Origin: a virus | Direction: 5' to 3' (one strand) | IMG/VR virus record: IMGVR_UViG_3300031841_003798 | Coordinates: 11,590 to 75,589 of that record | DNA length: 64,000 bases | In this document: one piece after another, positions 1 through 64,000 of the stretch | Layout of the letters: each line of letters opens with the position of its first letter | Position numbering within the stretch: the stretch's first letter is position 1 | Position numbers and translations under genes: made by a program | The notes under the pieces: generated by a model | The model's database searches: none | What the model saw: only the letters and a program-made list of their open reading frames with translations | Told to the model about the DNA's origin: nothing

Positions 1-1428
1 TCTACGCCAGGCGTTTTAACTACTACCAAACCTACAGGCACGAGTCAAATTCAAAAAGTTGCAATCGTTAAACGATCTAACGTATCTGCAGGCTCTCTTA
101 TTGTTATGGGTGCCGGACGTGTTAACGATCTACCTAATCTACCTACAGGTGAATATTGGAGGGGAGATTCTAGCGGTGTACCGCAACCACGAAGCTTTGA
201 TGCCGATGTAACCAATAGCAGTCAAGTAACATTAAATACATCTGCTATTGCCGCAAATGCTAGTGATATTAGCACCTTACAAACAAACACTACAGGAAAC
301 CTTACAGACAGTGTAACCGTACACAACGATGTAACTAATGCTGGTTCAGGACAGATTATTACTGGTGCAGAGCGCACGAAATTATTGGGTATTGATACTG
401 GGGCAGAAGTTAATGTACAATCGGATTGGAATGAAGCTAATACTGCATCAGATGCTTTCATTCAAAATAAACCTACTTTAGGTACTGCTGCTGCCGCTGA
501 TGTAAGTGACTTTATTGAAGATGACTCAACTATTGCTGCTCAACCTGTTCGACAGTACTATGCAAGTACCGCAGCATTTCCAAGTGCAAGTACATGGCAT
601 GGCGCTATTGCACACAGCCATGCAGATGGTGCTATGTATTTTGCGCACGGAGGAGCATGGGTAAAGCTTGGTAATGACTCTGATATTTTTGATGGTGACT
701 ACAACAGCTTAACCAATAAACCGGTTATTCCTGTAGTTGGTATTGATGCTCAAGCGCATGATGCTAACCTAACTACGTTTGTAGGGACCTTTACCTTACC
801 TACCGTTGACGGTAGTAATGGCCATGTTTTAACCACAAATGGTAGCGGTACGCTAAGTTTTGCTGCAGCTGGCGGCTCAGGATCAAGTACACTTTTAGGA
901 TTAACAGATACGCCTGCAACGTTTGGTAGTACTGGTCAGGTCTTAGCTGTTAATGCTGCAGGTAATGCTGTAGAGTTTGTTAATCAATCGGGCGGATCTG
1001 GAGCACAACGTACTCTTACTGTACCTACAGGTAATGGTTACTCTGGGGATGTAGTTACGTTCGGCTCAGCACCAAGTGGTGGATTTACAGTAGGTGAATT
1101 GTACTACTTTGCCACTACAGGTGCATGGGAAGAAGCATATGGTACCTCTACTAATACAGCTACTGGAATGTTAGGTATTTGCGTAAACGCTTCTACTCCC
1201 GAAATTCTAATTCGAGGAATTATTAAAAATAGCAGCTACGCTAATTTGTTCTCGCTGGGCCGTAGACTTTATGTGTCTACGTTACAAGGTGGTTCAGGTC
1301 GTTTTATGGATACTATTCCAAGTTCTCCCCCGACGGGTGCGGTTATTCGTGCAGCTGGTTATGTAACAGATGATGTTAATGGTGTCCTTATGTTTGATCC
1401 GTCTCAGGACTACATTACTGTTACCTAA
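1..1428 (+). CDS. Tail fibre protein (5' partial; frame is open from base 1)
   Basis: Frame 1 has no stop from position 1 (STPGVLTTTKPTG...) into the ORF-track start at 106. Gly/Ser/Thr-rich, with fibre-type modules VNVQSDWNE..SDAFIQNKP, FPSASTWHGAIAHSHADGAMYFAHGGAW, LPTVDGSNGHVLTTNGSGTLSF and LLGLTDTPATFGSTGQVLAVN. Confidence 0.75.
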   Translation, partial: STPGVLTTTKPTGTSQIQKVAIVKRSNVSAGSLIVMGAGRVNDLPNLPTGEYWRGDSSGVPQPRSFDADVTNSSQVTLNTSAIAANASDISTLQTNTTGNLTDSVTVHNDVTNAGSGQIITGAERTKLLGIDTGAEVNVQSDWNEANTASDAFIQNKPTLGTAAAADVSDFIEDDSTIAAQPVRQYYASTAAFPSASTWHGAIAHSHADGAMYFAHGGAWVKLGNDSDIFDGDYNSLTNKPVIPVVGIDAQAHDANLTTFVGTFTLPTVDGSNGHVLTTNGSGTLSFAAAGGSGSSTLLGLTDTPATFGSTGQVLAVNAAGNAVEFVNQSGGSGAQRTLTVPTGNGYSGDVVTFGSAPSGGFTVGELYYFATTGAWEEAYGTSTNTATGMLGICVNASTPEILIRGIIKNSSYANLFSLGRRLYVSTLQGGSGRFMDTIPSSPPTGAVIRAAGYVTDDVNGVLMFDPSQDYITVT

Positions 1429-2708
1429 TGAGTACAGCTACAGTAAATAGTATCGCTATGGCAGATATTGCAACAATTAATGATATTACTGTGCCATCTG
1501 GTACAAGTGGTGGATACCAACCATCTTCTACAGGTCTTCTTGTGTGGGGCTATGATGCGGCTCCTAGTGAGCCACTGGCTGCTGATTTATTTCCAGCTGC
1601 AGAAACTCCATTTAGTTATCAAGTCTGGACAGGCAGTAGCTACCCAGTAAAAAAAATGGATTTTACTAGATATGGGGCCTACATTTTGGATACAAACGGA
1701 GACCTTTACACTTGCGCTGTAGGTGCTAGTTACAACTTTATAGGTAGAAACTCTAGCACTGGAACGTCTACAAGTTTTCAGTTGGCTAGAACTGGAGTAG
1801 ATGATATGTCTGCAACCATTCAAGGTTGTATAACCATTGAGTCTGGAAGTATGTACTACACTGGAGGCAACCTCACGTACTATTTAGGCGTAGGAACGAG
1901 CTATCAAACTTGGACTCAGTTTGGAACAGATACTGATTGGATATCAATTACTACGTCCTCGTCATACCCTTACGGAATTGCAGCGGTAAAAGGACCTACA
2001 TCAACAACGGGTAAGCTTTATGTAAGTGGGTACCACAATAACGGTAGGCTGGGCAACGGCCTTACGAGTGGAACTACTCAGACCCCCACTTTAAGTAAGA
2101 CCAACTCAACTACAAACTTTGAAGAGTACGTAGCCCATGTTTCTTTTGGACAGTACAACATTGGGGTTGTCACTCAGAGCGGAGAGTTTTATGCGTGTGG
2201 ATGGGGCAACTATGGAAATGCAGGAACTGGCACTTCATCTAATCAGGTGTACATGGCCCAAATAGGAACAGACACCAATTGGGAAAAAAGCTTTATGGGT
2301 TCTCTTGGTGGTCTTGCTATTAAAGGAGGTCAGCTATACGGATCTTCCTCTAGCTCCGTGTATCAATATGCATTCACTGGAATGACTACAAATAGAACCT
2401 ACCAACTTGCCAACTCTGATACTGACTGGGAAGAGATTGAAGGGTTTAGGTTCCAGTCTAGTTATGACAGCGACTTTAGGGGATGCTTATTTAAAAAGAA
2501 TGGAGAGTGGGGAATCCGTGCTGGAAACGACGGGTGGAATGACACCAAAGCAGCCACTGCTACAAGCTCTTCCTTTACATCATTTAAAGATGCAGCCAAC
2601 ATAACAAATGCGGTTGGATCAACAAACACGATAGACTACGCATCTGTAATCTACAACCAGATGAGCCCAAATAGTCAAAAAGTAGGAATTGTACTTTACG
2701 TAAGATAA
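1428..2708 (+). CDS. RCC1/BLIP-II-like beta-propeller protein, probably tail-associated
   Basis: Repeats QFGTDTDW / QIGTDTNW / LANSDTDW and G..NNGRLGNG / GWGNYGNAGTG; TAATG-coupled to the fibre gene. Confidence 0.65.
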   Translation: MSTATVNSIAMADIATINDITVPSGTSGGYQPSSTGLLVWGYDAAPSEPLAADLFPAAETPFSYQVWTGSSYPVKKMDFTRYGAYILDTNGDLYTCAVGASYNFIGRNSSTGTSTSFQLARTGVDDMSATIQGCITIESGSMYYTGGNLTYYLGVGTSYQTWTQFGTDTDWISITTSSSYPYGIAAVKGPTSTTGKLYVSGYHNNGRLGNGLTSGTTQTPTLSKTNSTTNFEEYVAHVSFGQYNIGVVTQSGEFYACGWGNYGNAGTGTSSNQVYMAQIGTDTNWEKSFMGSLGGLAIKGGQLYGSSSSSVYQYAFTGMTTNRTYQLANSDTDWEEIEGFRFQSSYDSDFRGCLFKKNGEWGIRAGNDGWNDTKAATATSSSFTSFKDAANITNAVGSTNTIDYASVIYNQMSPNSQKVGIVLYVR

Positions 2709-2977
2709 TGGCAAGCTATACAATAACAATATTATCTGAAGAGCAGTTACAAGAGTACTGGACTGACCCTAGCGCTCCAAACTTTGCTTTTTCTTACAAT
2801 GAGCAAACACTTGATGAGTGTGATCAAAATGAGGATGGTACCTGGACAGCAACGTATGAAACCATTGAGCTCACTGAGCCAAATACATTTACATACTTAG
2901 TAAATGGTGGAGAAGACGTGACGATCACACTCGTTCCTGGTGAATATGGTATTCGTCCTAATTCTAAAAAATTATGA
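2708..2977 (+). CDS. Hypothetical acidic protein (89 aa)
   Basis: TAATG overlap upstream and ATGA overlap downstream. Confidence 0.7.
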   Translation: MASYTITILSEEQLQEYWTDPSAPNFAFSYNEQTLDECDQNEDGTWTATYETIELTEPNTFTYLVNGGEDVTITLVPGEYGIRPNSKKL

Positions 2978-3195
2978 ACGCTAAAGTTCATTATAGCTGG
3001 CTAGGAACTAATAGCAAAAAGACTTACCTTGTGTTAAGTCTTTCTAACAAGGATACACCAAAGGAAGATAAGTCAGACGTGCTATTAGAAAAGTATTGCG
3101 CACGTATTGCTGGCTTTATTGCAGCACTGTATTTTACTAATAACGAAGCAGCTCACATTTTATTGACTGCCTTCGCTAAACTCTTTGCACCATGA
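2974..3195 (+). CDS. Hypothetical small protein with hydrophobic C-terminus
   Basis: ATGA-coupled on both sides; C-terminal IAGFIAALYF..AAHILLTAFAKLF. Confidence 0.6.
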   Translation: MNAKVHYSWLGTNSKKTYLVLSLSNKDTPKEDKSDVLLEKYCARIAGFIAALYFTNNEAAHILLTAFAKLFAP

Positions 3196-3350
3196 AGATT
3201 CAAAATGGTTGGAAAAACCCGAACAAACAGGGTGATAAGTATCAATGTAAACTGCGTTTAGGCAAGGTTACAGTATACGATTTTTTCTATGACTTTGGAG
3301 ATAAGAAGGGCGGATTGACCTTCATGAATTTTTCTGTCAAGTTAGGATGA
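3192..3350 (+). CDS. Small hypothetical protein (52 aa, MKIQNGWKNPNKQGDKYQCKLRLG...), not in ORF track
   Basis: Translated by hand; ATGA overlaps at both ends (3192-3195 and 3347-3350) fill the gap exactly. Confidence 0.65.
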   Translation: MKIQNGWKNPNKQGDKYQCKLRLGKVTVYDFFYDFGDKKGGLTFMNFSVKLG

Positions 3351-3535
3351 TTAAACGCGTAGCCATAAACTTTTTTATGGGTTACGCTGTGTGCTCTGCA
3401 GCATTAAACTTAGTGCCTGTAAAAAAAGAAGTTGTTCCTGTAACTGTGTTTAACAGCGATGACGGACAGCTTACAACTCACTATCGGTACAAGGTACTTC
3501 ACACTACACCTGAGTTATTTCAATTTGATGAATAA
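3347..3535 (+). CDS. Small protein with N-terminal hydrophobic/signal segment
   Basis: MIKRVAINFFMGYAVCSAALNL; coupled to neighbours. Confidence 0.55.
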   Translation: MIKRVAINFFMGYAVCSAALNLVPVKKEVVPVTVFNSDDGQLTTHYRYKVLHTTPELFQFDE

Positions 3536-3863
3536 GGTTAAATACCTCTTTCCGTTACTACTGTTGTTTGCTACCGGATGCGGCGTAGGACATGGTATTG
3601 GGTCTAGTTCTTCTGAGCCTATTAACTGGGACGAGTATGACTTGTTTACTACGGTGCCTAGTGATTTATCTACACCACAACAGGTTACATGGAATACTGG
3701 TGTAATTGAGGTAGACAGTAACTTTTATTCTCTGCAGCAATTCAACATGACCCTGCAAGAAAATCCTGTTGACCGTAATAGTATTAAACTAACTATCGAC
3801 GTGGTTACGCCAGACGATACAAAACAGTCTATGACTATTTACACTGCAAAAAATAAGCAATGA
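3528..3863 (+). CDS. Predicted lipoprotein next to holin (spanin candidate)
   Basis: Start revised to ATG 3528: MNKVKYLFPLLLLFATGC is a basic n-region, hydrophobic core and lipobox Cys. Confidence 0.55.
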   Translation: MNKVKYLFPLLLLFATGCGVGHGIGSSSSEPINWDEYDLFTTVPSDLSTPQQVTWNTGVIEVDSNFYSLQQFNMTLQENPVDRNSIKLTIDVVTPDDTKQSMTIYTAKNKQ

Positions 3864-4348
3864 CGTTTGAAGGAGATCCTAAAGAGTGGAGTGAACGCAA
3901 GTTAGTTAAATGGTTCAAGGAGAACAAAGATCATTTAGGAGACTTTGCTGCTGCTGCATTATCTGCAATTCCTGGCGGAGGAGCTGTTGCTGAAGTTGCA
4001 GAAAACATTTTGGGAGCACGTGTGCTGTCAGCTCAAAAGCAATATGAGCTAGAAGCTATGTTGCTTATGTATAAGATGGACGTAGAAAAAAATACTACGT
4101 TACGTTGGCAAAGTGATAACACTACTACTGAACGTCTTACAAAGCTGGTTCGTCCTGTAAGCTTGTTAAGCTTGTTAGGCACTATTTTCCTATTTACGTT
4201 TTTAGATGGTTGGACCGCTTGGGGATTTGATGTTCCTGAGCCGTACGTAGACTTAATTCAGTCTCTCGCTATGCTTGCCTTCGGTGCATACTTTGGTGGG
4301 CGTACTGTAGAGAAGATTCAAGACATCCGATACAATGGCGACGCTTAA
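3860..4348 (+). CDS. Holin (3TM/GTA-holin-like family)
   Basis: RWQSD...LTKLVRPVSLL, two C-terminal TM helices and AYFGGRTVEK, a pattern typical of this holin family. Confidence 0.7.
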   Translation: MTFEGDPKEWSERKLVKWFKENKDHLGDFAAAALSAIPGGGAVAEVAENILGARVLSAQKQYELEAMLLMYKMDVEKNTTLRWQSDNTTTERLTKLVRPVSLLSLLGTIFLFTFLDGWTAWGFDVPEPYVDLIQSLAMLAFGAYFGGRTVEKIQDIRYNGDA

Positions 4349-4967
4349 TCAAATCGCATTCAACATTGCTGGAGCTGTAGACAAAAACACAGATCCGGTA
4401 TTTATCAATCGGATTAAGTTTCAGATTGAATATTTCCGCGCGCTCTTCTTGCGTCGAGATGCTCAGACTAACTTTAATATTCCTGATGCGTTTGTACAGA
4501 CTAGCACCGTTGAAATGGAATGGGTAGACGCTGTTGCTGCTTGTGGTGTTAGCCTGCCATGCAAGATTCTTAAGTCAAAAGAAAAGCTATGCACGCCTAT
4601 CAATTTAAAAGGGCAAAGTGGTTTTGTCTATGTGGGAGCTCCTGGCGGTGGACAAAGCTACCAGTACGTTGCACCTGAGCAAGTTGTTTATGCCATTACC
4701 TCCAAGTGGACCAAGGGGCAGCCTAAGTATTTTTTTAAAGATCGCTACCTGTATATCACGGAAGGCGCGCCGATGTGTGTAGAGGTGCGTATGGCATGCG
4801 AGTCTCCCGCTACTGGAGGCGAAGATGGAGTTGCAAATCTTGGTTGTTTAGATCACGACGCAGAGTATCCTATGACTATGGATATGACGCAACGAGTTAC
4901 AGAAGCAATTTTAGGACAGCTGCAAGCTGACATGATGCAGGACAATGACCAAGTTGAAACTGAATGA
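4335..4967 (+). CDS. crAss-like structural (tail ring) protein
   Basis: Lies before the IHF-like/tail tubular/stabilization genes as in the crAss-like gene order; YRALFL-like N-terminus and C-terminal EYPM..DM motif. Confidence 0.55.
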   Translation: MATLNQIAFNIAGAVDKNTDPVFINRIKFQIEYFRALFLRRDAQTNFNIPDAFVQTSTVEMEWVDAVAACGVSLPCKILKSKEKLCTPINLKGQSGFVYVGAPGGGQSYQYVAPEQVVYAITSKWTKGQPKYFFKDRYLYITEGAPMCVEVRMACESPATGGEDGVANLGCLDHDAEYPMTMDMTQRVTEAILGQLQADMMQDNDQVETE

Positions 4968-5406
4968 AGATCGGCTAGGAGCTAAAGACATGTACCGGGC
5001 ATACAAGAAAAAGAACCCGGATACTGACATGACTTACCCTTTGTACCGAGCTATCCTAGAAAGCTTTAATACTAAGCTGACAGAAAAGATTTTAGCAGGC
5101 GCCAAGTTTAACCTTGGACACAGGCTTGGAAACATTTACATTAAGAAGATCCGACGTACACCTTCTAGTAAGGTTATAGATTGGAATGAAACCCGTAAAA
5201 TGTGGGACGAGCAAGGCTTCAAAGAAGGGTTCGTCTACTACACCGACGAGTATTATTATCGGTGGAACTGGGAGAAAAGGAAGGCACAAGTAAAGAATAA
5301 GTCGGTATACAAGTTTGAGCCTACAGGAGGCAAGCTTGGAATAAAGCGCAAACTGGTGGAACGACTGCGTAGTAATCCGTTCGCCGCAACGAACTACAAG
5401 TCATGA
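4945..5406 (+). CDS. IHF/HU-like DNA-binding protein of the crAss-like capsid/tail module
   Basis: Basic; Y.AILESFN...EKILAG.KFNLGHRLGNIYIKK HU-type fold pattern; position before the tail tubular gene. Confidence 0.65.
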   Translation: MTKLKLNEDRLGAKDMYRAYKKKNPDTDMTYPLYRAILESFNTKLTEKILAGAKFNLGHRLGNIYIKKIRRTPSSKVIDWNETRKMWDEQGFKEGFVYYTDEYYYRWNWEKRKAQVKNKSVYKFEPTGGKLGIKRKLVERLRSNPFAATNYKS

Positions 5407-6185
5407 ACTATCGCCTTATCTCTACTAAGGAAGTTATTGCTAAAGTCTACCGGGATCTCAAGCCGGCTGATTCGTCATGGACTATGGACGCAGTCGAATG
5501 GATTGGAGAGGCTTTAGATTTCATTGGATATCATGGTATCTTCGATCACAGAAGTAAAGAATTAACCGTTGTCGATCACAAAGCCGAAATTCCTTGCGAC
5601 TTGTATCAGCTTATTCAAGTCGAATATGAAGGTACTGGTCTTGTGTATGGGACTGACACTACTGGGTATACTGCAGATACTCGCACTACAAGCGCTGAAC
5701 CTGCTAACTCTCAAGTCTATACTGTCGCTGTAGCAGAGTCCAATCCTACTGATGACCACAGTAGTCCTGCGTTTACATTAAAGTTTACAAAAGATCGTAG
5801 AGTCGCCAGTGAGTATTACCTTATCAATGCCGGCTACATTGTTACCAGCTTTGAAGAAGGCACTATTAAACTGCACTATACTGCATACCCTACCGATAAC
5901 GATGGGTTTCCGCAGGTGCCCGACAACATTTATGTAAAGCAAGCATTGGAATGGTACATCATTCGACAAATGATGATGGGCGGTTATGTCCATCCTGTCT
6001 TCAACTGGCAAGTAGCGGACGACAAGTGGGGGCACTACTGTGTAGCTGCACAGAACGACCTGAGCTTCCCGAGCATCGACAAGATGGAAACCATGAAGAA
6101 CATGTTCGTTCGCATGGTTCCAATGATCAATCGACACTCCGATTTCTTTATTGGGAATGAAACTCAAGAACGTCTTGATCGATGA
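5403..6185 (+). CDS. Tail tubular protein (crAss-like)
   Basis: EWIGEAL..IG, YIVTSFEEG.IKLHY.AYPTD.DGFP.VPDN...KQALEWYI; synteny. Confidence 0.7.
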   Translation: MNYRLISTKEVIAKVYRDLKPADSSWTMDAVEWIGEALDFIGYHGIFDHRSKELTVVDHKAEIPCDLYQLIQVEYEGTGLVYGTDTTGYTADTRTTSAEPANSQVYTVAVAESNPTDDHSSPAFTLKFTKDRRVASEYYLINAGYIVTSFEEGTIKLHYTAYPTDNDGFPQVPDNIYVKQALEWYIIRQMMMGGYVHPVFNWQVADDKWGHYCVAAQNDLSFPSIDKMETMKNMFVRMVPMINRHSDFFIGNETQERLDR

Positions 6186-9100
6186 AGTTTTATAATGGTA
6201 TGAAGCAAGATGCGGCTCGTATTGATCAGCCGCAAGATTCGTATAGGTGGGCACGTAATATCTTATTAGATCACACTACTTTCAGTGTTCGCACTGAAGG
6301 AGGTCTAGAAAATCTTGGCTCAGGTCGTGATAATGAATACGACTTAAGTACATTTACTACAGTTGAGCTTTGTGGATTTATTGATTTACCACAAGATCAA
6401 CAGATTGCCGTACTCTGGGTAGATGGTACGGATAATCATATTGTACATATTACTGGTAACATTTACCAGCGGATTGCTACTGTGAGTGGAGGTCCTTGGA
6501 GGCCGGAGAATCCCATTAAAGGTGTAAGCTATGAAAAGCCTAATGGAGATTACGTAGTTGCTTGGACTGACGGGGTAAGTATTCCTGTATACATTATTAT
6601 GGAAGATCCTGATACACAGACTACGGTTACTGTGTATCCCTTGTTTCCAGAAGCTACGTGGCCGAACGTTGTAGCCCGCGATTCACAGTGGGCTCAAGCT
6701 GGCAGTATTGCTACAGGCACGTATACGTTTTTCATTGCATATGAAGTAGATGACAATAACCTTACACCATTTAGCCCAAGCTATGGCGCATTTAAAATTG
6801 GTGTAGGTATTGAGGATCGTCAAGTTAAAGCGCAGATTAAACTGCGTTTTGATGGGCTAGATACTCAGTATGCAAACTACCGTATTTATGTGGCTCACAA
6901 CCAAAACGAGGTGGTGAACACATACTATGTTGCTAAACGAAGCACTACCGAATCAAACTTTACATGGTCTGGAGAGATCATTAATACAGACATTTCTATT
7001 GATCAGCTGACTGTGCCACCCGGCATGTACAGTACGGCAGAAACATTGTCCGTGTTAGATGATCGATTGTACCTAGCTAACGTAAGCAAGCTAACGATTG
7101 ATGGTCAGGATATTGCGAACAACGTTGTGCTAAAATGGAGCTTTGATTCTAGAGATAGGTACGAGGGAGCGCCTCAATACTTAGACAGCAAAGCATTGTA
7201 TTGGGCGGGTCAGTATCGTCAAATTAAAACAGATCTAATTAACGCAGATATGCCTCCTGCCCTGCCGGATCATTACGGCATGAGCATGGGCTTTATGCCA
7301 GGCTGTGCCTATGTTTTTTACATTGCTTTTTTACTAAAAGATAGTACCTGGACACCAGCGTATCGTATTACGCCTAACTCAGTTAATGCTGATTTAGAAA
7401 CTAATTTACTGGGCGGTGACACTCGTTGGAATCGTGTTAATGGTACTGGTAGTGAGTACATGGGAAACCTAGGCAGTATTAGCAATGGAGAAGGAGATAT
7501 GCTCCATGTAATGCCTGATCCTGCACTGATTGGAGAGGCGTGGGGAGCTCAACAAACTGCAGACTATGTATCGACGGTATCTGGTAATTCTAATTCACCT
7601 CAAGCTGCATTTAAGAACAATCGGTTTGCAATGACCGACATTGGAGTTGTTGCTACAAATGTGGTTATCCCTGCTGCAGACCAAGATAATATTGCAGGAT
7701 ACAGCATTTTTTATAGTAAGGGCAATGCAAACTCTCGTAACGTCATGGCATACTTTCAGCCAGGCGACGCACATTTTCATAGAGTTAACGGAGACGACAC
7801 CCAGGAGGTAGTATATCCTACTGATGCTCATGGTTGCTATGATGCATATTTAAACGACTTGCAACCAGTATTAGGTACTTGTCGTTTACGTGCAGTTTAT
7901 AAACCTCATACCAACGGCTCAGCAAACTGGCATGACGTAAGTGGTATGACACAGCCGGTTGGGGCTGTTTCTACATTTGACTTTGAATACCTGCCAGGCA
8001 ACACTGACGGTATTATTTTTTCTACTCGGCATAGAGAAAACAAACTAATTGTACGAGACACTACTCTAGATACAAGCGGCCAGACAGCATATGTACAAGG
8101 TGCAGAAACTATTAATAGAAATGTTTTAGCCCGTGATACCGATCAAAGTAAGCGTCTCTTTAATAGCACGGTGTCTGGATATGATGCAGTGTATGGAAGT
8201 AAAGATGCGTATCTAAGTACCTTGGACTCTGGTACATATTTTATGATTGAAAATACCAATCCTAGTAATTGGTACACTGAGTTAGACAACGTAGAGTTAG
8301 TTCGTTGTAGCTTTTTAGAAACTGATTTGTCTAATACAGACATGTCTAAAATCTCGTGGGGCGGCGATGCTGTAGCTCACCCTAACCGTACACGAAATCT
8401 TAAGCATATTTTAGGACACACTCAAACAGGCTCAACCGTAGCTGACTTACCTGAAGATCCAAACAACTGGAGTGGTAACTTTGACTTCAACAACGATTAC
8501 CGTAAGCCGGTGTTAGGTGAGTGGGATGGGGGAGAGCCGTTTGATACAGGTACAGATCTTCAGGTAGTCGTAGCAGATAAACGTACGTACATGACATACA
8601 GTTATGTGTTGCAGGCGTTTGAAGACATGGCTGATCCAACGCTACTGTTGGATGAAAACGTAGATATCTATTACGCTACGTGGGTTGCTTATTGGACTGG
8701 ACCTAACCGCACTTTTGCTGGTACTCAATACACAGGTGCCCCTGAAGTATCCAACGGCTTTAATCACCCAGTACACGTATATAAGAAGAACGACTATAAG
8801 TCTGCTTTTACGTCTGGGCGTAATGAAGAAGTATACTACTACCCCAACCGTATTGTACGTAGCGCAAAACAAAACTATGAGTCAGACACCATTAACTGGA
8901 GTCTATTTGCGCCTCTAGACTATTACGACAATGCACTAAACAAGGGACCTATTCAAAACATTGAGTCTTATGCTGGAGAACTAATCATCCACCATACCGA
9001 TGGTATTTACAAGACCATGGGTAAAGAGACTTTAGATACAAGTGCTTTCTCAGTGTTTGTTGGCAGTGGAGATATCTTTCGTGCACCACCTGTAGAGCTA

Positions 9101-9979
9101 GTGCCAACCGAAGAAGGCTACGGAGGTATTCGTAAGCATACCGACACAAGGCTGACTAAAGCTGGTTATGTGTTTGTTGATCCATATACAGGGAGCGTAT
9201 TCAGGCTAGACAATACGTTATCTGATCTAGCATTAAAAGGCATGCGACGGTACTTCCGAGAAGACTTTGCCGGGCTTACACCAAACGGCTACAGTCCGTA
9301 TGCTGGCATTGGCTATAGCGTAGGCTATGATCCTGTGTACGATCGCATTTTAGTTACACGTCATAACGGCGCCGGCGTTACAAATTATCAAACCATTAGC
9401 TTCAGTCAGATGAATGACTGTTGGGCTAGCTTCCATGACTATCGTGTATACGCCTATGGAACGAACCGAGCGGGTGTAACAGTGTTTTCTTCGGATTTAC
9501 TGCAGTCTATGAACCCTAACGGTGCTGCTGTCAATGGTGCGTTTATCGAGCCGATTTTTAATGAAGGAGGAAGTATTACTAAAACATTCCAAAACTTCAA
9601 TTGGGTCACGCGTCGATACAATGTAGATAACGATGAAGCTATAGGTCAAGAGTTACGCACCTCGTTTGATCAAGCTATCGTATACAACGAACACGGTATT
9701 AGTGGCATCGTAGCACTTGATGGCAACTTACGGTTTGTTGAAGAAGCGTGGAACTTTAACAACTTTAGAAATATGGCCGACACTGCTGCGGCTAATGCTC
9801 AATCTTTCTTTAATAATCAAGGAGGATACATAGCTACAATTAATATAAACAAGCCTTGGTACCAACAACAAAGGATTCGAGGAGGTTTTGCAGGCATACG
9901 ATTAATCGTTTTGCCAACCGAAACTGATGTCTTATATTTAAGTGAGGCCTCGGCTAAGTTTCGTGTCTCATACCGCTGA
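6182..9979 (+). CDS. Tail stabilization / muzzle protein (P22 gp10-like, crAss-like)
   Basis: 1265 aa; N-terminal GMKQD...SYRWARN, DRLYLAN, GYDPVYDRILVT, WASFHDY and C-terminal RIRG.FAGIRL; synteny. Confidence 0.75.
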   Translation: MKFYNGMKQDAARIDQPQDSYRWARNILLDHTTFSVRTEGGLENLGSGRDNEYDLSTFTTVELCGFIDLPQDQQIAVLWVDGTDNHIVHITGNIYQRIATVSGGPWRPENPIKGVSYEKPNGDYVVAWTDGVSIPVYIIMEDPDTQTTVTVYPLFPEATWPNVVARDSQWAQAGSIATGTYTFFIAYEVDDNNLTPFSPSYGAFKIGVGIEDRQVKAQIKLRFDGLDTQYANYRIYVAHNQNEVVNTYYVAKRSTTESNFTWSGEIINTDISIDQLTVPPGMYSTAETLSVLDDRLYLANVSKLTIDGQDIANNVVLKWSFDSRDRYEGAPQYLDSKALYWAGQYRQIKTDLINADMPPALPDHYGMSMGFMPGCAYVFYIAFLLKDSTWTPAYRITPNSVNADLETNLLGGDTRWNRVNGTGSEYMGNLGSISNGEGDMLHVMPDPALIGEAWGAQQTADYVSTVSGNSNSPQAAFKNNRFAMTDIGVVATNVVIPAADQDNIAGYSIFYSKGNANSRNVMAYFQPGDAHFHRVNGDDTQEVVYPTDAHGCYDAYLNDLQPVLGTCRLRAVYKPHTNGSANWHDVSGMTQPVGAVSTFDFEYLPGNTDGIIFSTRHRENKLIVRDTTLDTSGQTAYVQGAETINRNVLARDTDQSKRLFNSTVSGYDAVYGSKDAYLSTLDSGTYFMIENTNPSNWYTELDNVELVRCSFLETDLSNTDMSKISWGGDAVAHPNRTRNLKHILGHTQTGSTVADLPEDPNNWSGNFDFNNDYRKPVLGEWDGGEPFDTGTDLQVVVADKRTYMTYSYVLQAFEDMADPTLLLDENVDIYYATWVAYWTGPNRTFAGTQYTGAPEVSNGFNHPVHVYKKNDYKSAFTSGRNEEVYYYPNRIVRSAKQNYESDTINWSLFAPLDYYDNALNKGPIQNIESYAGELIIHHTDGIYKTMGKETLDTSAFSVFVGSGDIFRAPPVELVPTEEGYGGIRKHTDTRLTKAGYVFVDPYTGSVFRLDNTLSDLALKGMRRYFREDFAGLTPNGYSPYAGIGYSVGYDPVYDRILVTRHNGAGVTNYQTISFSQMNDCWASFHDYRVYAYGTNRAGVTVFSSDLLQSMNPNGAAVNGAFIEPIFNEGGSITKTFQNFNWVTRRYNVDNDEAIGQELRTSFDQAIVYNEHGISGIVALDGNLRFVEEAWNFNNFRNMADTAAANAQSFFNNQGGYIATININKPWYQQQRIRGGFAGIRLIVLPTETDVLYLSEASAKFRVSYR
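9910..9940 (+). promoter_or_regulatory. Candidate Bacteroidota sigma70-type promoter for the cargo genes
   Basis: TTTG (9910-9913), 19-nt spacer, TATATTTA (9933-9940): one mismatch to the TTTG-N19-21-TAnnTTTG consensus, about 50 nt before ATG 9994. Confidence 0.35.
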
Positions 9980-9993
9980 TATAAATTTCAGGT

Positions 9994-10140
9994 ATGGGCA
10001 GACCTAACCCTCGACACGGCAAGGGACGCGGGCGTATTAGAACTCACGGTAAGTCTGTTAAACAGGCTAAACAGAAAACTAAGCGTGATACAGAACTTAC
10101 CGTAACACCCTGGTTTCCTGAAGATGAGGAAAAAAATTAA
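9994..10140 (+). CDS. Small basic protein (48 aa, MGRPNPRHGKGRGRIRTHGKSVKQAKQKTKR...), not in ORF track
   Basis: Translated by hand; fills the gap between the muzzle gene and the first cargo gene; Arg/Lys-rich with an acidic tail. Confidence 0.5.
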   Translation: MGRPNPRHGKGRGRIRTHGKSVKQAKQKTKRDTELTVTPWFPEDEEKN

Positions 10141-12283
10141 AAAATACGGCCCAGGAGGAACTGCTCCTCCCGGTGGTTTTATCGCAACACTTTTAGATAA
10201 CCTAGGTGCCGTACCTGTTAATGGCGGAGTTACGGGTAATCACATGCTTAGTGGTACGCTAGACGCAGATTCAATTGCTGCGGCGTCCATAAACCAGTTT
10301 GCTAACGCTAACATTCCTCCCAACTTAATGGGAGACTATAGACGAGGATCTATTAATGCCGTTATGGAAGGCGGTACTCCCGGGCAGTTCAACTTTATGA
10401 ATCAGTTTATGGCAAACAACAATTTGCCTGCTGCTTCTACTCCTCCTTCTATAAATACAGATCCGTTTCAGTTTATGCCGCAAGTCGGACTGCAAAACCA
10501 GATGGCTGCAGACGATCAAGCGTTACAACTTGCAGGTCCGATTAATACAGCTGGACCTCAAGTGGGAATGCCGGTAAGCTATCGTCAACCTCCTGCTCCT
10601 GTAACTGGAACACCCGCAGCCGGATTGCCTGCTAATCAGCCGTTTAATTTTCAGATGCCTAGTCTTCCTGGCGTTACTGCACCTCAAGCAATGCTTAGTG
10701 GGCCAGGAGGTATTAACCTTAATGCTGTATCTGGATTAGGTATTGCACCTCCTGAAAACCAATCTAATCTTTCTGTATCCGGAGAAACAAGCTTAGCTCG
10801 CGGTTTATTAGATCAGTTTGGTACACAAGCTGTAGGCGCGTTAGAACAACATGCTAACGTGGTAAATACCCAAGAGTTTGATAATATGGCCGCTGCAGTC
10901 AATAAGACTACGCGAGCTGCCAACTTATTGAAAAAAGCTGCTGGCAAGAAAGGAGCAGAGGCACTAGCTAAGTTTAATGCAACTGGTGTAGGAAGTAAGC
11001 TTGCAGAAGTTGCAGGTAGTAAGTTTGGTACATTCTTGTCTAGTGGTGCGGGTGCCGCTACTTCTGCTGGTGTCGGACTGTTAGGTAAAAAGATTCAGCA
11101 GTGGGATCAAAAAGATGGTAACTATAGTAAGGCAGGTGCTATGGGAGGCGGTGCATTACAAGGTGCTGCAATTGGATCTGCACTTGGGCCTATCGGTACT
11201 GTAGTAGGTGCAGGTGTTGGTGCTGCAATAGGAGCTGCTCAAAAGAAAAAGTTTGATGCTCAAGCTAGGTACCAAGACGTTGTAGACGGTGCTAATGAAG
11301 GCGCTGCAGAAGCTAGCCAAAGTTTAGCTAAACGCGCTATTCTTAATACCTTCCCTATCGAGGGTATAAAGGAGCAAGTTTACAATTTAGGCGGAGAGAC
11401 AGAGCCTGAAGCAATTGCAGGAGCTATGCCAACTGCGTTAGAGCTTGCCGCTGCGCAGCAGATGAATAGAATGGTTGATCCTATGACGGGAAATATGATG
11501 AAAGAAAATCACCCGTTAGCTGCCGAATACATTGATAACGACTTAATGAATATTGGTCAACGAACGTGGCTCAATAGTCAAACCGAAGCAGATCCTAATT
11601 TACGGCCTGCTTGGAGTGCAGGTGCAGTATCTAATCTTATGCAAACAGCATATCCTGGATTTAAAAATAGCACGGCTCACGCGGGATATATGCAAGATGT
11701 CTTGTTTGGCGATAACAAAGCTAACTTTACAGGGGGGCGCACAAGTTTAAAAACATCATTTGTGCCAGGTACTGTATTGACTCAAGGACGAGGCTCTAAT
11801 TCTGATATGAATTATCGCCAAATGAAAAAAACAGTAGAGCAGTATGACCCTAATAAATCTACACCCATGCATGGCGATGTAATTATTGGGTCATATGTAA
11901 ATGATGCTGGTGAAACTATGTATCAAATACAAGGCGGTAACATGGCTGACACGTTGTATACTAAAGATTTGTCAGCAAAAGAAATTCGTAACAAGTACCC
12001 AATGGCATTAATGCCGCCTCAAATGAAACACGGCGGTCATACGAATGATCCTGACTATTTAGCAGAAGGAGGTGAAATGATTCAACACGCACCAGGAGAT
12101 CTGCCCAAAACAGATAACAACGGTAGCGTTACTCCTATCACTAAAACTATCGCTCGTATTAATGGCGATAAGCACAGTGCACCTAGCGGAGGTGTAGGTA
12201 TGGAAGGAAAGGAATCCGCACGCATTTATTCTGATCAGCTGCATGTACCGGCTGAACTTGTAGCCCAATTATCTAAACTCTAA
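10124..12283 (+). CDS. Virion cargo/ejection protein with glycine-zipper TM region and DUF2272/CHAP-like amidase domain
   Basis: GAAIGSALGPIGTVVGAGVGAAIG Gly-zipper; PAWSAGAVS...STAHAGY...HGDVII...GGNM matches the DUF2272 pattern; AEGGE and HS...GGV motifs of crAss-like cargo proteins. Confidence 0.6.
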   Translation: MRKKIKKYGPGGTAPPGGFIATLLDNLGAVPVNGGVTGNHMLSGTLDADSIAAASINQFANANIPPNLMGDYRRGSINAVMEGGTPGQFNFMNQFMANNNLPAASTPPSINTDPFQFMPQVGLQNQMAADDQALQLAGPINTAGPQVGMPVSYRQPPAPVTGTPAAGLPANQPFNFQMPSLPGVTAPQAMLSGPGGINLNAVSGLGIAPPENQSNLSVSGETSLARGLLDQFGTQAVGALEQHANVVNTQEFDNMAAAVNKTTRAANLLKKAAGKKGAEALAKFNATGVGSKLAEVAGSKFGTFLSSGAGAATSAGVGLLGKKIQQWDQKDGNYSKAGAMGGGALQGAAIGSALGPIGTVVGAGVGAAIGAAQKKKFDAQARYQDVVDGANEGAAEASQSLAKRAILNTFPIEGIKEQVYNLGGETEPEAIAGAMPTALELAAAQQMNRMVDPMTGNMMKENHPLAAEYIDNDLMNIGQRTWLNSQTEADPNLRPAWSAGAVSNLMQTAYPGFKNSTAHAGYMQDVLFGDNKANFTGGRTSLKTSFVPGTVLTQGRGSNSDMNYRQMKKTVEQYDPNKSTPMHGDVIIGSYVNDAGETMYQIQGGNMADTLYTKDLSAKEIRNKYPMALMPPQMKHGGHTNDPDYLAEGGEMIQHAPGDLPKTDNNGSVTPITKTIARINGDKHSAPSGGVGMEGKESARIYSDQLHVPAELVAQLSKL

Positions 12284-14388
12284 TGGCTAAGAAAAAAACA
12301 TACGCTGCAGTGATGGAGGATATGTCCAAAAAACTGCACACGTATCAAACTCGGTTACAGGAGGCTCAACAGCGCGGAGACACTGTAGGTATGCAAGACT
12401 ATGGTCGTCGTATCCAACGCGTCCAGGCAGGTATGGAAACCTTGTTCAATACGCAAGAGGCAAGCAAACAACCACAGCCCACAATGCAGATGGGATACGG
12501 TGGTATTCCCCAGTACGGTGATGGAACTCCTGAGACTCCGGCTAATCAATGGGATGACAAACAGTATGAGCTTGGGCTTCGTACGTATAATGTTGGAGCT
12601 TTAATTAGTTGGGGCAACCGTCCACAGATTACTACCCCCGATGGCCGGAAGTTTGCTCGATTTGATACGTTGGAAGATGGTTGGAATGCGTTAAACAAAC
12701 AATTAAAAACTTACCAGGGAACACGCAAAGACGGAAGGCGTAGTGGTACTGGTATTACAGGAAAGAGCACATTGCGTGAAGCAATGAGTAAATATGCTCC
12801 AAAGTTTGAAAACGATACAAAAGGATATATCACACGGCTAGTAGATTACTTAAACGCCGGCGGTGAAAACATTACGCCGGATACTCCTATTAGCGAAATT
12901 CCTACGGACAAGTGGGCTAGTGCTATTGCTCTTGTTGAAAGCCCTCAAGGTTATGCTGCACTAGAGCGAGCCAATTTGTTAAACCCTGAAATTCAAGCGG
13001 GGTTAGCAAATGAAAGCGCTGTAGTTAAAAATCGTAGTACTGCTGCAGCTTTCCAAGAAGCATATCCAGCGGGATTTACTAGTAGTACACAAACTGAGCC
13101 TCAACCAGAGCCAACACGTAGTGGTCCGCGTACTACGCCTAGTCCTGAGCCTGACGTAGCTCCTCGAGCGCAACAGCCTAATCAAGCTCAATTAAATCTG
13201 CAGCAACAAGCTGAGCAAGATGCACGTGATGTAACTAGTACCGCTCCTATTCCTGGACAAAGCGCGTTAGAACGACAGATTGCAGCTAATGCAGAAGCTC
13301 AACGCCGCGCATTGGAAAATCAAACTCCCGGCGTCTTTAATCCTATTGAACCAGAATACAATCCAGACTTCCGCCCGGGATACGAAGGAAGTTTTGACCC
13401 TACTGCTCCCTTAGATGGAGGGTTTCGTCAAGGTAATCGACAATACTTTCCTCTAGATCCATTAGCAGGGTTGGGTACTAGACCTAGTCCTGAGTTCTTG
13501 CGTAATCAAGAATTGCAAAGTTTAACCGATGCTGACTTCACATTTGAAGAACCAGTTGATCAAACGCAAACACCAGTTGCTGAAACAAGACAACTTGAAG
13601 ATCTGGCAGACGTAGACTTGACATTCGAAGATCCAGTAGATGAAGGGCCGGAAGGTGCAGCTCGTAATGTAATAGACTATGAAACTCCAGAGGTAGGCAC
13701 ATATGATAATGCTGTTGCAGGACAAGATCCATTTAGAAGCTACGATGGATCTGCTGAAGCAGTTAGTCAAAATATGTCTAGCCTGTTTGGACAGTTAGTT
13801 CCTGAACAAAATAAGCTAGCACAATACGCGCAGTTTTTGCCGGACTTGTACGCGGCTTATCAAATGGAGCAAGTAAAAGGTCCTGTCGACATGCCATCAC
13901 AAACGTTGGCACGTATGAATACGGCCCTTAACTACAATCCTATCTATGCCCAAGCGCGTCAACAGTTAACACAAGAGAATTCGATGATTGATCGTAATGT
14001 GTCTAACCCTGTTGTAGCTGCCGCTCTTAAACGAAGCGCTGCTAACCAAGCACAGAGTGTGATGGGACAAACTATGGCTAGTGAGATTGATCAAGAGCGG
14101 CAACTAGCTAATCAATACGCGCAAAACATTGCGCAAAATAGAAACATTAACGCCCAGATTGCTGCTCAAAATCAACAACGGCAAACCGACTTTCAAAACG
14201 AAAAACGTGCCGCTCGAGCAGACATGTTGCAACAAGCTGGTCTCAGGATGGGACAGATTTACGGAGAGAATCAAAACCGTCAGTTAGATTTACAACGCCT
14301 AGGATTGTCTGCATTACAGTTTGAAGGTGATATGTTAGGACGTATGGGCACTAACTTAGAAGCTATGAAAGCGGCAGGCTTAATCTAA
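12283..14388 (+). CDS. Virion cargo protein with lysozyme-like domain
   Basis: RTYNVG...FARFDTLEDGWNAL..QLKTY...TLREAMSKYAPKFENDTKGY resembles the phage virion lysozyme-like family (NNPGN...WAPP.ENDT..Y); Q-rich coiled C-terminus. Confidence 0.6.
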   Translation: MAKKKTYAAVMEDMSKKLHTYQTRLQEAQQRGDTVGMQDYGRRIQRVQAGMETLFNTQEASKQPQPTMQMGYGGIPQYGDGTPETPANQWDDKQYELGLRTYNVGALISWGNRPQITTPDGRKFARFDTLEDGWNALNKQLKTYQGTRKDGRRSGTGITGKSTLREAMSKYAPKFENDTKGYITRLVDYLNAGGENITPDTPISEIPTDKWASAIALVESPQGYAALERANLLNPEIQAGLANESAVVKNRSTAAAFQEAYPAGFTSSTQTEPQPEPTRSGPRTTPSPEPDVAPRAQQPNQAQLNLQQQAEQDARDVTSTAPIPGQSALERQIAANAEAQRRALENQTPGVFNPIEPEYNPDFRPGYEGSFDPTAPLDGGFRQGNRQYFPLDPLAGLGTRPSPEFLRNQELQSLTDADFTFEEPVDQTQTPVAETRQLEDLADVDLTFEDPVDEGPEGAARNVIDYETPEVGTYDNAVAGQDPFRSYDGSAEAVSQNMSSLFGQLVPEQNKLAQYAQFLPDLYAAYQMEQVKGPVDMPSQTLARMNTALNYNPIYAQARQQLTQENSMIDRNVSNPVVAAALKRSAANQAQSVMGQTMASEIDQERQLANQYAQNIAQNRNINAQIAAQNQQRQTDFQNEKRAARADMLQQAGLRMGQIYGENQNRQLDLQRLGLSALQFEGDMLGRMGTNLEAMKAAGLI

Positions 14389-14395
14389 TTACACT

Positions 14396-16729
14396 ATGAG
14401 TATTTTCGACAAGTTTAAAGTCAACCCGTATATCAGCACATATGCGGGTGCGCCAGTAGACGCTTTTAATCAAGTAGCGAGTACACTGCAACAACGGTAT
14501 GACAAGAACTTAGCTGATATGGATGCCATTGAGCAGCAGATGGCTGCTGTAAAAACAATGGATATCGATAAGCAGGCCAAGGCTGATATTACGAAAAAGT
14601 ATCAGCAACAGATTGAACAACTAAGTGAAGCACCAGAAAGCGCTAGCCGTGGTGTTCGAAGCTTAGCTCGTCAGTTTGCTACAGACCAAAACTTAATGCT
14701 CTTGCAGTCTAACCAAGCAAAGCTGGCAGAATTAGAAGCAGCTATTGCTGAAGAGGATTACTCTGGATTCCAAGCAGATAAGCTGCGGCGTGCATTAAAA
14801 TACTACGAAGAAGAAGGAGGAGCTGCAGCGGGATTGAAGTTTACCGGTTTTGCTCCAGGCGAATTGCATAGTCAATTCTATGAAGAGATTGACATTGGTA
14901 AAAACGTTGACGAGCGAGTTAAGGGTATTGATGCCATTAAGTCTGGAGGCGCTCAATTTGATCCCCAGACTGGTCAATACACAGGTAATGCATTGAAAGA
15001 AGAAGTATCTGGAGAACGGGTGTATCGTAGTGCTATGGGCGTGCTTCAGGATGAAAAGGTGCGTAGGCAGGTTTATGACGAGTACGTATATAACAACCAG
15101 GGTGAGAAGCCTACTAACGAAGAGTTAGCTGAATACTTCGTTACTACATACGTTGATGGTGCATTAGCTAAGTATGCGCGTGAAGGTGTAGTTACCGATA
15201 TCGATGGTGGCGGATCCAACAGAGGACCTGCAGCAAACACGATTCGCGGAGGTGTAGCGCCTGTTTCTTCAGTCGCACCTACTGCTACAATTGATGTTCC
15301 CGGCTTTATGGATGAGGAAAAGGAGCCGCATCAAATCAATAATCGCCTGCGCGAGCTTGCTGCAATGCGTGATAGCGGAGAGTATCCAGACGGTGTTGAT
15401 CCTAATGCTGTAGACTTAGAGTACACTCTACTCACCAATAGTTTACATACGGTTCTATTTGATGAAGAAGCAGGCGAACCATTAATTGGTAATGCCAATG
15501 ATAGAGCTGCACTTAAAAACATTCCAACTAATGAGTTGTGGACGATTATGGACACAACTACCGATGTACCTGAATTACAACAAGCGGTAGACGATTACCT
15601 CACTACTGGGGATGCGACTAATCTAAAAACTCTGCTGCAGCAACGAAATGGTATGCAAGCATTTGCTCCAGTATCTAAGCAGTTAGGAAAAATAAGAAAA
15701 GACGCGTTAGAGCTTGCTCGAGATGCAGTAAAAGACCGAGATGATCTATCCCGTATGGTAAAGGCCAATCCATACAACACTCCGGAATACGAACAAGCCG
15801 TACAAGAATTAACTCGTAATTACTTGACAGAGTATGTCAATGAGTTAGAACCATTTGTTGCTCGATTTGATCGTACTGGAGCAGAACAGTTAATTCGTAA
15901 GTACAATAATAATTTAGACGACGAGACTGTTACTAATCTTGCTGATCAACTGTTTGATGCAACGCAGAAAAGACTGTTTAAAACAAACTACCGAGAAGCA
16001 ACTAATGCCGGTCGAGCTGCTGTGGCTCAGGAACGCCGAGACATTAGCATTCAATCACTCGTTAGCCAAAATCAACTTGATGAGCTTAACGGAGCGTTGC
16101 GTAGTCAATTTGGTGGCACTCAAGCTAGTAGCAATTTAGAAGTCTTTAGTGTCATGGGTGAAGATGGGCGTGCAACTAGTTTAGATCCCGATTTACTTAA
16201 TGAACTAAACTTTAGTCAAATGAGTATTGAACGAGTTGAAGTAAGTAATGCTGCTGGATTTATTCAGGTAAAAGTGCCTTCTCGTAAAGAAGACGAGGAG
16301 CCACGCCTGTTAAATATTAACTTAAATAAAGCTGCAGCTACTAACAACCTATCTAATATTCCAGAGGCAATCGTAGGTTATGCTCGCAACATTGCACAAG
16401 ACCCTTACGCTAATGATGAGTTGAAAAAGTCAGCTCAAGATGTATCATTTGGTTTAGGGTATACTGAGGCCTTGAACAAAGGATTAGCAGCATTTCAAGC
16501 AAATGCTCGTTTGGGTCAAGGTGTGGAGCCCGCACCCATTGATGCGGACATTGTCAACTATGCATTTGGTCCAGTAACTCCTAAAACAAATACCGACGGT
16601 GAATACTACTTTGTGGATGGCAATGGTAAACACATGTTTGGTCCGATGGTCACATTTAAGAGTGCTAACCAAGCTATGCACTACTTGATTGATCAAGCTC
16701 GAGAAACGTACAAATTAGGCAAGGCTTAA
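14396..16729 (+). CDS. Virion cargo/ejection protein
   Basis: N-terminal NPYISTY..APVD....LQQRYD helical region, as seen before crAss-like RNAP genes; synteny. Confidence 0.55.
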   Translation: MSIFDKFKVNPYISTYAGAPVDAFNQVASTLQQRYDKNLADMDAIEQQMAAVKTMDIDKQAKADITKKYQQQIEQLSEAPESASRGVRSLARQFATDQNLMLLQSNQAKLAELEAAIAEEDYSGFQADKLRRALKYYEEEGGAAAGLKFTGFAPGELHSQFYEEIDIGKNVDERVKGIDAIKSGGAQFDPQTGQYTGNALKEEVSGERVYRSAMGVLQDEKVRRQVYDEYVYNNQGEKPTNEELAEYFVTTYVDGALAKYAREGVVTDIDGGGSNRGPAANTIRGGVAPVSSVAPTATIDVPGFMDEEKEPHQINNRLRELAAMRDSGEYPDGVDPNAVDLEYTLLTNSLHTVLFDEEAGEPLIGNANDRAALKNIPTNELWTIMDTTTDVPELQQAVDDYLTTGDATNLKTLLQQRNGMQAFAPVSKQLGKIRKDALELARDAVKDRDDLSRMVKANPYNTPEYEQAVQELTRNYLTEYVNELEPFVARFDRTGAEQLIRKYNNNLDDETVTNLADQLFDATQKRLFKTNYREATNAGRAAVAQERRDISIQSLVSQNQLDELNGALRSQFGGTQASSNLEVFSVMGEDGRATSLDPDLLNELNFSQMSIERVEVSNAAGFIQVKVPSRKEDEEPRLLNINLNKAAATNNLSNIPEAIVGYARNIAQDPYANDELKKSAQDVSFGLGYTEALNKGLAAFQANARLGQGVEPAPIDADIVNYAFGPVTPKTNTDGEYYFVDGNGKHMFGPMVTFKSANQAMHYLIDQARETYKLGKA

Positions 16730-16734
16730 TTACT

Positions 16735-19700
16735 ATGGCTGAAAACATTAACTTCGATAGCACTCCCGCAACGGCGAGTGACCGTAAGGCTGCCGCAGAC
16801 TTTACGCCCCAAGCAGATAACCTTCAATTCGAGGGTGCACCTAGAGGGTATGAAGACACAGAACCTTTAGCGCAAGTTTCTGCTGCACAGCCAGCATTAA
16901 AGTATGCTCCCTATACTCAGTACTTCGGTAGTCTAAATACTCGGGATGCCGCGGCAGCTCGTGGTCAAAGTGCAGGCTCAAAGCTTGCTGGCGGATTGTA
17001 CCAAGGTGTTGTCGGTGAAGTTATCGGTGGCACATTACAAGGTCTAGGCTCGTTCGGCATGTTTGCTGATAGCGAAGAAAACTTTTTGTACCAACTCGGA
17101 GAAGGCCTGCGTGAGCATACCATGGATGCTACGCCAATCTTTGAGCGTGAAGCAGGTAAAGCCTTTGCGTTTAATGACGTAGGCTGGTGGGCAAAGAATA
17201 TGCCCAGCATGCTGTCTACATTAAGCATGTTTATTCCTGGTGCAGCTATTGGTAAAGGTGCAGCTATGTTAGGGCGTGCTGCAGCTGCGTCTGGTCGTGC
17301 AGGACGTATTCTTAAAGGAGTACAAGCGGCACAAAAAGCTGACAAAACTGTAGACAAAGCTGAAGCTGCTGCAGCACTTGCTGGAAAAGAAGCAGCTCTT
17401 GCTGGACGTATGGAGTCTCAGGCGCAAACGATTGGTACTGCTCTTGGTATGCGCCATGCAGAGAATATTCGTGAGGCTATGGATATTCAACAACAGGCTA
17501 CTACTGATTTTATCGAGTCAGGCATGTCTGTTGAAGAGATGAAAGGCACTGAAGCCTATCGCGCTTGGAAAGCCGAGAATGGTGACCGTGAACCAACTCG
17601 TTACGACTTAGCTAAATATGTTGGAGGTGCAGCAGCTAAGCGTAGCTATGCAGTTAATTCCTCTAACCTGGTATTCGATTTAGCGCAAAGCGCTATGATC
17701 TTCAAGCCGTTTAAACTTCGTACTCGTGGTGCAAAAGCTACTACCGCTGAAGCTGCTGATGCAGCTAAGAAGTTAGGTGACAAGGTTGTAAAGGAAGCTA
17801 AGGGTAATCGTTTTAGTCGATTTGCGGATCGGTATGGCGAGTACATCGGAGGCATGGCTTCTGAAGGAGTAGAAGAAGCAGTTAACTTCATTGGTAGCGG
17901 AGAGGGCATCGCGTATGGCGAACAGCTGCGCGGTATGGAAAACGAAGGGTTCCAGAGTCGTTTGAACGACTACCTTAACGATGATCACCTGTGGGAGAGT
18001 GCGTTCTTTGGTGCGCTCGGTGGTGGTTTATTCCAAGCAGTAGGCGGAGCTTTTGGTAAGAAGCAGAATGCATTGCTTAAATCTTACGAAGAGCGTATTA
18101 AGACCCAGAAATACTTTGCTGAAAAGATTAAAAAAGCAGAGGAAAAAGGTGACGTTAAGGAGGTCAAGAAGCTTAAGAATCAAATGATTACCAACCTTGC
18201 TATGCAAGCTGCGCAGCAAGGGCGGGTAGATCAATTGATTGATCAGCTTAACGATGAAGCGTACATCGAAGAGTTAGCTAAAACTGGCATTGGCACTAAG
18301 GAAGAGCTGATGGAACAGCGAGAGCAGATTATTGAAACTGTTCTTACTGCAGAAAAACACTACCGTACTGCTAACCAGTGGGCCATTGACAATGGCATGG
18401 ATGCATTTGCTCGAGGCGAATACCTTAAGGATTCTATCGATCAGCAGAACCTGTTAGACTATGTCAACAAACGTATTGAGGAGATAGAGGAAGAAGGTAA
18501 CGTTCAGCAAGATGAGCGTTCAGTTATGGCTGCTAAGAAAGCTGTGCTTGAAGACCTTAAGAAACGTATGCAAGGCAACAAGGTCGAGCAAGAAAAGTTT
18601 AAAGATCAGTTTATCGCATTACAGGAAGAGGTTACTAAGTACGAAGAGAAGCAGGGTAAGCCCATCGACATTAGTGCAGCTAACGAGGCAACGTATGAAA
18701 GCCAAGCATTAGCTGTGTTGCAGCAGTCTGCTAAAGACCGGTTAGCGTATATGAAGTCTGATGCTGCTATTGTACGGTACAACAAGCTGGGGCAAGAGAC
18801 TGCTAAGAAGCAACAAAAAAAGCTTGAAAAGGATCTGCTTAAGAATATCTCCGAGATGGAGAATGAAGAGCAGTTAGAAGACTTTATCAAAAAGAGCCGC
18901 CGTAACAAAGACACTAAGTTTAAGGAAGCGGCTGAGCGCAGGCTTAAAGAATTGCGTGAGCAAAAGAAGGTAGACAAGAAGGTTAAAACAGGTAAGTCTG
19001 AAGACTCTGCTGATACTACAGGCGAAGAAGGTTCATCTGAAGATGATGGTACTACTACTGAAACAGGTCAAACTACATTAGAGTTTCCTGAAGATGACGA
19101 TCAATCTGGTGCTACGGATGAAGAAGATGCGCCGCCTAGTGGACCTACCCGCAAGCCTCTAGAGTTAGAACCTTTACCTGCATTGTTACAACGTATTCAA
19201 CAAGAAGGTGAAGAAGCACGTGATGCTTTATTAGCTGAGTTAAAACAGGTTCGTGTAGATCTTACTAACGAAAAGAAACGAATTCGTCGTGCAATCGATG
19301 CAGCTAAAAAAGCAGGAAAACCTACAGCTACTTTAGAAGCAAACTATAAGCAAGCAGATGAAGAACAAGGAAAGTTAACCAAGGACTACATTCCTGCACT
19401 CCGGAAAATGGAGTTTAAGGAGGATAAGACTACAGTTACCAGCGATGGGTTTAAAGCACGGGAAGAAGGTTTAGATGAGTCTGAGGCTAAGCGTCGTGAG
19501 CGCGAACTCTTAGAAGATGGGGGTGCAAACGTATTTGCCTTAGATCTCATCCGAGCATTCTTACCGCACTTAACTGCAGGCAAAAGCTTGTTTGGATTAC
19601 CCTTTGACGAATGGCGTTTAGATAGTTCTAGCGCTAATGTCAAGGACGGTAGGTTAGTTATTGCTGACGAGGATGTAGAGAAATACAAAGCACTTCAAGC

Positions 19701-22700
19701 TGCATTACAAGGAAAAGCTAAAGTTCGCATTGTAGAGACCGACGAGTCTTTTGGAACAGAGTCGTCAGAGGAAGCAAGTATTTTTTCTCGGAAAGAAGCA
19801 TCTCGAGTTGATAAAATTCCTCGTAAACGTATTGACGGAAAGGTTCAATACAAGGTTAAACGCGGTAAAGAGCGTCACTATGCAATTGAAGTAGATTTAG
19901 GTACGAAGAAAGTTATTATTGGATACGTACCTCAGGCTACCACTGCATTAAAACATGCAGCCAGTTCATTGTCTCTGCTTAAAAAAGAAGAGCGTGAAGC
20001 TGCATTAGACCTTTTAGCTTCAGATATAACCGGTGATCGTTTTGCAATGCAAACGATGTTTGCTATGATGCACACTGGTGATTTCCAGGCATTAGAAGCA
20101 GTAGACCGTATCATCACCTTACGCCGCATTTTAGATCGTCGTGATGGTGTGCCTTTAGATATTGATTTACGTCAAGAAGGGCGTGGTAGTCTGCTTCGTC
20201 CTAGTGTAGATTCTACTGTTCGTTTAGGTGATCTGCACAATATCAATACCACGATTGAGGAACATGGTATTTGTATCATGGTTTCTGAGGGGCAAGACAC
20301 CTACCTCTACAATCTTAAAACGGGTCAACGAGAAGCACGTAAGCCTTATCAAGATGGTAAGAAAGGTCTTGATTCTAGTGAGGGTATTGACTATGGTAAG
20401 GGCTCATTCTTTGTGCCCATCCAAGCATCTGATGATGTAAACGATATTATCTACGTTCGTATCGGTGATGTACCGTTGTCTCGTATTGGCAACGGCGTTA
20501 TTGAAGATGTGTTGGATACGTTGAAAGACCAACGCTTATCTGTTGAAGAGCGTACTGATGCTTTACGTGCAGTAATGGCTGTTCGACCAAACAGCAAAGA
20601 GCTGACTGAAACCCAGCTAGCCAACATCACCAACAATCACCTTAAGAATGGTGCTATTGTAACTCCGACCCGTACCTACTTTGTACAGGGCGGTGTTGCT
20701 ATCGGTGTCTACAACAATAAGACAGGCGAATTTATTGCCACCGAAAGTGAGGCAGCTGGAGTGTCTACGGTATCGGATGCTATCGGCCAAATGAACTTCC
20801 GTGGCACAGTTCGCGATGGTGCTCAAGACTACTCTTTAGAAAACGATCGTATTGCTCAGTTGGTTCAGGAGGTGCAGTCTCCTGTTGCTCCTATTATTGA
20901 TGCGCACGGTAACTTTATTGGATACCGCCATCCTATTACTGCATTAGAGCAGCGTAATCCTAAGCTGTACAATCCAGATACTCGTCAGACTCAAGCTACT
21001 ATTCAGGTAGACATGAGCCAGTTGGTTGATGAGTCTACAGATGTGGTTGAGCCAGAGGACAAGAAGCCCAAGGGTAAGAAGAAAGAAGAGTCTTCTGGAG
21101 GTGTCAAGAAGACGAGTGGTAAGAACCCTTTCTTTATGACTACTGAAGTAGCTGCGGAAAGTCAGCTAGATCGCCAAGCCACTGACAAAGAGCAGAAACA
21201 AGCAGAGGAGTGGTTAGACAAAAACTTACCACACGTTCCTTTCCGTCGTGTTCGTGGTTTAATTACGCGTGGTGGTGCTACTGCCTATGGTATTTGGGAA
21301 CAGGGTACGGTACAGGTTAGTGACCTAGCGGTTGTGGGTACCGAGTTTCACGAGGCGTTCCATGCTGTTATGGATACGTACCTGCCGGAAAGCCGCAAGG
21401 CTAAAATTCTTGCTGAAGCTGATAAGAAGTATGGTAACCCTACAAGCAAACAATTAGCTAAGCTTAAAGAGTTGTATCCCGATGCTACCGCATCAGAGCT
21501 GCAAGACATTTATTTAGAGGAAAGGCTTGCAGAAGCATTCCGTGAGTACATGTTGAGCAGTGGGTTGAGCATGGCAGAAAAGAGTGCTACGGCACGATTC
21601 TTTGCTGAGTTGCTTGAGTTGATCCAGGCAATGTTTACTGGTCAGTTTCGTGCTCGCCAGTTGATGCAACAGATCAACAAAGGAACGTTTGCTTACAAGC
21701 CTGACGCACGTACTAAAAACTATGTAAAGAAATACATGGCTGTACCGGGCTTTAGCGCACTGGAACTTAAGGAACTAGCCAGCGTTTTACCACTGGCTCT
21801 TAACGAAACTCTAGATCAAGTCAACCAATACTTAGCTGCTAAGCAGGAAGGACAAGAGAAAGCAAACGAGTTTCTCGACGAATACTATTCCGATCCTCAA
21901 GCGGCTAAACTAAAGGAGAAGGTGCGTCAAATCGGTGATGCTGTTGCTGCACGACGCACAGAACAACCTGAAACGGACGGGGAAAGCAAGCCGTTGGGGA
22001 AAAAAGAGATTGCAGAGTTAGTGTTAGAAGCTGCGTTTGAAGAACAAGGTGGTATTGAAACCTTGTTCTTCTGGGCTAGTGTTAACGCATCGGATAAGAT
22101 GAAAGAACAAATGGATGCAGACATCGATCGCATTCGTTTGAATAAAGATGCACTGGTCCGTGATATGCTTAATCGCAAGGGTGTTGTCAGTGCGCTTGTT
22201 GACACGCTTGAAGCTGATGTGATTACCGGTAATACCGATGCGCAGCAGTATGGCGGCAAGAGCATGATGGAGGTAAACCCGAAGGAAAAGATTCCTGCTA
22301 GCGTTCGCAACTTGATCAGCCGTACCATGGCGATGCCTACTGTGTTAAGTGAGGCAGTGATCGAAGCCATGGAGCAAAATGACCCAGAGGTCCTGCGTGA
22401 TGCGGTGCTTAAACATGCAGCGCAAAACACGTTCGATCAGTTCAGTCAGTTTGGCCTGCCGCGTATGCTAGACTTTAACCAAGTCTATCCATATCTGTTA
22501 CACCACTTGTCTACTGCTACAAACTATGCAGAAATGCTGCAGCGGTTAGAAGATTTGGGTAGAAAGGGTAACCCGGATATGTTACTGCTTAAGGCTAAGC
22601 TTGAAGATTCGCGTACTCCAGAGCTTGTGCGTAATCAATTCTTTGTTGCATTCAAGCGAGCTAAAACTGATGAGATTAGTGTAACCACTAGAAATATATT

Positions 22701-25700
22701 AATCGGTGGTCGGTCTGAGTCTGTAACAGTTACAGATCACAATAAACCATTTCCTGCAGAAGCAGGTTTGGCATTTCATAACCGTCAAACCATTCAATCT
22801 AAGTTAGATGGTATGTCATCTAGCCAGATTGATGCAGCAATCAAAGCATTAAGAGATTGGGGTACTAAGTATGTAGATAAACCACTTACTGTAAAAGAGC
22901 GAAAGCAACTTCGCGAGTTATTACGAGCAGTAGGTTACACTACGCAAACTCCGAATGCGTTAAATGTAGCTCTAATGCGTTTACCTAATAACGCACTAGC
23001 CCAAATCGCACAACAAGTAGCTACCTCCGTAGATCTGTTACAATCCAAAGTAGATAGCAACGATAAAAGAGCATTTAATATTTTAAAAACTGTTGCTGCA
23101 AACGTAGTTCCTGCTGACTATCAATCAGTTACAGTAGGATATCGCAATGGAGCTGGTACTACAGTATACAGCCACATGCTGCCGTGTTACCTCACTGAAG
23201 AAGTAGATCGGTTACGAGACAAGACATATCGAACCAAGGTTATGTCTCAAGATAGTCGTTTGCAACCAGGGCTAGCTTGGGAGGTTATGCTGCGAGACGG
23301 ACAGCAAGCAGAGTTCCCTGTATACATGCGCTTTGGTCACTATAAGGGTAAACCTTATACAAAGTTGACTGTTGCTCAGCGAGCATTGTATGACATTGCT
23401 ACTATGTATCCGGATGGTGGACGTAAGAATTCTGACAGTAGCTATATCGCTATTCCGGTGCCGTCTGATGCAGACAACACTATGCTTGTTCGGTCTATGT
23501 GGCTGAGCTTAAGCGCATCTAAACGCCGCAAAGAACTTCAACATATTATTGATGTAGACCAAAACACTAGCGATAGTCGTTTACCGCAAACCGTTGAAGA
23601 GTTAGAACAAAAATTTAAGCAGGAAGGCATTGAATACCTTGCTAAAATTGGTAAATCTGGGCGGAATGCAATTAAGAAAATTGCTGCTGAACGTAGCAAA
23701 AAAGAAAATCGCACGGTTACGTCTGAAGAAATTGCTGCAGAAATGATGGCTGCTCAGTTTCATTCAAACTGGAATACTGCACACTGGATCGGTGGAGCAG
23801 TAGAAGAGTTTGATAACGGAAGCACGATTCAAATGCAAAAACGCTTTAAACAAGTCTTGTCTCCTGGTACACCTAGCTTCTTAAATGAAGATAGTGACAT
23901 GTTTGTAAGCATCACTTTCGAAGAACCTATTAAAGAATACGCAGACGATGATCCGCGTAGCAAAGAGTTTGGTGCAGTTAAACGAGCCGACGCACAGACG
24001 TATGTTACGCTAGCGCACTACCGTCGAGTAATGCGCGCTCATGGTAAGCTTACTCCTGCCATGGATGCTGCTATTACTAAAGCAGAAAACCGAGAGAAGT
24101 TAACTCGCGGAGAACGTGCATTGTTGCGCCCATATAAACCATTCTACTATGGTCGTATTGAGCGCGGTGGTGTCCGTGTGGGTGTGCAGATTAAAAATTC
24201 TTTGTTTCCATTAATTCCCTTAGATACAGAGGGTACAGAGCTTGATAAGCTCCGTGATTTTATGGAGACTAATAACATTGATCAAGCTCAACCAGTAACT
24301 GCGCATAAGGTTGGTCGTCCTAGTAACACAGTCAAACTTTGGACTAAGGATAACAAGTGGGATTCAGAGTCTGCTCAAGACTTTTCTGCTAGTGTTCAGA
24401 CCCTTCCGATGGCACACTACCGTCAGCAGGTTCAGATTAATGACCACATGATGAACAGCGATACCATCGGTTGGGGTACGCAGGTCAGTAAGATCATCAT
24501 GGGTGGCTTGCTGAGCATGGACAGCCTGACCATTGGCGGTAAAACTATGACTGGCCAGGAGGTCGTTGATCAACTTAAGCACAAGGAAAACGAGTTAGTT
24601 CGCAATCAGATTAAAGAGATTCGCAAGCGCTACTTTACTAAAGAAGGTGAGTTAGATGAAGTAGCTATTCGTAAGTTGTTGCAAAGCGAGTTAGGTGATC
24701 AAGCAGCATCTGGATTACGTCAGCTTCTTGATGATGTCGAACATGGACGTGCGTCAATTACTAATCCTCATTACAAAGGTCAGATTGCTCTAGCTCTTAT
24801 TTCGCTTATGCAGAAAAAGCATAAGCATTTGCAGGTGCCTGGTGGTACGCAGGTACAGGTTTCTGACTTAGGTCGGGACAATGGCGTGTCCGGAGATTTA
24901 GAGGGCATGCGCATCGACCCAAAAACAGGTAAGGTTTTACCAGCGCAGGTTATTACCTCTCGAAACTTCTTACCTAAGAAGTATCGCAACATGAGCATTG
25001 AGGAAATCCGCAAGGTTGATCCTGAAGCGTTGCAGATGGTGGTTTACCGTATTCCTGGTGAGGGCAAAAACTCTATGGCTGTAGTGGAAGTTGTAGAGTT
25101 CTTGGAGAATGGTCAAGATGGTATGATCGTTCCTGCTGATTTTGTTGCACAGATGGGTTCTGACTTCGACGTCGACAAACTGTACATCAATTGGAAAAGC
25201 GATCGCAGCGGTAAGAATGCTGAGATTTGGAACGAGTACTTTGACCTGATGAAAGGAGTGCTTACAGATCCTACTGTCTTTGAACAAGAAGTCCGTAAGC
25301 CTCAAGGTTTTGAACTTCTACAAGAATTAGCTAAAAAGCGTAAGGCAACTGCACGTGGGCGTCAGCTTAAAACTATGGATGGTACTATTGATACATACCT
25401 CCGTGGTAACCCATACAGTGGTTTATCGCAATTGCAGCTATGGGAAGACAACATGGCTGGCGTTAGCCTTAAGGGTATTGCAGCTAAAGCCAATACCTTC
25501 TGGCTCAACGTCGAGCGCTTTGGATTTGAAGTTGAATTTGAGACTAAGGCTGGAGGTATTACCAAATTAGACCCTAGCAATGTTGATTTGGCACACCGGC
25601 AGCTAACAGCACAAGGTGTTGCTGCAGCTATGGACGGCGCTAAAGATCCGGTGTATGGATACTTAGGTTTAAACGAAAAGAACTGGGAGTTCTTTCATGA

Positions 25701-28700
25701 CTTGTATATGCTAGGTATGAGCTTGGAAGATGCAATTAAGATTGCGAGTAATCCTCAGGTTGTCGCCGAGCTCAACTTTGAGGGGGACGCCTATTTAAAA
25801 ACGGATCGGACCGATGCTCAAAAAGCTGAGGATGCCGAGGCTATGGAGGTTTTCGAAGCCTACAAGAAAGATTGGCAAAAGGTATTGATGCCATTAAAGA
25901 TGCTTGCACGTGTTGGAGAAAGCAAGCTTATCGATATGGCACAAGCTATTACTCCTGTTGCTGCAGGAGGACCCCGCCAGGCTGAGTTACGTACCGTTAA
26001 GCACAACGGCGCTGAAGGCGACGGTGTCCAAGATGTACCAATTCTGTCAGCTCACTTAGAGTTGACGGAGGCGATTAAGGAGATCATGGGTGGACTGCAG
26101 ATTCATTACTTCACCATGAAGGATGCAACCGGCTTAGAGTTTGCAGCACACTTACGAGGTCAGACTTATATGTCTGCAGATAATTATTTAGGAGCTGCAG
26201 TAGGCGACTTCAAACGTATGGGTAAGATTAGTACTCTTATTGAAGAGGGTGCTACACAACGACCACAGCGTAAGCAACGCGAAGAAGGTGATTACAGCAA
26301 TTGGAACATGCAGGACTTCATTAGCTACTTTGCTACTGAAGAGGGGCAAGCGTTACTAGAAGCAGATCCGGATTTAGCTCGGGTCTTGCAGCACACTCGG
26401 TTGGGTAAGGAGTACAAAGCTATGCCTGCTGGTACTCGCGATCAATTCCGTTTAATCAATCTCTTGCCAGTTGGGTTAAGTGATGCAGAAGTAGCTAACG
26501 ACTTTAGTGATTCCTGGGATGCATTACTTACAGACAGTAGTAAGCACCCTATTGCTAGCGCTTTAGGTACTGCTCTGGTAGAATACGAAGCTGAGCGTAG
26601 CGGTTGGCGTTATGGTAGTGACACCTTCTCTCAACACTTGCCTCATAGTGTAGTTATGAATCTTACTGCAGTAGACAATGACACCAGTGGAAACACTGCT
26701 CGTTTAATTGAAGCTTTGAATCCTAATATACCTCAGGTATTTAGGCAAAAAGAAGCTGAAGCTAAGCGAGGAGCGGTTAAATATGTAGACAAAAATGGTC
26801 GTACACGTATTTACTTAGACCGCTATAATGCTGTTGAAGAAAAGTTTGAACGCGGGTTTGTTATTTTGCCCAACTCTTCTCAGCACAAAGGATTCAAAGG
26901 TTTAGTCAGTCTTGGCGCTATTGAACAAGCTTTAAGCGCAAATATTGCAGAAACTAAAAAGAAAAGTCGTTCTGTAAAGTCTGTGGGCACCGAAGAAAAC
27001 TACGATACCCGTAAGCAACACTTAGAAGGTGTATTTGCTAGTGCAGGTATTCGAGTAAAGGTGCGTAAAGACAGATCTATCGAAGGTGCCGGTGAGGTAG
27101 TGTGGGATGGTGAGACTGGTGAGATTAAAGTGCACCCGAGTCGTATGGGTGGAGACACTGTGATCCACGAGTTTGCTCACATTTATGTTGAGCTGTTAGG
27201 CTACGAACACCCGTTAGTTCAAGATGCTATCAAGGAACTGCGTGGCACAGCTTTGTACCAAGAGATTAAAGAGTTGTATCCCAATCTTAACCAGCGGGAC
27301 TTAGACTTAGAAGTCTTGGTTACTGCTATGGGCCGCAAGGGAGACAAGATCTTCAACAATGCTAAACAAGAAAACCGGTTCCAAACTTTAATCCGGCGTA
27401 TCATTCGAGCTATTGGTAAGGTGCTTGGTGTCCAGCAAGACACTGCTAAGTTCTTAGCTCAAAATATGATCGCTGGCGTTGGGCTCAATGCTAAGGATGT
27501 AAAGGCGTTTAAAGCAGAGCAGCGTATTAGTAAGCGTGTAAATGAAGCTAAGCTCCAAGAAGAGATTGTTCGCGAGCTGGGTGAGCGTACGCGTGAAATG
27601 CGTGAGTTGGGTATGACCAACGCTGAGGAGACTCAGATGATGAACGAGATCATCGAGGGTCGTCGGAAGATTGCCAATGTCAATGTAGAAGCAAGTAAGG
27701 CAGACGTTGTGTCGTCTGTAACTGACTTTGCTGAAGACATGCTGGAGCGAACTAATGCTTTTTTAGATGTCGGTCCTAAGTATTTAGCTAGTTCGCGGAA
27801 TGTAGCAGAGATGACTCAGAGCGATGTAGACTTCTTTAATTCTATTCGCCAGCTGAAACAAACCTTAAGTACACTAGAGCAGGCTGTACAAAACTTCGAA
27901 GAAACTGAACCAGGCGATAAAGTTCTGGAGTTCAAGAAGTTAAAGGATCGTATCCCTCAAGTGTTGCGCAACTTGCGTGATCTAGAGCGCGAAGCAGTCA
28001 ATAACAAGCTTAAAGCTCAGAGTGCCAATCTCGAGATTCGAGAGATCGAAGAAAACTTGTTTGATCTAGCGGCTAATACTGAGCTGTCGCATTACATGCA
28101 AGACAGTGGAGCTGCTACTATGTGGTTACAGGGTATGGGTGAGCAGGGACCTGTGGTTCTTCAACTCTTAAAGAAACAGATCGACCGTGTCGTTGAGGGT
28201 GCTGCTATGGAAGTACGTAACGACAAAGCTGAAGTTGATCGTATTCTCGATAATTACGGAGATGCTCCGATCGAAAACCTGTTAGACGAAACAGGTCAAG
28301 CATTTATTAGCCCCATTCGCGATGCGTACTGGGAAGAGCGGGCCGAAGCTGCAGCTGCAGGAATTGATCTTCGTTTATGGGAAGCTCAAAATAATCACAT
28401 GCCGTACACCAATGAGTATTACGAGTGGTTGTACAGCAAGGAGAATCAAGAGATTCGTCAGCTTACTCGTAAGCTTAACCAGCTTAAGGAGATTAAAGCC
28501 AAGCGTGGTTTAACGGAAGAAGAAATCATCCAAGAAGAAGTTTGGAAGAAAGACTTAGAAGACTTACGTGTCAGCAATAACCGTTGGGGTAAGTTTAATG
28601 AGCACGACGTAGATGTTGAGGGCTATACTGCAGCTCGTGCTAAAGCTAAAAAGGATGGTACTCTTGAGCAGTTCGATCAAGAGCATCCCTGGGTACTGCG

Positions 28701-30663
28701 AGGATCTAAATACTATCCTGCAATTGGTAACCCCTACCACAAAGGGTTTAAAGTGCGAGACAAGTACAAAAATCCTAACTGGAAGGAAGGCGATACCCAA
28801 CGGCCATTAGACCAGTGGAAAAACCCTGCATATGAAAAGCTTTCTGATTTAGAGAAAGAAACTATTTCAGGGCTGCAAAAGGTTATGGGTAAATACTTGC
28901 CTCAAGACAGTCCTTTTATGCAGCAGAACTTAATTCCACAAATTGGAGAGATCAAGGGTAAGTCCTTGAAAGAACATGTTAACCAAGCACTTAAGGTTGA
29001 AGGCAAGGAACAGCGTCAACGGTTAGATGCTGAGGGTAGGTTTGTTCCTATCAGGAGTGTCGTACCCATCCTTCGTAGGAACAAGAAGGGCGATAAGGTA
29101 AATACTAATCTCCGCGAAAGCATTCCTGAGTTTTTAGATCAGGTCAGTGCGGAGCGTACCAAGAATACGTTGAGTGCTCTTATGCTTGCTACTCGAGATC
29201 AACTGGCAGACTCAGACTTGGTTACCGGAAAAGGTATTGATGTAGTTGGTTCAGGCAAGCGTACTGAAAAGAAAGAAGCCTTAACTCGTGGTGAGCGTTC
29301 GCGTGCTATTCGTGTGCTCGACCATGCGCTGGAAGGATACTTGGGTCAAGGTTGGACTGACCAAGGTAAGAATGACAAGCGTGTTAAGAAGTTCTTAACC
29401 TATACATCGTTTATGGGTATTGGTCTCAACGTGTCTGCATGGGTAAACAACGTTGCCTATGGTTCACTGCAGCAGCGTCTCGAGACTTTAGGTGGTGCTC
29501 AATGGTCTAGAAAACAAATGCGTCAGGCTCGTCGTAAAGTGCAAGCTGGTTTGTTAGACTTAATTAAAGCTCGCAATAAGAATAGCGTTCCTACTAGTCG
29601 TGACGCAGCGCTGCTAACATTCTTCGATGTTACTATGGACCAACGTGAATTGCCGGACGGTGTTGATACGATCAACAAGCTGTTCGACAAAGCATACTTC
29701 GGCCAGACCTATGGTGAGATTGTCATGCAAAGCCAGGTAATGCTTGCGCTTATGATGAACACTCAAGTTCGGTTACCTGGAGAGGAAGGTACCATTTCTC
29801 TGTATGATGCATTAGAGTGGAAAGGCGGTAAAGACATTGTTCTACCTAAAGGCGCAATGATTGTAAAAGCTGACGGGCTTGAGGTTCCGTTGACTCTGCA
29901 GGAGTTAGGTGCGCTTAAGAGCAAGGCTCGCGGTATTCTTCAGCGGATCCACGGTGCATACAACCAAGAAGACATTGGTATGTGGCACCGGAGCACGTTG
30001 GGGCAAGTTGTTTACCAGTTCCGTAAGTGGGTGCCTCAATCCGTTAAACGGCGTTTTGGTAAAGACAGCTTTAATGAGATCCGTGAAGAGCAGGAGGTTG
30101 GATACTACCGTGCTTTGTGGAACGGCGTATTAGCTGGCGCTTTCAAGGACGGTAAGTTTGGTGCATTCTTAGCAGCCTACAATGAAATGTCGGATAAGCC
30201 GCATATGCAAGCAGCTGCGCGTAAGGCTACAATGGAGCTGGGAGCTGCAGTATTCTTGTTTGCCATGACTAATCTACTGGCTTCTTTAGTAGAGCTAGAC
30301 GATGACGATGATGACGAGTTTGCACTCTTAAATGATGAGTACTATAAGGCTAAGCTGTTGTACCATACAGATCGTCTCTACATGGAATTTGCACAATACA
30401 CGCCAATCGGTATTGTCGACTTTGCTAAAAAGTTTGGTAAAGACCCGGCTGCAGCGTGGCGTACAATGATGACTGCAGGCAATGTTGCCGCAGAAGCAAC
30501 GTATACCGCATTTTCTTTTGGAGAGTTACGGACGTTCCAAGGTGGTCGCCACTACGGTGATATCAAGCTGACAAACTATATCGAACGATTGGTCCCTGGT
30601 TGGAAGCAATACATTCGTATGCGAGATACGGTAGATAGTTACCAGACCTACCGACTGGTTTAA
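16735..30663 (+). CDS. Giant virion-packaged DNA-dependent RNA polymerase polyprotein (crAss-like) with two zincin motifs
   Basis: 4642 aa; catalytic GSDFDVDK (25162-25179) preceded by YRIPGEGKNSM; QKRFK..LSPG and ADAQTYVT motifs; HEAFH (21349-21363) with EERLAEAF, and HEFAH (27166-27180) with EVLVTAMG. Confidence 0.9.
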   Translation: MAENINFDSTPATASDRKAAADFTPQADNLQFEGAPRGYEDTEPLAQVSAAQPALKYAPYTQYFGSLNTRDAAAARGQSAGSKLAGGLYQGVVGEVIGGTLQGLGSFGMFADSEENFLYQLGEGLREHTMDATPIFEREAGKAFAFNDVGWWAKNMPSMLSTLSMFIPGAAIGKGAAMLGRAAAASGRAGRILKGVQAAQKADKTVDKAEAAAALAGKEAALAGRMESQAQTIGTALGMRHAENIREAMDIQQQATTDFIESGMSVEEMKGTEAYRAWKAENGDREPTRYDLAKYVGGAAAKRSYAVNSSNLVFDLAQSAMIFKPFKLRTRGAKATTAEAADAAKKLGDKVVKEAKGNRFSRFADRYGEYIGGMASEGVEEAVNFIGSGEGIAYGEQLRGMENEGFQSRLNDYLNDDHLWESAFFGALGGGLFQAVGGAFGKKQNALLKSYEERIKTQKYFAEKIKKAEEKGDVKEVKKLKNQMITNLAMQAAQQGRVDQLIDQLNDEAYIEELAKTGIGTKEELMEQREQIIETVLTAEKHYRTANQWAIDNGMDAFARGEYLKDSIDQQNLLDYVNKRIEEIEEEGNVQQDERSVMAAKKAVLEDLKKRMQGNKVEQEKFKDQFIALQEEVTKYEEKQGKPIDISAANEATYESQALAVLQQSAKDRLAYMKSDAAIVRYNKLGQETAKKQQKKLEKDLLKNISEMENEEQLEDFIKKSRRNKDTKFKEAAERRLKELREQKKVDKKVKTGKSEDSADTTGEEGSSEDDGTTTETGQTTLEFPEDDDQSGATDEEDAPPSGPTRKPLELEPLPALLQRIQQEGEEARDALLAELKQVRVDLTNEKKRIRRAIDAAKKAGKPTATLEANYKQADEEQGKLTKDYIPALRKMEFKEDKTTVTSDGFKAREEGLDESEAKRRERELLEDGGANVFALDLIRAFLPHLTAGKSLFGLPFDEWRLDSSSANVKDGRLVIADEDVEKYKALQAALQGKAKVRIVETDESFGTESSEEASIFSRKEASRVDKIPRKRIDGKVQYKVKRGKERHYAIEVDLGTKKVIIGYVPQATTALKHAASSLSLLKKEEREAALDLLASDITGDRFAMQTMFAMMHTGDFQALEAVDRIITLRRILDRRDGVPLDIDLRQEGRGSLLRPSVDSTVRLGDLHNINTTIEEHGICIMVSEGQDTYLYNLKTGQREARKPYQDGKKGLDSSEGIDYGKGSFFVPIQASDDVNDIIYVRIGDVPLSRIGNGVIEDVLDTLKDQRLSVEERTDALRAVMAVRPNSKELTETQLANITNNHLKNGAIVTPTRTYFVQGGVAIGVYNNKTGEFIATESEAAGVSTVSDAIGQMNFRGTVRDGAQDYSLENDRIAQLVQEVQSPVAPIIDAHGNFIGYRHPITALEQRNPKLYNPDTRQTQATIQVDMSQLVDESTDVVEPEDKKPKGKKKEESSGGVKKTSGKNPFFMTTEVAAESQLDRQATDKEQKQAEEWLDKNLPHVPFRRVRGLITRGGATAYGIWEQGTVQVSDLAVVGTEFHEAFHAVMDTYLPESRKAKILAEADKKYGNPTSKQLAKLKELYPDATASELQDIYLEERLAEAFREYMLSSGLSMAEKSATARFFAELLELIQAMFTGQFRARQLMQQINKGTFAYKPDARTKNYVKKYMAVPGFSALELKELASVLPLALNETLDQVNQYLAAKQEGQEKANEFLDEYYSDPQAAKLKEKVRQIGDAVAARRTEQPETDGESKPLGKKEIAELVLEAAFEEQGGIETLFFWASVNASDKMKEQMDADIDRIRLNKDALVRDMLNRKGVVSALVDTLEADVITGNTDAQQYGGKSMMEVNPKEKIPASVRNLISRTMAMPTVLSEAVIEAMEQNDPEVLRDAVLKHAAQNTFDQFSQFGLPRMLDFNQVYPYLLHHLSTATNYAEMLQRLEDLGRKGNPDMLLLKAKLEDSRTPELVRNQFFVAFKRAKTDEISVTTRNILIGGRSESVTVTDHNKPFPAEAGLAFHNRQTIQSKLDGMSSSQIDAAIKALRDWGTKYVDKPLTVKERKQLRELLRAVGYTTQTPNALNVALMRLPNNALAQIAQQVATSVDLLQSKVDSNDKRAFNILKTVAANVVPADYQSVTVGYRNGAGTTVYSHMLPCYLTEEVDRLRDKTYRTKVMSQDSRLQPGLAWEVMLRDGQQAEFPVYMRFGHYKGKPYTKLTVAQRALYDIATMYPDGGRKNSDSSYIAIPVPSDADNTMLVRSMWLSLSASKRRKELQHIIDVDQNTSDSRLPQTVEELEQKFKQEGIEYLAKIGKSGRNAIKKIAAERSKKENRTVTSEEIAAEMMAAQFHSNWNTAHWIGGAVEEFDNGSTIQMQKRFKQVLSPGTPSFLNEDSDMFVSITFEEPIKEYADDDPRSKEFGAVKRADAQTYVTLAHYRRVMRAHGKLTPAMDAAITKAENREKLTRGERALLRPYKPFYYGRIERGGVRVGVQIKNSLFPLIPLDTEGTELDKLRDFMETNNIDQAQPVTAHKVGRPSNTVKLWTKDNKWDSESAQDFSASVQTLPMAHYRQQVQINDHMMNSDTIGWGTQVSKIIMGGLLSMDSLTIGGKTMTGQEVVDQLKHKENELVRNQIKEIRKRYFTKEGELDEVAIRKLLQSELGDQAASGLRQLLDDVEHGRASITNPHYKGQIALALISLMQKKHKHLQVPGGTQVQVSDLGRDNGVSGDLEGMRIDPKTGKVLPAQVITSRNFLPKKYRNMSIEEIRKVDPEALQMVVYRIPGEGKNSMAVVEVVEFLENGQDGMIVPADFVAQMGSDFDVDKLYINWKSDRSGKNAEIWNEYFDLMKGVLTDPTVFEQEVRKPQGFELLQELAKKRKATARGRQLKTMDGTIDTYLRGNPYSGLSQLQLWEDNMAGVSLKGIAAKANTFWLNVERFGFEVEFETKAGGITKLDPSNVDLAHRQLTAQGVAAAMDGAKDPVYGYLGLNEKNWEFFHDLYMLGMSLEDAIKIASNPQVVAELNFEGDAYLKTDRTDAQKAEDAEAMEVFEAYKKDWQKVLMPLKMLARVGESKLIDMAQAITPVAAGGPRQAELRTVKHNGAEGDGVQDVPILSAHLELTEAIKEIMGGLQIHYFTMKDATGLEFAAHLRGQTYMSADNYLGAAVGDFKRMGKISTLIEEGATQRPQRKQREEGDYSNWNMQDFISYFATEEGQALLEADPDLARVLQHTRLGKEYKAMPAGTRDQFRLINLLPVGLSDAEVANDFSDSWDALLTDSSKHPIASALGTALVEYEAERSGWRYGSDTFSQHLPHSVVMNLTAVDNDTSGNTARLIEALNPNIPQVFRQKEAEAKRGAVKYVDKNGRTRIYLDRYNAVEEKFERGFVILPNSSQHKGFKGLVSLGAIEQALSANIAETKKKSRSVKSVGTEENYDTRKQHLEGVFASAGIRVKVRKDRSIEGAGEVVWDGETGEIKVHPSRMGGDTVIHEFAHIYVELLGYEHPLVQDAIKELRGTALYQEIKELYPNLNQRDLDLEVLVTAMGRKGDKIFNNAKQENRFQTLIRRIIRAIGKVLGVQQDTAKFLAQNMIAGVGLNAKDVKAFKAEQRISKRVNEAKLQEEIVRELGERTREMRELGMTNAEETQMMNEIIEGRRKIANVNVEASKADVVSSVTDFAEDMLERTNAFLDVGPKYLASSRNVAEMTQSDVDFFNSIRQLKQTLSTLEQAVQNFEETEPGDKVLEFKKLKDRIPQVLRNLRDLEREAVNNKLKAQSANLEIREIEENLFDLAANTELSHYMQDSGAATMWLQGMGEQGPVVLQLLKKQIDRVVEGAAMEVRNDKAEVDRILDNYGDAPIENLLDETGQAFISPIRDAYWEERAEAAAAGIDLRLWEAQNNHMPYTNEYYEWLYSKENQEIRQLTRKLNQLKEIKAKRGLTEEEIIQEEVWKKDLEDLRVSNNRWGKFNEHDVDVEGYTAARAKAKKDGTLEQFDQEHPWVLRGSKYYPAIGNPYHKGFKVRDKYKNPNWKEGDTQRPLDQWKNPAYEKLSDLEKETISGLQKVMGKYLPQDSPFMQQNLIPQIGEIKGKSLKEHVNQALKVEGKEQRQRLDAEGRFVPIRSVVPILRRNKKGDKVNTNLRESIPEFLDQVSAERTKNTLSALMLATRDQLADSDLVTGKGIDVVGSGKRTEKKEALTRGERSRAIRVLDHALEGYLGQGWTDQGKNDKRVKKFLTYTSFMGIGLNVSAWVNNVAYGSLQQRLETLGGAQWSRKQMRQARRKVQAGLLDLIKARNKNSVPTSRDAALLTFFDVTMDQRELPDGVDTINKLFDKAYFGQTYGEIVMQSQVMLALMMNTQVRLPGEEGTISLYDALEWKGGKDIVLPKGAMIVKADGLEVPLTLQELGALKSKARGILQRIHGAYNQEDIGMWHRSTLGQVVYQFRKWVPQSVKRRFGKDSFNEIREEQEVGYYRALWNGVLAGAFKDGKFGAFLAAYNEMSDKPHMQAAARKATMELGAAVFLFAMTNLLASLVELDDDDDDEFALLNDEYYKAKLLYHTDRLYMEFAQYTPIGIVDFAKKFGKDPAAAWRTMMTAGNVAAEATYTAFSFGELRTFQGGRHYGDIKLTNYIERLVPGWKQYIRMRDTVDSYQTYRLV

Positions 30664-30870
30664 TTATCTGCTAGCTTGATTGATTAAGATATCCAAATAA
30701 TGCTTAGCTTTAAGGAGATCTTGCATGCCATTCTTGCGCTTGTAACGGGTAACGTACTTAATGATGTTGCCCTCTATAAAGCCAATATCATTCGCTAGAA
30801 TGTAATCAATAGGTTGGATGGGGAGATCGTAATGGTCTCCCCCAACTTGCTCAGTCTTCTTCGTTTCCAT
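30664..30870 (-). CDS. DUF3310 family protein
   Basis: VGGDHY..IQPIDYI....GFIEGNIIKYVTRYKRKNG.QDLLKAKHYL. Confidence 0.85.
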   Translation of the reverse strand: METKKTEQVGGDHYDLPIQPIDYILANDIGFIEGNIIKYVTRYKRKNGMQDLLKAKHYLDILINQASR

Positions 30871-31345
30871 ACCAAATCTGGATTTGCGCTAAGTGACTGT
30901 AGTCTAAGTTGATCATGTTATTGATTCCCTTAGTGCAGTTCTTGTAAGTGCGCATGTTCTTCTCGTGTGCTGCTTTAGCTTGAGCTTCAGACTTAGCAGC
31001 ATACACAGTTTTGCCATCTGGTTTGTAAAGCTTGGTCGTTCGGTTAGCCTCTACTTCTTTCGCATAGTCCAGAGTAGCAAGCGAGTTAGCCCGAGCAAGA
31101 CTCAGATGACCGTACCTCTCTTCAGCTATAACAGCAATTCGCTTCTGTCTTTGCTTAGCTCGATCTTCTCGAGCCAAGTTCCATAGCTTCCAATAGAGAC
31201 GTTCGGCATCTGTGTCTTGCTTCACGACCAACTGATCTAGGGGCACCAGGCAAGCATCACATATTAAATGGTTAACCCTAGATAGTTCAGTATTGTAATC
31301 TCCTTTCCAATCTACAGTTGCGATAATTTTATCGAACCAGTTCAT
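30851..31345 (-). CDS. Hypothetical protein
   Basis: 164-aa ORF in the operon orientation, overlapping or abutting neighbours. Confidence 0.65.
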   Translation of the reverse strand: MNWFDKIIATVDWKGDYNTELSRVNHLICDACLVPLDQLVVKQDTDAERLYWKLWNLAREDRAKQRQKRIAVIAEERYGHLSLARANSLATLDYAKEVEANRTTKLYKPDGKTVYAAKSEAQAKAAHEKNMRTYKNCTKGINNMINLDYSHLAQIQIWYGNEED

Positions 31346-31346
31346 C

Positions 31347-32360
31347 TCAAAGTGTGTAGTCTAATTCTTGATCTGTTTCCATATCATCTACCCATTGATC
31401 AGTAGAGAAATGGTGTTGCAGTCTATGCAACAAGTTTTCAGCTTCAACCCAACCTTTGCTCCACGTATCTTCTTGTACGTAAAACATGCCAGCACGGTTA
31501 TCTCCTTTGGTTTCTACTGCACAGATGATCGGCGTGAGTGCAGTGTAACCTTCAATGTTATTTTGCTCTAGCCAGCGATGTGCTGCTTCCGTGTAAAATG
31601 CCATCTGTCGAGCGTAGTGATACTTCTCGAATGACTCGTGAAACTGCCCGAGAGTTTTTGCTGTAGTCTTTAGATCAATAAGCTGAAACGTCTTGTGTTT
31701 ATGATTTAAAAATAGACGGTCAATCTTCGCCTTAAGAGGAAAGCTGTACTCTCGATCTCGCCAATGCACTTCTAACTCATTGTAGAATACACCATCGTCA
31801 TTGTCCATCTGTAAAAACATCAAGTCGTAGATGCGCTCGTTCTTATTCATTGATGCAAGGCATCGTTGCATAAGATCGTACTGATCCTGAGTAATGATAA
31901 ACTTCTCAGTACCTCGAATCATATCCCAGTACTCTGAGCCCTGGGACATAATCTTAGTGATACGTGTTTCTTCCTTCCAGTGTCGCCCATATCCTTGACG
32001 ATCACATGCTGCGATTACCGCATAAACATGATCCTCCAACGGGCCAACTTCAACTTTATCTCCTGTAACCGCAGCAGCAAGCTCAACACTGGTATGAATA
32101 TCAGAGTACATATCCTTAAGGATATCTCTGATCTTATCAGGCGTGTTACTCTTGTCGATTTCATACTCACATAAATGAGGTTCCAATACTGCCAAGTGGA
32201 GAAGGTTGCCAAATTCAAGGCTAGAGGTGCGTAAGCTAGGAGCAGTCTTGTCCCAGTGCGCTTTAAAAGTAGAAGGTGTACCACCCTCTGCAGGATTGAT
32301 GTGTTTCAGGGAGCTATTGCTAACCCCCTGAACATCATAGTACGGATCGTGTACTAACAT
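31347..32360 (-). CDS. PD-(D/E)XK exonuclease (RecE/ExoVIII, DUF3799-like)
   Basis: SNSSLK, FGNLLHLAVLEP, KAKIDRL, IDLKTT, YARQMAFY; start revised to ATG 32360 (TAATG overlap). Confidence 0.85.
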   Translation of the reverse strand: MLVHDPYYDVQGVSNSSLKHINPAEGGTPSTFKAHWDKTAPSLRTSSLEFGNLLHLAVLEPHLCEYEIDKSNTPDKIRDILKDMYSDIHTSVELAAAVTGDKVEVGPLEDHVYAVIAACDRQGYGRHWKEETRITKIMSQGSEYWDMIRGTEKFIITQDQYDLMQRCLASMNKNERIYDLMFLQMDNDDGVFYNELEVHWRDREYSFPLKAKIDRLFLNHKHKTFQLIDLKTTAKTLGQFHESFEKYHYARQMAFYTEAAHRWLEQNNIEGYTALTPIICAVETKGDNRAGMFYVQEDTWSKGWVEAENLLHRLQHHFSTDQWVDDMETDQELDYTL

Positions 32361-32995
32361 TATCTGTTGTGTTTCTTGTAGTTTCGATGATAGACACCAT
32401 TTAAGTTGTCTTCTCGAATGCGAGACCAATAGGTAAATTGATCGTCCTTATCGTCTTTGCCTTGCAGCTTAGCTTTAAGCAGTCGCCGGTTATGCAAGCG
32501 ATCGAATTCATCGTACTTAGATAAGTCTAATGCAAAGAATTCTTTGTAGGCCTCCCGGTCAAAAATACTGTCTAAGTATTGAGCACCTGGTACAGTATTG
32601 ACTAGCAGTGAAGGAATGTGTCCGCACTCATGAAGCAAGTTGATCAGACCAGCGCGCTCGGGACTATTCTTACGAAGCAGTGCATCTTTCATCTTCTTCA
32701 TATTGTGGACTACAGAAGAATGATCGCGACCATACATCTTACCAATGTCACTATAAGTGTAGCCACCCTTCATCCGTAAGTAGAAGTACATCATCGCTCG
32801 TGCCTCAACAAACATCATTCGACGATCAGGAGGGTTGCGCAATTCTTCTACTGTAATGCCGTACATCTCGGCAACCACATGTTGTGCAGCTTTATGTTGC
32901 ATGGCTTTGTTCTTTGGAGCCCAGCCTGGAATCAGTCGACAAGCAGCGAATGCTTGTTTTTCTGCAGGTAGGCCAGCGTATACGTATGGATTCAT
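32360..32995 (-). CDS. DnaA C-terminal (domain IV) HTH-containing protein
   Basis: V.EMYGIT.EEL....R....VEARAMMYFYLR..GYTYSDIGKMYGRDHSSVVH matches the DnaA_C signature; no AAA+ domain. Confidence 0.8.
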   Translation of the reverse strand: MNPYVYAGLPAEKQAFAACRLIPGWAPKNKAMQHKAAQHVVAEMYGITVEELRNPPDRRMMFVEARAMMYFYLRMKGGYTYSDIGKMYGRDHSSVVHNMKKMKDALLRKNSPERAGLINLLHECGHIPSLLVNTVPGAQYLDSIFDREAYKEFFALDLSKYDEFDRLHNRRLLKAKLQGKDDKDDQFTYWSRIREDNLNGVYHRNYKKHNR

Positions 32996-33001
32996 ATCTG
33001 T

Positions 33002-33039
33002 AAAATAAAAGGGGGAGGGATTTTTAGGCCCCTCCCCCT
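33002..33039 (-). terminator. Intrinsic terminator after rIIB
   Basis: Minus strand GGGGGAGGGG-loop-TCCCTCCCCC followed by TTTTATTTT. Confidence 0.8.
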
Positions 33040-33045
33040 ATCGGA

Positions 33046-34188
33046 TTAGACAGTAACCATCAGGCGTTCGGCAATAATCTGTCGGACACCATTAGTTACA
33101 CCTTCGTCCTCAGCAATGTGAGTGACTTCTTCGAGCATCTTTTCGAGCTCACGCTCTTCCCACGTTTTGTAGTCGATCTCGAAGTACGGGGTGCGGATCT
33201 CCTGACCATCAGTCAAGTCGAGCATGCCATAGGCATAGTACTCACAGACACGCATTTTCATGTAGCTGTAGTCACCAGGGACTGCAACGACATTCATAGG
33301 ATTCACCAAGCAAGCAATATAAGCTGCATTGCTACCACCGTAGTTTTGTACGTACTGCGGGGTACCAATGTGCAAACCACGGCTGCAAGCATGGTTAGGG
33401 TTGTTGTCACACTCGTTCCGAGGCATGCTAACAGTGCCGCCAAGACGGACGTTAGTAGTACCACTGAAGAAGTCAGTGAACTCCGGAGCTTCAACAAGAC
33501 CATTGTTCTGCTCTTCAAACATCTCCTGCAGATTGCCTAAGACATTCTCAGGAGCGATGAAGTTACCGTTGTCATCAGTGATAACATCGGTACGAACTGC
33601 TTTGAGGTCACCACCGTTAGGGTCTTTAACGGCAGTGTAATCAGCAGGGTTCTCCCCTTCTGCCTTAAGCATCAAGTACTCTTTAGGCACAAAGTTGGTG
33701 ACAGCACTGTAGGTATTGTTGGTTTGCTTACAAGCGCGGTAACCAATGAAATACCCATTGTCCGTAATCGGGAAGTCATAGTGATCCATGAACTTAAACA
33801 GATCCTTACGGACATGCTCGTCAGGGTTCAGGAGCAACAACTTCCAGAAGTTGATGAGAGGCGTAATGCTCTTACCCTCGTCAAGCCGGGTCTTCATACG
33901 ACCAAGCAGTTCGTCGGGGATAGCATGAGCCTCGTAGCCCTTAAGGAAGAACCTACCACTCTTACGAGTAAGCAGGTCATCCATAGACAGTTTAATGCCA
34001 GTATCAAGGTCTCCAATGAGGGACTGGACATTTACTTCCGTCGGGTTGACAGAAGTTGCTTTTGCACGCTCGAAGAATCCTGCTGCGTCTGCAGTATTGT
34101 CGAATTCTTTCTGGTACATCTGATCGTTAACGATCGTGTGAACCACGTTGTCGTGGCGTAAAACGTGAACGGTGGCGGAATTAGCCAT
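33046..34188 (-). CDS. rIIB: rIIB-like protein
   Basis: PITDNGYFIGY, CSRGLHIG, VNPMNVVAVP.DY...KMRVCEY; directly downstream of the rIIA-like gene. Confidence 0.85.
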   Translation of the reverse strand: MANSATVHVLRHDNVVHTIVNDQMYQKEFDNTADAAGFFERAKATSVNPTEVNVQSLIGDLDTGIKLSMDDLLTRKSGRFFLKGYEAHAIPDELLGRMKTRLDEGKSITPLINFWKLLLLNPDEHVRKDLFKFMDHYDFPITDNGYFIGYRACKQTNNTYSAVTNFVPKEYLMLKAEGENPADYTAVKDPNGGDLKAVRTDVITDDNGNFIAPENVLGNLQEMFEEQNNGLVEAPEFTDFFSGTTNVRLGGTVSMPRNECDNNPNHACSRGLHIGTPQYVQNYGGSNAAYIACLVNPMNVVAVPGDYSYMKMRVCEYYAYGMLDLTDGQEIRTPYFEIDYKTWEERELEKMLEEVTHIAEDEGVTNGVRQIIAERLMVTV

Positions 34189-36382
34189 GTTGCTGAGGGT
34201 TTAAAAGGTTATGTAAGTAATCTCTGGAGTCATCTGAATTGACAACGGTGTCAAGTGCTTGACCTAACACCCTGCCACATGTAGTTCTGTTCATAATCTT
34301 ACGTGCATTTCTGCATTGCGCCTTAATTTTCTTCTCACTAAATACCTGTCCATCAATAGTAACTTGATCGTCAGAGCACCAATCTCGGTATTTTAAGTCA
34401 TGAAAACAAACGAGTTTCTTACGTCCTTCTTCATGCATAACAAACCAATCGTGGTTACACGCTAACATCAACTTGTAAATAGCTCGATCTGTGTGCCGTT
34501 GAAATTCATTGGCACGCTTGATCTTAGCTGCAAGAATAGACTGTCGAGACCGACGATCATGTAGCTTCTGCAAGTGTTCTTCAGTCCAACAATGTGCACC
34601 TGCTTTTTGCAAGCGTTTAAAGTTGCCATCGGATACTATAAGAATGGTAACAGGTTGTACATACTCTGGCTCAAACGGAAACTGCTTAACAAACCGGTTC
34701 TGCATAACAACAACACCAGGTTTCTTGATGTCTTTTACAGCCCACTCCTCTCGGTGACGATTACCGGTAGGTTGGTGAACCTTAACAGGCATCACTTCTT
34801 TGAGCATTTCTGCAGTCCACTTGCCGGTACGACCTGCGCCCCTGCGAGCTTTCATAGCTTCTTTACGCGCTTCAAGCCATTCAGCAGGAGGTTGAATATC
34901 CTTGTACCTAACGCAGTGGTCAGTAACCCATTGCATAACGCTCTCAAGCACAAAGTCTGTAGCTTGCGCCACCATCTTCTGTTGATCATCAGTAGTATGT
35001 AAGTTTAGATCGCGGCGCCATACCTCTCGAATGAAAAAGCTAGGGTCGCGAGTGATACTTAGTACTGCTGCCTGTTCAGATGACTGATGCACTTCTGTAT
35101 AGTATTCTTTCCAAACACCGGACAGTTGTGTATCAGAACTCTTGACTACAACAGTGTAGTTCTCGTAGCCATCACCTAAGACCAAGTCACGAATCATACT
35201 AATAACATTAGGTGACCGCCATTTGCCGGTATTGGTATGATACCGAGCAGAAACAGTGCACATCTGGTTCATTAGCATATTAAACCGGTCAAGCGATAAT
35301 GCTTTAGGCCATCCTTCCGCAACAGTCTTAACAGAAAAGTGCCGCTGCATAGCGCTATGACTACGTCCAAGTTTAACGGAGTGATTAGTGCCTGGGTAGA
35401 CAACTACGCGACCTCCAAGCTTACAGATTTGGCGCAAGTCTTTGGTGGGACTAGCTTGATCTGTACACCACTGTTCAGCCATGGCCGTAACATCGCAGTG
35501 CCTGTTGCGAATCAACACTTTAGCATCGTCATTCAATTCGATACCTTCGCGAGACAAAGTTGGACTCAGCTCGCCAATATTGAATTTCAAAACATAATTA
35601 CGATATTCACCGTAGTCTTCTCCTGGAATCTTGTATAGTACATCACCCAGTGAGATCATAGTACCATCGTGCTCAAGTAAACGGTTATCGTCTTCCTCGA
35701 TCAGCAGGATATTACCCAAATCAAGTACCTTAGGAATCTCGAACTCATGTTTAGCAGGTATATTAAACACGATACGATCAGCAAGAAGAATGAGCTGCTC
35801 CTTACAAGCTTGAACAAATCTTCGTTCGTCCTCCGCAGTGTTGATCGGAATCTTAATGATGGTACCACTCTCTGCGTATTCACAGTTCCGCTCGGAAACA
35901 AGCGTGCACGTGCGTTCTGCAGAGCTCTTCTCCATGAGGTAACTACGACGGATCCCGTCGACGAAAGTAATTACTTCAAATACAGGAGTATAAGCAAAGG
36001 GACTCTTAGCGCCGATGCCGAAACCACCGATCTGCTCGTTGGTGTCCCGTTTGGTAGAGGCGAAGTACTGCGTGAAAATGTTCTCAATGCGTTCTGGAGA
36101 TATGCCTGGACCCGAGTCCTGCACCGTCAGATAGCCTACTTGGTCGCTCATCGTCGGTTTTTCTTCGATGGTTACTACGACTTTGTTAGTGGAACTAGAT
36201 TCTTTATTCGCGTCTATAGCATTAGATACGACCTCTCGAACGATCGAGCCGTATTTATCCTGGTATACAGAGTTTGACATCAACTCTGCAAGATGTTGGG
36301 CCGCGTCTGCAGCGAACCCCATGGTCATTTTCTTGCCTTGGACAGTTGACTCGTACTGTCTATTGCTGTGTTTTAGTTTCAT
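34181..36382 (-). CDS. rIIA: rIIA-like protein (N-terminal Hsp90-type HATPase)
   Basis: VREVVSNAIDA, VQDSGPGIS, YFASTKRDTN.QIGGFGIGAKSPFAYT; F.IGEL.PTLSREGI. Confidence 0.85.
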   Translation of the reverse strand: MKLKHSNRQYESTVQGKKMTMGFAADAAQHLAELMSNSVYQDKYGSIVREVVSNAIDANKESSSTNKVVVTIEEKPTMSDQVGYLTVQDSGPGISPERIENIFTQYFASTKRDTNEQIGGFGIGAKSPFAYTPVFEVITFVDGIRRSYLMEKSSAERTCTLVSERNCEYAESGTIIKIPINTAEDERRFVQACKEQLILLADRIVFNIPAKHEFEIPKVLDLGNILLIEEDDNRLLEHDGTMISLGDVLYKIPGEDYGEYRNYVLKFNIGELSPTLSREGIELNDDAKVLIRNRHCDVTAMAEQWCTDQASPTKDLRQICKLGGRVVVYPGTNHSVKLGRSHSAMQRHFSVKTVAEGWPKALSLDRFNMLMNQMCTVSARYHTNTGKWRSPNVISMIRDLVLGDGYENYTVVVKSSDTQLSGVWKEYYTEVHQSSEQAAVLSITRDPSFFIREVWRRDLNLHTTDDQQKMVAQATDFVLESVMQWVTDHCVRYKDIQPPAEWLEARKEAMKARRGAGRTGKWTAEMLKEVMPVKVHQPTGNRHREEWAVKDIKKPGVVVMQNRFVKQFPFEPEYVQPVTILIVSDGNFKRLQKAGAHCWTEEHLQKLHDRRSRQSILAAKIKRANEFQRHTDRAIYKLMLACNHDWFVMHEEGRKKLVCFHDLKYRDWCSDDQVTIDGQVFSEKKIKAQCRNARKIMNRTTCGRVLGQALDTVVNSDDSRDYLHNLLNPQQHG

Positions 36383-36747
36383 AATTCATATTGTAATTGT
36401 GGATCTGGAATCTCTGTGTTCATATACTCTGCTGCCCACTGTCGAATGTTCTCGATGTAGGTGCTGAATCTCTCTTTGGTCATCTCTGTAGTAGACATAA
36501 TCTTCATGCCCAATACGACACCGTCTGACTGGATAGAGTCGGTCAGTGCAAAGTTGGCTTTGAGCCAGTTGTGCGTGTCGGTATAGGTAAGCGGGGCTGG
36601 GAGGGCACCGTCGATGATAGTGCTACGGTCCCACCCATGGTCAGTCAAAGTTGAGCAGACGATTGGAACTACGATCTTCCAATAGAATCTGTTCTGGGCT
36701 GAAGTGCGCTTTGTAGCTGGGGTGAGTTCGGAGTTCTTCTCGGTCAT
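36379..36747 (-). CDS. NinB-like protein
   Basis: KRTSAQNRFYW...STTEMTKERFSTYIENIRQWAAEY...IPDP; start revised to MTEKN (36747). Confidence 0.6.
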   Translation of the reverse strand: MTEKNSELTPATKRTSAQNRFYWKIVVPIVCSTLTDHGWDRSTIIDGALPAPLTYTDTHNWLKANFALTDSIQSDGVVLGMKIMSTTEMTKERFSTYIENIRQWAAEYMNTEIPDPQLQYEL

Positions 36748-37288
36748 CTTTTGTAATTCTATAAACGAGTTTGCGGTCCTCCAACCTCTCCACTGGGTGG
36801 TAGGAAAAGGCTGGAGCTTTAGTGATGTAGAAAATGTTGTCATCAGGTATGATATGCTGCGACACCAATGCGTCTTGGAAGCATTTGTGGTAGATCCACT
36901 GATTGTCCAAGTCCCAGTTCATGGCGCCGGGTATTGTGTATAACTCTGCTTCAATAGCTATAGGAAAATCGCATAATGGGTTACATTTGCGGAGAGCGTG
37001 TTCAAAGTGCTCTTTTAGCACAGACACGATCTTACTCCTCAGGTGAGGAGGCATATTACCACTATACAATTCCTGGCCGTTAATCTTCTTGATTCTCGGC
37101 TTGTTGATCGATGCGGGGTTAGCGATAAGCGGCTTACCGTCTGCACCGAGTAACCTATTCTTACTGTCGTAGTTCTTGAACTTCTGGTACTTCTTAGGGA
37201 TCTTACCACCCTTAGTGTAGTACTTAGCTCTACGACCTTTTGTGAGTTGGACGTGCGTTAAGTAATTAGGAATCTCGATTTCAACCAT
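36641..37288 (-). CDS. RusA-like Holliday junction resolvase
   Basis: WDLDN....KCFQDAL.....IPDDN acidic RusA pattern; start revised to MVEIEIP (37288). Confidence 0.65.
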   Translation of the reverse strand: MVEIEIPNYLTHVQLTKGRRAKYYTKGGKIPKKYQKFKNYDSKNRLLGADGKPLIANPASINKPRIKKINGQELYSGNMPPHLRSKIVSVLKEHFEHALRKCNPLCDFPIAIEAELYTIPGAMNWDLDNQWIYHKCFQDALVSQHIIPDDNIFYITKAPAFSYHPVERLEDRKLVYRITKDDREELRTHPSYKAHFSPEQILLEDRSSNRLLNFD

Positions 37289-38252
37289 TACGTAGTTTGT
37301 TGATCCATTGCTCGCAGTGATATGGCGAGGCGGCATAGAGGTCGGATAAATCCTTGGCTCCTTCTACGAAGGCATACTTCCATCCATACTGCTTGCGCCA
37401 CTTGTTTGCGAATCGTACTCCGGTATAGTCGTAGTCGTAAACAATAACAATACGCTTGAACCGGTTCTTCCAATCTAGGACATCCTCGTCATTAAACCTG
37501 AAGCTCTCGCTCTGTGGTGCAATAGCGGGGATACCATAGTCATGGAACAGCATTACGTCTTTCATACTCTTAGTCACCACGAGTAAGTCACCTGACTCGG
37601 GTAGCTGGTCTAGTCCTTGTATGGCATCTGTATTCTGGATGAATCGGTTGCCGGTGGAGAGAGGAAAGTAGAGTTTGAATCGGTTGTCACCGAAGCAGTA
37701 AGCAAAGCCTGGCTCGCTGGCCTTGTGTCGATAGACAGTCACGCCGTTGACTCGAGCTTGTTCTAGCTGTACCACTCGGTACTTGCGTAGCGTAGGCATA
37801 TCTACGCCGACTTTGTCCCAGAAACGCATACCCTCAAACCACATACACCATTTACCGTTATCAGTAACCGGCACAATCTCAATCTCAGCATTACCTGTCT
37901 TAGACAAGAATCGTTCTGTATTGAGATGCGAGTAGTCCTTAGGAATAAACGTACCGCCGTTAAGATTAAAGTCTTGGATCACCTGGCGTAGCGTACCACG
38001 AAAGTCTAGGTTCAACACCATAGCGGCGACATCAAAGCAATCTAGACTTTCGGCTTTGCTAAAATCACGGAAGTATAGCTTGCCGCCCTTACTGTAGAAA
38101 AAGGCACACGAAGGATTGTTGTCTTCGCGTAAGGGGGATCTAAACTTTTCTTTGCACTGCACGGGTACGTTGAGATAGTACTCCATGATCTGCTCCTGCG
38201 GGATACGTTCTAGTACATAGTCCCTGTTCTGCTGAGGTCTGATTTCATACAT
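37281..38252 (-). CDS. dnaG: DNA primase (DnaG-type, crAss-like)
   Basis: SPLREDNNPSC..F.RDFS Zn-finger region; TOPRIM VVTKSMKDVM, APQSE, YDYD..G, KDLSD. Confidence 0.85.
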   Translation of the reverse strand: MYEIRPQQNRDYVLERIPQEQIMEYYLNVPVQCKEKFRSPLREDNNPSCAFFYSKGGKLYFRDFSKAESLDCFDVAAMVLNLDFRGTLRQVIQDFNLNGGTFIPKDYSHLNTERFLSKTGNAEIEIVPVTDNGKWCMWFEGMRFWDKVGVDMPTLRKYRVVQLEQARVNGVTVYRHKASEPGFAYCFGDNRFKLYFPLSTGNRFIQNTDAIQGLDQLPESGDLLVVTKSMKDVMLFHDYGIPAIAPQSESFRFNDEDVLDWKNRFKRIVIVYDYDYTGVRFANKWRKQYGWKYAFVEGAKDLSDLYAASPYHCEQWINKLRNG

Positions 38253-38653
38253 TATGCAATCTGTGCTTTTACCATTGCCTCTTCTGGAGACATCTCTGCT
38301 AAGTAACGACGGAATGCCTTTGGGTCAATAAGCATCATGTCTACCTTCTTTAGCTTGTCGTCAGCTACTGTCTGATTGTGCAACTGCTGCATGTCAAGCT
38401 GAGCCATAATGCTTTCATAGGCGAGCCGTGTATCACCATTGTACTCACGCTTAATGTGATGCCAACGGTTGGCTAATGATTTAGCACTGCGCTCTACACC
38501 AAACTTCTTGGTTAATAGTTCTGCAATCTCGACAACCTTCGGGTTGAGATCAGACAAGAACCAACCTGCCGTATTACGTGAGAATGCTTCTTTCTTCTTG
38601 CACTCCTCTAGAAAGAATGCGTCTTGTTCTAAAGTAAATTTTTTGTATCCCAT
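38252..38653 (-). CDS. Hypothetical protein with Myb/SANT-like HTH pattern
   Basis: FTLEQD.F...IAELL....ERSAKSLANRW; start revised to MGYKKF because the longer start lies inside a terminator. Confidence 0.5.
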   Translation of the reverse strand: MGYKKFTLEQDAFFLEECKKKEAFSRNTAGWFLSDLNPKVVEIAELLTKKFGVERSAKSLANRWHHIKREYNGDTRLAYESIMAQLDMQQLHNQTVADDKLKKVDMMLIDPKAFRRYLAEMSPEEAMVKAQIA

Positions 38654-38665
38654 AATATTTGAGTT

Positions 38666-38696
38666 AAAAGTAAAGGGGGCCCCGAAGGACCCCCTC
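38666..38696 (-). terminator. Intrinsic terminator with cUUCGg tetraloop
   Basis: Minus strand AGGGGGTCC-TTCG-GGGCCCCCT followed by TTACTTTT. Confidence 0.8.
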
Positions 38697-38746
38697 ACCT
38701 AAGGTTTCACGTTAGCGAAACTCCGATACACTTTTGGTGTAACGAA

Positions 38747-39388
38747 TCAGAAGACGAGCCCTTCATCCTCTTCCCGTGTGGGTGCGAGGGGTTCAGGTTC
38801 AGCAGGTGTAGGTGCGTCAAACATATTGTCTAAGTCGGATGCACCTGCAGCAGCTTTAGGTTCAATACGATCGTACTTCGGGTGAAACGTAATCGTATTG
38901 GGTGTGCTCATCGGCTGGATGAAATCATTGATTGCCCGCTTAGGGAATCGAGTGTAGTCCTTGTTGTTCAAGATCAGCTTGATACGCACGGGCACATCCT
39001 TGTACTTGTCACCCATGTTATCAATCACTGCTTGAGCAAACTCTGCCCACGTGCTACCCTTGACTTGGATATCACGAAGCGGCATGTAGCAACTCATGAT
39101 GTGCTTGATGCGCTCGGTAGTATCGCGCATAGTAGCTTCAAGCAACTCACGGTAGTCTTGACCCCAAGCCTGAGCGTTTTGCTTTACTCGATCAGGTTCA
39201 ATCTCCCATTCGTTGTGTGTGAACTGGCGTCCACCTTCGTCTACAAATTCAAACTTCAGCACGTGGCTGCCCGTGCCGTCAGCTTTGAACGGCTCGTATG
39301 CAACGCGAGTAAGTTGAACATTCTCGTTTGTGCCCGCAGGCATCGGGTTGTACCCCCGCTTCAGGGGTGTATTGTCAATTTCAAACAT
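38747..39388 (-). CDS. Putative single-stranded DNA-binding protein
   Basis: Lies between the AAA ATPase and primase; beta-rich N-terminus; acidic tail ending in an aromatic residue (EEDEGLVF). Confidence 0.55.
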   Translation of the reverse strand: MFEIDNTPLKRGYNPMPAGTNENVQLTRVAYEPFKADGTGSHVLKFEFVDEGGRQFTHNEWEIEPDRVKQNAQAWGQDYRELLEATMRDTTERIKHIMSCYMPLRDIQVKGSTWAEFAQAVIDNMGDKYKDVPVRIKLILNNKDYTRFPKRAINDFIQPMSTPNTITFHPKYDRIEPKAAAGASDLDNMFDAPTPAEPEPLAPTREEDEGLVF

Positions 39389-39390
39389 GT

Positions 39391-40062
39391 TTAATCAATA
39401 AAGATATTGTTCCATTTAAAGTCTAGGATCTGATCTGCAAGGTGAGGACAGCGACTGCCGGTCTGACTATTGTCGCTACCTGACTTAAAAGAAATCTTTA
39501 GATCGCCACCTTCTCGGAATACAAATCCGATCGCGTCGGCAGCGCTCATCAACTCGTTCTTCAGTTTGCCTGTAAGGTTTAACTCGTTCATGTCGATTAC
39601 CTTGTTGTGGTCTTCGTCAACCACTGTACTTCTCTTAGTGTGTCCCACAACGATGATACCTTTCTCTGCAAACTCTTGCAGTTTCAGGATGGCTTTAACA
39701 ACGGCTTCGCGTACAAGTGCAAAGCCCTTACCGTATTCCATATCACCAATTGTAGCCACACCGTTTTGCTTGCATACATATTGTTCAATCCAGCTAGCCA
39801 GATTGTCGACTGTATCTAACGCTATATACTCGTAACGGTTTTCACTTTTAGCCAAGGTCTGACTCAGCGCTGTGTACTCCGTTAGACTATTTACATGCAC
39901 CTTCATGGCGTCGACGTATGCCGTACCATTCTCGGTGTCAATAATCAGGCAGTTGTCAAGCTCTGCAATCGTGCTTGTCTTCCCTGCCTTCGGTGCTCCA
40001 TAAATTAAGAGATACCCGGGGTCTTTCTTCGTTGCCGGGGTTTTGCTAGTAGGTAGTTCCAT
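39391..40062 (-). CDS. AAA_24 / Sak4-like ATPase
   Basis: LIYGAPKAGKTS Walker A, IIDTENG, IALDTVD, YGKGF, ADAIGF. Confidence 0.85.
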   Translation of the reverse strand: MELPTSKTPATKKDPGYLLIYGAPKAGKTSTIAELDNCLIIDTENGTAYVDAMKVHVNSLTEYTALSQTLAKSENRYEYIALDTVDNLASWIEQYVCKQNGVATIGDMEYGKGFALVREAVVKAILKLQEFAEKGIIVVGHTKRSTVVDEDHNKVIDMNELNLTGKLKNELMSAADAIGFVFREGGDLKISFKSGSDNSQTGSRCPHLADQILDFKWNNIFID

Positions 40063-41025
40063 TTAAGTATTGATTCTGTTGTCTTGCCATTCTAAGATTC
40101 TACCCTCATCAAGATGAGAGATAAGCCGCACATAACCCTGGGTTCCGTGTCGGTTCTTAAGTATGTGTAAAGCTACCAAATTCCTGCCGTTCTCAGTGAT
40201 GGTAGGGACGTGGTGTTTTCCATATACTTCCAACCCTAGCAATGCAGGTTGGTGGACAACCAAGCATACATCGGTAGCATGGTACAGTTGCTTTGAACCG
40301 TGTATGTCGGTCTTGGTTGGAAAGTGCAGAGAGGCTGCACCAGGATCACGACGAATAGAACTTTCGATCTTGTCGTTCAACTGGCACAATAAAATGTTCA
40401 TCGTGTTGAACTCCTTACGGATTTGGATAAACATCTTGCCTAACTCTGCTAATGTTTGTACTTCATTCTCTCCGGGGAGAGGCTGAACAAGTAGGACGTG
40501 GTCCAGGGTGACTACCAGGTTGTCATCTGGAAACCGTGCCTTCATCTTCTTGATCGTATTGTAAATATCGATTCGAGTACCGGGGGTCTCGCAGAAGTAG
40601 ATAGGCTCAGTCTTGACCTTGTCTAAGTGTTGTTTGATTTGAGAGTACTGCTGAGGATCTAATGGTTTATCTGCACTAAGTAAATCTCTATACCCAATCC
40701 GTGTAGATGAGCTAAGTCTACGTAGGATTTCTACGCTTGCGCTCATCTCAAAACAGAAGTGTAACACCTTACAGGGGTGCTGTTGGGTGCGTGGGTTAAT
40801 GAAGTCTTGTAGCAAGTTGTTGAGCATATAGCTCTTGCCGTGACCTGACGCGCCGCAAAGCATATAGGTCTGGCCGAACTCGAATCCGCCAAGTAAGTAG
40901 CGGTTTAGCAAATCCCATTGCGTCTTAAGCATAACACGACTACCCGTCATAGACGAATAGATCTGTTGGTCTGCCTCACTGATCGAGGCTGCCATCTGAC
41001 GAATAGGAAGGCTATCTGAGCTCAC
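40063..41025 (-). CDS. dnaB: DnaB-like replicative helicase
   Basis: GASGHGKS, FCFEMS, VTLDHVLL, LCQLN, DIHGS, LKNRHG. Confidence 0.9.
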   Translation of the reverse strand: MSSDSLPIRQMAASISEADQQIYSSMTGSRVMLKTQWDLLNRYLLGGFEFGQTYMLCGASGHGKSYMLNNLLQDFINPRTQQHPCKVLHFCFEMSASVEILRRLSSSTRIGYRDLLSADKPLDPQQYSQIKQHLDKVKTEPIYFCETPGTRIDIYNTIKKMKARFPDDNLVVTLDHVLLVQPLPGENEVQTLAELGKMFIQIRKEFNTMNILLCQLNDKIESSIRRDPGAASLHFPTKTDIHGSKQLYHATDVCLVVHQPALLGLEVYGKHHVPTITENGRNLVALHILKNRHGTQGYVRLISHLDEGRILEWQDNRINT

Positions 41026-41575
41026 GGTCTGCTGGTAAATCTATCACACTACTAGTACTTCTCATCTCTGCAAGCGCCTCCCATTGGCGAGAGTTGAACC
41101 ACTTTTCAATACCCATAGATATCTTGCGGTTCTTGACAGCCCATGTAAGCTGCTCCATTACCTCGGGGTGCATCCCGCGCTTAACTACTTTAAGATAGTA
41201 GAGCTTTTCTAACTCATCTAAGTCGCAGTTGCGTGCAGGAACTTGCTTGCCTTGAATGTATAGCCACTTAGGAAACGCGGCTACAAACTCTTCTGCGCAA
41301 GCCCAAGAGCACTTCATAGCAAACATCTCCCGACACTTCTCTGTAAGTTCGAACTGATCTAGCTTATAAGCGCCAGCATCATTCCAGTTATACAGATAAC
41401 CGCGGTCTATTATGTCGTGAAGTTCTTCTTTGGGCAGCACGTTATCGCTAATATCCTTTATCATGTATATCAGCTTGTACTTCTTTTCGTACAGTATTGC
41501 CAGAAAAGCATACTGTGATGGAGTGAGCTTCGCTTTGTGTAGAAACTCAATCCAACGTTCTAGGTCTATAGTCAT
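41012..41575 (-). CDS. Hypothetical replication-module protein (possible wHTH / helicase loader)
   Basis: Coupled between the SF2 helicase and DnaB; EEFVAAFP and IEKWFNSRQWE motifs. Confidence 0.5.
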   Translation of the reverse strand: MTIDLERWIEFLHKAKLTPSQYAFLAILYEKKYKLIYMIKDISDNVLPKEELHDIIDRGYLYNWNDAGAYKLDQFELTEKCREMFAMKCSWACAEEFVAAFPKWLYIQGKQVPARNCDLDELEKLYYLKVVKRGMHPEVMEQLTWAVKNRKISMGIEKWFNSRQWEALAEMRSTSSVIDLPADRELR

Positions 41576-42819
41576 TGGAAGAGGTCGAATGTTATCGCCT
41601 CTGGTTCGCCAATGCCCGCCACTGTGTACAACAGGTCATCAACGCTCTTCAAGGCGATGGTGTTAACGGATGATTTCTGACGTGACCGTAGCCACTTTTC
41701 GTCTTGCGTGTCCTTTACGTAAAGGTTCACGATATAGCCTGTCTTTCCTTCTTGAAATCGGATAGCCCGACCGGTCCTCTGAATGTTCTGCCTCTCACTG
41801 GATGTACCGCTGCAGATTAACGCAAGCTCGACACCTGGTACGTCGAAACCTTCGTCCAATGCTTTAGCGGTGTTGATCACCCGTACATCTGACTTGTCAT
41901 CTTCGAAGTTCTTCAGCGCGTTAGCACGCTGCCACTTCTGCATCTTACTGTTGTAGCTTGCTGACCATGGCGACGTCTGCCGTGTAAGCTCGTTAGCAAA
42001 GTCTACGCTTTCGCTAAACGTGATCGTCTTGAGGTCTAGCGCATCAATGATACGCTTAGCAGCTTCAAGCTTGGGAGGATAAGTATACAGAAACTTTTTG
42101 CGCGCTGCAAGGTTTCGGTTGAATTGTATAGCCCAAACTTTAACTGCTTCACTGCTAGTATGGTAGCGGCGTGCAATATTGTTGCATGCGTGAATGCTGG
42201 TTAAGCAATGCATAGCAGTGTTAAAGTCGTGACCGAACTTAGAGAAGTAGTAGTTGAACTCATCGTTCATCTTCTTGTACTGCTTCTTGTAGTCATCGGT
42301 CATGACAAGCGGAACGTTGTATGTCTTGAAGTCGGAGACGTACCCTTCCTTTAGTGCTTCGGTTAGGCTGACTGTGTCAATCACCGGAGCATGATCGCGA
42401 ATCAAGTAATCTTTACCATCCTTGCGCTCAAGGGTAGCGGTAAGTCCTAAGATCCAATCATAGGTGACTAGCTTGAAAATCTTGCTGAATACAGAGCTAG
42501 CGTAGTTATGAATCTCATCAAGGATGAGGAGATCGCATTCGCGCTTACGCCGCACGCCCGTATTGATCACTACTACATCTACATTATGTAGGTGATGTTC
42601 TTCCACCTGCTTCTCCCATTGGAGCTTTAAGTGCTTGGTAGGAACAACAACCAAAGTGGTCTTGTCCGGATGCTGTTCGTTAGTCTTGGAAATGGCAAGG
42701 ACTGCAGTGTACGTCTTACCGAAGCCAGTACAAGCTTCTAACGTGCCCTTGCAGTCCTTGTCAACCCACTTGCGTAATATGCTTTTTTGTCTTGCAAGTC
42801 GTTTACTGTCTAGTGTCAT
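41572..42819 (-). CDS. Superfamily 2 helicase
   Basis: CTGFGKT, ILDEIH, LGLTAT, LDEGFDVP, QRTGRAIR. Confidence 0.9.
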   Translation of the reverse strand: MTLDSKRLARQKSILRKWVDKDCKGTLEACTGFGKTYTAVLAISKTNEQHPDKTTLVVVPTKHLKLQWEKQVEEHHLHNVDVVVINTGVRRKRECDLLILDEIHNYASSVFSKIFKLVTYDWILGLTATLERKDGKDYLIRDHAPVIDTVSLTEALKEGYVSDFKTYNVPLVMTDDYKKQYKKMNDEFNYYFSKFGHDFNTAMHCLTSIHACNNIARRYHTSSEAVKVWAIQFNRNLAARKKFLYTYPPKLEAAKRIIDALDLKTITFSESVDFANELTRQTSPWSASYNSKMQKWQRANALKNFEDDKSDVRVINTAKALDEGFDVPGVELALICSGTSSERQNIQRTGRAIRFQEGKTGYIVNLYVKDTQDEKWLRSRQKSSVNTIALKSVDDLLYTVAGIGEPEAITFDLFQ

Positions 42820-42838
42820 ATGTGTTTATTTAATTCAT

Positions 42839-42862
42839 TACTTCTCTGTATGGTTTTCACTT
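42839..42862 (-). promoter_or_regulatory. 24-nt repeated upstream motif, copy before the replication operon
   Basis: AAGTGAAAACCATACAGAGAAGTA, 19 nt before ATG 42819. Confidence 0.6.
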
Positions 42863-42878
42863 TTAGACCATAGCTAGA

Positions 42879-45800
42879 TTAAGGTAGTCTAGCATCTACA
42901 TATCCAACACGGCGGTCCGTAATAATGATGAACAAATCATTGCTAGGTAGATCAATGCCTCCACCACTCGTACCAATCAAGTCAAACGTTAAGTCATACA
43001 ATTCCACACGCTCACCAGGTGCCATTGTCAATCGCAATCCGCTAAGCGATACGTCTGGCTCTGTCTCTAAATCAGTGTAGTTGCTGGTTACAATGTTAGG
43101 ATTGATAGGATCTTCGCCAAACTGAACTGGTTCAAACTGATCGTCGACATAAAGATGGTGTTGAAAGTTTTGGTGCAGCATAAGATAATCCATGACATCT
43201 ACACAGCCATTGCCATTAAAGTCATAGTCTTGAATATCATCAATTGCAGGTACATCTGTTTCGCACTCACCGTAATGAGCTAAAAAGTCAATGATATCAT
43301 CAGATTCTACAGACCCATCGCCTGTTACGTCACCAATCAAGTTGGTAAACAATACTTCAACACTGACGGGATACTCATAAGCATCTTGCCTAAACCACAG
43401 GGTATCATTCTCTTGTAAATATTTGATACCATAGTTACCGTTAGAGTCAGCAATACGAAAGCCTAATCGTTCGAATGGTGGATCAGGTAAAAGACTCTGA
43501 GTGTTTTCTTGGAATGTAACGGGAATTAATGCCCAGTCACCGTTTTGTGGCTCAGGAATGATACCAAGTAAAGGGTTGTCATTGTGCGGTAACTCTTCTC
43601 TTACGTACTGAGCAGCATAAAAGTTGCTGCTATCTCCGGCTAAAAATGGCCAATTAGTCGAAGAAGCAACAACATCTTCATTAGGTGTAGATGTACCGTT
43701 CTCTGCGTCAGCTTCAAAACCATGTTGGAAGAAAAGGTGAGGTAAGAAGGTAGTGTCATTTAAATAGTCTACACATAGAACAGTTGTAATGCTTGCGCTA
43801 TCTAATGCGGTGCGCCCATATAAATTAAAGTCTCCTGAAATAGTATAGGGTGCATTATTCTGAGGGAAGTCAAAATTGTACTCAGCCATGTCAGGGGTCA
43901 GTGCCATGTCTGTAGGTCCTAATGCACTGCTGCCCACATAGACCATTCCTCCAGGCATTAAATATTGGCCGAGCTCAATATAAGAGAAGGGCGTAACAAC
44001 TGAGTTTTGTAAGTAGTTCTGTACGATTGGGCTGTTGAACAATTGATCATCTTGCCAGTCAGCTACGAAAGCAGCGAGTAGATCATTTTGTAAGCCAGGG
44101 TTGTTTGTAGCATACTCTAGTAGCAAGTCGACCCAAAAATCATATTCACTGTTGTAAATCTGATCATTGTAACGATGATATTTTCTAAAAAACGCTTCGC
44201 GTACTCCTGTTACCTCTGCTGGATTATTTGCAATACTATACGCTCCTGGCTCAGAAGGAGAGTACCAAGCAAATGTTACGTTGTTTACCGAAGGATTGTC
44301 ATCAAAGTATTGTTGAACAACAGCATTTAAATTGAGATAGCCTCCAAAAGGATTGCTAATACTAGTATATCGATTTAAACCTGCACCCTCTCCTTCAATA
44401 ATAAGATCAACATCACCGTCGGGTTGTATTTCTAGTCCTCCAAACACAGACAGAGCATACATTTCTGTAGCATCAATAGTGTTATAGCAATACAATGTGT
44501 CATTGTTTTCAATACAAGTTTCAAATTCACTTAATGCAAACAAATCGCCTGCTGTATTGTAGTAATAGCCAGCACCACTAGAGTACGGTAGAGATGCAGA
44601 TACTTGACCGTCTCCGTTTACCCAAGGAGTTCCAGTATATTCCACAATATGAGGTGCTACTTGAGAGTAAGCAATAAGTTCCCACAAAGTGCTTTGAATA
44701 TTGTTAATCTCACTACTTCCATCCATGCGAAATACTTGTTTGTATTCAGCCTGAATGTTATAGGGATTAGTAGAAGGTTGATAGCTGCTGTGAAAATCAG
44801 CAGGAAAATCATATGCTAATTCTTCAGGTGGATCGTAAAAAGTTCCACCAGGTGTTAATCCAAAAGGATTAGGATTTGGCCGGTAAGCGCTTCCAAACTG
44901 TACAGTGTCGGCTAAAATGTTACGACCTTCTGGATTCTGGCTGTTGCCATATGTTCTCAAATCGCCAAAAATCGCGTGACTTGCGATATAATATGGATAT
45001 CCAACTGTGCCAAAACCGTTTAGCTCAGTATTATAAGGAATCCAAGATAGTGGGGCTGCAGCATCTACAAGCTCTAAATCTGACTGAGTTGCCTCAAGGT
45101 CATAATACACTGCAAAGTTGTAATAAGGTTGAAATGCTCCTGCACTAGGAGAAGTCAAGATTGTTAAATCATCTAAATCTATATCGATAAGCGGTAAAAC
45201 AACTGTATCAGCAATAATTACATCAGGATCTTCTGCGACCAACTGATTAACAACATTACCATTCTCTGTAACAAAATATGCTGCAAAAATTCCGCCATTA
45301 TTAGGCATATCTTTCAATAAATTTTCAATACTTCCTTGGTATGCTACTCTGCCTGCGTTGTTGTTAAAACCTTTAAAACGATCTTTAAACTTTACATCTC
45401 CACTCCATGGAGAGTAAACTACTCCTTTTAAGGGAAGACCCTTTAAATAGTATCCCGTCAAACTAATTGGAGCATATTGCTCTACGTTAGTCAGATAGCC
45501 GTCGACATAGATATCTTGTAATAACTGAGGATCATAAGATGCCGTGTATGGATCTAAAGTGTCTTGAAGAGATTGCGGCAGAGATCCAATGATAGAGGAA
45601 AATACAGCCGACGATACAACGGGGCGACTTAAGTATAGCGTTTCATAATGTATGTCGCCATTTACTGTGCCTAAATTTTCAAAGGTAGCGCACTGATGTA
45701 ATGCTTTGTCTACAAGGAAAGTTAGACTGCCTCCTTCTTCAATATTGATTGTACCTGCATTGTGACATTCTTTAGTAATAAATACAGGTCCTTGAATATT

Positions 45801-46271
45801 CACTGTAGCACCTTCTACTACCCACAGCTCTTTAAGCAAGAGGGAGTCAATGCAGGAAATATTTAAGTCACTACCAAAACTACCTGCTGGGGTAGTCCAT
45901 CCAACGTGTAAGCCTCCAAACTCTGTTGCACCTACGTTGCCAATGCTGAAATCAGCAATAGACTCATTAAATAAGTCTTTACCGCATACAACATATACGT
46001 CAGGCTGATCACCTAAAGGTGCAATGTCGCCGGGGTATCCATCACCTAGAGGTGTTTGCACATTAGTATAACCTACAAGAGGACCTGCTGTACCTGTAGG
46101 AAAAGGGATTGCTTGATCAGCTACAGGCGGGCATCCAGTTCCGGTGTTGGTCCATGTGAAAACACCACTAAGATTCTGCATAGTGTAGGTCCAGTCGAGC
46201 TCACAATATGAAAGCTGTGCGTTGGCCACTAAGCCAGCGAAGATAAACGTTGTCGCAAGTAAGTTTTTCAT
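42879..46271 (-). CDS. Large secreted protein with dockerin/EF-hand-like repeat (paralog 3)
   Basis: Signal peptide MKNLLATTFIFAGLVANA|Q; GDVTGDGSVESDDIIDFLAHYG and YDFNGNGCVDVMDYL near the C-terminus; extensive similarity to 46268..49762. Confidence 0.8.
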   Translation of the reverse strand: MKNLLATTFIFAGLVANAQLSYCELDWTYTMQNLSGVFTWTNTGTGCPPVADQAIPFPTGTAGPLVGYTNVQTPLGDGYPGDIAPLGDQPDVYVVCGKDLFNESIADFSIGNVGATEFGGLHVGWTTPAGSFGSDLNISCIDSLLLKELWVVEGATVNIQGPVFITKECHNAGTINIEEGGSLTFLVDKALHQCATFENLGTVNGDIHYETLYLSRPVVSSAVFSSIIGSLPQSLQDTLDPYTASYDPQLLQDIYVDGYLTNVEQYAPISLTGYYLKGLPLKGVVYSPWSGDVKFKDRFKGFNNNAGRVAYQGSIENLLKDMPNNGGIFAAYFVTENGNVVNQLVAEDPDVIIADTVVLPLIDIDLDDLTILTSPSAGAFQPYYNFAVYYDLEATQSDLELVDAAAPLSWIPYNTELNGFGTVGYPYYIASHAIFGDLRTYGNSQNPEGRNILADTVQFGSAYRPNPNPFGLTPGGTFYDPPEELAYDFPADFHSSYQPSTNPYNIQAEYKQVFRMDGSSEINNIQSTLWELIAYSQVAPHIVEYTGTPWVNGDGQVSASLPYSSGAGYYYNTAGDLFALSEFETCIENNDTLYCYNTIDATEMYALSVFGGLEIQPDGDVDLIIEGEGAGLNRYTSISNPFGGYLNLNAVVQQYFDDNPSVNNVTFAWYSPSEPGAYSIANNPAEVTGVREAFFRKYHRYNDQIYNSEYDFWVDLLLEYATNNPGLQNDLLAAFVADWQDDQLFNSPIVQNYLQNSVVTPFSYIELGQYLMPGGMVYVGSSALGPTDMALTPDMAEYNFDFPQNNAPYTISGDFNLYGRTALDSASITTVLCVDYLNDTTFLPHLFFQHGFEADAENGTSTPNEDVVASSTNWPFLAGDSSNFYAAQYVREELPHNDNPLLGIIPEPQNGDWALIPVTFQENTQSLLPDPPFERLGFRIADSNGNYGIKYLQENDTLWFRQDAYEYPVSVEVLFTNLIGDVTGDGSVESDDIIDFLAHYGECETDVPAIDDIQDYDFNGNGCVDVMDYLMLHQNFQHHLYVDDQFEPVQFGEDPINPNIVTSNYTDLETEPDVSLSGLRLTMAPGERVELYDLTFDLIGTSGGGIDLPSNDLFIIITDRRVGYVDARLP

Positions 46272-49200
46272 GGTATTCGAAAATCAATATGTCCTGCAAA
46301 TCGCGATGTAGCAATGATATACAGCTGTTGTAAAGGAGCTGTTACTTCATTTCGCTCTTGAGCAATTAAATCTAAGTTGGTGTCGTACAGAAAAATTTCT
46401 TCTCCGGGAATACGAATCAATTGATTTGCCCCAATAGTTACACCAGGCTCGTTACGTGCATCTGTTGGATAGATCTGCAGCACCTCGGCATCAGATAGCT
46501 GTGCCTCAGCAATTGATTGAGGTGAAAAGTTTCCATTAAAATGCAATGAAGTTTGAAAGTAAACGATAACCCATAGGTGATCCATAGCATTTACACATCC
46601 GTCTCCATTGATATCGTAGTCTTGCAGATTAGGTACAACTGGTACATCTGTATCGCAAGCACCATAGTAATTAAGAAAGGCTGTTAGGTCGTTGACATTT
46701 ACAATACCATCACCGGTAACATCACCTCGCAAGGATGTAAAGAACAACTCTACAGTTACAGGATAAGCATAGTCACGATGCCTAAACCACATTGTATCTC
46801 CTTCAAAAACGTATTTAATAGGCATAATTGTATCGTTAAATACAATTGTATCGCCATTTAAATAGATGACTGTATCAGCAGATTGGTGTACACGAATACC
46901 AAGTCGATCAAAAGGTGCTTGCTGGTTCATCGCCGAAGCTGGGCTTTCTTGGAACTGCAAGGGCGTAATACAAATAGCGCTATCTGGTTTAGGAATAATA
47001 CCTAATAATGGATCAGCATTGTGAGGAGTAGCTTCATATACATAGCTAGCAGGATAAAAACTACTTGAATCACTGCATAAAAATGGATACCCCGTAGTAG
47101 TAGCCATATCATCCTCTAATGGCTGAATACCGTTTTCGGCCTCTAGATCCCATACATGATGGAACCAAGGACGTGGCCAGTATGAGCTATCGTTTTTAAA
47201 ATCAATAGCTGCTACAACTGTAATGTTTGCACTGTCTCCTGCTAGTCGTAAACCATCTAACCATTCATCGCCCGCAACATCATATCCAGGCACATTTTCT
47301 GGAAAGTGAAAATCATAGACAGCTTCATTTGTGCTCATGTTTAGCTGTGCTTCTTGACCTTGGCTGTTTTTAACCCAAATAGATCCACTTGGAGTTAAAT
47401 AGCGACCAAGAGGATAGTAGCTAAAAGGATTAAGTGTATCCTGTGCTAAATAGTTAAGAGCTACCTCGCTATTAATTACGCCATCATCATTGTAATCAGT
47501 AATGAATGTGGTAATTAAATCATTTTGCAATCCTGGATTAGCAACAGCATAGTCTACGACTAATTGAATCCAAAAGTCCAATTCGCTAGCGTATACTTCG
47601 TTACCGTACTTATGATACTTGCGCCTAAAGTACCGACGCTGGTATGGTCCTACTTGAGTAGCGGTGTACACCTCTTGCTGTGGATGTTCGGCATAATAAA
47701 AATCTTGGTTTCCTCCAAGATTGTACCATGCAAACTCTAAATGGATAGCTTCTGAATTTTCATCAAAGTACCGTTCAGCTACTAAATCCAAATCCAAATA
47801 ACCATTCGAAGGGTTTGAAAAGGAAGTCCACATGTTGGCTTGCTCTGCACCTGTAATTGTTTGGACTTCAGAACCAAAGCCGCTACCTTGAATAACAGTA
47901 GGCGTAAAGCTTCCCAGTTGAGTCATGTCATATGACTCTGTATTAGCAAAACAGTACAAGGTATCATTGTTAATTAAACAATCAGTAAAAGCACTGTATT
48001 CAAATAAATCACCCTCAGTGTTGTAGAAATATGTAATACCAGGTGATGTTGGCATATATAGCTGTACTCCATTATCAATACCATTATCGTAAACTGGTAT
48101 AACTTGATTTTCATAAGGAATGCTAGGATAATACTGTCCGTCATTACCAGCTGAACTGTTGAACCACGGATAACCTTCGTATTCCCAAATGACCGGCGTA
48201 TATCGATGGCCTGACCGCCCTCTCCATAATCCTATTGGCTGATGTATAGGTGTATTAGCATCTATAGGCATGAATCTAGCGTACTTATTACGTGCCAGTT
48301 CAGTGGTCCAGGAATCCATACGAAATCCAGGCGGGTATAACTCTGCAAAGTTGTAACCGTTCACCGAGTCATTGTATGCTACGGTTGGCAAGGGATCACC
48401 CCAAGAAATATTCCAAGGGTGTGTACCAATAGTATCTGCGATAATAGAATGGTTAGGATTATTCCAAATTGGGTTGCCCTCGCTACTACCCGTGCGTAAA
48501 TCAAACCAAGTTATAGTGGAAGCAGCGCCATTAGGAGAAGTGTAAAATCCATACAGAGGCGTGTTTCCAAACGGAACCCAGGTTAAAGAATCGGCATTAG
48601 TCATTAAGGCCTCATCTTCCTCCCAAACATCTACATCAAAAACAGTTTCGATATTCATGAAAAACCCGTCATTCACTAGAGCTGTATCCGCTAACCAGTT
48701 ATATGAATCGGGATCATTGGAATCAAAAAAAGTTGTATCGCCATTTGCGATACCGATCAAAGTAAAGAGTCCAGGAAAACTTGCAGGAGCACTGACCCCT
48801 AAATCTTCTTGGGGTCCTGCGTTGGTAATAAATAACCCTGAGTTGTTACCCCAACCTTTAAACCGTTCTTTTTGAATCATGTCACCATCGTAAGCGTTTA
48901 ATCGCACGCCTTGCAATGGAATACCCTCCATGTAATAACCTCCAACACCAATAATAGGTTCATTAGCATTAGATCCTGACGCTTCAAAAATTGCGTAGTT
49001 GTCTACATAATACTCTAACCACTCGCTGTATTCAAGGTCCGCAAGAAACGGATCTACAGTATCTAAGAAACTAGATGGAAGATCATCTACAAATACACCA
49101 AATGGAGCAATAATAGGGCCGTCCATATATAATGATTCGTAAGAAATACGACCATTTACAGTGCCCCTGTTTTCGAATAAAGAGTGCTGGTGCTTTTCTC

Positions 49201-49762
49201 TATCAACTAAAAAGGTCAAGCTGCCACCCTCCATAATGTTGATGGTCCCTGCGTTGTGTGCGTCTTCCGTAATAAATACAGGCCCATAGATATTTACTGT
49301 TGCGCCCTCTACAACCCAAAGTTCTTTGAGCATAAGAGAGTCGGTACAATAAATATCTAGGTCTTTACCGAACGAACCTGCCGGAGTAATCCAGCCTACG
49401 TGCAAACCACCAAAGGTCTGTGCTCCAATGTTTGTGATATTAAAGTCAGCTACATGTTCGTTGAATTGATCCTTGCCGCAAACAACATACAAGTCTGGTT
49501 GATCTCCTAATGGACCAATGGTTCCATAACTAGCTTCAATATTCATCCAACCGTATTGAGTAGTTGGACTACCCGTAGGGAATGGAATTACTTGAAATGC
49601 ATCAGGTTGCGTTGCTGTACAAGTCGCTGTAGAAAAGGTGTAAACTCCAGACAATATCTGTATTGTAGGCCCATAATCTAGATTACATGCAGGAAACGTA
49701 GGTTGCCCATAGACTGTAGTAGTAACTACCAGCAGTAAAACGCTAAAAAATGTACGAAGCAT
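46268..49762 (-). CDS. Large secreted protein with dockerin/EF-hand-like repeat (paralog 2)
   Basis: Signal peptide MLRTFFSVLLLVVTTTVYG|Q; GDVTGDGIVNVNDLTAFLNYYG and YDINGDGCVNAMDHL. Confidence 0.8.
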   Translation of the reverse strand: MLRTFFSVLLLVVTTTVYGQPTFPACNLDYGPTIQILSGVYTFSTATCTATQPDAFQVIPFPTGSPTTQYGWMNIEASYGTIGPLGDQPDLYVVCGKDQFNEHVADFNITNIGAQTFGGLHVGWITPAGSFGKDLDIYCTDSLMLKELWVVEGATVNIYGPVFITEDAHNAGTINIMEGGSLTFLVDREKHQHSLFENRGTVNGRISYESLYMDGPIIAPFGVFVDDLPSSFLDTVDPFLADLEYSEWLEYYVDNYAIFEASGSNANEPIIGVGGYYMEGIPLQGVRLNAYDGDMIQKERFKGWGNNSGLFITNAGPQEDLGVSAPASFPGLFTLIGIANGDTTFFDSNDPDSYNWLADTALVNDGFFMNIETVFDVDVWEEDEALMTNADSLTWVPFGNTPLYGFYTSPNGAASTITWFDLRTGSSEGNPIWNNPNHSIIADTIGTHPWNISWGDPLPTVAYNDSVNGYNFAELYPPGFRMDSWTTELARNKYARFMPIDANTPIHQPIGLWRGRSGHRYTPVIWEYEGYPWFNSSAGNDGQYYPSIPYENQVIPVYDNGIDNGVQLYMPTSPGITYFYNTEGDLFEYSAFTDCLINNDTLYCFANTESYDMTQLGSFTPTVIQGSGFGSEVQTITGAEQANMWTSFSNPSNGYLDLDLVAERYFDENSEAIHLEFAWYNLGGNQDFYYAEHPQQEVYTATQVGPYQRRYFRRKYHKYGNEVYASELDFWIQLVVDYAVANPGLQNDLITTFITDYNDDGVINSEVALNYLAQDTLNPFSYYPLGRYLTPSGSIWVKNSQGQEAQLNMSTNEAVYDFHFPENVPGYDVAGDEWLDGLRLAGDSANITVVAAIDFKNDSSYWPRPWFHHVWDLEAENGIQPLEDDMATTTGYPFLCSDSSSFYPASYVYEATPHNADPLLGIIPKPDSAICITPLQFQESPASAMNQQAPFDRLGIRVHQSADTVIYLNGDTIVFNDTIMPIKYVFEGDTMWFRHRDYAYPVTVELFFTSLRGDVTGDGIVNVNDLTAFLNYYGACDTDVPVVPNLQDYDINGDGCVNAMDHLWVIVYFQTSLHFNGNFSPQSIAEAQLSDAEVLQIYPTDARNEPGVTIGANQLIRIPGEEIFLYDTNLDLIAQERNEVTAPLQQLYIIATSRFAGHIDFRIP

Positions 49763-52700
49763 TAGTATCCAGTGAAGAGAGGAACAGTAGTAAATGGATC
49801 GTTAGGTTTATTAGAACCTAAACACAAGTAGTTAACTGGTGTAGATAATCCAGGCAGATCTAGATAGTAGTCTAAAAACAAGTGGATTTGATATCCTACT
49901 GGACTAGCTAAAGTGTTACCAGTGCCCGATGCTTCAAGCTGTGCGCTTGTTGGAAGGACTGAGGGTAGACGGATGTTATTGTCTGCACTGCTTTGAATCG
50001 ATCCTCCATGAACGATAGTACCATACTCGTCAGTAATAACGTAGTTGCCTCGAATAACACACGTACTGATATATGCTTGTTGCTGAACGCTGAACCCTGG
50101 GTAGTCGCGCCAGTCGTATGCGTTGTGTGTGTTGTCCTTCTTAGTAGCGAAGTATGCGATACGCTCTTGCTCTGGACTCATGTAATCATCGGATCCATAC
50201 ACATCGTCCGGATACGATAGTCCAAAGTTGGATAAGAATCCTAGCAGATCTGCTTGACCAATAACTCCATCGTTATTGTAGTCCAAGTACATGTTATTGT
50301 CATTGACAGTTGTACCAAAGAACGACAGTAAGACGAGCATGTCGCTGGTCGTAATGTTACCATCCGTATTGAAATCACCGTAAGTGGGACGGATGTGTAG
50401 CTCAATTAAGTCACCATTAAAATCTTCTGTGCCTCCAACGTTTAATGGTGCAGGGTATGTGTTTGCCGTGTTTGTAACAGGCATTTTAAAATTAGGAGGA
50501 TCAATACGTTGTGTATTTTGGCCAGGATTAAAGGCTTTAATGTGCCACCATGCAGGCCAGGACAGTTGTGGATGTTGTCCAATAGGACTGTCGATATAGT
50601 ATTCTAACACACTAGTGCCGTCTAAGTCGAAGTTGAATGCGTCAAAGTCTACAACTAAGTAAAGAGTGTCGCTAGGGTCAGTAACGTTTCGACTATAGGA
50701 GCCAAACATCAGCTCACCAACCTGCCCATCTTCTTGTCGAAGCAGGTACATGGCCGGGTCAGGTGCAATGCTGTATTCAAATGCATCAAGATATCCGAGT
50801 GCACCGCCTGAATACTCAGGACCAAATGCTAGTGGAAGGTAAGCAAGGGTGATGGTGTCAGTTGCTGTACGTGCATTAAGGCGTAACAGCGTGAACTCAT
50901 CCATGGCATCCAATGCAGCCATATCAAACTCGCAGTTGTCTGATCCGTTGCAAGGATAGTTGTTTACTCCTTTGCCTGCTGCGTAATCTAAAATGCTGCG
51001 CCTGTTTAAATCATATACGTCACTCTTGATGTCGTAAGAGCGAACGATAGGATCATTAGCATAAACTGTGGTATCTGCTGTAACAATGCTTGCCAATCCA
51101 CCCATATTGGTGTAACTGTGATCGACTTTGATAGAATTGCTAAACAAGTTTAATGTGCCACCATCGTAGTCACCGATGTTGTAGTGATTGACGTGGTTGA
51201 AACCAACTACATCCCAAGGTTCAAGAGTATCTCCAATAGCTTCAGAATGAGTCATACCATCGATATTGTACAAGTCGATAGTACGCCACACTTCATTTTC
51301 ATGATCGTAAAAATCTAAGTAGTCTGCTACTTTACGAGGGTAAGACAGGCCGGAAAGGGCGTTATAGCTATATCCCGTAACAGGATCCGCTACATACAAT
51401 CGTTCAGGCATAAAAGACACAAGAGGTTTGATGTCGTAGAATGTACGTGCCGAACGTGGACTAAAGTTTTTTACGAGAGTAACAACCTTAGACATGTCTA
51501 CTTGCGATCCATCAAACTGATGAATCATTCCCAATCCAGTAAAATCGATGTTACGGTATGAATCTGTTGTCGTACCTCCTTGCTGGCTGTAAATATCAGA
51601 TGCGTAGGAAATGGTAGTCGGTGTGTTTAGAATAGTTGCAGCGTTTTCAAAGTAAACACTGAGTTCAGCAGGATATTCTGGAGCATTGTTGGTATCAAAT
51701 GCCTCATCGGTAATTCCGACTACAGCCTGACTTTTCCATGTACCGGTAACCTCGATTACCATTGAGGCCACAGCATTGTTTGCTCCTTGCACATTGACAA
51801 TCAACGGATCAAACATATCGTCAGGTGTAGTAGCTAGAGCATCTTGCTCTGCCTCTGTTGCAGTGGTTACACCTCCTGTTAAAGCTGCAACTTGCGCATT
51901 GCCTACAAGATCAGATACCGTGTTGTTACCTGAGTCATATACTGGAATGATCCGTACACCGTAGCTCGGATCATATTGATTGTAGAAGATTGCAGGGTTG
52001 TAGAAGTCAGCAGCTGGATTCGCAACAAAGTTGTTGTAGTCACGTACTACCTCACCGCTGTGCAAATTGGTATTTAATGCTGCACTACTACTTAAAGAGT
52101 TGTGATAGGAGTGATCAGCGATATACCCATAACCATCTGTTTCATCAATCTCGCTCCACCATCCAACTTGTACGGTTGGCTTTACCCCTAATACAGCTAA
52201 GCTGTCTTGAATCTGGCGCACCATATCGTCAAGGTTGATAGATGCTAAACTGGAGTTGACTAAAAATTTAAGTACGTCTCCATCCGCTTCATCAATAGCG
52301 GTGTAGTTGTCAAATGAGACTAGTACCTGTCTGGTAATCTTACCATCAATCTCACCAAAATCATTGTCGATAATTGCTTGACCGGCTGCAGTGTGTTTTA
52401 ATACAACTTCACCACCCGGTTCAATAAGGAGTTTGCCATTGTTCGCTAGGTGTAGAGCATTTTTAATCTCGACACGAGCCCCGGCTTTAACTCGCAAAGT
52501 AGTACCACCATCAATGTAGACACGATCGAACAACCAGTTGCCTGAGTTCAATGTCATTACAGGGTTTTCGTAGTACTGAAAAACGTCTTCGATTACACTA
52601 ATTCTTGTTTCTAAAACACTGGCTGTAAGGTATGTACCTCCTGGAATGCCGTTAATAGCACCGGTACCAAGCAATCCATAAATCTGATCGTCTGACCAAC

Positions 52701-52935
52701 TTTGTGGAATGGTATTGTTGTAGTTGCCAATGATGTACTTGTACATCCCCGTAGGGGCGTAAATGGAGTCACAAAACTCGCCGGGACCATCACCTGTTTC
52801 CGCTTGAACTGGGTAGGTGTCTCCTACTCCATCCCAGAAACTATTAATATTTAATGCGCAAAGATCAGGAAGAGGTTGTGCCGTTGCGCCGAAAGTCAAG
52901 AATAGCGCAATGCACCCCAAGAATAAATTCTTCAT
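49762..52935 (-). CDS. Large secreted protein with dockerin/EF-hand-like repeat (paralog 1, most divergent)
   Basis: Signal peptide MKNLFLGCIALFLTFGATA|Q; GDFNTDGNITTSDMLVLLSFFG and LDYNNDGVIGQADLLGFLSNFG; NNGKLLIEPGGEVVL matches NAGTINIEEGGSLTF of the paralogs. Confidence 0.8.
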   Translation of the reverse strand: MKNLFLGCIALFLTFGATAQPLPDLCALNINSFWDGVGDTYPVQAETGDGPGEFCDSIYAPTGMYKYIIGNYNNTIPQSWSDDQIYGLLGTGAINGIPGGTYLTASVLETRISVIEDVFQYYENPVMTLNSGNWLFDRVYIDGGTTLRVKAGARVEIKNALHLANNGKLLIEPGGEVVLKHTAAGQAIIDNDFGEIDGKITRQVLVSFDNYTAIDEADGDVLKFLVNSSLASINLDDMVRQIQDSLAVLGVKPTVQVGWWSEIDETDGYGYIADHSYHNSLSSSAALNTNLHSGEVVRDYNNFVANPAADFYNPAIFYNQYDPSYGVRIIPVYDSGNNTVSDLVGNAQVAALTGGVTTATEAEQDALATTPDDMFDPLIVNVQGANNAVASMVIEVTGTWKSQAVVGITDEAFDTNNAPEYPAELSVYFENAATILNTPTTISYASDIYSQQGGTTTDSYRNIDFTGLGMIHQFDGSQVDMSKVVTLVKNFSPRSARTFYDIKPLVSFMPERLYVADPVTGYSYNALSGLSYPRKVADYLDFYDHENEVWRTIDLYNIDGMTHSEAIGDTLEPWDVVGFNHVNHYNIGDYDGGTLNLFSNSIKVDHSYTNMGGLASIVTADTTVYANDPIVRSYDIKSDVYDLNRRSILDYAAGKGVNNYPCNGSDNCEFDMAALDAMDEFTLLRLNARTATDTITLAYLPLAFGPEYSGGALGYLDAFEYSIAPDPAMYLLRQEDGQVGELMFGSYSRNVTDPSDTLYLVVDFDAFNFDLDGTSVLEYYIDSPIGQHPQLSWPAWWHIKAFNPGQNTQRIDPPNFKMPVTNTANTYPAPLNVGGTEDFNGDLIELHIRPTYGDFNTDGNITTSDMLVLLSFFGTTVNDNNMYLDYNNDGVIGQADLLGFLSNFGLSYPDDVYGSDDYMSPEQERIAYFATKKDNTHNAYDWRDYPGFSVQQQAYISTCVIRGNYVITDEYGTIVHGGSIQSSADNNIRLPSVLPTSAQLEASGTGNTLASPVGYQIHLFLDYYLDLPGLSTPVNYLCLGSNKPNDPFTTVPLFTGY

Positions 52936-53007
52936 AATTGATTAGGGTAGTATGCGCTCTTTAATGTAACGCATACCACCCATAAATCAAATTAATCCCT
53001 ATGCCTG

Positions 53008-53250
53008 TCAGTCTCTTCCGTCAGACAAATAATCGATATCAAACTCTACTTCTTCCCTTTCTCCTGACAGCACAGTCTTCTCTATAAGTGCTCTACTGTC
53101 CTCTTCTATCATAGCTTTCGCTGACTCTTCGTTGTACGCTTCAATCTGTGTAGTCAATGTGTATGTTACAGTGACTCTAAGATCTGCGGTGTACGTAGTT
53201 GTATCTGACTCTTCTGGTTGTAAATAGTTATCTGCTCTCATTTTTCCCAA
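53008..53250 (-). CDS. Small acidic hypothetical protein
   Basis: 80-aa ORF overlapping the polA stop; IEAYNEESA motif. Confidence 0.6.
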   Translation of the reverse strand: MGKMRADNYLQPEESDTTTYTADLRVTVTYTLTTQIEAYNEESAKAMIEEDSRALIEKTVLSGEREEVEFDIDYLSDGRD

Positions 53251-55130
53251 GCATTTGCTGTTGTGGTATCAGCCTTAAGTAATCCATTGGTAATGATAGA
53301 CTTACCCGCGGCTTCCATGTGGTGAGTGATACGACGTGTGTAGTAGTCGATAGTATGCGTCTTGACGATGAAGTCAATCTGATCGTGTACCACCATGACC
53401 ATACGTATGTCGTCTTTGTTTTGAAACTCTTGGCGACAACGGACCATAGCTTCTTTAGTCATGTCACCTGCAGTACCTTGAATGGGTGTGTTGCGTGACA
53501 TGCGGTCAATCTTGCCCATGTCGGCCTTGTCTGTGGCCCGACCTCTCCACTCGGGGAAGTATCGAATACGACGATACGGATCCATCGTACGAATGAATCC
53601 ACGTTTCTTGCCGTCGTTGGCATTGCCGTCAAGAAAGGCTTTAATAGACGGAAACACTTCAAAGTACTTATTGATAAGACTAGATGCCTCATCCAAGCTA
53701 ATTTGAAGCTGATTGGCCAGCTTGTTCGGGCCCATACCGTAGGCCAGGCCGAAGTTAATGCTCTTTACTGCTGTCCGAAGTGTTTTGTGCTCTGCACACG
53801 AACACTTTTGTTTGTCTTGTAGGTAAGCGCAACCTGGTTCCGCTGCCTGTTGCCAGGTATTACCGTAGACGAGATCCGCACAGACTGAGTGGAGATCTTC
53901 TCCTCTTTCGAGGGACTCGAGCCAAACAGGATCTTGCGAACCGAACGCAATAATGCAGAGTTCCTGAGACGAGAAGTCCGACGAGATGTACGACCACCCG
54001 TCAGGGCATATAAAGCAGTTCCTATATTCATTGTTAGCTGGTATTTGTTGCATGTTAGGGCTAGAGCTAGATACTCGACCCGTTCTTAGTATCTGTTGAA
54101 AGTGGGTGTGCACCTTGCCGTCACTACATACATACTTGTCTAACCATTCTTGACCGAATGCACTAGACAGCTTGGAGTTCTCCCTGTATGTAATGTAGTG
54201 TTTAATCAGCTCATGGTCATTGTAGTGAGCCAATGCAAGATTCTTGGTGTCGCAACTTTCAAGCTCAGGAACAATCTCTTGCAAGATTGGTAACACCTGT
54301 TTAGGGCTAGTCCAGTTGATCTCAACAGAATCAAGAAGTGCATCCTCATCGCTTGCAAATAGCGAAGTTTGATATACATTAGGTACGAAGGCTTTAAAGC
54401 GTTCATCAGATAAAACTATATGACTCAGTGTAACTCTTGCATCCTCAGCCTTTTGGGATGCACTCTCTGCAAGGGCTAACCAAGCCTCACGGTCTACAAG
54501 CATTCCGTTGTACTCAATGTCACCGAATGCTAGACACGCCGCATTCTCAAGTTTAGCGCACTGCATGAGATCGGATTGCTTAAGATGTTCTATCTGTTTC
54601 TCGCGTATGCTTTCGAGATATTGAACATCCTTGGCAGCGTATAGAATCTGATCATTAGTAAACTCAGTCTGACCTGCATTAATAAAGCTGGTCTGCTGTT
54701 CTTTACTCATGACCTTGTTTTCATATCGTTCAACCAATGAGTTGAGCCTGTAAAAACCTTGTGGTGTCTTTTGGCCGTTGTTCAAAAGCTTCTCGATAAT
54801 CATGGTATCCCACACGTTATTGAGTACGATACCGTTTTTCTTCAAAAACTTGTAGTCAAACACTGCATTGTGCAGGATCTTGATAGCCTTGCTTTGTAAT
54901 AGCCATTTAATTACTTCCCATTTGTTGTTGCGTACATCAAATACATATTGATGCTCTGGTGTACCAATCTGGATAAGCAAGAGCTTATCATCTACATGGC
55001 TGAGCCCGGTGGTCTCGCAGTCAACCTGCAAGTAGATCTCGTTGCATAAACGCTCATACGCGTGGGCAGGAGTAATCGAACGAATAGTATCTGTGTCTAT
55101 TCGCTGTTGCTGTGAAATGAAATAAATCAT
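53238..55130 (-). CDS. polA: Family A DNA polymerase with 3'-5' exonuclease
   Basis: DCETTG, HNAVFD, YAAKDV exonuclease motifs; TGRVSSSSPNMQQIP, SDFSSQEL, RTAVKSINFGLAYG, NTPIQGTAGD, VHDQ. Confidence 0.95.
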   Translation of the reverse strand: MIYFISQQQRIDTDTIRSITPAHAYERLCNEIYLQVDCETTGLSHVDDKLLLIQIGTPEHQYVFDVRNNKWEVIKWLLQSKAIKILHNAVFDYKFLKKNGIVLNNVWDTMIIEKLLNNGQKTPQGFYRLNSLVERYENKVMSKEQQTSFINAGQTEFTNDQILYAAKDVQYLESIREKQIEHLKQSDLMQCAKLENAACLAFGDIEYNGMLVDREAWLALAESASQKAEDARVTLSHIVLSDERFKAFVPNVYQTSLFASDEDALLDSVEINWTSPKQVLPILQEIVPELESCDTKNLALAHYNDHELIKHYITYRENSKLSSAFGQEWLDKYVCSDGKVHTHFQQILRTGRVSSSSPNMQQIPANNEYRNCFICPDGWSYISSDFSSQELCIIAFGSQDPVWLESLERGEDLHSVCADLVYGNTWQQAAEPGCAYLQDKQKCSCAEHKTLRTAVKSINFGLAYGMGPNKLANQLQISLDEASSLINKYFEVFPSIKAFLDGNANDGKKRGFIRTMDPYRRIRYFPEWRGRATDKADMGKIDRMSRNTPIQGTAGDMTKEAMVRCRQEFQNKDDIRMVMVVHDQIDFIVKTHTIDYYTRRITHHMEAAGKSIITNGLLKADTTTANAWEK

Positions 55131-55576
55131 AAGTCTATAGCTCTACGATCCTCCGCAGGTTTGTCTACAGAAATAATGTATTGCCACCCTGCTGGCGCAT
55201 ATGGATCTTGACTGTTGATGGGGTAACTGTACATATTCCAGAAATAGTACTTGTAGCCATCACTTGCTGTAACAGTGTAACGAAACTTACCGTCAATATT
55301 GAAGTCCATGGGTCGAGCAGTAATTTCTGCCCACTTCATAAGTGCAGCAGACTTGCTGTCGGTAACCCACAAATAGTCGTCAGGGCTTTCATACCAAGTA
55401 CTGCACTCCAGGGGATCGGAGAACTTGTATTGGCCCATAGGTACGTAGTTGGCGTCTACGTATGCAGGGCAGGGAGCCCTGTGAATGTAACATGAACTCA
55501 GTAGGCAGAGGAGTCCAAGGGAATAAGTTGCTTGAGCTCCCAAGCGAACTTTTGTCTTACGTCGAATGATGGACAT
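55127..55576 (-). CDS. Predicted lipoprotein overlapping the amidase 3' end
   Basis: Basic n-region, LGLLCLLSSC lipobox, CY....CPAY; ATGA overlap with polA. Confidence 0.6.
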   Translation of the reverse strand: MSIIRRKTKVRLGAQATYSLGLLCLLSSCYIHRAPCPAYVDANYVPMGQYKFSDPLECSTWYESPDDYLWVTDSKSAALMKWAEITARPMDFNIDGKFRYTVTASDGYKYYFWNMYSYPINSQDPYAPAGWQYIISVDKPAEDRRAIDL

Positions 55577-55962
55577 GCTTTGTTGCTAATATCGTTATGG
55601 CCGATCACCTTGAGCGGCTGCTGTAATACTGTGCCCAAGCCCATGATAAGGCTGGACATGCTGTCTTGCTGATCAGAAGTTAGTGTATCCTTTGGTTTTT
55701 TGTTGTCTGCATCCATACCGCCTGCATAGCAGATACCCACAGAAGAGAAGTTGTTTCCCTTAGCGTGTGCTCCAATTTGTTCAAGTTCGCGGCCTTTCCA
55801 GATAACACCTTGAAGATCAATAAAATAGTGGTATCCAATCATGTCCCAGCCGCGTTTGCGATGCCATCGGTCAATGTCAGTAACCAAAACTTCACGACCC
55901 TCTGGCGTTGCAGAGCAGTGAAGGATAATAGTGTTGATGTTGGAGAGTAGTCGTCGTGCCAT
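55498..55962 (-). CDS. N-acetylmuramoyl-L-alanine amidase (Amidase_2, T7 lysozyme-like)
   Basis: IILHCSAT, GYHY, GAHAKGNN..SVGICYAGG, GHND...KACPSFDV. Confidence 0.92.
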   Translation of the reverse strand: MARRLLSNINTIILHCSATPEGREVLVTDIDRWHRKRGWDMIGYHYFIDLQGVIWKGRELEQIGAHAKGNNFSSVGICYAGGMDADNKKPKDTLTSDQQDSMSSLIMGLGTVLQQPLKVIGHNDISNKACPSFDVRQKFAWELKQLIPLDSSAY

Positions 55963-56255
55963 CAGTAGATGAATGTTGCTGTTGTGTCAAGACAGTCGTT
56001 GGTCCAGTTGTCACCTTGGACTAATAGGCTGTCGTAGTTGTACGTTTCGTAAGTAATAGATTGATTGTCGACTTGATCACGAAAGCATGCAATGCAATCG
56101 TCACAAGATTTGTAGTCGCATTGGTACCAGCCATGGTAGTATGCGATGCCATCGTCGTAGCCCCACACGTACACATCCATCTGGATGGTAGGTCCGCTGC
56201 ATGCAGTAGGAGTTAGGAGAAGCACAGGGAGTGCAAGGGTCACACGAGAGAGCAT
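55962..56255 (-). CDS. Predicted Cys-rich lipoprotein
   Basis: MLSRVTLALPVLLLTPTAC lipobox-like; C...C..C..C; TGATG overlap with the amidase start. Confidence 0.55.
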   Translation of the reverse strand: MLSRVTLALPVLLLTPTACSGPTIQMDVYVWGYDDGIAYYHGWYQCDYKSCDDCIACFRDQVDNQSITYETYNYDSLLVQGDNWTNDCLDTTATFIY

Positions 56256-56335
56256 ACCAGGGCTGCGATGATAGTGAAGTACGCCGCGATTGCAGTGTCA
56301 ATCCACGGGAATTTGAAAGGCTTAGGAGGTTCCAT
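56240..56335 (-). CDS. 31-aa single-TM peptide (MEPPKPFKFPWIDTAIAAYFTIIAALVCSLV), not in ORF track
   Basis: Translated by hand; overlaps the next start; hydrophobic C-terminal helix. Confidence 0.4.
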   Translation of the reverse strand: MEPPKPFKFPWIDTAIAAYFTIIAALVCSLV

Positions 56336-56452
56336 GAGACTAATGTAAGTACCGTCGTTGCAACGGAGGTAAGGGAAGGGAAACGATGTGTTAAGCAAGG
56401 GACAATTATTCTAATGAATAGTTGCCCCTTGCCACACAAAACACGCTCGATA

Positions 56453-56965
56453 TCAGCTCACGTTGAACTGAATGCGAATCTCAACGTCCCCGGCTTTGAT
56501 GTCGAGGAACGCCAAGTTGTTACCCCCCTTGGTAACGTCGATAGTTTCTCCATCGAAAGCTTCGTCGATACGGGGGGACTTGACTTGAATCACATCGGTC
56601 GATGCGATATCAGGATGTTTATAGAGTCCAAGCTCTTCTATTGCAAGGGCACTAGGTTGAGTTCTCTTGGATGCTAGCCTCAAGGAATCACCATAGCCCG
56701 CGTTGGCTCGCCAACGACAAGACTTGAGGTCATATCGGACTTTCTCATTCCGACCACCAGCGTCACCGTTGCGCCGATAGAACCATGAGGTAACAGTATT
56801 AACAGGTAGCTCAAACCCATACATCTTGCACACTTGTTCAGCTGCAGAGTTTAAGGTCATGACATCGTTGGTGTACAACAGTGATGAGATGTACATGTGA
56901 ATCTCTTGTTGTAGCTCGGCACTAAGCTTGCCGATCATTTTAGCTTGTTTCTGATAGGGAATCAT
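56453..56965 (-). CDS. Hypothetical protein
   Basis: Start revised to MIPYQKQ (56965), after an A-rich leader and downstream of the hairpin at 56996-57024. Confidence 0.6.
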   Translation of the reverse strand: MIPYQKQAKMIGKLSAELQQEIHMYISSLLYTNDVMTLNSAAEQVCKMYGFELPVNTVTSWFYRRNGDAGGRNEKVRYDLKSCRWRANAGYGDSLRLASKRTQPSALAIEELGLYKHPDIASTDVIQVKSPRIDEAFDGETIDVTKGGNNLAFLDIKAGDVEIRIQFNVS

Positions 56966-56995
56966 AATGTTTTGTATTAGGCATAGCTGTACTAA

Positions 56996-57024
56996 GGGGG
57001 AGCCGTAATGCGGTGGGCTCCCCC
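56996..57024 (-). terminator. GC-rich hairpin, possible terminator
   Basis: GGGGGAGCC...GGCTCCCCC inverted repeat after the DUF1281 gene; the U-tract is weak. Confidence 0.45.
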
Positions 57025-57053
57025 CGTTCCAGTCTCTGCCATGGAGATATATT

Positions 57054-57722
57054 TTAAGCAGCCATCTCAGACTTGATATGCTGCTTAAGCTTGTTAATCG
57101 TTTGCTTGTCGGCAAACTTCTTGGCAAGCTTAAGAATAGACTTGAGGTACTCGATGTCCATCTCGTACATCAAGCCAAGGAAATGGTCTTTACCAAAGAC
57201 TTCGTATACGCCTCGGTATACATCTTCGCCTTCGTAGTCTTTTATCAAGTTCGTTTCACCCTTGATAATGGTGGCCTGTCCGCAATAGAACAGGCCTTCG
57301 TCCAAGTATTTAAGTTGGACATCAATGTCGTATTTAGCACTGAGCTTTAGCATGGCAGGAATGCACGGAGACCACGCGGTGTCCCACTTGCATGTAACAA
57401 TACGGCTAGCATCAAAGCCAGCATGTGCTGCTACGATGTCTGTCTGTACATCTCGTATGTGATATACATCCCACTTAGTACCCCAGCCTTGTAACCGGTC
57501 TTCGTACCAGCGAGGCATGCCTGCTTCTTTTAGTACAGGGTGCTGTGCTTCTTGGTTATCGTCAGCAGAACGATCAGCGGGGTCACCGATACACTCAGCC
57601 AGAAAACCGCGCTTGCTATTGCCGGGTTCATCGGTAGCATAATCGCTGAGGTTAGAATAGATAGTATCCATAATAGGCAGCGAGCCTTGCAGATGTACCT
57701 GTGTGTATGTATGATTTGGCAT
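57054..57722 (-). CDS. DUF1281 / YubB ferredoxin-like protein
   Basis: MPNH start, WY..R..GWGTKWD, WDTAWSP, Y.DEG..YCG. Confidence 0.75.
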   Translation of the reverse strand: MPNHTYTQVHLQGSLPIMDTIYSNLSDYATDEPGNSKRGFLAECIGDPADRSADDNQEAQHPVLKEAGMPRWYEDRLQGWGTKWDVYHIRDVQTDIVAAHAGFDASRIVTCKWDTAWSPCIPAMLKLSAKYDIDVQLKYLDEGLFYCGQATIIKGETNLIKDYEGEDVYRGVYEVFGKDHFLGLMYEMDIEYLKSILKLAKKFADKQTINKLKQHIKSEMAA

Positions 57723-57818
57723 CTATTAGTAATTATCTGTAATGAAATGATAGATGGCAGAACCCGTGGAAACTGCCAGCAAAAGGGAAGAGGGTTTTTG
57801 TTTTTCTATCAGTTAAGC

Positions 57819-58295
57819 TCAGACGTCGAGCTTAGCCTTCTTGGTCTCAGTGACCTTCTCGCCGGTAGCCTCGACAACGTCGATAGGCAGGGCGAACTCG
57901 CCAGCGAGAGTGAAGTTGTCCCAACGGAGCATGGTGTCCATGGACTTAGCCCACGTGGGGCTATCGATCGTGTCGGGCACGAAGATAGTGGCACGATTGT
58001 AATCGTTGCCATCAATCTCGTACGGCTCAACGTCAACAGTCATCGGCGTGCCAATGACAGGCTGTCCAACCTTGTGGCTGAAGATGTGATTCCAGGGAGA
58101 GTCTACACCGTCCTGCCAGGAATTGACAGTAAAGGTGCGGCCTGCGCCTGCACACACTTCAGTCTCACCACTGAGGGGATTCTGTCGGGACACAGCAGCA
58201 ACTGCTTGGATTCGGAACGTTGCGTACGTGTTGCCGCTGCGGTCTTCTTTGTTTTCACTGCGGTCGGTAATCTTACAAAAGTATTCGGTAGCCAT
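57819..58295 (-). CDS. Hypothetical protein (possible OB-fold)
   Basis: 158 aa, biased codon use, long A/C-rich leader; beta-rich pattern. Confidence 0.65.
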   Translation of the reverse strand: MATEYFCKITDRSENKEDRSGNTYATFRIQAVAAVSRQNPLSGETEVCAGAGRTFTVNSWQDGVDSPWNHIFSHKVGQPVIGTPMTVDVEPYEIDGNDYNRATIFVPDTIDSPTWAKSMDTMLRWDNFTLAGEFALPIDVVEATGEKVTETKKAKLDV

Positions 58296-58413
58296 AATTC
58301 TACTTGTTCTAAAGGGTTGTTTGTTTGTTGTTTGTTTGCCTATTGAGGATGGCAGTCCTATACACAGAGAGCTCTATACGTCAGGGTTAGTATAGTTTTG
58401 TAACGAAGAGCTG

Positions 58414-58701
58414 TCAGGGTGATGGTTGTGCAAGCATACGCATCTGCGTAAGCATAATAAGATTAGCTATGTTAGCGCATTGCTCGTATTCTTCAGCGTA
58501 TTCACAGATTTGAAGAGCCTGTTGTAAAGCTTCTTCCCATCTGTTCATGTGATACACGACATTAAAACGTCCACCTAGTTCGATAGACGTTTGTCCTTTT
58601 TCGAGACCGTGTGTAATTGCAGTGATTAGTTTCTTAGACCAGTCAAGTGCAATTGCATCAGGTTGAATATCACGGATAGGTTGGTCACTCATTGTCGTCA
58701 T
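58414..58701 (-). CDS. Hypothetical protein with UVR-like C-terminal helix pair
   Basis: LQQAL...EYAEEYEQCANI. Confidence 0.55.
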   Translation of the reverse strand: MTTMSDQPIRDIQPDAIALDWSKKLITAITHGLEKGQTSIELGGRFNVVYHMNRWEEALQQALQICEYAEEYEQCANIANLIMLTQMRMLAQPSP

Positions 58702-59182
58702 CTGCAGGTGGGATAGGATTTAGGAATGTGTCACGAAGCGTGTTGAACAAATCAGTAGACGGAGGAACTTTATTGTCTTCTGATTTTGCTTGTGATTCAT
58801 ACCACTCATCTAAGTCGTCAGATGTAATCTCATTTGCAGGATCAGGTGGACTAGTCATGTAAGCAATCTGCTGCTCAAGACCGTCCATAGCACGAGTGAG
58901 TTTGTTCATCTCTTCAAGTAATTGTTGCTTACCGTGGTACATGTCTTCAACAGTACTCTTAAGGTTAGCATTTACCGATTGAAGTAAAGCCACTTGTTTG
59001 CCTGCACGATGCAAGTCAGATCGAAGGTTATCATTGTCATGATAAACCTTAGACATCATCTCGTTTAAGTCCTGCCAATCAGCACGTTGAGAGACTTCAT
59101 AGTTTGTACGCCGTTGTAAGGCTACGGCTAGCCAGATTAAGGCAGCAATGCTACCGATCATAATGATATACTCTGGAATCAT
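58685..59182 (-). CDS. Membrane-anchored coiled-coil protein
   Basis: N-terminal TM (YIIMIGSIAALIWLAVAL) followed by heptad repeats. Confidence 0.65.
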   Translation of the reverse strand: MIPEYIIMIGSIAALIWLAVALQRRTNYEVSQRADWQDLNEMMSKVYHDNDNLRSDLHRAGKQVALLQSVNANLKSTVEDMYHGKQQLLEEMNKLTRAMDGLEQQIAYMTSPPDPANEITSDDLDEWYESQAKSEDNKVPPSTDLFNTLRDTFLNPIPPADDDNE

Positions 59183-59204
59183 TCTGTATGTAATTAAAGG
59201 ATGT

Positions 59205-59228
59205 TATTTCTCGTTATTGTTTTCACTT
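59205..59228 (-). promoter_or_regulatory. 24-nt repeated upstream motif
   Basis: AAGTGAAAACAATAACGAGAAATA, 22 nt before ATG 59182. Confidence 0.65.
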
Positions 59229-59339
59229 TAAGTCGTTGGACAGATTAGCACGGGCAGAACTACATAACTGCCGGAACCAAATTGTGCTTAACCTAAGTCA
59301 CGATGCTGTAGTTTTTGTTTTGTGCTGAAGGCTAACGTT

Positions 59340-59609
59340 TTAGCCTGAAATGTTGTGGTAAATAGCTTCTTTGTTAATCTCTTCACGCAGATCGATGTAA
59401 CGACGACGCACCTTGCGGAATGCTGCTCTGAAGACTTTGTCGTTCTTGTGCTTGTGCACCTGATCGCGCATAGCAACATAGCGTGATGCGATTGCAAGAA
59501 ACTGACCGTACTTGTCAGTAAAAGACGTGCCCTTCTTACGGCAGTAAGAAATGCATCGCTTGAGAGCGTCGATTCCGACGTTCTCGATAGGTTCTAGTTG
59601 GTTTCTCAT
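59340..59609 (-). CDS. Basic hypothetical protein
   Basis: 89-aa ORF, Arg/Lys-rich helical. Confidence 0.6.
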   Translation of the reverse strand: MRNQLEPIENVGIDALKRCISYCRKKGTSFTDKYGQFLAIASRYVAMRDQVHKHKNDKVFRAAFRKVRRRYIDLREEINKEAIYHNISG

Positions 59610-59628
59610 AGTTTCTGATTATTTAGTA

Positions 59629-60430
59629 AATAAAGATGACATGGGTGCCGGGGTACTAAACCCGAAAGTGCGTCGGTATTAACTCGCGTGAGAACAATTG
59701 TAGATGGCATGAGGTCGTTACTCTCACATGCCGCTAAGCATGCTCGCGCCCTTCTACTTTGTAAAGTTCTGCATCACAGGAACCGCAAACCCGATTGATG
59801 CTCACACGTAATCCCTAAGTTTAATTTAGAGAGTCACACTACTGCAGTTGCATACAGCCCACCGTAGTTCCATACGCTTGTATAGAACGCAGCTACTGTA
59901 TACAGTGCATACCTTATGGCCAGGATAAAGCCATTATTCAGTCACACCCCTCACCGTTGGTTAATTACTCCGGTGGTGAGTGTCATCTTATTCGCCCTGC
60001 TGGTTAGCAGTCAGGACTTGTGAGAATCAATCTCACAGATACATTCTGTAGGACACTAATACTTCTTGCCTAGTTCCCTTGGACAGGTATAGACAAGTGA
60101 GATATAAGCCACGGCATGTATCAAGCGTTAGAAGGATTCTCACCTTCTTCCGGGCGCCTACAAAGTAGACGACTTCCTGTTAGACGCGTTCAGGCGGCAC
60201 CCACCCGAGTTAACTTGGCGTGATAATATCGGGTGTCTTATCACGTTGCAGGGATTGTTATAGAGACCCTACCCCTTGCTGATTCCACAGCAATATCGAC
60301 GCAGCAAAGAGTCGTCACTCAATGCCACTACCCCTGGTCGCGGGGCCCGGAACTGTGTCGAATCTCGATGCTCTTTGCCACTCTTGGGCAGAGCACGACC
60401 TATTCGTCAATAGGTAGCCGACAATACGTT
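59629..60430 (-). ncRNA. Candidate large structured non-coding RNA(s), family unassigned
   Basis: About 800 nt without a convincing ORF in a densely coding genome; more than 10 local hairpins and several 7-11-nt long-range complementarities. Strand inferred from the flanking genes. Confidence 0.55.
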
Positions 60431-60432
60431 TA

Positions 60433-60657
60433 TCACCAATTGCAAGGACAGTACTCATCATACCGTTGAGTCATCTGACACGTTTCGCAATGGTACATGT
60501 CACCATCAGAGGTAACATCGCTTTGCTCAGCCATATGTTCAGCAAGCATGTCGTCATACTCGTTACCGTAGAGCTCAGCATTGAGACGAGCTACGTCTTG
60601 ACGCAGCTTAGCATTTTCTTGACGGAGTTTAGCTACAAGTTTTACAAGTGATCGCAT
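60433..60657 (-). CDS. Small coiled-coil protein with C-terminal Cys cluster
   Basis: Leucine-zipper-like N-terminus; CETC...YCPC. Confidence 0.6.
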   Translation of the reverse strand: MRSLVKLVAKLRQENAKLRQDVARLNAELYGNEYDDMLAEHMAEQSDVTSDGDMYHCETCQMTQRYDEYCPCNW

Positions 60658-60676
60658 AGTAAATAGTTCTTGGTTC

Positions 60677-60700
60677 TATTTCTCGTCATTGTTTTCACTT
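60677..60700 (-). promoter_or_regulatory. 24-nt repeated upstream motif
   Basis: AAGTGAAAACAATGACGAGAAATA, 19 nt before ATG 60657. Confidence 0.65.
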
Positions 60701-60795
60701 GGAGCTAAAGGACAGACAAGTACCGCGCCCCCGCCCGCGTGCTGTATTGGGCGAGGGCACTTGATAGACAGTGCAGCAAGTACTTCTATCCATTT

Positions 60796-60884
60796 TGGTA
60801 CCACCGACGGGAGTCGAACCCGTACGGACCGTTCGGTCCAACAGAGTTTAAGTCTGTCATGTCTACCAATTCCATCACGGTGGC
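60796..60884 (-). tRNA. trnL: tRNA-Leu(UAA) with encoded CCA
   Basis: Acceptor GCCACCG/CGGTGGT, anticodon arm ACAGA-CTTAAAC-TCTGT, long variable arm GGACC-GAAC-GGTCC, T-arm ACGGG-TTCGACT-CCCGT, discriminator A plus CCA. Confidence 0.95.
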
Positions 60885-60891
60885 AAACTCC

Positions 60892-61065
60892 TTAGTCAGG
60901 AGTGTTGAAGGTAATGCCGTTATAGGCATCACAATGTACTGCACGTGTAGTGGGACGATTCCAACCATCGTAGTGGTGACGTGTGGAAGTCATGTAGCCT
61001 GGGCCGTAACAGCCTGTGCACAGTACGGTAAGAAAAATGGCGAAAACTGGAAAAATGCGTTTCAT
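60892..61065 (-). CDS. Small lipoprotein (57 aa, MKRIFPVFAIFLTVLCTGCY...CDAY...), not in ORF track
   Basis: Translated by hand; clear lipoprotein signal; stop lies just before the tRNA. Confidence 0.65.
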   Translation of the reverse strand: MKRIFPVFAIFLTVLCTGCYGPGYMTSTRHHYDGWNRPTTRAVHCDAYNGITFNTPD

Positions 61066-61090
61066 AGCATGTTGTTGTGAGGGTGAAACG

Positions 61091-61123
61091 AAAAAAAGCA
61101 GTTTAATGTCATGCTTAGGACAT
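61091..61123 (-). other. Compact H-type pseudoknot followed by a U-tract
   Basis: ATGTC-CTAAGCAT-GACAT-TAAAC-TGCTT-TTTTT: stem 1 ATGTC/GACAT, loop AAGCA pairs with TGCTT. Confidence 0.55.
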
Positions 61124-61127
61124 AGAC

Positions 61128-61355
61128 TCAGTTAGGATACACGAACACCATGTCATAGGCGCCGCGAATCATAGCCAAGGTTAAACCAAAGTACAGACAG
61201 AACTGTGCTAAGGTCATTAACGAATCGCCCGTAGCACTATTGTCAAAGAACGAAATAGCTACGAGGGCAAACATAGGTGCGAAAGCCAGAATAATAAAGG
61301 CAATCGCACCCATGATGTGACCGATGTGCTCACGCACGGTAGGTTGTGTCTTCAT
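61128..61355 (-). CDS. Small two-TM membrane protein
   Basis: Two hydrophobic helices in 75 aa; TGATG coupling. Confidence 0.65.
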   Translation of the reverse strand: MKTQPTVREHIGHIMGAIAFIILAFAPMFALVAISFFDNSATGDSLMTLAQFCLYFGLTLAMIRGAYDMVFVYPN

Positions 61356-61780
61356 CAGTATGGAGAAGGATCAGGGTTAATAGCAATGTCATTTTCAGCA
61401 AACGTCTGCACAAACTTGTCAAGCAAACGACAAAGCTCGACCTGTGCTACCATGCCCAGGGTGTCATGGTAAATCTTCAGCCACGTATGACCAGGCTTAG
61501 GACTGTCTACAGTATAGACAGCAAGCATAGACTTGTCATAGTCAGGGAAATGCTCAGCATGACGAGCAAAGCTATAGACAAGCAAGAAAGTGTCGAGTAC
61601 GCCTGAGTCGGTATGGTTACGTGCCATAAACTCACGTACGTCAGCGTAACGTTTGGGTCTAGAAGACCACGGTTGAGCAGGAATATGCAGGGGTGTAATG
61701 TCTGTCACGGCAAAGAAAGTGTTATAATCTGTAAAGGACTGGTTTGATATGTTCTGTAAAACAGGCAGTATTAGCAACAT
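61355..61780 (-). CDS. Hypothetical protein
   Basis: 141-aa ORF preceded by the 24-nt motif. Confidence 0.55.
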   Translation of the reverse strand: MLLILPVLQNISNQSFTDYNTFFAVTDITPLHIPAQPWSSRPKRYADVREFMARNHTDSGVLDTFLLVYSFARHAEHFPDYDKSMLAVYTVDSPKPGHTWLKIYHDTLGMVAQVELCRLLDKFVQTFAENDIAINPDPSPY

Positions 61781-61802
61781 AGAGGCTGCTCACTGCATGC
61801 GT

Positions 61803-61826
61803 TACTTCTCGTCATTGTTTTTACTT
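61803..61826 (-). promoter_or_regulatory. 24-nt repeated upstream motif
   Basis: AAGTAAAAACAATGACGAGAAGTA, 22 nt before ATG 61780. Confidence 0.65.
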
Positions 61827-62044
61827 AGCGTTTTGTACCGTCCTTGCAAAGCCGGGCTTGGCTATGTAAGGCTAGCAAACGTACCGTGCTTGCAGTGATA
61901 GTGTTAATACGGCACCGCACAGTAACGCATATGTACTGTGCAGTGCCGTTCAGTAAGGCCGAGCGTATGTAAAGCCCTGCTCGGCAAGGGTTCGGGGAAG
62001 CACTGACGGGGCCGAAGCCCCGCCAGTACTGTGCAGCCTACGCT

Positions 62045-62287
62045 TTAGTCAAGCGTAGCGACGACCTGTCGGTCATCGTAAGCGCACCAGAATCCGTCTT
62101 CGTCCGCTTTCGCGAAGAATGACGTTTTGGCCCGCCAGCCAGCTCCAGCATCGTCAAAGCCATAGGCTTTACAGATGCGCTGTCCGCTTTCGCGGTCGAC
62201 AAGGTAGCGTGCGCCATCGTCCATGACGTGGATGACGCACTCATCAAGCACCACAGGTGCCTGGATTCGGGAAGTTGATGTTTCCAT
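62045..62287 (-). CDS. 80-aa early protein, paralog A
   Basis: Ungapped alignment to 63606..63848, 43/80 identical by hand count. Confidence 0.8.
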   Translation of the reverse strand: METSTSRIQAPVVLDECVIHVMDDGARYLVDRESGQRICKAYGFDDAGAGWRAKTSFFAKADEDGFWCAYDDRQVVATLD

Positions 62288-62290
62288 GGC

Positions 62291-62314
62291 TATTTCCCGT
62301 CATCGTGTTCACTT
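62291..62314 (-). promoter_or_regulatory. 24-nt repeated upstream motif (variant)
   Basis: AAGTGAACACGATGACGGGAAATA, 3 nt before ATG 62287. Confidence 0.55.
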
Positions 62315-62487
62315 AATGTCGTTGTTGGAGTTGGTCAGCTCGTCTTTGCACCGCCGTTGCACTGTCTTTGCTGGCGTTGGCGTTGGCGTGGCTTACACTA
62401 TCATCACCCCACAGTACTTGCCGTACTCATGCTTAAGCATAACCCCAGCTCTGCGCGGAAGAGCCAGGGTTACACATATCAGACTAT

Positions 62488-62865
62488 TTACCAGTCGTCG
62501 TCATCCTGCATCAACTGCCGGATGCGCTCGTCTTCAAGAGCTGCCTCCATGTCACGGATCTCATGATCCGTGTATGGGTCAGGCTGCACCTCGAGACGCG
62601 AGCCGAAGTAGTACATGCACTTCGTGTACATGTTACGCATGTAGTAGGCCATGCCGCAACCATAACGCTCAACGTTCTGGTACATAGGCCTACCCTGTTC
62701 GAAACCCATCCAACCACGGATCAAGTCCATGTGGCGATGGATATCGTACATCTGCCACTCGTCAAAGACAACGTCTTTACGAGCTTCAAGGGCTCCAGAC
62801 AGGAAGTGCAGGGATTCCACCTGCAACTTCGCTGTATGGACCGGAGTGCGGTCAAACCTAATCAT
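62488..62865 (-). CDS. Hypothetical protein
   Basis: 125-aa ORF, acidic C-terminus, ATGA-coupled to the upstream small ORF. Confidence 0.65.
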   Translation of the reverse strand: MIRFDRTPVHTAKLQVESLHFLSGALEARKDVVFDEWQMYDIHRHMDLIRGWMGFEQGRPMYQNVERYGCGMAYYMRNMYTKCMYYFGSRLEVQPDPYTDHEIRDMEAALEDERIRQLMQDDDDW

Positions 62866-63038
62866 GACCGACGGATGTTCAGTGACCGTACCTCACGCTC
62901 AGCATCCTCGATGCTAAACGGCACGGGTGACAACACAGTACACGTGGCGATGTACTCCCAACCTGATCCGGGCTGATACTTCAGCTCGTTCAGGTCCATA
63001 ACGATGCGCCTTTCGGCGCTGATCTTCTTCTTACTCAT
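62862..63038 (-). CDS. Small hypothetical protein (58 aa, MSKKKISAERRIVMDLNELKY...), not in ORF track
   Basis: Translated by hand; TGA overlaps ATG 62865. Confidence 0.55.
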   Translation of the reverse strand: MSKKKISAERRIVMDLNELKYQPGSGWEYIATCTVLSPVPFSIEDAEREVRSLNIRRS

Positions 63039-63058
63039 GGCAGAGAATTTCGAAGGTT

Positions 63059-63087
63059 AAAAGGGGGACGGGACCATCCCGCCCCCC
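63059..63087 (-). terminator. Intrinsic terminator
   Basis: Minus strand GGGGGCGGGA-TGG-TCCCGTCCCCC followed by TTTT. Confidence 0.65.
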
Positions 63088-63111
63088 ATGCGAATCACAT
63101 TCGCTGAGCAG

Positions 63112-63495
63112 TTAGCACCGAGCCATACGCCAGGTGCCCATACGTCCCGTGTCACGGCCCCAGTCAGGGTCCATGCACGAGAGTCCGTCCACTGGATCAG
63201 TGGTCATCCAGGTCCACGCGAAGTCCAGGCGCTGGTGAACGCCTGAGATCTTACGGTGAACAGCCTGCAGCTGATGGGGCTTCAGCCCACCGACAGGCAT
63301 GTCGTGGATGAGTTCCATGATCAGCCGAGTCTCCTTCAGAGCCTCAGTGATCTCGTGGAACGCGTTATGAACTGCATGCGTGCGCTGACGGATGTCAACG
63401 TTAGCAACAGCATTCCAGTAGAGACCGTACCGCTTAGTGCGGTCGATCATGTTCTCGCGAGCCTCGAAGAGCTCGCTCATGTCTGCAGATGTCAT
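63112..63495 (-). CDS. Hypothetical protein
   Basis: 127-aa helical ORF in the early-gene orientation. Confidence 0.6.
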   Translation of the reverse strand: MTSADMSELFEARENMIDRTKRYGLYWNAVANVDIRQRTHAVHNAFHEITEALKETRLIMELIHDMPVGGLKPHQLQAVHRKISGVHQRLDFAWTWMTTDPVDGLSCMDPDWGRDTGRMGTWRMARC

Positions 63496-63605
63496 GTGAC
63501 GGCAGAGATTTAAGGGTGAGAAGAGGTACAGACCTCCTGTACCCCTGATGGAAACACAGGAGCCCCCGTGAAGGGGCTCCCGTTTCCGTGTACAGGCTTC
63601 CTGGC

Positions 63606-63848
63606 TTAGTCCAGGGTCCGGACGACCTTACGATCGTCGAAGGACACCCAGAAGCCCTCCTCATCCTCCTTCTTCCAGAAGGTGGACATGGAGCGCCAGG
63701 TGGCAGGTGCATCGTCGTACCCGTAGGCACGGCAGATGCGTTCTTCGCTGGCCTTATCGACCAGGTAAGCGGACCCGTCGTCCATGAATGCGACTTTACA
63801 GTCGTTCAACGAAACCGGGGCGGACATGCGAACAGCTTTTTCAGCCAT
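63606..63848 (-). CDS. 80-aa early protein, paralog B
   Basis: Paralog of 62045..62287. Confidence 0.8.
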   Translation of the reverse strand: MAEKAVRMSAPVSLNDCKVAFMDDGSAYLVDKASEERICRAYGYDDAPATWRSMSTFWKKEDEEGFWVSFDDRKVVRTLD

Positions 63849-63914
63849 GGCATTAGGTGCGGCAGGGTTTAGGATGATCCTGCACCGCGCAGGACCTACA
63901 ATCCTGTCTACCGC

Positions 63915-63938
63915 TATATCTCGCTAATGCTATTACTT
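63915..63938 (-). promoter_or_regulatory. Degenerate copy of the 24-nt motif
   Basis: AAGTAATAGCATTAGCGAGATATA, 17/24 match to the 60677 copy, 66 nt before ATG 63848. Confidence 0.35.
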
Positions 63939-64000
63939 TAGGGGGGCATGGCCATCCGCGCCTTGGCGCGGGGGCCGCCGCCCAATATGGTCTTCACTCA

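Follow-up and report, generated by a model that had tools for sequence, protein, structure and literature searches.

A conserved minus-strand island of structured RNA modules, one of them manA-like, in a distantly crAss-like marine phage

GOLLD and ROOL are phage- and prophage-associated RNAs that often lie beside tRNA genes and form multimers made of RNA only, while in phage T4 the species 1 and 2 RNAs are small stable RNAs embedded in the tRNA cluster. The manA RNA (RF01745) was proposed as a riboswitch candidate located in 5′ UTRs (Weinberg et al., 2010; PMC2864571) and has been an orphan candidate since 2010. A 2026 preprint has reported that manA RNAs assemble via kissing loops into pentamers, pentamer-based decamers and a cage of 60 subunits, and presents these cages without a biology (10.64898/2026.07.01.735769).

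Here we describe an island of structured RNA in a 64-kb stretch of viral DNA (hereafter the window), the right-hand part of an IMG/VR virus record (75.6 kb, 94% complete). Like GOLLD and ROOL, with which an earlier note on this DNA had compared it, the island is phage-borne and near tRNA genes, is rich in helices and pseudoknots, has no known protein partner and may include a self-assembling RNA. The comparison holds in part. Neither GOLLD nor ROOL matched the island at the gathering threshold or at E ≤ 10 with permissive filters, and unlike them the island falls into separable modules of about 130-360 nt; one of these, module M, does resemble manA, a reported cage former found beside phage tRNAs. 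With the T4 species 1 and 2 RNAs and the small RNAs in the tRNA array of cyanophage S-CREM1 it shares the general arrangement of non-tRNA structured RNAs among tRNA genes, where processing is presumably shared, and in relatives of this phage modules A and B abut tRNA-Met and tRNA-Arg as phage tRNA-cluster RNAs do. Unlike those RNAs, the array in the window is set off from its tRNA-Leu gene, and no family has been described for its modules A, U and X. We consider it probable that positions 59633-60432 of the minus strand hold an array of four or more independent RNA modules in tandem, of which M is a long-form relative of manA, and that the modules would act as stand-alone RNAs in trans.

The RNA island and its strand

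The ORFs of the window include one of 4642 amino acids, a family-A DNA polymerase, a DnaB-like helicase and many without a family. By polymerase, the closest cultured phages of this marine, distantly crAss-like phage are crAss-like (approximately 25% identity), and the stretch is present in public seawater, marine, sediment and wetland metagenome runs. A BLAST search of the window against cultured phages returned the tRNA as its only match. The gene-free gap (59610-60432, 823 nt, minus-strand sense) lies between two small minus-strand ORFs, a 5′ neighbor of 74 aa (60657-60433) and a 3′ neighbor of 89 aa (59609-59340); PHROGs and Pfam gave no function for these neighbors, and searching IMG/VR for relatives via the two ORFs found none. 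Upstream of the unit, ARAGORN and Rfam both call a minus-strand tRNA-Leu(UAA) gene (60796-60884), which is kept in the related contigs L002, L003 and L087 and is separated from the array in the window by the 74-aa ORF. Related contigs were obtained by polymerase-anchored and pattern-anchored searches, and modules were delimited by BLAST and nhmmer.

Within the gap there is no ORF longer than 78 aa in the standard code, and coding under TAG read as Gln or TGA read as Trp was rejected, since no convincing ORF emerged. ARAGORN and Rfam detected no tRNA or tmRNA inside 59610-60432, the tRNA-Leu being the sole tRNA, and an Rfam scan left most of the island without a family. The whole gap folds better than shuffled sequence, more so on the minus strand (z = -4.10) than on the plus strand (z = -3.06; 20 shuffles). 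Module by module, minus-strand z-scores (100 shuffles) are -4.0 for X, -3.0 for M, -2.1 for A and -1.8 for U, with the flanking ORFs at -1.3 to -2.2 for comparison.

The complementary motifs from which the earlier note had deduced a structured RNA (five long-range or pseudoknot pairs and all of the local hairpin arms) were all located on the plus strand where it had placed them, and all are exact reverse complements. That the gap is a conserved, structured non-coding RNA is borne out by its relatives and by the compensatory changes described below. Those pairings had been written on the plus strand; our results give the minus strand, on which the flanking genes also lie, as the RNA sense. Two observations indicate this strand: invariant U-G and G-U pairs occur in module M, and strain variants at paired positions, seen in contigs from RNA libraries, pair on the minus strand only, where four out of four turn G-C or A-U into G-U. 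Read on the plus strand, these four variants are mismatches. The island is a real, partly new and conserved island of minus-strand structured RNA, in which the modules are ordered U-A-X-M. All island features given below are on the minus strand.

Module M and the manA RNAs

Module M (59633-59989, 357 nt) is a long manA-like domain with homologs in three other phage contigs besides the window (L101/L089, L187 = L200, and L186). The closed domain of approximately 360 nt that had been proposed here is real, its 9-bp closing helix (59989-59981/59641-59633) covarying across three lineages: the strands change yet pair, as AAGAUGACA/UGUCAUCUU in the window, AAAAGAACA/UGUUCUUUU in L101 and GAAGGAG/CUUCUUC in L187. 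Inside this helix lies an extended P1 (59980-59950), in which CUCACC/GGUGAG of the window is CAGAC/GUCUG in L187. It is followed by an enclosing helix (GGGUG 59949-59945 / CACCC 59647-59643), for which a relative has GGAGUG/CACUC by compensatory change, and by the core GUGUGACUGAAUAAU-hairpin-AUAAGG (59947-59911). A terminal hairpin (59664-59649; helix 16 of the fold) has CACCC directly after it and shows compensatory change in 3 pairs; L101 has GAAGG...CCUUC at this place and then CACUC. The apical loop of P1 is palindromic, UAAUUA in the window (59967-59962) and UGAUCA in L101, L187 and L186; two loop positions have changed together, and the 6-nt loop stays self-complementary. This palindromic loop is a candidate RNA-RNA contact.

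In an RNAalifold consensus of four sequences, 16 helices comprise 106 pairs, and 95% of the cells are paired. Compensatory change is seen at 31 of the 106 pairs, against 11.0 ± 2.6 in column shuffles (0/500 reach 31) and 2-6 compensatory pairs in a control with the partners slid, in a small alignment of four sequences and about 2.5 lineages from which the structure itself was derived. The first search pattern for M had no match in IMG/VR.

The only meaningful Rfam match of M is manA, with 21.1 bits in the window, 17.5 bits in L101 and 18.8 bits in L187. All three lineages fall well short of the gathering threshold of 55.2 bits, and because the Rfam cut-off is not reached M is not counted as a member; we would file it as a long manA-like variant. 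Positive controls score above the cut-off, at 96.6 bits for S-CREM1 and 58.8-69.5 bits for six IMG/VR loci. M is like manA in that a P1 hairpin is followed by a helix enclosing the remainder of the RNA, in the near-identical core GUG(A/G)CUGAAUAA-hairpin-UAAGG, in the terminal hairpin that, as in the manA consensus, directly precedes the enclosing helix's 3′ strand, and in its occurrence in marine phages with tRNA genes and other small RNAs nearby. The internal-loop core of manA (GUGaCUGAAUAA ... hairpin ... UAAgGu) has its counterpart in the window at 59947-59911, and the exact core string of M is shared with the six loci above the manA cut-off. A scan of IMG/VR with this string found 21 loci, compared with about one expected by chance, and six of 12 scanned loci (eleven core-string loci and the MAG locus L207) pass the manA cut-off. 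Scanning genome contigs gave three loci, two in coding sequence and the third, L207, a weak manA-like candidate.

M is unlike manA in its length (357 nt versus about 170-215 nt, the manA consensus being about 190 nt long, with about 170 nt more of helices in M) and in its larger central region, where the multi-stem junction and long hairpin of the consensus are not matched and cmscan aligns poorly, with local gaps and mismatched pairs. It also differs in having an extra outer closing helix and an extended P1 with a palindromic loop, canonical manA P1 loops being GACG tetraloops, and its host is a distantly crAss-like phage while that of manA is a T4-like cyanophage. A model of the 5′ half of M matched manA loci that had been picked via a motif inside the model and missed the independent manA of S-CREM1, and for these reasons it was given no weight. 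Three cyanophages picked via the tRNA match yielded no hit to the manA model, and the S-CREM1 manA had no match when BLASTed against cultured phages.

Threshold-passing manA RNAs are mostly located inside phage tRNA arrays, 0-14 nt from tRNAs (S-CREM1, L194, L198, L190, and L202). In S-CREM1 (L184; OP535465, 9745-10567), manA follows tRNA-Leu at a distance of 1 nt and adjoins tRNA-Asn, in an array that also holds wcaG and abiF RNAs. In L194 (5075-5414) and L198 (4166-4504), 5 nt separate it from the preceding tRNA-Met and 9-10 nt from the tRNA-Ala that comes next, and in L190 and L202 the distance between manA and tRNA is 9-14 nt. In the viral contig L193 (14233-14403 and 14620-14823), manA (58.8 bits) is approximately 220 nt from a permuted (alpha-type) tmRNA gene. 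The wedging of manA among tRNA genes, with gaps of 0-10 nt in S-CREM1, L194 and L198, is at odds with its annotation as a 5′-UTR cis-regulator. A position between tRNAs argues against a leader and for a stand-alone RNA, which would be freed by tRNA processing.

If M is such a stand-alone RNA, it would most likely act as a self-associating RNA particle, as reported for manA, and its palindromic loop would be one of the contacts. A further-reaching proposal, which we put forward tentatively and regard as rather unlikely in its entirety, is that the island encodes a kit of RNA-only particles. M would be a new long manA-type cage subunit assembling via its P1 loop, A, U and X would be undescribed classes, the modules would be traded like tRNA genes, some of them (A with M) would dock by base pairing, and manA-type RNAs in general would be stand-alone products of tRNA arrays, not riboswitches.

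A cis-regulatory role for M, as a manA-type riboswitch or attenuator leader controlling the 89-aa ORF (59609-59340), seems improbable to us. It would agree with the proposal of manA as a 5′-UTR riboswitch candidate (PMC2864571), with the spacing between the 3′ end of M and the next ORF, which is 24 nt to the ATG in the window and about 33 nt in L187, and with a U-rich run behind the 3′ strand of the closing helix. Against it, what follows M differs between phages, being the 89-aa ORF in the window, an unrelated lipoprotein-like ORF in L187 and another RNA module, leading into an array, in L101. The consistent class of downstream gene expected of a riboswitch is thus lacking for M, and the neighbors of A vary likewise. 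Moreover, manA is flanked on both sides by tRNAs in S-CREM1, L194 and L198, with no ORF to regulate, and a simple scan found no terminator-like site. The differing downstream ORF and the presence of manA RNAs beside tRNAs favor action in trans over action in cis. A long manA-like RNA in a crAss-like phage, modules that are reshuffled, and manA between tRNAs together point to stand-alone processed RNAs, not leaders. Constructs of M and A and the palindromic-loop contact offer concrete objects for testing this.

Other modules and their arrangement across phages

Module A (60153-60297) consists of three hairpins and a pseudoknot and has eight homologs, among them L097 (93%), L092, L003, L087, L101, L093, and L077. 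Its 5′ border is sharp, AUUGCUG being the start in every case. P1 (60293-60288/60281-60276) carries the invariant loop UGGAAU and is followed by P2 (60271-60267/60253-60249) and P3 (60245-60238/60226-60219), whose loop (60235-60229) forms the pseudoknot with 60208-60202. A conserved single strand, AAGUUAA (60216-60210), comes before the pseudoknot partner segment; further on are GCCG with a hairpin (60194-60176), then AAGUCGUC (AAGUCGU), and at the 3′ end a small hairpin (60168-60158) and GCGCC (60157-60153). The pseudoknot CACCCGA:UCGGGUG, which had been predicted from the window, stays paired in relatives and covaries. It is CAUCCGA:UCGGGUG in L097, UCCGA:UCGGA in L092 and GGUCGU:ACGACU in the L003 type, the last wholly different in sequence yet complementary, and one of its positions is C-G in the window, U-G in L097 and U-A in L092. 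P2 shows a G-C to C-G exchange, and in P3 an A-U pair is replaced by G-C among sequences of the window type; the covariation of A as a whole is that of essentially two sequence types.

No Rfam family matched A at E ≤ 10, also when it was scanned alone, and a known ribozyme or riboswitch was rejected on this ground. Searching 1.25 Mb of related loci with a covariance model of A added no copies. In L092, a strong hairpin with a U-run, terminator-like in appearance, stands immediately upstream of A (approximately 5700-5763), which suggests that A can form its own unit there.

Module U (60298-60432) is homologous to positions 2853-2985 of L101 (75% over 131 nt; nhmmer E = 6e-13). It is conserved on the 5′ side as a hairpin, ACCUAUU-GACG-AAUAGGU (60410-60393 region), and on the 3′ side as a block that ends in ...GCUGCGUCGAU; the part between the two varies and contains two hairpins. 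U is located 5′ of A in the window and 3′ of A in L101. Module X (59990-60152) has the best folding z-score of the modules (-4.0) and comprises a hairpin AGAAGG/CCUUCU (60148-60130), a domain of approximately 85 nt closed by GAUACAU/AUGUAUC (60122-60038), a hairpin UGUGAGA/UCUCACA (60037-60019) and a further hairpin around 60005-59992; no homolog was found in any fetched locus. Three more conserved non-coding modules are present in the related contigs: B (L101 2557-2633), which directly abuts tRNA-Met in L003, Z (L101 2786-2861), and W (L087 459-580 / L187 2803-2923), which follows A in L087. None of the three had an Rfam match in the stretches scanned.

In addition, a tRNA-like module, absent from the window, occurs in L101 (2985-3076), L093 (4499-4582) and L077 (2458-2544). 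It has a 6-bp acceptor-like stem, GCACAG/CUGUGC, and a T-arm, UGUGG-UUCGAUU-CCACA, while a long stem replaces the D and anticodon arms, and it goes uncalled by ARAGORN. Several of these motifs are not in Rfam 15. Among them, A and U have homologs, and A shows covariation as well; for B, Z, W and the tRNA-like module there is sequence conservation only, and X is seen in this phage lineage alone.

The order and content of the modules differ between phages. L101 carries M-B-A-Z-U-tRNA-like in a gene-free stretch of 900 nt, L003 has A-B-tRNA-Met-tRNA-Arg, L077 has B-A-...-tRNA-like, L093 has Z...B-A...tRNA-like, and in L187 M stands alone between two ORFs. A occurs without M in L003, L087, L093, L077, L097, and L092, and M without A in L187 and L186. 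Module borders are sharp, and the modules shared between L101 and the window are 75-95% identical, the DNA polymerases of the two being 44% identical. These differences of order and content mark the modules as separate units and not as parts of a single fixed RNA, and the units evidently move between phages. In 79 further polymerase-anchored IMG/VR loci none of A, U, X and M was present, nor did the L101 island have a match when BLASTed against cultured phages. A search with the pattern GCCGCCTGA..CAGGAAGTC gave 73 loci, all rejected as chance hits apart from the known L003 contig.

The earlier note had favored one large multi-pseudoknot RNA, or two interacting RNAs. We find little to recommend either a single ornate GOLLD/ROOL-like RNA of approximately 800 nt with cross-domain helices or a pair of RNAs, A and M, that bind each other. 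Module order and content that vary from phage to phage are incompatible with a fixed tertiary architecture, A and M each occur without the other, and matches to GOLLD and ROOL are lacking, as stated above. The cross-domain complements on which this proposal was built are present in the window and marginally unusual. Between A and M there are complementary stretches of 11, 9 and 8 nt; of 300 shuffles, 2-4 contain one as long as the 11-nt stretch, and 2 attain the summed length. In L101 too, A and M are complementary over three 8-nt segments (8/300 shuffles do as well), one of which uses the same terminal hairpin of A, and in both phages the complementary 8-mers that A and M have in common outnumber those of shuffles. 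At the homologous positions of L101, however, none of the three stretches of the window is found again, and one of them uses the CACCC strand that is paired already inside M. A further helix, TTCCGGGC/GCCCGGAA, is found in the window and has no counterpart in L097 or L101. An A-M contact is unlikely to be general. In favor of a longer RNA are also the absence of the promoter-like repeat (see below) from the interior of the island and the contiguity of X and M in RNA-library contigs.

RNA libraries and the putative transcription unit

Logan contigs from the RNA libraries of four studies cover 59641-60138 (495 nt), 59628-60138, 59672-59997, and 60206-60435. The contig over 59672-59997 continues into a different upstream sequence, and that over 60206-60435 (X19) is 100% identical to the window and spans U. 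Two contigs of approximately 97% identity, from two studies, both stop at 60138 and show X to be contiguous with M in close strains, so X and M may be one RNA. These shared ends are at most a weak hint of a bounded stable RNA and were not counted as evidence. In the four RNA runs, the flanking ORFs (59300-59623, 60436-60800) were not covered. Island sequences occur in RNA libraries, which is no proof of transcription, strand or ends; DNA can be present in such libraries.

A promoter-like repeat of 47 nt (minus sense, ...AAGUGAAAACAAUNACGAGAAAUA) has four copies in the window, at 59205-59251, 60677-60723, 61803-61849, and 62291-62337 (also 58243-58259). Each of the four lies 4-25 nt upstream of a minus-strand ORF start. 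Similar copies were seen in L003. The repeat is probably a phage early promoter or 5′ leader motif, and the copy at 60677-60723, upstream of the 74-aa ORF, would be the start of the island's transcription unit. On the other side, a minus-strand hairpin, AGGCUAAAACGUUAGCCU, with a AAAACAAAAAC tail (59305-59346) lies across the stop of the 89-aa ORF. The AAAACAAAAAC tail is found once more, letter for letter, behind another minus-strand ORF (57794-57804), and the combination of a hairpin GGCUNAAACGUNAGCC with AAAACAAAAAC recurs at the ends of minus-strand units, in L097 on both sides of A (approximately 1470-1495 and 1645-1690). Such a hairpin and tail may serve the phage polymerase as a terminator or as a processing signal, in which case 59305-59346 would be the end of the transcription unit. 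A scan for sigma-70 promoters and intrinsic terminators found none and is uninformative, as the phage has its own polymerase.

From these signals we infer one transcription unit, made up of the repeat, the 74-aa ORF, the RNA island, the 89-aa ORF and the hairpin. Under the tandem-array reading, the modules are part of a pool of RNA units shared by related and unrelated marine phages, in which they occur in varied orders and are often fused to tRNA genes. The array would be transcribed from the repeat at 60723-60677 and cut into stable stand-alone RNAs, as for the RNAs of tRNA arrays, and these would act in trans, not on the next ORF.

It is very improbable that the island is instead a DNA-level element (an origin, a packaging site or single-stranded DNA hairpin promoters for a virion RNA polymerase) or a functionless remnant of genes or tRNAs: its place in a presumed early region near the genome end, the promoter-like repeats around it and a plus strand that also folds better than shuffles would suit such an element, but compensatory changes preserve long irregular helices and strand-specific G-U pairs, neither of which double-stranded DNA sites need, no direct repeats or iterons were found inside the island, ARAGORN finds no tRNA or tmRNA there, and the identity of 75-95% between modules of phages with polymerases only 44% identical argues against decay.

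The tandem array of RNA modules sits in that presumed early region, with repeated promoter-like motifs around it. Elsewhere in the window, three consecutive ORFs of approximately 1100 aa (42879-52935) all have a dockerin-type Ca-binding repeat at the C-terminus (Pfam PF00404), which is unusual within a phage replication block.
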